Assembly (NCBI GenBank): GCA_029856105.1
Contig: JAHQWH010000212.1
Location: forward strand, 1 to 15,857
DNA length: 15,857 nt
Reading direction: 5' to 3'
Source of the DNA: Promethearchaeia archaeon
GTDB taxonomy: Archaea; Asgardarchaeota; Lokiarchaeia; Sigyniarchaeales; SOKP01
In this document: in pieces, positions 1 to 15,857 of the stretch
How the letters are laid out: each line of letters starts with the position of its first letter
Position numbering within the stretch: the first letter of the stretch is position 1
The notes under the pieces: generated by a model
The model's input: the letters and a program-made list of their open reading frames with translations, nothing else
Databases searched by the model: none
Told to the model about the DNA's origin: nothing
Program-made: the position numbers and the translations under genes

Positions 1-350
1 TTTTTAAAATCCTTTAACCATTTTGACTTAATATTGTCAAAGGTGTTATGTCGTGTAAGATCAAAAACTAACAATGCACCAACACATCCTTGAAAGTACA
101 TAGACCTTATAACGTTATACTTTTCTTGACCTGCAAGATCCCACATTATTAATCGCACTTTGGCGTTAACATCGCCTATAGCAACATCCTTCCGAATTAT
201 ATTGGCTCCTAATGTAGGTTTGTAATCGTCTTCAAACGAGCTTTCTACAAATTGATTAATAAGTGAAGTTTTACCAACGGCGGAATCTCCTAGAATTGTG
301 ATTTTAAAAACATATTCCTTTGTTTCTGTGGATAATCCATCTGCTGGCAA
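1..350 (-). CDS. Rab-like (Ras superfamily) small GTPase, 5' part only (runs off the left edge)
   Basis: Missing from the ORF track; translated by hand: (M)PADGLSTETKEYVFKITILGDSAVGKTSLINQFVESSFEDDYKPTLGANIIRKDVAIGDVNAKVRLIMWDLAGQEKYNVIRSMYFQGCVGALLVFDLTRHNTFDNIKSKWLKDFK. G1 GDSAVGKTS, G2 PT, G3 WDLAGQE, Rab-family-like YFQGC and LVFDLT. Start TTG at 350 (alternative in-frame TTG at 359; stop immediately upstream). Confidence 0.95.
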   Translation of the reverse strand, partial: MPADGLSTETKEYVFKITILGDSAVGKTSLINQFVESSFEDDYKPTLGANIIRKDVAIGDVNAKVRLIMWDLAGQEKYNVIRSMYFQGCVGALLVFDLTRHNTFDNIKSKWLKDFK

Positions 351-440
351 TTTTACCAATTAATGATTTGTAATTTTTATTAAAGATATAAATACAACAA
401 AATTTATTTTGATTTTTGTTATATATAAGCTTTTGTTATT

Positions 441-1031
441 TTAGGATATAAATGTTTTCTCAATTTTTAATTTCAAAAAGAAAGAATTATGGTTTGGGTC
501 GCTAATGTTTTCTTTTATGGTTCCAAATGGAACCACGCAAAAACCCGAAGTTAAATTTTTTTCCAACGAATGAATTATAAAACCTTTGAATAAATCACAA
601 GAAACTCCAATTTCTGAACAAAATATACATTTATCAACTCGAACGACCACCAATTCAGGTGTGCTTTCCACAATTTTAACTTGCCAATTAGCAACAATCA
701 ATTGATTAATTTCGTTAATTATTTCTCCGAAATCTTTTCCAAAAGGAAACAAATAAAACGAGAACTTCCGTCCAATTTCGTACAATAATTTAGTAGAATC
801 GTACAACAAACAATTTTGAGCAGATATTATTTTTTTAAAAGAAAAAAAGTTAATTTCGCCATCGGGATCTACATCTCTTATATCTTTTAGTTCCAATAAT
901 TCGGCTTCTCTCAATATAGATTTCATCCCATCGTAATCTAAGTTATCTAAATAAGATTGCAATAACGCGGTTAGCACTCTATTTTTAACTAATCCTCGAT
1001 ATTCCCCTATTATTTCCGAATTATTTGCCAT
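441..1031 (-). CDS. V4R-domain protein (H-NOX/V4R/TRAPP-Bet3-related fold), divergent
   Basis: ATG start, 196 aa. Helical N-half with LYEIGRKF, then strand-strand-CIFC-x6-C-DLFKGFI, which resembles V4R proteins. The usual C-terminal E-x2-C-x7-C segment appears degenerate (ENISDPNHNSF). Confidence 0.6.
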   Translation of the reverse strand: MANNSEIIGEYRGLVKNRVLTALLQSYLDNLDYDGMKSILREAELLELKDIRDVDPDGEINFFSFKKIISAQNCLLYDSTKLLYEIGRKFSFYLFPFGKDFGEIINEINQLIVANWQVKIVESTPELVVVRVDKCIFCSEIGVSCDLFKGFIIHSLEKNLTSGFCVVPFGTIKENISDPNHNSFFLKLKIEKTFIS

Positions 1032-1302
1032 AGAGTCTGAATTAATAAATCATTTTTATACATGTTATAACTTTAGATATTAATGTTAAACTTAAAAAGT
1101 TAAATTATTTCCAAAAATCTACATGTTGCTTAGCTCTATATTTTTAGAATTTTTAAAACATTTAAGGTTTTTTTTTTAAAGTTAGTTTTATTTCCCCAAT
1201 ACGAACAATTTCTCTTTCAGCAAAATTCATGTTAGTTGTTTATTAAAACACTTTTGCTTTCTAAATTAGGATGTAATTTCATTAAAATATATAAATCCTT
1301 AA

Positions 1303-1375
1303 AAATTAGAAAAAAATTAAAAATTAGGAATAAAGCTATATAAAAATTAGAAAAAAATTATTCTTTAGCGGTTTC
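1303..1375. repeat. Direct repeat copy A (~73 bp), similar to 3337-3410 (tes 3' end plus downstream T-tracts)
   Basis: 1349-1375 agaaaaaaattattctttagcggtttc vs 3384-3410 agaaaaaaattattctttaacggtttc (26/27). 1303-1323 is identical to 3337-3357 (21/21), and taaaaatt is shared in between. Confidence 0.85.
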
Positions 1376-1408
1376 ATATAAAAAAAAAGAAAAGAAAAAT
1401 ACTTATTA
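1376..1408 (-). terminator. Putative oligo-T terminator of the acyl-CoA dehydrogenase gene
   Basis: Minus strand directly after the stop reads TAATAAGTATTTTTCTTTTCTTTTTTTTT, the U-tract pattern typical of archaeal terminators. Confidence 0.55.
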
Positions 1409-3148
1409 TTATTCATTCATTTCATAAGCGTCCTTTAATGAGTGAACTGTATTCCAAACTTTACCAAAACGCTCGGGATCGACATTAGGTTTCTTAATCA
1501 TCTTCAAACACCACTCCATCTGTTCAGGAGTAGTACTAGATTTATTATATAGATTTAATGCGTATTTGGAAAAGTCTCTCACTAGAAAATCAAATATTTG
1601 GTCTACAGTATCTTCACCAATATCATATATTTTAGCGTTTTCAACGATTAAATGGCTATATACAATAAGAGAAAAGATTTCGCCAATTCCTGAAAGCATG
1701 AAGTCCATATCTTTTTGTTGTTCGACACTAGGCATAGCCTTTACGCCCATAAGATTAAACATCTTAATTTGTTCCAAAAATATTTTGACATTGGGTAAAT
1801 CATATTGCTCAAACGCTGGTTTCCAATCATGAAAGCGAACCTTTCCCAATCCACGAGTTGGACCTTGATTAAAAAGGAATATATCGTCTTTAGCTTGATC
1901 TTGTCTTGGAATTTCCTCATATTTCTTATGATTCATAAAGAAGTTCATCATAAATTTCAAAATTAAGGCGATATTTACGTGAACGGTGCCTTCAAGTTTC
2001 GGTAAAGCACGAATATCCCTTGCAGCGCTTTCAAAAAACATGTCTTTTTCGAAACCTTTTGCCGCAATCACATCCCATAAAAGATTGATAACTTCCTCTC
2101 CTTGAGTAGTTGTTTTCATTTTCATAGCAGGAGCATAAAGTAGATATCGACGGTCTTTATTAGATGCTATTCTCATGTAATCAGCTGTTCTTAGTCCAAA
2201 TAATTTCATAGCGACTAAACGAGTATATGCATCAACAAAGTTTTGCTTAACATGCTGAAAATCAGTCACATACATATTATAGAGCCTTCGATTAGCTGCG
2301 TGATGAATTGCTTCATAAAATGCATGTGTACAAAGTCCTATTGAAGCCCATCCTAAATTATATTTCCCCACGTTAACCGTGTTAAGGGATGAGTTCCATG
2401 CCTCCTCTCCTTTGGAAAGGATATCTTCTTCGGTTATGGGATAATCGTGAAGTGCAAAATTTGCAACGTAATTTTGACTGTCGCAGATATTTTTTATTAA
2501 TTCATAGTTTTTGTGCTTATAATTTGCTATAAAGAAAACGTATTGTTCTTTATTTTTCATGTCATAGGGAGGGATATTGCCATCTTTATCAGCAAATTTA
2601 CCGAAGTTTGACACCATTGCTGCTTCGTTACCATTGCCAATATAATACTTTTCGCCATTAGCTTTATATGAACCATCTTCTTGAGGAGTTAATGCCATTT
2701 CCGTTCCGTAAATATCTGCTCCATGTGCTTTCTCAGATAGTCCGAACGCAAATATAGCGCCTTCCTCAATTAATTTCGCTGCTTTCTCCTTTGCTTTTTC
2801 GTTTTTACTCATCCAAATAGGTCCGAGTCCTAAAATTGAAACCTGCCAAGTATACCAATAACCTAATCCATAAAATGCAATAATTTCATTAAACTCACAT
2901 ATTCTCCACGTATCCCATCGATAATTCTCATCTTCTCCGTATTGAGACGGAGTTAATAGTTGGGCAAAAACCTTATTTTTTTTTTGAAATTCAAGGAAAT
3001 CAGAATACCATACTCGCTGGTGATCATCCTCCTTAATTTTCGCTTTCCCTTTGTTTTCGAAAAATTCTATGGTTTTAAGCATAATATCTTTTGACTTCGC
3101 GTCCGGATAATACCTTTTGTGTTGTTTCGGATTTAATAAAATATTCAT
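1409..3148 (-). CDS. Acyl-CoA dehydrogenase (long FadE-type subfamily)
   Basis: ACAD motifs FAFGLSEKAHGAD, ANGEKYYIGN, VNVGKYNLG, RRLYNMYVTDFQHV, LEGTVHVN (catalytic Glu position). ATG at 3148 preceded by AAGGTT is preferred over the track's GTG at 3163. Confidence 0.93.
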   Translation of the reverse strand: MNILLNPKQHKRYYPDAKSKDIMLKTIEFFENKGKAKIKEDDHQRVWYSDFLEFQKKNKVFAQLLTPSQYGEDENYRWDTWRICEFNEIIAFYGLGYWYTWQVSILGLGPIWMSKNEKAKEKAAKLIEEGAIFAFGLSEKAHGADIYGTEMALTPQEDGSYKANGEKYYIGNGNEAAMVSNFGKFADKDGNIPPYDMKNKEQYVFFIANYKHKNYELIKNICDSQNYVANFALHDYPITEEDILSKGEEAWNSSLNTVNVGKYNLGWASIGLCTHAFYEAIHHAANRRLYNMYVTDFQHVKQNFVDAYTRLVAMKLFGLRTADYMRIASNKDRRYLLYAPAMKMKTTTQGEEVINLLWDVIAAKGFEKDMFFESAARDIRALPKLEGTVHVNIALILKFMMNFFMNHKKYEEIPRQDQAKDDIFLFNQGPTRGLGKVRFHDWKPAFEQYDLPNVKIFLEQIKMFNLMGVKAMPSVEQQKDMDFMLSGIGEIFSLIVYSHLIVENAKIYDIGEDTVDQIFDFLVRDFSKYALNLYNKSSTTPEQMEWCLKMIKKPNVDPERFGKVWNTVHSLKDAYEMNE

Positions 3149-3336
3149 AATAACCTTTTTCACTTTATCTTATAGTTAAGAATTTAATTATGATTTAAAA
3201 TCACTATTCCAAAATTAACTTTCTTAATTATTATAAACAAAATATTTAGTTTAAAGCTAAAAGAAATACATATTTTAACCTTAAAATTTGAGTCAATCTT
3301 TTGTTGATCTTATATAGTAATTTATTAGTTCAGTTC

Positions 3337-3410
3337 AAATTAGAAAAAAATTAAAAAATGATATAAAAACATCTAAAAATTAAAGAAAAAAATTATTCTT
3401 TAACGGTTTC
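3337..3410. repeat. Direct repeat copy B: last codons of tes (ETVKE*) plus its T-tract terminator region
   Basis: See copy A. Includes the tes stop codon and the minus-strand TTTTTTT tracts. Confidence 0.85.
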
Positions 3411-5093
3411 TAACAATTCCTTTATTTCAGCTTGGATAACTTCTGGCTTTTTGGCAGCTTGATCTGAAATTACATTGCCCATTTCTATTCTTTCTCTATG
3501 TAGCGTATTCATTGCACAGAAGGGAATCTCTAATACTTTAGAATGGTCTTCAGGGTCAATCACACCATAGTGTACCAAGCATTTAGAAACTCTATCGAGG
3601 TCGAAGTTGTAAGCGTCTTGGAAATGCATGGCTGAGACCATTAGATTACGTGTGTGCAAGAAACTCGCTGCCGAGGCTAAATTCGGAGACACAATCAATC
3701 GTACAAAACCTTGATAAGTTTTGCTGGTTAAGAATTTCTCTGGTTGCTTCACAAACTTAACTGCGCCTGCAAAGAAATAAGCTTTCATCATCTGCCGATA
3801 TCCGAGATCGGTCATATCGTCAATGAATTTTCCAATAGTACTGGGAACAGCGCCAAGATCATTGAGGTTTATACCTTTTAATAATCCCGTAGGTTTTGGA
3901 ATTTCTTTTCCTTGGACCATGTCATAAACTTTATTTGACCATCTTACAAGCCCTTCCGAGTCAAAATAATGGTCGAGCGACTTCCATTGCTCTTTTTCGT
4001 CAATTATCATGATAGTTGCGAATCCACAATCTTTGTGGCTCGTCATACTAAACTCTTGCACGTTATCGAACCAAGCTAATAATCTAGTCATTTTTGCTGT
4101 AAAAGCTATTGGATAAAATCTTGGTATTGCATTATTTGTGTGTTTATTAATTGCTACCTTAAGATCTGAAGTTGTATATCTCAAATCCATTAATTCCTCA
4201 AAACTTATTCGACCACAGAGAGAGACTGGTTGGAATACTATTCCAGAAACCACATCGCTATTATCTCTTGCGAAGTCTAAAATGTTTCCTACTTCGTGAT
4301 CGTTAACGCCTTTAGCTACTACCGGAACTAGCATTACACCAAAGTACCCTATTTTTCTACAATTTTCGATTACTCTCTTTTTTAAAGGCCATAGGTTAAC
4401 TCCCCGTATCTTTTTCCAGACTTCTGGGTCGTCAGTTGCATCAAACTGTAAATAGATGGCGTCCATCCCGGCATCTTTACATTGTTGTAAGAAATCGATA
4501 GATTTTGCAAATCTGATGCCGTTAGTTGTGACCATAACTTCAACAAAACCAAGTTCTTTCCCTTTACGAATTATATCTGGAAGATCGTCTCGAATAGTGG
4601 GTTCTCCACCAGATATTTGTAACATAACTGCACCCACGGGTTTCATTGATCTGAAGTGTTCCATAATTAGAACAAGTTGATCAAATGTGGGCTCTACAAC
4701 GTATCCTTTCGCGCTTGCGTTTGCAAAACAAATCGGACACGTTAAATTACAACGATTAGTAATGTCAATAAGGCAAATGTTAGGAGCGCTCTGATGATTT
4801 TCGCAAAGTCCGCAATCGTATGGGCATCCATTCACAGTCTTTTTTATTCCTGAGCTTGTATATTCAGGTTTAGTAGAATTATTTATAGTAGACCCGATTT
4901 CGTCTGTAAAAGTCTCACCCCATTTGTATTCTTCTGGATCAATTGAGAGTTTATCTTTAAAGTCACCGTGTTCTGCACAATTTTTTCTCATCATGACCCA
5001 GTTAGTTTCGGGATCGACATAGATTTCCGCTGGAATTGTTTGTAAGCATTCTGGACATATGCTTGTAGTTCGTCTTATAATTTCTTCTGTCAT
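3393..5093 (-). CDS. tes: Radical SAM tetraether lipid synthase (Tes / GDGT-MAS, MJ0619 family)
   Basis: N-terminal rubredoxin-like SICPEC...KNCAEHG, auxiliary-cluster motif GCPYDCGLCENH, radical SAM CNLTCPIC, SGGEPT, HKDCG, and C-terminal MHFQDAYNFDLDRVSKCLVHY...IPFC, all characteristic of this family. ATG at 5093 is preferred over TTG 5102. Confidence 0.88.
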   Translation of the reverse strand: MTEEIIRRTTSICPECLQTIPAEIYVDPETNWVMMRKNCAEHGDFKDKLSIDPEEYKWGETFTDEIGSTINNSTKPEYTSSGIKKTVNGCPYDCGLCENHQSAPNICLIDITNRCNLTCPICFANASAKGYVVEPTFDQLVLIMEHFRSMKPVGAVMLQISGGEPTIRDDLPDIIRKGKELGFVEVMVTTNGIRFAKSIDFLQQCKDAGMDAIYLQFDATDDPEVWKKIRGVNLWPLKKRVIENCRKIGYFGVMLVPVVAKGVNDHEVGNILDFARDNSDVVSGIVFQPVSLCGRISFEELMDLRYTTSDLKVAINKHTNNAIPRFYPIAFTAKMTRLLAWFDNVQEFSMTSHKDCGFATIMIIDEKEQWKSLDHYFDSEGLVRWSNKVYDMVQGKEIPKPTGLLKGINLNDLGAVPSTIGKFIDDMTDLGYRQMMKAYFFAGAVKFVKQPEKFLTSKTYQGFVRLIVSPNLASAASFLHTRNLMVSAMHFQDAYNFDLDRVSKCLVHYGVIDPEDHSKVLEIPFCAMNTLHRERIEMGNVISDQAAKKPEVIQAEIKELLETVKE

Positions 5094-5371
5094 AAGTATC
5101 AATTTAAGTTATTTTTTTAATAAAATTATGATTAAATAATAATTTATTTGATTAGAAAAAACGTTATTGTATTTATTTGTTTTCGTACCTTTCGTATTAT
5201 TAATAGTATTATCGATATTATTTATTATTAAAAAAGAGTTAATAAATTATTAAAATCCAACAATTCTTTTAATTCAAGTCTTATCTTCGCCTAAAGTTAA
5301 GATACTTTAAGATAAATGTTTGTCTTAAAACCTCACAGAGCAAATTATAATCGGATAAAATCGATATAAAA

Positions 5372-5492
5372 GGGAGACTCCTGCCACCTCGACCTAATGA
5401 TAAGGTCAGAAATAAAATAGGGGGAGGAGGGCGAAATAAGTGTGTAAAACACACTACCAAAAGACAAAAATCCAGGGTGGGGCAGGAGTCAT
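5372..5492. ncRNA. Candidate structured small non-coding RNA / cis-regulatory RNA (family not recognised)
   Basis: 57/120 GC at 5371-5490 vs 8/60 at 5521-5580. Terminal stem 5376-5385 GACTCCTGCC pairs perfectly with 5481-5490 and extends ACC/GGT after a 2-nt bulge. Internal hairpins 5391-5407 (GACCT-N7-AGGTC) and 5439-5455 (AGTGTGT-AAA-ACACACT). Confidence 0.65.
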
Positions 5493-5821
5493 GGTTTTAT
5501 ACAAATTCCCTATTTTATTTAACTTTAATTTATATTACTTTGTTTATTAATTCTTATCTTCTATGATTTTTATATGTTTTAAACATATATATTTTTATCT
5601 TAAGTATTTAATATCGTTAGTGATATTTAAAAGAATTGTTGATATTTTGAAACTTTTGTCTAGTAATTATTAACAGTTTGATTAGTTTTACAACAATTAC
5701 AATGTTATTCTCATTGATTTGATTTATTAAAAAATTTTTAAATATGGTTTAATTATTACATACAAATACAAAAATAGATTGATTTTTTCTAAACATAAAA
5801 TAAAAAACAAAGAGATTCTTG

Positions 5822-6217
5822 ATGGAAGCAGAGAGCAACGAAATAAATAAATCGAGAGAAAAGGCGGAGCCTGACCTAAAGTTAGAGGTTTGGACGTTAA
5901 TATTTGTCGTTGTAGGTTTTATCGCATCGTGGTTTAATATGATCTTTATTTTGGAAGCTCCTCGAGCGATAGAAGTTCTAGCGTTTTTATCAATCATACT
6001 TACGACAATAATTCCTGGGGTGATTATAGCCATAATTAATAGATATTGGGGTTACGGTTATTTAATCGGGTTCGCGAGCGCGGGTATTCCATTTTTGATT
6101 TTCGTTGATCTCTTTATTGGTGGCTACTCATTTGCTACTACGATTTTTATTTTCATAATTTTATGGTTAATATTTTGGAAAACATGGCGCAGTTTAAGTT
6201 CAATTAAAACGGGATAA
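5822..6217 (+). CDS. Small integral membrane protein (~4 TM helices), unknown function
   Basis: Charged N-tail followed by four hydrophobic segments (VWTLIFVVVGFIASWFNMIFIL; VLAFLSIILTTIIPGVIIAII; WGYGYLIGFASAGIPFLIFVDLFI; FATTIFIFIILWLIFW) and a basic C-tail. ATG at 5822. Confidence 0.8.
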   Translation: MEAESNEINKSREKAEPDLKLEVWTLIFVVVGFIASWFNMIFILEAPRAIEVLAFLSIILTTIIPGVIIAIINRYWGYGYLIGFASAGIPFLIFVDLFIGGYSFATTIFIFIILWLIFWKTWRSLSSIKTG

Positions 6218-6298
6218 GGCCCCCGAGTTTATAAAGTAAAAAATTACACTAAAATTAATTATTTACATTAATTTTTTGTTGTTCATGTTTCAATAATT

Positions 6299-6772
6299 CT
6301 ATTCATTATGAATTGAAATATCTTCAATTTCAACGTTTACAACTTTATCAATTGCTAGAAAGCTTTCCTTTATTTCTTCATTAGTAACATTCCCTGTATT
6401 TAGTGAATCTCCAAGTAGATAGGTTTCATAGAAACACTTTTCAAGCTCATAGCATATTCCCGTGGTATGTAAGATGTCTCGACTTAAATTAAGCTCGCCT
6501 AACACTGTAGATATCCCTTTAACTAGATCTGGAGAAAATTCGATTAATTTAATTAAGATTTTCTTAATATTTTTCGTTTCAGTTGGGAAACAGCTAATTT
6601 TGATCGAATCTTCGCGAGAAATAAAAATTAAAAGATAATATGGGGTGTCAATAATTTCTGTTTTTACTTCTTCGGGAAAAATAGTAGAATTAAAATCATC
6701 TTTTGATATAATTAAACCAACAGAAATTTTGTTTTTCTGCTTTCCCTCGTTGTCATTTACAACCATTTTCAT
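6299..6772 (-). CDS. Hypothetical protein with C-terminal ACT-like domain and possible degenerate AbrB/SpoVT-like N-terminus
   Basis: C-half pattern strand(KKILIKL)-SPDLVKGISTVLGELNL helix-DILHTTGIC strand-CFYETYL strand-helix(EEIKESFLAI)-strand(VVNVEIEDI) fits the ACT beta-alpha-beta-beta-alpha-beta topology. The N-terminal assignment is weak. ATG at 6772 or 6766. Confidence 0.55.
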   Translation of the reverse strand: MKMVVNDNEGKQKNKISVGLIISKDDFNSTIFPEEVKTEIIDTPYYLLIFISREDSIKISCFPTETKNIKKILIKLIEFSPDLVKGISTVLGELNLSRDILHTTGICYELEKCFYETYLLGDSLNTGNVTNEEIKESFLAIDKVVNVEIEDISIHNE

Positions 6773-6876
6773 CAAAAATAAAATGTGATAAGAAGAGTAT
6801 GTCTAATAATAAATTATGTTTGTTTTTAATTTTTATTTTTTTTATCAATTATTTTCATAATGTGATGTTTGACTCG

Positions 6877-6930
6877 TATGATATTTTTAAAACAATAAGT
6901 TAATCGTTTAAAAGCTCGAAAAATATCATA
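6877..6930. promoter_or_regulatory. 12-bp perfect inverted repeat (30-nt spacer) between divergent genes
   Basis: TATGATATTTTT (6877-6888) / AAAAATATCATA (6919-6930). Confidence 0.45.
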
Positions 6931-7014
6931 ACACTGAGATAATATTTACGTTTTAAATCAAGATTGACTTTATGTTTTAATAGGAAAATTCTTGAGATCA
7001 TTAGTCTTATTAAA

Positions 7015-7518
7015 ATGTCGTACAACTGGAATAATAGAGGTATAGAAAAAACATATGGATTTAAATTAGAAAAACTTAATTCAAATGAAAATCGGTTTTA
7101 TGCTTTATATTTTTTAGACAATTTAACTGGTTCTTTACTATTAAGTAATAAATATACCAATAAGACAAGATTTTTATCTCATGGGGATTTAATTAGTGGT
7201 TTTTTAAACGCTTTAAACCAATTTATAGTTGAACTCAAACCCGATTCATTAGATGACGAAATTCAAGAAATCAACTTTAAAGAAACCCGAATATTGTACG
7301 AAAGGAAAGGTCGATTATCTGTTATTGCGATTACAAAGAAAACAAATTTGCAAGTAGAAAGAGTGATATTACATCAGATTATGGAGGATTTCTATAATAA
7401 ATTTGAATATAGTATAAATCATTTTAATGGAAATATTGATCCATCAATTTTAAGATATAAAAAAAGGTTAGAAAATATGAATTTTAATTCGTTATTTAAA
7501 TTTGATGTTCATTTATGA
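7015..7518 (+). CDS. Longin-like domain protein (Asgard eukaryotic-signature type)
   Basis: Longin-type order: two strands (ALYFLD-NLTGSLLL), helix DLISGFLNALNQFIVE, three strands (IQEINF, RILYER, LSVIAIT), helix VILHQIMEDFYNKF, then FNGN plus helix. ATG 7015 is preferred over TTG 6964. Confidence 0.7.
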   Translation: MSYNWNNRGIEKTYGFKLEKLNSNENRFYALYFLDNLTGSLLLSNKYTNKTRFLSHGDLISGFLNALNQFIVELKPDSLDDEIQEINFKETRILYERKGRLSVIAITKKTNLQVERVILHQIMEDFYNKFEYSINHFNGNIDPSILRYKKRLENMNFNSLFKFDVHL

Positions 7519-7549
7519 CTTCCATTAGTTCATTAGAAGATTTTAGTTT

Positions 7550-9031
7550 TTAATTAAGATTTTCATCCTTTTTCTTTCGTTCGATTTTTTCAATTTCGCT
7601 TTCAATTTTAGAGCTAATACCTTTTATATCGGGTTTAATCTCCATTCTTTCTAAATCTCGTTCTCTTTGTTTTTCTCTAAAATACGATTTTTCTTCAATG
7701 ATTTTTTCTATGGCTTCGCTAGATCTCTCAAAGTTAGGTTTAATGTTCATTCTTTCTTGATCTATTTCTTTTTGTTTTTCAATTCTAAACGCTTTCTCAT
7801 CAATTGAAGATTTTATAGCTTGACTTACTTTTTCCAAATCAGGTTTAAGTTCCATCCTTCTGAGGTCGTCTTCGCGTTGTTGTTCACGCAAAAAGGCTTT
7901 TTCTTGTATTGATTTACTAATTATTTCCGAAGTTGTCTCAAAATCAGGTTTTAATTCTTTTTGTTTATCGTAAATTTCGCGCCGTTTATCCATCCTAAAC
8001 GCTTTTTCTGCCACGGTTTTACTTATTGCTTCTCCCGTTTTCATAAAGTCTGGTTTTAGCTCCATTCTTTTAAAATCTCGTTCTCTTTGTTTTTCTCGTA
8101 AAAACGCTTTTTCACCTATTGAATTAGAGATCGTTTCTCCTGTTTTTTCTATGTCAGGTTTTAATTCTAACCGACGAGAATCGCTCTCTTTCTTTTTTTC
8201 AATCATAAAAGCTTTTTCGTCAACAGACGCTTTAATAGCTTCGCTTTTTTCAATAATTTTAGGTTGTAAATTTGACATTCTCCGATCCGTTTCGCGTTGT
8301 TTATCTCTTCTAAACGCTTTTTCTGCCACGGTTTTACTTATTGCTTCTCCCGTTTTCATAAGGTCTGGTTTTAGCTCCATTCTTTTAAAATCTCGTTCTC
8401 TTTGTTTTTCTCGTAAAAACGCTTTTTCACCTATTGAATTAGAGATCGTTTCTCCTGTTTTTTCTATGTCAGGTTTTAATTCTAACCGACGAGAATCGCT
8501 CTCTTTCTTTTTTTCAATCATAAAAGCTTTTTCATTAATACTTTTACTAATTGCCTCCCTTGTGCTTTCCATATCAGGTTTTATTTTTAATCGTTGGATA
8601 TCATTTTCCCTTCTCTTTTCAATTAAAAACGCTTTATCATCGATGATTTTACTTATTACTTCACTAATACCTTTAAAGTCAGGCTTCAGGTCTGTCCTTT
8701 TAAGATCTACTTCTCTTTGTTTTTCCCTCATAAATGCTTTTTCTCCGATGGTTTTTTCTATTGCTTCACCAGTTTGTTCAATGTCAGGTTTTAGTTCCAT
8801 TCTTTCTAAATCTCGTTCTCTTTGTTTTTCTCTCATGAAACTTTTCTCGGATATCAAGGCAGAAATCAGTTCTTTACTCTCTTCAAAAGCATCTTTCCGT
8901 TCTACCTCGAAACTTTTTAAGTACTGTTCCCTTTCTTCCTTTTCTTTTTTATATAAATCATCAACAATCTTCTTTTGGGTTTCAATCTCTTCGGATGTTA
9001 AAGGCTTTTCATTCTCTTCCAATTTTCTCAC
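7550..9031 (-). CDS. Highly charged tandem-repeat protein (12 x 35 aa), unknown function
   Basis: 493 aa, GTG start. Residues 60-479 are 12 gap-free units of consensus I-x-E-K-A-F-x-R-E-K-Q-R-E-x-D-x-x-R-M-E-L-K-P-D-x-E-K-T-x-E-A-I-S-K-S. No TM segment or signal peptide. Confidence 0.9.
   Translation of the reverse strand: MRKLEENEKPLTSEEIETQKKIVDDLYKKEKEEREQYLKSFEVERKDAFEESKELISALISEKSFMREKQRERDLERMELKPDIEQTGEAIEKTIGEKAFMREKQREVDLKRTDLKPDFKGISEVISKIIDDKAFLIEKRRENDIQRLKIKPDMESTREAISKSINEKAFMIEKKKESDSRRLELKPDIEKTGETISNSIGEKAFLREKQRERDFKRMELKPDLMKTGEAISKTVAEKAFRRDKQRETDRRMSNLQPKIIEKSEAIKASVDEKAFMIEKKKESDSRRLELKPDIEKTGETISNSIGEKAFLREKQRERDFKRMELKPDFMKTGEAISKTVAEKAFRMDKRREIYDKQKELKPDFETTSEIISKSIQEKAFLREQQREDDLRRMELKPDLEKVSQAIKSSIDEKAFRIEKQKEIDQERMNIKPNFERSSEAIEKIIEEKSYFREKQRERDLERMEIKPDIKGISSKIESEIEKIERKKKDENLN
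7995..8533. repeat. Near-identical 224-bp intragenic direct repeat (7995-8218 and 8310-8533)
   Basis: Offset 315 bp (3 x 105). One mismatch found (a8047/g8362; F vs L in KPD[F/L]MKTGE). Confidence 0.92.
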
Positions 9032-9192
9032 TTGAGGAATTGATTAATAGGTTTTTTAAAATATAATATCAAAATTTGTATTTAATAATTTACTTATCCA
9101 AGAATTAATAGATTTCAATATTTTAAATCTTGGAATGACAAATTTTCTTAACTACTAAAAGAATAGGAAAAGGAAAACAAATATATTTTCGA

Positions 9193-9945
9193 TTAAATAG
9201 AAGATTTTATTGGAATTGGTTCAAACGATTCGTCTGACATCGAATCCATTAGACTAATCATTGTAAGTTTCATCGATAGCATTTCCATAATTTCCGTTGA
9301 TAATTTTTGATAAAATTCTGACCCCTCTGTAATATTGAATTCGGATGCTAAGGTATCGTATCTGTTTTTCAAGTTCGCTTTTAAACTATCTTGATTATCT
9401 AAATTTATAATTTGAGTTTTTAACCAGTTGTCAATTGCGTCCTTTATTTCAATCTCAATTCCGTCTTTAAGAGAATAAGAAATCTCCACTTCTTGAAATT
9501 TATTAGCTCTATCAAGGTATTTTTGGTCTTGATACATTGGTTTAAGAAACAATCCTAAATTTATAATTAGTGGCTGGATTTGAAGCCTATCCAAGGAATC
9601 TGAAAAAAGTCTCAATATTTGCTTTTTCTGCGTTAATTGCGCGTAATCTACATAATCTTGAATAAATCTCATCAATGCGTTTTTTATTAACAGTTCTTGA
9701 AAATCATTTACAGATTCGGTTCTTAAATCTAAAGTAGATTCAATGCAATTATAAACGGAATTCATAAACGGTTTAATATTTTTAAACATCGAGAAATAAT
9801 AGATAAACTGGACAATCTTACCTAATATTTCTATTTTAAGGTTGTCTGAATCAAAATTATTCTCAATTTTCTGATCCAAATTAAATTTCTCATCAGATAT
9901 CGATAAGAACTGTTTTATTTCAAAATATTTTGATCCCAAATCCAT
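9193..9945 (-). CDS. Hypothetical protein (250 aa, predicted mostly helical)
   Basis: Long ATG-started ORF in AT-rich DNA with native composition. No motif recognised. Confidence 0.8.
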   Translation of the reverse strand: MDLGSKYFEIKQFLSISDEKFNLDQKIENNFDSDNLKIEILGKIVQFIYYFSMFKNIKPFMNSVYNCIESTLDLRTESVNDFQELLIKNALMRFIQDYVDYAQLTQKKQILRLFSDSLDRLQIQPLIINLGLFLKPMYQDQKYLDRANKFQEVEISYSLKDGIEIEIKDAIDNWLKTQIINLDNQDSLKANLKNRYDTLASEFNITEGSEFYQKLSTEIMEMLSMKLTMISLMDSMSDESFEPIPIKSSI

Positions 9946-10065
9946 TAATTATTTTATTGAACCATAATATTAATAGAGCGTTATTTTATTTTACAAAAAA
10001 GTAGAAAAATAATTATATAATTATTAAAAAGCTGTGTAATTAAATTCATATTACATTTCCTTTTA

Positions 10066-11394
10066 TCACAGTGGGACTAATGCGGTACTACCTTGTTCAT
10101 TAGCAGCATCGATGAGAGCCATTAACTCTTCGTTTGAAATTGGAACTAAATCAAAAACAGTCATTTTGGATAGTTTTAATATCGCTTTTACAGTCTCAGC
10201 TAGATTGTTGCAATCACCAGAAAAAAATACTTTGCGTTTCCCAAATTCCTTTAAAAGCTTATCTCCGACTTCCTCAATCGCACAATGGCCTGCTACGAGT
10301 CCTTTAGTGTAGCCTTCTTTCTTCAATTGTTCCACAATGTTTTCGTCGTGACCTTTACCCATGACGATAAACCAGCCTCCTTTAAATTTGTCCTTATGGT
10401 CGTAAGCAAATACTTGTAAAGTCACCAATGGGTTGTTTTCGCAGCCTTCCCTACATAATAATTCCTTACCTTTAATAATTTTTACATCTTCGGGGAACTC
10501 TTGCAATATATTCGTCCCATACTTCTCCTTATATTCTTCTAAATTCTTTCCCGTAACCTTGATTTTGCTCAAATCACCTTCTCCTAACCCTCGTTTAAAA
10601 GCTATTTTTAAATGAGGAACATCGTCTAAAGTTAAACCAAAAATTCTCGCACCAACGACATCAACAGCTAAAGTGTCCCTTCCTCCAATCAAGACATCAA
10701 ATTTTTTAACGAGACGATCTTCCCATACTGTAGGAGAATAATGCCCATGGATTGTGCCCTCAATTCCATCAATAATCGTTATATCTGGTTTAATGTATTC
10801 ATACACATCTACTAATTTTGAATGTAGGTTATAATTGTGGTCTTTACCCCGGTCTGCGTGTTGGGGAAAACCCCATTGGTTTTTAATTCCAAGCGTCACT
10901 CCTGCCATTGAATGGGTTTTAAGTTTCGGAAGATTAATATAAGTAATAGAGTCTCTATTTTCCATAATTTTAGTGATGGTTTTAGGTAATCGAAAGGTTT
11001 TTAAGATATATCCTTTAGAGTTTTCTGCCACGGAAGGTTTCCCTTTAAATTCAAAAGTTTTAGTATCTTCTTCGTCTAAAAATATGATTTTGGCACCCAT
11101 CTCCTCACATACATCCTTAAAACCGTTAATTGCAAAAACTATTCGAGTCATATTTGCTTGCGTAGAGTTTTCCATGACATATACATCTGCACCAATATTG
11201 TTAAGATATTCTATTACTGCTTTTAAGACTTCTGGAGATGTGTAACTATGTTTATGATAATCTATACCATTTACTTTAATATAAACTTCCTTCGAGCTTT
11301 TCAAAATTGGTTCGATCTTTTCTAAATTATTAAACATTTCGTTAACTGCCGATTCCAAACCTTGTTTAGTATTGACTATATACACTTCTGTCAT
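10066..11394 (-). CDS. DUF362-family putative Fe-S protein
   Basis: VYIKVN...TSPEVLKAV, INLPKLKTHSMAGVTLGIKNQWG, IIDGIEG, DTLAVDVVGARIFG...VPHL. The C-terminal extension carries CREGC, GHC and GDC cysteines. Confidence 0.85.
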   Translation of the reverse strand: MTEVYIVNTKQGLESAVNEMFNNLEKIEPILKSSKEVYIKVNGIDYHKHSYTSPEVLKAVIEYLNNIGADVYVMENSTQANMTRIVFAINGFKDVCEEMGAKIIFLDEEDTKTFEFKGKPSVAENSKGYILKTFRLPKTITKIMENRDSITYINLPKLKTHSMAGVTLGIKNQWGFPQHADRGKDHNYNLHSKLVDVYEYIKPDITIIDGIEGTIHGHYSPTVWEDRLVKKFDVLIGGRDTLAVDVVGARIFGLTLDDVPHLKIAFKRGLGEGDLSKIKVTGKNLEEYKEKYGTNILQEFPEDVKIIKGKELLCREGCENNPLVTLQVFAYDHKDKFKGGWFIVMGKGHDENIVEQLKKEGYTKGLVAGHCAIEEVGDKLLKEFGKRKVFFSGDCNNLAETVKAILKLSKMTVFDLVPISNEELMALIDAANEQGSTALVPL

Positions 11395-11465
11395 TCTTTA
11401 AACACCAATTACATTAAGTAACAATGTTGTTTATTATGCTATTTATATTATTTCATAGCAAAATT

Positions 11466-11488
11466 TATATATCAATAATCGATATATA
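11466..11488. promoter_or_regulatory. Palindromic putative PadR operator in the divergent DUF362/padR promoter region
   Basis: TATATATC-AATAATC-GATATATA (8-bp perfect arms, inner AT/AT also pair), 65 bp upstream of the padR ATG. Confidence 0.55.
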
Positions 11489-11552
11489 TCCATAAGTGAG
11501 ATATTATATAATATATATTTTCTTATAACAACTTTTTTGAAGGTTTAATGCT

Positions 11553-12140
11553 ATGGTAGAAGAAATTACAAAGAATTTTGAAAAAGCAATGAAAAAAGGC
11601 TTCATAAGCGCGCTTATATTGTTAATTCTCGAGAAGAACCCTTCATACGGTTATAAAATTAGCAAAGATATGACGTCCCGAACTCTCGGAATATGGTCCC
11701 CTCCCGCATCTACAATGTATACTGTGCTTAAGGAAATGACTAAAAATGGCTTAATTCAATACACAGAGCAACAAGAAGAAGGAAGAACTAGAAAAATTTA
11801 CGAAGTAACAAAAAAAGGAGAAGAAACACTAAAATTAATGGTTGAAAAGCAACAAATAATTAATGAATCAATAGAAACACTAATAGCGGCAACAGTAGGC
11901 TCAGATAAGAAATTATCAGGACATTTCTTTCCGATGCAAGGTCCATTTAACTTCTTTTTCGAAAAACTTGAAGAAAAATCCGAAGAGGAGAAATTAAAAT
12001 TATTAGAGTTTCACAAATTGAAGCTTTCGCAAAAGATTAAACGATTAAACGAACAATATCAGAAAATTGAGGAAGTAATCTCAGAATTAAAAAATAAAGC
12101 GATTGATAAAAACTCAGAGGAGGAGAAAAAAGTAGTATGA
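11553..12140 (+). CDS. PadR-family winged-helix transcriptional regulator with C-terminal coiled coil
   Basis: KKGFISALILLIL...SYGYKI...STMYTVLKEM..GLI...GRTRKIYEVTKKGEETL. Overlaps the next gene by ATGA. Confidence 0.93.
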   Translation: MVEEITKNFEKAMKKGFISALILLILEKNPSYGYKISKDMTSRTLGIWSPPASTMYTVLKEMTKNGLIQYTEQQEEGRTRKIYEVTKKGEETLKLMVEKQQIINESIETLIAATVGSDKKLSGHFFPMQGPFNFFFEKLEEKSEEEKLKLLEFHKLKLSQKIKRLNEQYQKIEEVISELKNKAIDKNSEEEKKVV

Positions 12141-13924
12141 ATACATTTAAAATGATTTTAAAATATTGGATGAAATCTAAGAAGGATTTCATTCTCGAAA
12201 TAGTCTATTTATTAATGTCTACGATGTTTTTGGTAATCGTCCCAATATTAATAGGAAGAATGATTGGTGGTTTAGATCCGAATCTTTCAGTGCTTTCTAA
12301 TGCTAGTGACCTAATTATTTCATTTAGCTTGATTCTTATGTTTGGTTTTCTAGCTTTTGTATTGGAAAGAGCCGCGCGGTTAAGAGGGGCTGAGGTTTCC
12401 TCAAGAGCGGTTTATTATCTTCGCACGGATATCAACAACGCCATTTCTCGACAATCTTTTTCTTATTTTGATAAAACTGAGACGGGTCAATTAATTTCAC
12501 GAGCTACAAGTGATGTGGAAGAAAGCGAACAAATCTTTGGTATGGGTTTGAATATGGGATTTAGATCCATTCTCCAATTAGGAGGTGTCATTATTGGGTT
12601 CATTCTTTTTAGCATAGAATTATCTTGGTTATTGTCAATAGCCATTGGAAGTTCTCTTTTATTATCGTATTATCTTGCTAAAAAGTTAAAACCAGTATTT
12701 TTGGAGACTCGAAATAGCTTTGGGGAATTAACTAATACAATTAGAGAAAATATAGTAGGCGCTCAAGTGGTACGGTTGTTTAACACTCAAGGTAAAGAAC
12801 GTCAAAAATTTTCTAAAAACAATGAGCGGTTTTACAAAGCTAGCGTTCATTCAGTAAAATTGAATTCACTCTATATGCCAAGCATATTCGTAATAATTGG
12901 CTTCATGACCGTATTCACATTATTAGCTGGTGGAATCTGGGTAATAGAAGGGGTAATGACGTTAGCTACCTTGATTACTTTACAATCGTTTATCGCGACT
13001 CTTGGATTTCCTTTGGTTATGTTAGGACAAATTATGTTGATGTACATTCAAGCCGACGCGGCTTTAACTCGCGTGAGAGATGTTTTAGAATCAACTCCAG
13101 AAGTTAAAGATTTACCAAACGCAACCCCGATTGAACATATGAAAGGCGATGTAGAATTTGAAAACGTTTCTTTTGGTTACACTTCTGACCATAGGATTTT
13201 AAAAAATGTGTCATTTAATATTGCTTCTGGAAAAAAATTAGCAATCCTCGGAACAACAGGTTCTGGAAAATCTACAATTATCAATTTAATTCCTCGGTTT
13301 TATGATGTAAATGAGGGGGTAATCAAAATTGATCAGGAAGATATCCGTAAGTATCACCTACAAGATTTAAGGAAAAATGTTGGGATTGTATCTCAAGAAA
13401 CATTTTTGTTCAATAAAAGCATTGCTGATAATATTTCGTATGGCAAAGAAAACGCAACTATGGAAGAAATAATTGAAGCGGCCAAAATTGCCAATTTGCA
13501 TGATTTTATCGTTTCTTTACCAAAAGAATACGATACTATTGTAGGTGAACGTGGTACAAGGCTGTCAGGGGGTCAAAAACAACGTCTTTCTATTGCTCGT
13601 GCGTTAATTATAAAGCCAAAAATTCTAATTTTTGACGATTCTACCAGTTCTGTAGATGTAGAAACCGAGTTTGAAATTCAAAAAGGATTAGAAGAAATCA
13701 CTAAGGGAACTACAACTTTCATTATTACTCAACGAATTTCGACTATTCGTAATGCTGATAAGATATTAGTTTTAGATAAAGGAAGAGTAATAGGTTTTGG
13801 TGTTCACAATGATTTAATTAAAACTAACGTGTTATATAGACAAATTTATGAAACATTATATTACAAACAAAAGTCATTACCAGATTTGAAACAAAATAAT
13901 AGTAAAATAGGTGATCTTCCATGA
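12137..13924 (+). CDS. ABC exporter subunit (TMD-NBD fusion, MdlA/TM287-like, degenerate site)
   Basis: Six-TM domain, Walker A GTTGSGKS, signature LSGGQKQR, Walker B ILIFDD (D instead of catalytic E) and H-switch ITQR (Q instead of H), the pattern of the degenerate half of heterodimeric exporters. Confidence 0.95.
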   Translation: MNTFKMILKYWMKSKKDFILEIVYLLMSTMFLVIVPILIGRMIGGLDPNLSVLSNASDLIISFSLILMFGFLAFVLERAARLRGAEVSSRAVYYLRTDINNAISRQSFSYFDKTETGQLISRATSDVEESEQIFGMGLNMGFRSILQLGGVIIGFILFSIELSWLLSIAIGSSLLLSYYLAKKLKPVFLETRNSFGELTNTIRENIVGAQVVRLFNTQGKERQKFSKNNERFYKASVHSVKLNSLYMPSIFVIIGFMTVFTLLAGGIWVIEGVMTLATLITLQSFIATLGFPLVMLGQIMLMYIQADAALTRVRDVLESTPEVKDLPNATPIEHMKGDVEFENVSFGYTSDHRILKNVSFNIASGKKLAILGTTGSGKSTIINLIPRFYDVNEGVIKIDQEDIRKYHLQDLRKNVGIVSQETFLFNKSIADNISYGKENATMEEIIEAAKIANLHDFIVSLPKEYDTIVGERGTRLSGGQKQRLSIARALIIKPKILIFDDSTSSVDVETEFEIQKGLEEITKGTTTFIITQRISTIRNADKILVLDKGRVIGFGVHNDLIKTNVLYRQIYETLYYKQKSLPDLKQNNSKIGDLP

Positions 13925-15857
13925 GTAATGCAGAAGAAAATAAAGAGAGAAAAGAAGAAAAAAAAATCAATCAGCCGTCTTTAAGTTTTCATCGGCGTCC
14001 CTCGTTTGGAGAAGGTAAACCAAACTTAGAACATCCTAGCAAATTTCTGTGGAAATGGATGCTTTCATATCTAAAATCGTTTAAATGGAAATTTGTGCTG
14101 TATTCTATATTTCTCTTATTAGGGACCATGATTTTAACCATAAATCCGTTACTTTCTGCGACTATAATAGATAATGGGATTTTAGCAAGGGATCCATATT
14201 ACGTAATAATCATGAGTGTAGTGTTTTTAAGCCTACTCGTCCTCATGGCAATCACAACTTATATTTCTCAATACGGAATGGGAAAAATATCGCAAAAAGT
14301 TACGTACGAAGTAAGAAATGATCTCTTTTTTAAATTGCAAGACATGTCTCTTAATTATTTTGATCAACATCCATCAGGAGATATAATCTCAATTACAACT
14401 AACGACGTTAATCAACTAAACTTACTAGTAGGCGGGCAATTTGTACAGATAATAACTAATATTGTATCCATTGGTATTACTATATTAATTATGTTCTTGC
14501 TCAACATCTATTTAGCCTTAATCAGCTTGGTAATAATTCCAATATTTTTTGTTATGGCAATTTTTATTCAAAAAATTATAATGGGAGTTTTTAAGAAGGC
14601 TAGAGAAACGATTGGTCAAGTTACAACTTCGATTCAGGAGAATATTGCAGGAGCGAAGATAGTAAAAGCATATGGACAAGAAAAAAGAGCGTCTTCCGAA
14701 TTTGATCAAGCAAATACAGCTAATTATAAGATAATGGTTAAGATTAGAAGAATTATGTCTACAATTTTCCCTCTATTCTCTTTAATAGTTACGGTTCTAA
14801 CAGTGATTATACTATTACTTGGAGGTTTTATCGCAATTGGAAAAATTAATATTTTTGGTATAACCGTTTCGGTTGGAGTTCTAGTTGCTTTTATTTCGTT
14901 ACTTTCTCAATTTTTCCGCCCATTCATGATGTTATTACAAATGCAACAAATTCTAGGAAGCGCTTTGGCAGCTTCAGATCGAATCTTATCTGTATTAGAA
15001 GAAAGCGTAGAAATACCTGAGCCAAGAAGTGCGAAAATATTTTCCGAACCTAAAGGAAATATTGAGTTTACTAACGTTAGTTTTGGCTACGTTTTAGATA
15101 ATAATAAGGAAAAACAATCACCTGAAATTACATCTGAATCTCAAGCACCTGACGAACGAAAACTCATGATGCAAAATCCAATGATTAAAAAAGCAATAGA
15201 AATGATGAAAACTTTCCCGGAACCATATTCCTCTTTCATGCTTAAAAACAGCATGTTTATGCCTCAAAACGTTCGACAGAAATTGTTCATGAGCTTAATG
15301 AGAGTTAAACCCGAGGATGCTCCTAAGATAATTGACGAAATTTTAGACGAATACCATTTTGCCGTTCCAAATACAGATTTAGCAGAAAACCATCCTGAAT
15401 ATGATACATCCTTTAAAATTAAAGATAGCGATCTAAAGAAAGGCATACCTTCAAAAGATAAATCGTCAATGGGGGAATTAATTCCTCCCAAAATGATCGA
15501 AATGATGGTTAAAAACTTAGAAAAAATGCTTCGCTCAAAATCAGGTTTTAAACAACCAACTAGTGGTGGAATGGGAGGAGACAGTCAAGGACTAATGGGT
15601 GGTGGCGCAATGCAGATGTCTCCTCAAGCAATCCTCGAAACACTTGCCAGTATATCAATTCCTCCGGAGATCTCAAATAAGATTCCAAAAGTAGTAAAAG
15701 ATGCTATAGAAGAAAAAAAGATATTAATTAAACACCAACAATCTACAGGTTACGTATTAAAAGATTTAAACTTAAAAGTCCCTCCTGGTGCTACTCTGGC
15801 AATTGCTGGTGAGACTGGCGCAGGAAAGACAACGTTAGTAAAGCTTCTCGCTCGATT
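13921..15857 (+). CDS. ABC exporter second subunit (TMD-NBD, MdlB/TM288-like), partial at right edge, with large insertion at the start of the NBD
   Basis: Missing from the ORF track; ATG 13921 overlaps the upstream stop (ATGA). TMD motifs RNDLFFKLQDMSLNYFDQHPSGDIISITTNDV and IQENIAGAKIVKAY, IEFTNVSFGY at 15061-15090, and Walker A GETGAGKTT near 15808-15834, all in the same frame. Confidence 0.93.
   Translation, partial: MSNAEENKERKEEKKINQPSLSFHRRPSFGEGKPNLEHPSKFLWKWMLSYLKSFKWKFVLYSIFLLLGTMILTINPLLSATIIDNGILARDPYYVIIMSVVFLSLLVLMAITTYISQYGMGKISQKVTYEVRNDLFFKLQDMSLNYFDQHPSGDIISITTNDVNQLNLLVGGQFVQIITNIVSIGITILIMFLLNIYLALISLVIIPIFFVMAIFIQKIIMGVFKKARETIGQVTTSIQENIAGAKIVKAYGQEKRASSEFDQANTANYKIMVKIRRIMSTIFPLFSLIVTVLTVIILLLGGFIAIGKINIFGITVSVGVLVAFISLLSQFFRPFMMLLQMQQILGSALAASDRILSVLEESVEIPEPRSAKIFSEPKGNIEFTNVSFGYVLDNNKEKQSPEITSESQAPDERKLMMQNPMIKKAIEMMKTFPEPYSSFMLKNSMFMPQNVRQKLFMSLMRVKPEDAPKIIDEILDEYHFAVPNTDLAENHPEYDTSFKIKDSDLKKGIPSKDKSSMGELIPPKMIEMMVKNLEKMLRSKSGFKQPTSGGMGGDSQGLMGGGAMQMSPQAILETLASISIPPEISNKIPKVVKDAIEEKKILIKHQQSTGYVLKDLNLKVPPGATLAIAGETGAGKTTLVKLLAR

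Follow-up and report, generated by a model that had tools for sequence, protein, structure and literature searches.

A predicted family of structured small RNA genes with a near-invariant U-rich loop in one family of Promethearchaeia (Lokiarchaeia)

Results

The locus and its features

The window analysed here is a stretch of 15,857 nucleotides of contig JAHQWH010000212.1 (assembly GCA_029856105.1) from a Promethearchaeia archaeon. Within it, a 716-bp spacer separates a Tes-like (tetraether synthase) radical SAM gene on the minus strand from a divergent membrane protein gene on the plus strand, and the RNA island described below lies inside this spacer (Table 1). A preliminary description had pointed to a GC-rich island at this place as an unannotated, stand-alone structured RNA candidate. 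The island is real, with a GC fraction of 0.41–0.42 at 5350-5499 compared to 0.14–0.19 in both flanks, and almost all of the sequence features listed for it were recovered. They include the perfect 10-bp closing stem (5376-5385 with 5481-5490) and two hairpins (GACCT/AGGTC at 5391-5407 and AGTGTG(T)/(A)CACACT at 5439-5455), together with three features of the minus strand: the TATA-like TTAAATAA (5522-5515), GAUUUUUGU (5472-5464), and a 3' end CCCUUUU (5374-5368). The exception is the extension of the closing stem, drawn earlier as a 2-nt bulge followed by three base pairs; comparative data favour a 1-nt bulge followed by two base pairs, with the ACC pairing locally instead.

The core consists of a terminal stem (P1), a short helix (P2), two hairpins (P3 and P4), a C-rich linker (J3/4), and a 3' U-tract. 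P1 joins the ends of the RNA through 12 base pairs, arranged as 10 bp, a 1-nt bulge, and 2 bp; the 2-bp extension, CC 5480-5479 with GG 5388-5387, covaries strongly. The loop presented by P2 is U-rich, near-invariant, and 17 nt long (CUGGAUUUUUGUCUUUU). The linker contains a C-rich, anti-Shine-Dalgarno-like tract, CGCCCUCCUCCCCC (5433-5420), in a part that varies among paralogues, as well as a motif that we call a', CCCUAUUUUAUUU (5422-5410). The 3' tail has the consensus (A/U)CC(C/U)UUU. As a minus-strand RNA, 5368-5498 folds with a minimum free energy of -42.6 kcal/mol (z -6.0), and as a plus-strand RNA with -40.6 kcal/mol (z -3.9); none of 200 dinucleotide shuffles was as stable as the native segment on either strand. 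When the putative 238-nt primary transcript was folded with RNAfold, the core fold was unaltered.

Table 1. Features of the RNA locus and its neighbouring genes (window coordinates)
Feature	Position	Strand	Observation
Tes-like radical SAM gene, downstream of the RNA on the same strand	3393..5102	-	NCBIfam NF045702, 434.9 bits (cut-off 450); Pfam Radical_SAM
Core structured RNA, ~131 nt as modelled	5368..5498	-	Covariance-model matches, fold z, covariation
3' tail UCCCUUUU	5368..5375	-	Conserved; likely U-tract terminator or 3' end
P1, 3' strand, GG-U-GGCAGGAGUC	5376..5388	-	Consensus fold and covariation
P4 hairpin, GACCU-UAUCAUU-AGGUC	5391..5407	-	Compensatory changes in 5 of 5 pairs; 97% of cells paired
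Linker J3/4, single-stranded	5408..5438	-	Unpaired in consensus folds
P3 hairpin, AGUGUGU-UUU-ACACACU	5439..5455	-	Compensatory changes in 5 of 5 modelled pairs
Near-invariant segment CCCUGGAUUUUUGUCUUUUGGUAG	5454..5477	-	Includes the U-rich loop
P2, 3 bp, ACC with GGU	5478-5476 with 5458-5456	-	Closes the 17-nt U-rich loop
P1, 5' strand, GACUCCUGCC with CC extension	5479..5490	-	Pairs with 5376-5388
Motif a, AAAUAAAAUAGGG	5508..5520	-	Perfect 13-nt complement of a' (CCCUAUUUUAUUU, 5422-5410)
Leader motif AAGAUAAAAAU	5591..5601	-	Reverse complement (one G-U) of AUUUUUGUCUU in the invariant loop
Candidate promoter: TATA box TTTTAAATA (5632-5624) and upstream BRE position	5624..5639	-	Identical in 14 tes-locus orthologues
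132-aa membrane protein gene c1, divergent, syntenic with the RNA	5819..6217	+	No Pfam or NCBIfam family

Copies and distribution

A BLAST search of the source genome adds four copies, all intergenic and 80–85% identical, to the one at the tes locus, and the homology among the five is sharply bounded, starting and stopping within a few bases of the element. Two covariance models were built, R1 from these five copies and R2 from 51 diverse copies; the core scores 144.8 bits with R1 and 138 bits with R2. Matches to R1 were found in all 24 genomes of the genus, with one to nine copies each. R2 matched 123 of 131 genomes of one GTDB family of the Promethearchaeia (Lokiarchaeia), and 36 of 39 high-quality genomes in a sample of the order, at 1–18 copies per genome. 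At a completeness of at least 80%, 29 of 29 genomes of the family carry the RNA, compared to none of 121 genomes from 24 other Asgard families. The sole match outside the family lies on a 1.8-kb contig of a fragmented metagenome-assembled genome (MAG). As far as searched, the RNA family is confined to one GTDB family.

The exact 18-mer TGGATTTTTGTCTTTTGG, searched in 185,579 species genomes, was found mostly in MAGs of Promethearchaeota or Promethearchaeia and in a few bacterial records, most of which show no evident structured element; two of them (L139 and L127) are weak partial matches to the model. The distribution given above is taken from the model search and not from these records, some of which bear submitter-given names of other Asgard phyla. 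At least one record so named belongs to the same GTDB genus as the window. Among viral contigs, six exact 18-mer matches include only one real but divergent member (L203), located on an IMG/VR contig.

In the genome with 18 copies, these are 72–95% identical to each other and some stand in tandem about 290 nt apart, and the set looks like a diverged gene family rather than the product of a recent burst. The further copies are diverged duplicates, each with an upstream region of its own.

No match was found in Rfam 15 at the gathering score for the window and ten paralogue loci; at E <= 10, the best sub-threshold match was the rimP leader (22.1 bits against a gathering score of 47, E 0.22). ARAGORN likewise returned no match on the window. 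The RNA had been said to fit no tRNA, SRP, RNase P, or riboswitch pattern, and these searches bear this out for those classes and the other Rfam models. A full-text literature search found no description of the family.

Genomic context

The gene order c0-c1 (opposite strand)-RNA-tes is shared by about 22 genomes of the genus and by 20 of 80 loci fetched from other MAGs. Across these 20 loci, the identity of tes falls to 66% and that of c1 to 47%, and a 22-mer of the RNA stays identical. The tes-linked copy is ancestral, and its locus is fixed across the family. In other, smaller syntenic groups the RNA, for example, precedes a Roadblock/LC7 gene, follows a SpoU methylase gene, or converges with the gene for a 240-aa protein. 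Same-strand neighbours on the upstream side encode amidohydrolase, mTERF-like, BNR-repeat, Kre9-like, and zinc-ribbon proteins. Among the neighbours scanned, no transposase, TnpB, reverse transcriptase, or integrase was found, and no common function. A 91-aa downstream open reading frame (c11) had no match in Pfam, NCBIfam, or PDB, and its AF2 model, with a pLDDT of 43, is too poor to use. The genome encodes four LSM-domain genes, none of them adjacent to a copy of the RNA.

Covariation and strand

Searching Asgard genomes for homologues and examining them for compensatory changes, as the preliminary description had proposed, yielded both. In an alignment of 51 diverse copies, fitted like the other covariation alignments to the covariance model, both partners have changed in 22 of 29 base pairs (163 cells). 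Standard pairs occupy 95.3% of the cells in the 29 pairs, compared to 34–54% when the 3' partners are slid by one to three columns, and none of 500 column shuffles attained the observed values on any of five measures. An alignment of 65 copies gave the same picture. Every pair of P1, P3, and P4 shows compensatory changes, with double changes in all 12 pairs of P1 among the 51 copies. Since the invariant segment includes the 3' strand of P2 (ACC/GGU), this helix changes only to wobble pairs (G-U or U-G); a 4-bp mini-hairpin that the model draws in the U-rich loop never varies and is thus unsupported. MAFFT and RNAalifold predicted the same helices from the five original copies. The helices are short and the alignment of their flanks is unambiguous, which offsets the caveat of a model-fitted alignment.

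The preliminary description had left the strand open, having noted possible promoter elements on both sides. Among the 51 copies, non-Watson–Crick cells in the variable helices comprise 69 G-U against 19 A-C or C-A; the first set gave 83 G-U against 20 A-C, and P1 has 41 against 10. Homology among paralogues reaches 60–230 nt upstream but breaks off, to within a few bases, at the 3' U-tract, as does orthologue conservation, and a canonical BRE/TATA element is found upstream in the minus orientation only. The excess of G-U over A-C, the orientation of the BRE/TATA element, the one-sided paralogue homology, and the end of orthologue conservation together resolve the strand as minus. The ends of the RNA, its strand, and its expression are inferred here from sequence.

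Promoter and leader

Most copies have a conserved candidate BRE/TATA promoter 100–160 nt upstream. At the tes locus, the only sequences outside the core that are fully conserved in 14 orthologues are AATT(C/A)TTTTAAATA (5639-5624) and, about 22 nt downstream of this block, TAAGATAAAAAT (5602-5591). Paralogues in unrelated contexts show a corresponding arrangement, in which (T)GAAAAGRTTTAAATA is followed 22–28 nt on by AAGATAAAAT, 100–160 nt before the core; promoter and leader motif are arranged in this way in four of the five copies of the source genome. The leader motif, about 22 nt after the TATA box and near the expected transcription start, is conserved in orthologues.

The leader motif is also complementary to the core. 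AAGAYAAAA is the reverse complement of UUUUGUCUU in the invariant loop, with one G-U pair if Y is U. It occurs upstream in the sense orientation in 50 of 103 non-redundant copies, a count that includes many orthologues and does not represent a set of independent events, compared to 2.7% of AT-rich background windows; controls with other orientations, the downstream flank, or permuted motifs gave 4–5%. A further copy of this anti-loop motif, at 5661-5653, is located upstream of the TATA box, a position that would fit a site acting at the level of DNA as well as RNA pairing.

Since a helix between motif a and a' would cross P1, it would be either a pseudoknot or an alternative pairing. Across 32 aligned copies, 85% of the a-a' cells are paired, compared to 52–57% when slid, and one position shows the series U-A to U-G to C-G; covariation in this alignment was not above column shuffles, and motif a is missing in divergent members. 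We regard it as a real feature of the sequences that the A-rich leader is complementary to both conserved single strands of the core, with both predicted pairings crossing P1. Candidate roles for this complementarity are self-masking in the precursor, feedback of the mature RNA on nascent transcripts, or sites at the DNA level.

The invariant segment

The full-length copies of the 65-copy alignment (A5) show next to no change in the segment CCCUGGAUUUUUGUCUUUUGGUAG (5477-5454), and the helices surrounding it vary by 20–40%. The independent evidence for invariance is limited to these 65 copies; the 73 matches of a further alignment (A6) come from loci fetched with the exact 18-mer, which cannot test it. 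No good complement of the segment was found elsewhere in the genome: once the antisense strands of the RNA copies are set aside, the best ungapped one has 17 Watson–Crick and 5 G-U pairs of 24. The reading frame of the segment differs from copy to copy, and its third positions show no variation; the frame differences indicate that it does not code and that the constraint acts on the nucleotides. Where an invariant stretch stands beside freely covarying helices, a specific macromolecular partner is usually the reason. We read the segment as a probable site of protein binding or of a tertiary contact rather than as a seed for a unique target.

Discussion

Our analyses identify 5368-5498 on the minus strand as a predicted gene of a new family of structured small RNAs. 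Small structured RNA genes as a general kind are known from archaea; new are the family, its architecture, and the complementarities between leader and core. We are highly confident that the RNA structure is real and under selection. For the broader statement, that the element encodes a functional stand-alone RNA, our confidence ranges from fairly good to high, depending on how much is claimed; that this RNA stands alone and acts in trans is the probable reading. Its assignment to a specific mechanism involving Sm proteins and anti-Shine-Dalgarno pairing is tentative, and we think it rather doubtful in that specific form. The candidate noted at first as an unannotated, stand-alone structured RNA has gained homologues with abundant compensatory changes.

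We propose the following model. Each copy would constitute an independent transcription unit, driven by a BRE/TATA promoter 100–160 nt upstream and ending at the U-tract. With AAGAYAAAA complementary to the invariant loop and AAAUAAAAUAGGG complementary to the linker, the precursor may have its core masked by the leader; alternatively, the mature RNA could bind the leader as feedback. The mature core, closed by its stem, would most likely act in trans as a ribonucleoprotein, with the invariant U-rich loop as a putative protein-binding platform and the paralogue-specific, C-rich linker (CCUCC-like) able to pair with purine-rich, Shine-Dalgarno-like RNA. An archaeal Sm-like protein would be the best candidate partner, given the GAUUUUUG and CUUUUGG runs in the loop. 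An Sm-type site would be expected as a single-stranded U-rich motif next to helices, and GGAUUUUUGUC and GUCUUUUGG indeed occur in the 17-nt loop closed by P2, next to P3; binding of the RNA by Sm or Lsm proteins is plausible. CCUCC-type tracts occur in the linker of the tes copy, and Shine-Dalgarno-like motifs are enriched at -18..-10 of open reading frame starts in this genome and used by a subset of its genes. It is therefore conceivable that the linker pairs with purine-rich sites; genome scans with the C-rich linkers returned scattered 9- to 10-mers and no coherent target set. At its most specific, the model would have the loop as a bona fide Sm site and the RNA as the scaffold of an abundant Sm-ring ribonucleoprotein, guided by the C-rich linker to purine-rich sites and with the leader autoregulating maturation. 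We consider this full version speculative and, taken as a whole, fairly unlikely.

Could the RNA instead act in cis on the gene that follows it? The preliminary description had entertained a leader for tetraether lipid synthesis, and more generally the element could regulate tes and other genes that follow it, as a leader, attenuator, or riboswitch-like switch in which a/a' pairing decides between termination at the U-tract and read-through. In favour of this, the ancestral copy invariably precedes tes in the same orientation, 230–500 nt away; about two-thirds of all copies are followed by a gene on their own strand; the U4 tract is short, so that some cis effect by read-through is conceivable; and crossing or competing pairings do exist. 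However, a leader or riboswitch belongs at the same position in the 5' UTR of related genes, and the genes downstream here are unrelated to each other (Tes, Roadblock/LC7, CN hydrolase, and several unknowns), with about 30% of the copies (some 19 of 65) facing a convergent gene. One copy does stay at the tes locus, as the check proposed earlier for a cis element foresaw, but the further copies precede unrelated genes, and even among the tes-locus orthologues there are three (L030, L032, and L033) in which a gene on the opposite strand intervenes before tes, ending 47–50 nt past the RNA. Moreover, a-a' and P1 use different bases, a-a' is missing in divergent members, and homology stops at the U-tract and never reaches toward the downstream gene. 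A cis role on tes is unlikely, and so, with little weight in its favour, is the wider switch model. The multi-copy nature of the element (1–18 per genome, varying between species), its inverted termini, the several hundred base pairs of flank that some paralogues have in common, and the divergent copy on an IMG/VR contig could suggest a selfish dispersed repeat, a MITE-like or otherwise non-autonomous mobile DNA whose 10-bp "stem" is a terminal inverted repeat. The dispersal anticipated by this reading is present, but MITE behaviour is not. One copy occupies the same locus family-wide while neighbouring proteins fell to about 50% identity, copies have diverged (72–95%) with no recent burst, no transposase is nearby, and neither target-site duplications nor flanking direct repeats are visible around the five genome copies or the 65 aligned ones. 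The repeated unit is asymmetric, long on the promoter side and sharp on the 3' side, and is not bounded by an inverted repeat: homology runs 8 nt past both stem arms, and 60–230 nt further on the upstream side only. The supposed terminal repeat changes freely in sequence as long as pairing is kept, tolerating G-U and not A-C, and the internal hairpins covary. For a copy linked to another gene (c6), every true c6 orthologue carries the RNA, and hence no empty orthologous site was recovered. Taken together, synteny, unrelated neighbours, diverged copies, and the absence of visible target-site duplications argue against both a MITE, which we judge very unlikely, and a tes-specific cis element; the data fit a putative stand-alone RNA gene whose copies arise by DNA duplications that include the promoter.

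Two further readings would place the constraint in the DNA or in a peptide. The inverted motif pairs AAGAYAAAAAT/ATTTTTRTCTT and AAATAAAATAGGG/CCCTATTTTATTT could be sites for DNA-binding proteins, from which the invariance would follow. In keeping with this, both conserved single-stranded segments of the RNA recur inverted upstream, the anti-loop copy at 5661-5653 lies outside the transcripts of the promoter downstream of it, and a-a' covariation does not exceed shuffles. Such an architecture leaves unexplained the strong, strand-specific covariation of P1, P3, and P4 and the constant placement of the invariant motif in a loop closed by wobble-tolerant pairs, and divergent members retain the core yet lack motif a; we give it very little credence. 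A small mRNA could take the form of a leaderless 12-codon micro-ORF on the minus strand encoding MTPAPPWIFVFW, a leader peptide, or a short plus-strand ORF preceded by a Shine-Dalgarno sequence. An AUG does stand at the start of P1 in most copies, AUG-ACU-...-UGG-UAG would encode a peptide that recurs in at least 18 copies, and on the plus strand GGAGGAGGG lies 8 nt ahead of a GTG. Nevertheless, in any frame of either strand a start-containing ORF is present in at most 43% of 107 copies, the AUG is missing in about 20%, in about a third the invariant segment is out of frame with the AUG owing to a +1 indel between them, and the third positions of the invariant 22-mer never vary. The leader peptide and the plus-strand ORF were rejected on the inconsistency of their frames among copies, and a coding role in any form is barely credible. 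The element belongs to a previously undescribed RNA family and is neither a singleton nor a MITE, neither a micro-ORF nor a member of any known Rfam family.

How does the predicted stand-alone RNA compare to described systems? It resembles the small RNAs bound by bacterial Hfq or archaeal SmAP in being predicted to come from a separate gene that has its own promoter and ends in a U-tract, in a U-rich single-stranded segment of the protein-binding type beside stems, and in a separate single-stranded C-rich region, a possible seed against Shine-Dalgarno-like sequences, in which paralogues mainly differ. Unlike in those RNAs, the U-rich site is an internal 17-nt loop rather than a 3' tail or AU-rich linker, a long terminal stem joins the two ends, and no similarity to described families was found by sequence or model. 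A family of diverged paralogues, each with its own promoter, an invariant common segment next to variable parts, and tandem pairs, also recalls Qrr1-5 of Vibrio, a multi-copy paralogous small RNA family; the present family belongs to another domain of life, has no sequence relationship to Qrr, and is far more variable in copy number (1–18). With MITEs and other dispersed structured repeats it has in common that it is short, multi-copy, and intergenic with inverted termini, but its asymmetric, promoter-bearing unit without visible target-site duplication, its RNA-type covariation, and its one locus fixed family-wide set it apart.

A likeness to Y RNA had been suggested on account of the bulged stem joining the ends, and the length of about 100–130 nt, the pyrimidine-rich internal single strand, and the U-rich 3' end are indeed shared with Y RNA and YrlA. 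There was no match to the Rfam models Y_RNA or YrlA even at E <= 10, no tRNA-like domain was detected with ARAGORN, and a search for TROVE/Ro60 (PF05731) in the 92%-complete genome gave no match, with Deinococcus and Bacteroides as positive controls; a Y RNA was consequently rejected for want of a Ro60 gene. A TnpB/IscB omega-RNA or transposon guide was rejected as well, as no nuclease or transposase neighbours were found among those scanned. C/D-box RNAs carry the C box RUGAUGA and the D box CUGA near their ends, and H/ACA RNAs an ACA 3 nt from the 3' end and a pseudouridylation pocket. The alignment shows no such boxes at its ends, the tail reads (A/U)CCYUUU, and no snoRNA-type model of Rfam was matched, so that this class was rejected too.

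The comparison to Sm-class snRNAs deserves separate consideration. In these RNAs the Sm site, RAU4-6GR with AAUUUGUCUAG as the U7 variant, is flanked by stem-loops, and GAUUUUUGU/GUCUUUUGG, placed between helices, presumably resembles this consensus. The setting is also alike, in an Asgard host with several LSM-domain proteins. Unlike snRNAs, however, the RNA is limited to one archaeal family (0 of 121 genomes in other Asgard families), matches no snRNA model of Rfam, and has no spliceosomal context. Its restriction to a single family argues against homology with eukaryotic snRNAs, and an ancestor of eukaryotic Sm-class RNAs is unlikely to be found here.

What is the relevance of such an RNA in Lokiarchaeia? 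Asgard archaea are the closest prokaryotic relatives of eukaryotes, and to our knowledge very little is known of their non-coding RNA. The family-restricted distribution speaks against a direct link to eukaryotic snRNAs and so tempers the significance of the finding; if the Sm-ring ribonucleoprotein version of the model were true, the RNA would represent an archaeal, lineage-specific analogue of Sm-class snRNPs in Lokiarchaeia. The present work adds a well-supported Asgard structured RNA family, described by two covariance models and by covariation in most of its pairs, near-universal in one Lokiarchaeial family and endowed with an unusually rigid 22-nt segment. It thereby offers a concrete handle to find an RNA-binding protein, Sm-like or other, and to study a ribonucleoprotein in organisms that are hard to culture.

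Complementary sites upstream of the RNA

In the window, the putative leader, the A-rich stretch between the candidate TATA box and the structured core of the RNA, contains an AU-rich perfect palindrome, (A)UAUAUGUUUAAAACAUAUA, flanked by two AAGAUAA-type motifs and conserved only among the closest orthologues at the tes locus. Two more copies resembling the anti-loop motif AAGAYAAAA occur: the leader carries AGAAGAUAAGAA, and AGACAAAAG lies upstream of the TATA box. They bring to three the upstream sites complementary to the near-invariant U-rich loop of the core.

Gene neighbors, tandem copies and the duplicated unit

What is encoded beside the copies of the RNA? A conserved, beta-rich protein of 85–92 aa lies 78–140 nt downstream of the RNA in three copies from three genomes; searches of Pfam, NCBIfam and the PDB returned no match for it, and its AF2 model has a pLDDT of 43. 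No Pfam family covers the 240-aa protein encoded convergently with one RNA copy. Several genomes of the genus carry tandem arrays of 2–4 paralogues (46–56% identity) from this protein's own family. Downstream of one RNA paralogue lies a gene whose product has a Roadblock/LC7 domain (PF03259, E 4.8e-13). This protein family is of interest for Asgard cell biology; we imply no link between the gene and the RNA.

The RNA gene itself occurs as tandem pairs, spaced by ~290 nt, in the 18-copy genome (G125), which also carries a duplicate spaced by 2.1 kb with identical scores. The 224,826-bp IMG/VR contig IMGVR_UViG_3300029288_000001, classed as viral, carries a copy that is divergent (41.7 bits) but a genuine member of the family, with core, hairpin and C-rich linker all present.

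Positions of features in the window and at RNA loci
Feature	Position	Strand
Palindrome (A)UAUAUGUUUAAAACAUAUA	window 5571-5589	-
AGAAGAUAAGAA	window 5551-5562	-
AGACAAAAG	window 5653-5661	-
85–92-aa protein genes	L005:1762-2037, L052:1710-1988, L044:1579-1836	+
Roadblock/LC7 gene	L003:1868-2272	+
240-aa-family arrays	L244, L258, L263, L266 (G008:C20:121008-124381); similar loci in G012, G014, G015, G022, G123	
Close RNA copies, G125	L223/L231 = G125:C14:149078-149497; L229/L234 = G125:C14:3364-3786; L215/L217 = G125:C22	
Divergent RNA, viral-classed contig	L203:39-147	-

Paralogues L053, L054, L056, L057 and L059, from genomes G004 and G008, have ~230 nt upstream of the core in common in differing gene contexts, and some are also alike over ~110 nt downstream, a stretch that includes the block GGGTACTAAATTAGTACGGACCGAAC. 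An Rfam search of this unit gave no match. Given these shared flanks, the duplicated unit can exceed 500 bp.

Follow-up and report, generated by a model that had tools for sequence, protein, structure and literature searches.

A conserved, unnamed protein of twelve equal-length helical repeats in Loki-type Asgard archaea, a tentative candidate for binding along Lokiactin filaments

The repeat gene and its surroundings

The window, that is, the whole 15,857-nucleotide stretch of DNA that was analysed, carries on its minus strand a frame, listed as 7550-9031, that translates without stops and encodes a 53-residue head, twelve gap-free 35-residue units, and a 17-residue tail (Table 1). The gene is real, conserved, and unnamed, and it belongs to one family of Loki-type Asgard archaea. 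Comparison with orthologs indicates that the true start is the TTG at 9022 and not the GTG at 9031, since the equivalent codon is ATG in seven of them (L017-19, L023, L028, L043, and L044) and the reading frame opens exactly at this position in two (L040 and L042). The tail is mostly 14 to 19 residues long across orthologs, reaching 39 in L043 and L044. Charged residues make up 49% of the protein (122 Lys and Arg, 119 Asp and Glu; pI 8.4, with values up to 9 to 9.5 in some orthologs), which contains no Trp, Cys, or His. Its 490 residues contain no hydrophobic segment. The protein is predicted to be all-helical and, as suggested in a preliminary description of this DNA, cytoplasmic.

Table 1. 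Features of the repeat-protein locus (positions are those of the window)
Feature	Position	Strand	Description and basis
Repeat-protein coding sequence	7550-9022	−	490 aa; TTG start 9022-9020, TAA stop 7552-7550; ORF list and translation
Candidate archaeal promoter	9048-9066	−	A/T-rich TATA-like stretch ~30-40 nt upstream of the TTG; read from the sequence
Head	8864-9022	−	Residues 1-53; MEENEKPLT.EEIE.QKKIV..LYKKEKEERE.YLK..E.ERK.AFEESK..IS; conserved in all relatives
Array of 12 x 35 aa	7604-8863	−	Residues 54-473; consensus SKSI.EKAF.(I/R)EKQRE.D..RMELKPDIEKTGEAI
Unit 4	8444-8548	−	Same span matched in genome search
Higher-order repeat of 315 nt (3 units), units 4-5-6 versus 7-8-9	7997-8743	−	TRF period 315, 82-86% matches
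Tail	7553-7603	−	Residues 474-490, charged; KGIS.KIESEIEKIE.KKKDE; translation
Upstream co-directional neighbour	9193-9945	−	250 aa; synteny; known family: none
Convergent downstream neighbour	6964-7518	+	~167 aa from residue 18; beside the repeat gene in all six genera
Small polytopic membrane protein	5819-6217		Conserved neighbour

The twelve units that the preliminary description had placed at 7595-8854 are real; that span is this array read in a register offset by 3 residues. The EK[AS][FY] anchors fall at residues 62+35n, 12 times with zero indels, and a unit HMM scores each of the 12 units at 56 to 74 bits. Columns K7, E16, P26, and I35 are invariant over the 12 units, and E6, F9, K13, D18, and K25 nearly so. 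In an ortholog set of 351 units, K7 is conserved in 99%, K13 in 89%, and E16 in 88%, and the anchor motif reads [S/G/D]-[E/D]-K-A-F, its aromatic position being F (97% of units) or Y (2%) and the next residue R, L, or M; within the window's genus, 95% of units have P26. TRF detects a 105-nt period plus a 315-nt higher-order period (score 945), which is reflected in the protein identity between units 4 and 7 (89%), 5 and 8 (97%), and 6 and 9 (54%) in this window. Units 5 and 8 resemble each other more within species (mean, 0.73) than between species (0.64), which argues for local gene conversion. Fifteen of the 35 positions are kept equally well in orthologous (0.70 to 0.82) and paralogous (0.71 to 0.77) units, while the variable positions drift; the twelve modules are equivalent.

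Among the five other f1 genera sampled, the upstream neighbour adjoins the repeat gene in four (the exception being G195), but several species of the genus to which the window belongs do not have it. It has no match in Pfam, NCBIfam, PADLOC, or PDB, and PADLOC assigned no defence family to the repeat gene or its neighbours. The convergent gene's product is possibly Roadblock/longin-like, a feature match in the Atlas to the Roadblock/LAMTOR2 cluster (0.89) being a lead only. No cytoskeletal link was found among the gene neighbours. Elsewhere, the genome encodes two Lokiactins, with three further genes of the actin family, and Lokiactin is near-invariant in every f1 genus sampled (95 to 100% identity across the family). 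In g23 and g29, f1 genera in which 9 searched genomes gave no match to the repeats, actin is still 95 to 99% identical, and actin therefore does not need the repeat protein.

Distribution and origin of the array

Of the 134 genomes of one Lokiarchaeial family (f1), 108 carry the repeat gene, which occurs in hardly any of the other Asgard genomes searched. Searches of other Asgard families yielded a single match to the repeats, in the sister family f2; the closed genomes of that family yielded no match to the gene. The preliminary description considered that wide occurrence in actin-lacking taxa would speak against its proposal of a filament-binding protein; among the genomes searched, matches came from Asgard genomes only, and every f1 genus sampled has Lokiactin. 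Values of dN/dS against orthologs (0.11 to 0.32) indicate that the repeat gene is under purifying selection.

The 35-residue period is common to six genera. It accounts for 317 of 318 unit-to-unit intervals in 33 orthologs; in four other genera the count is 37 of 38, including where Pro is replaced, and the period is kept between genera at 39 to 48% identity. The exceptions in spacing are one of 59 residues in L028 and a 32-residue unit in G228, whose array contains near-identical units. In one sister-family genome (G042), the units lack Pro and the period is 37, so that by lineage the period is 35, 37, or irregular. The preliminary description had also stressed one Pro per unit: this is correct for the 12 units of the window, but around half of the units of genera g18 and g22 have another residue in its place, and Pro is dispensable in sister genera. 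Unit number varies from 7 to 12 between genera and, perhaps owing in part to assembly collapse, from 9 to 12 within the genus. As for the claim that strict length implies constraint, alignments of neighbouring genes at equal divergence contain 6 gap runs over 1038 columns; at that rate about 2.4 would be expected in the array, where 0 were observed. Since the neighbours are also indel-poor, and in view of the exceptions in L028 and G228, strict length as proof of constraint needs tempering.

The head is homologous to a 65-residue protein of other Asgard families (hhalign probability 97.3%, E value 1.9e-11 over 59 columns; head residues 1-59), exemplified by the nr entry "hypothetical protein [Candidatus Freyarchaeota archaeon]" (P0058). 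The gene for the 65-residue protein lies ~530 nt upstream, on the same strand, of an ortholog (46 to 48% identity) of the HMPTM-type radical-SAM gene that also neighbours the repeat gene. Unlike the lokiarchaeal repeat protein, the 65-residue protein has no repeats, and it ends in H-I-G-E-K-A exactly where the I-x-E-K-A of the first unit begins. Derivation of the whole 35-residue unit from this tail is statistically unsupported, because I-x-E-K-A alone aligns; the unit profile matches only 6 residues of the 65-residue protein, which is not significant (E value 0.039). The alignments indicate that the head was inherited from the 65-residue Asgard protein and that the twelve-unit array was grown onto it; the array thus arose inside one Lokiarchaeial order from a repeat-free protein.

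Predicted fold and comparison with known repeat proteins

No relative of the repeat protein was found in Pfam, NCBIfam, PDB, or the Atlas, consistent with the earlier suggestion of an undescribed repeat family of uniform 35-residue period. A search for homologous proteins near full length returned nothing, and at shorter lengths only contig-end fragments. A profile search of 1.84 billion representatives gave 43 matches, mostly short metagenome fragments of the repeat family; the TPR proteins among them are chance matches over a 14-residue "LKPD" stretch. The ESM Atlas gave no usable match, PDB sequence searches gave only chance-level ones (a designed helical bundle, E value 0.019; p85 iSH2, E value >0.1), and the Entericidin match (PF08085, E value 8e-7) is spurious, being the sum of 12-residue matches across a repeat. 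Nor was any description of the protein found in the literature on Asgard repeat proteins and on Lokiactin filaments and their binding proteins.

AlphaFold2 proposes twelve helices of ~31 residues separated by 4-residue breaks at K-P-D-x, with no packed fold (pTM 0.18 to 0.19, with and without an MSA), and Foldseek returned 0 matches in the PDB for the MSA model. These models predict a protein without a compact or autonomous fold, and not the self-contained solenoid or bundle that the preliminary description had regarded as contrary to its proposal. A TPR/PPR hairpin solenoid (34 to 35 residues) was rejected on the one helix per unit, the low pTM, and the lack of a TPR/PPR match in Pfam, as was a spectrin repeat (~106 residues, three-helix bundle), despite the 105-residue super-repeat of three units, since there is no bundle in the AlphaFold2 model and no match in Pfam or Foldseek. 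The idea that 35 residues represent five heptads fails, as does a canonical coiled coil, because even in the best register only 44% of a and d positions are occupied by I, L, M, F, V, W, or Y, with K7, Q14, and R21 falling on a or d. The best hendecad register reaches 0.41, and there is no 11-mer periodicity. Likewise, an ER/K single α-helix was rejected, since i,i+4 opposite-charge pairs (59) are no more frequent than in 500 shuffles (59.3 ± 6.1). Strong hydrophobic residues constitute 26% of the helix (hydrophobic moment, ~0.6 on the Kyte-Doolittle scale). They include two conserved apolar stripes on opposite sides: a narrow seam (I28-I35-I4-I11-M22), one residue wide and broken by the conserved D18, and an F9/L24 face. 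Conserved residues ring the helix and favour no single face (conservation moment, 0.11 to 0.14). A unit would span ~52 to 56 Å (35 x 1.5 Å = 52.5 Å, or 46.5 Å plus the linker), and the Pro-less units of G042 would span 55.5 Å.

The likeness to nebulin put forward in the preliminary description holds in part. Like nebulin (PF00880; nebulette, LASP, N-RAP), the protein has tandem, mostly helical modules of ~35 residues, within the 31 to 38 residues (mostly 35) of nebulin modules, with Pro at the helix start. The two also share an acidic-x-x-aromatic motif of equal, S-D-x-x-Y-type internal spacing, the lack of an autonomous fold, a higher-order super-repeat, and a module length matching one subunit along an actin-type strand. 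In the repeat protein, Pro precedes [S/G/D][E/D]KA[F/Y] by 14 residues, to be compared with P5...S18-D19-x-x-Y22 in nebulin. However, whereas the nebulin motif is SDxxYK with invariant Tyr22 and Lys23 (bioRxiv 10.1101/2021.10.06.463400), the repeat protein has Phe at the aromatic position and no conserved Lys after it. Each repeat module is predicted to be one 31-residue helix with a 4-residue linker, unlike the helix-kink-helix and long loop of nebulin. Moreover, nebulin is strongly basic and the repeat protein net neutral; the super-repeat comprises 7 units in nebulin and 3 here; and nebulin has ~180 modules against 7 to 12 in the repeat protein, which arose within one archaeal order. The Nebulin model (PF00880) did not match the whole protein or any of the 12 single units at an E value of ≤10. 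On these comparisons, the resemblance to nebulin is one of layout only, with no sequence relationship detectable.

Two other systems are comparable in layout. GvpC is a gas-vesicle protein whose 33-residue helical repeats are laid across GvpA ribs; it shares with the repeat protein prokaryotic helical repeats of equal length, and binding to a periodic lattice is its hallmark. The two have no sequence similarity, and a search for gvpA (PF00741) gave no match in this genome or in control genomes. Apolipoprotein A-I is likewise a chain of single helices split by Pro without a compact fold of its own. It differs in its 11/22-residue period and broad apolar lipid face, to be set against 35 residues, a one-residue seam, and 49% charge here, and in that the Pro of the repeat protein is dispensable in sister genera.

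Possible partners of the array

We tentatively favour, at somewhat below even odds, a multivalent protein that binds the side of a periodic partner and keeps register with it, Lokiactin being the most plausible partner. The protein would be cytoplasmic, elongated, and dependent on its partner, with twelve modules of equivalent function after the head, each consisting of a ~31-residue α-helix and a linker of 4 residues, and it would lie along the partner as a side-binder or scaffold, one module per repeat. The uniform period may thus reflect register with a polymer. Three points single out Lokiactin as the candidate polymer: its agreement in length with the unit, the spacing of [S/D][E/D]xx[F/Y], and the fact that no Asgard filament side-binder is known. 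The Lokiactin filament has a rise of 27.9 Å, that is, 55.8 Å per strand subunit (PMC9834061), with which the unit length is compatible, in line with the register with an Asgard actin or other filament that the preliminary description had proposed. Profilins and gelsolins are the only main Asgard actin regulators named, and no protein binding along the filament has been described in the current literature (PMC13716822). The uniform period, the equivalent modules, the lack of an autonomous fold, the geometry, and the presence of Lokiactins count for this putative binding, together with dN/dS, the family-wide presence, and the lack of a known side-binder. Conversely, the conserved residues ringing the helix and the net neutrality count against it, as do the high actin identity kept in g23 and g29, where the repeat gene was not found, the difference in period between lineages, an indel count only mildly below the neighbour prediction, and the lack of a cytoskeletal link among neighbours; the variable unit number (7 to 12) argues against a fixed ruler length. 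A more specific version, in which the protein is an independently evolved nebulin- or tropomyosin-like Lokiactin side-binder with one helix per subunit (12 units, ~66 nm) that would stabilise, space, or measure protrusion filaments, is rather doubtful.

Alternatively, the register could be mutual, the seam and the F9/L24 face of a self-assembling structural protein zipping the helices of adjacent molecules, or of adjacent units, into sheets, bundles, or fibres. The two opposite apolar stripes, the conserved residues all round the helix, and the equivalence of all units would fit such a protein, and a period uniform in each protein yet 35 or 37 between lineages is expected if it is its own partner. 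We nevertheless consider this unlikely, given that AlphaFold2 shows no confident intrachain helix-helix packing (pTM 0.18), that strong hydrophobics are only 26% of the helix with a best heptad of 0.44, and that half of the residues are charged.

Similarly doubtful is a role, without any periodic partner, as a charged and flexible spacer or tether or as a hydrophilin-like protectant, in which case the period would be the footprint of tandem duplication with indels being rare in helices. With ~2.4 array indels predicted from neighbours, zero is a weak sign of constraint, and the arrays do expand, contract, and convert (9 to 12 units in the genus, the 315-nt conversion, and the near-identical units of G228); the protein is also very hydrophilic and without a fold. 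However, 15 positions, specific polar ones included, are strongly conserved in all units, which a spacer does not need, dN/dS is ~0.12, and the period is kept at 39 to 48% identity between genera and after Pro loss.

A helical repeat associated with nucleic acid, chromatin, or ribosomes, each unit contacting the phosphate backbone or a histone fibre, is quite improbable. Despite the K/R-rich composition, the invariant basic positions (K7, R/K15, and K25), and the pI of 9 to 9.5 in some orthologs, the charges nearly cancel (122 basic versus 119 acidic), and Pfam detected no known nucleic-acid-binding repeat (PPR, TALE, Pumilio, HEAT) in the whole protein or in single units. Furthermore, each unit is a single helix and not part of a hairpin solenoid, and a step of 52 to 56 Å corresponds to ~1.5 DNA turns, out of register. 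Very improbable, in our view, is a coat of Pro-punctuated amphipathic helices on the membrane surface, comparable to apolipoprotein A-I or perilipin, by which the membrane of protrusions would be shaped or stabilised. In its favour are the Pro-punctuated helices, their hydrophobic moment of ~0.6, and the conserved polytopic membrane protein nearby; against it, D18 breaks a seam of one-residue width, 11-mer periodicity is lacking, 49% of the protein is charged, and sister genera can dispense with Pro. Finally, a true, very divergent nebulin-repeat homolog, hence a new eukaryotic signature protein, is exceedingly improbable despite the 35-residue modules and the similar Pro-to-motif spacing, since the Nebulin HMM and PDB sequences are unmatched, the array was born in one order from the repeat-free 65-residue protein, and the repeats were not detected in other Asgard families searched save the one f2 match, a narrow distribution that makes a vertical link to eukaryotes implausible.

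The reach of the finding is limited to one uncultured Lokiarchaeial family. If the partner is another, nature still offers here a clear case both of a long repeat protein made of single helices of equal length and of a repeat array that grew out of a tiny protein. As a selected, family-wide protein with a module that fits the Lokiactin repeat, it is a concrete candidate for actin side-binding. Should the side-binder reading be true, no earlier filament side-binder or ruler would be known outside eukaryotes, and this one, built on an ancestral protein of 65 residues, could reveal by what means these archaea stabilise the filaments filling their protrusions or set their size.

The repeat gene and its surroundings

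In the minus-strand frame that holds the array, listed as 7550-9031, EK[AS][FY] anchors recur twelve times, at residues 62+35n, with no indels. Tandem Repeats Finder returned a 105-nt period with a 315-nt higher-order period, and all 12 units score 56-74 bits each against an HMM built from them. Translation, anchor spacing and these two analyses confirm the 12 gap-free 35-aa units of the preliminary description; its coordinates, 7595-8854, delimit the same array, shifted by three residues relative to our register. We take the TTG at 9022 as the start codon because orthologs place the start there: this codon is ATG in seven orthologous species, and in two species the frame opens exactly at this point. 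Charged residues make up 49% of the protein, which has no net charge (K+R 122, D+E 119, pI 8.4), lacks W, C and H altogether and has no hydrophobic segment. Comparison with orthologs (dN/dS 0.11-0.32, with dS reaching and exceeding saturation) shows that this is a real gene.

Features of the window, with the basis or context of each assignment
Feature	Position	Strand	Basis or context
Ras/Roc-family small GTPase	3-359	-	cut by window end
196-aa ORF, no known family	441-1031	-	adjoins Ras/Roc GTPase
584-aa acyl-CoA dehydrogenase-like protein	1409-3163	-	only middle and C-terminal domains recognised; long extra C-terminal part
Radical-SAM enzyme, HMPTM-type N-terminal zinc ribbon (PF23545 + PF04055)	3393-5102	-	domain matches; also at loci L100 and L101
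94-aa ORF overlapping 132-aa ORF, opposite strand	5749-6033	-	matched weakly
132-aa ORF, 3-4 predicted membrane helices	5819-6217	+	conserved in all genera
184-aa ORF	6964-7518	+	convergent with repeat gene, kept beside it in six genera
Repeat gene, 490 aa	7550-9022	-	start set by orthologs
Array, 12 x 35 aa	7604-8863	-	our register
Head of repeat protein, 53 aa		-	ortholog comparison
Tail of repeat protein, 17 aa		-	ortholog comparison
PadR-family regulator, then a pair of ABC exporter genes of fused TMD-NBD type, 4-nt overlap	11553-15855	+	

In six genera of the window's Lokiarchaeial family, f1, the gene order is DUF362, a 250-aa gene and the repeat gene, then the 184-aa gene facing it, a 158-aa gene, a small membrane protein and radical SAM; in G195, the sole genome sampled of genus g21, the DUF362 and 250-aa genes were undetected upstream of the repeat gene. 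No known family was found for the 250-aa, 184-aa and 158-aa neighbours, and none of the neighbours points to the cytoskeleton. The 184-aa ORF, whose start is probably at residue 18, has no Pfam match; its nearest named Atlas cluster, "Roadblock/LAMTOR2 domain-containing protein" (score 0.89; Fuz_longin_1 in 22% of members), offers a Roadblock/longin-like assignment as a lead only. The GTPase and the 196-aa ORF stay paired in most same-genus loci that reach that far, and in the window's genus their usual place is downstream of radical SAM. The 94-aa ORF is probably not a gene, and the PadR-exporter cluster looks like a PadR-controlled operon for a heterodimeric efflux system.

Distribution and origin

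The nearest public record, at 91% identity, comes from Loki_b31, a Promethearchaeota (Loki) MAG. Of the 36 same-genus genomes in a first draw of 60 relatives, 33 carry the repeat gene. Among 400 Asgard genomes scanned with the unit profile, it occurs in 108 of 134 from f1 (10 of 13 genera) and in one of 14 from the sister family f2, with no match in the ~250 Asgard genomes outside both. A profile search run exhaustively over 1.84 billion protein representatives recovered only 43 matches, mostly short same-family fragments. Relatives were absent from Pfam, NCBIfam, PADLOC, PDB sequences and Atlas, and our literature search found no published description. The protein is an undescribed family of the equal-length helical repeat protein kind.

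The f2 match, at locus L009 (G042:C17), is a 295-aa relative with six Pro-less units, each exactly 37 residues long. Two metagenome relatives, P0002 and P0011, bear a C-terminal extension with 1-2 copies of K-W-(L/F)-x-Q-(L/F)-(K/N)-x-x-R-K, a motif absent from the window's protein. In P0010, a 199-aa metagenome fragment on an 822-nt contig, the family head and two units continue straight into TPR repeats, through a fusion that is natural or else an artefact of chimeric assembly.

Searched with a profile covering the head and first unit, the genomes of two further Asgard families (5/5 and 6/6) each gave a single small ORF, one of these proteins being named "Candidatus Freyarchaeota" in nr. These 65-aa proteins align to residues 1-59 of the repeat protein (hhalign 97.3%, E 1.9e-11), and they terminate in H-I-G-E-K-A at precisely the point at which I-x-E-K-A of the first unit starts. 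In the Freya-type genomes, the window's HMPTM-type radical-SAM gene has an ortholog (46-48% identity), and the 65-aa gene lies ~530 nt upstream of it, in the order and strand of the repeat gene's arrangement in the window; this linkage has survived between Asgard families. Given the head homology and the shared position and strand, the repeat protein is positionally orthologous to a tiny protein, which gained a C-terminal array. Derivation of a whole unit from the 65-aa protein is not demonstrable, as only six residues align (E 0.039).

Unit length and module equivalence

Twelve units (489-492 aa) are present in 18 of 33 distinct orthologous sequences and 11, 10, 9 or 6 in the remainder. The difference is always one of whole units, and some low counts may be assembly collapses. 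Spacing is 35 aa in 317 of 318 intervals (351 units), the single exception being 59 aa, and in 37 of 38 intervals in four other f1 genera, where one unit has 32 aa. In two of these genera, roughly every second unit has L, A or T in place of Pro on average, and the period is still 35. Units are irregular in family f4, and metagenome relatives include Pro-less 37-aa forms. The best conserved positions across the 351 units are K7 (99%), I35 (98%), F9 (97%), P26 (95%), K13 (89%), E16 (88%), K25 (85%), E6 (84%) and A8 (84%).

Similarity is higher between orthologous units (0.66) than between paralogous ones (0.48), so the array is older than the genus. At the 15 conserved positions, orthologs (0.70-0.82) and paralogs (0.71-0.77) are equally alike, and drift prevails at the nine variable positions; the modules are therefore equivalent in function. 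In the window, units 4-5 and 7-8 share 89-97% identity, which is local conversion within an older 3-unit super-repeat.

In the same species set, the neighbouring genes show 6 gap runs in 1038 columns, a rate that predicts ~2.4 small indels in the 420-column array, versus none observed. This is only mild evidence for a length constraint within the genus, a constraint weaker than it looks; weight is added by other genera, which retain the period at 39-48% identity and even where Pro is lost.

Fold and possible partners

AlphaFold2, run on the single sequence (pLDDT 70, pTM 0.19) and with a 30-sequence ortholog alignment (pLDDT 63, pTM 0.18), gave the same picture: twelve ~31-residue helices, 4-residue breaks at K-P-D-x and no confident tertiary packing. 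Foldseek returned no PDB structural match to the model. The apolar seam of each helix is one residue wide (I28, I35, I4, I11, M22) and faces away from F9 and L24; conserved residues occur all round. Together these results rule out a canonical coiled coil, since the best heptad register has strong hydrophobics at only 44% of a/d positions; an ER/K single helix, since i,i+4 opposite-charge pairs are unenriched (59 versus 59±6); and a TPR/PPR-type hairpin solenoid or spectrin-like bundle, since each unit is a single helix without confident packing.

Because the modules are equivalent, the period is uniform, specific polar and aromatic residues are conserved and an autonomous fold is absent, we propose that the modules would bind multivalently, in register with a repeating partner. 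A unit that is helical throughout measures 52.5 Å, or 46.5 Å with a 4-residue linker to be added, and the Pro-less 37-aa variant 55.5 Å; the in-situ filament of Lokiactin, an Asgard actin, has a rise of 27.9 Å, or 55.8 Å per strand subunit (PMC9834061). The unit lengths thus fit actin-type filaments, on which twelve units would cover about 66 nm. Genes for two Lokiactins and for three further actin-family proteins are present in the window's genome. Against actin count the variable unit number, the different period between lineages, the spread of conservation beyond one helix face and the 95-100% identity of Lokiactin across f1, genera g23 and g29 included, whose searched genomes gave no match to the repeat gene. 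Putative binding to a periodic partner, with Lokiactin the first candidate, is the favoured but tentative reading, put forward at rather less than even chances. Self-assembly of the repeat protein is unlikely, and we would give a spacer or protectant without a partner the same low standing. Nucleic acid binding is very improbable, and membrane coating marginally more so.

Nebulin modules have 31-38 aa, mostly 35, with Pro at position 5, S-D-x-x-Y-K at 18-23 (Tyr22 invariant) and a helix-kink-helix plus loop contacting three actins (bioRxiv 10.1101/2021.10.06.463400). The repeat protein shares the module length and the Pro at the helix start, and its [S/G/D]-[E/D]-x-x-aromatic motif has the same internal spacing. 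However, it does not match the Pfam Nebulin profile, its aromatic is Phe, the following Lys and the long loop are absent, Pro and motif are one residue further apart, the protein is neutral and the array arose within one archaeal order. Nebulin family membership is rejected on these grounds, true homology being extremely improbable; by analogy, the protein may at most work like nebulin. The earlier suggestion of a nebulin-analogous or undescribed family is thus partly supported: the family is undescribed and its layout nebulin-like, and it is not homologous to nebulin. As a putative in-register binder of a periodic partner, the repeat protein is a candidate, open to testing, for the first filament side-binder known from Asgard archaea.
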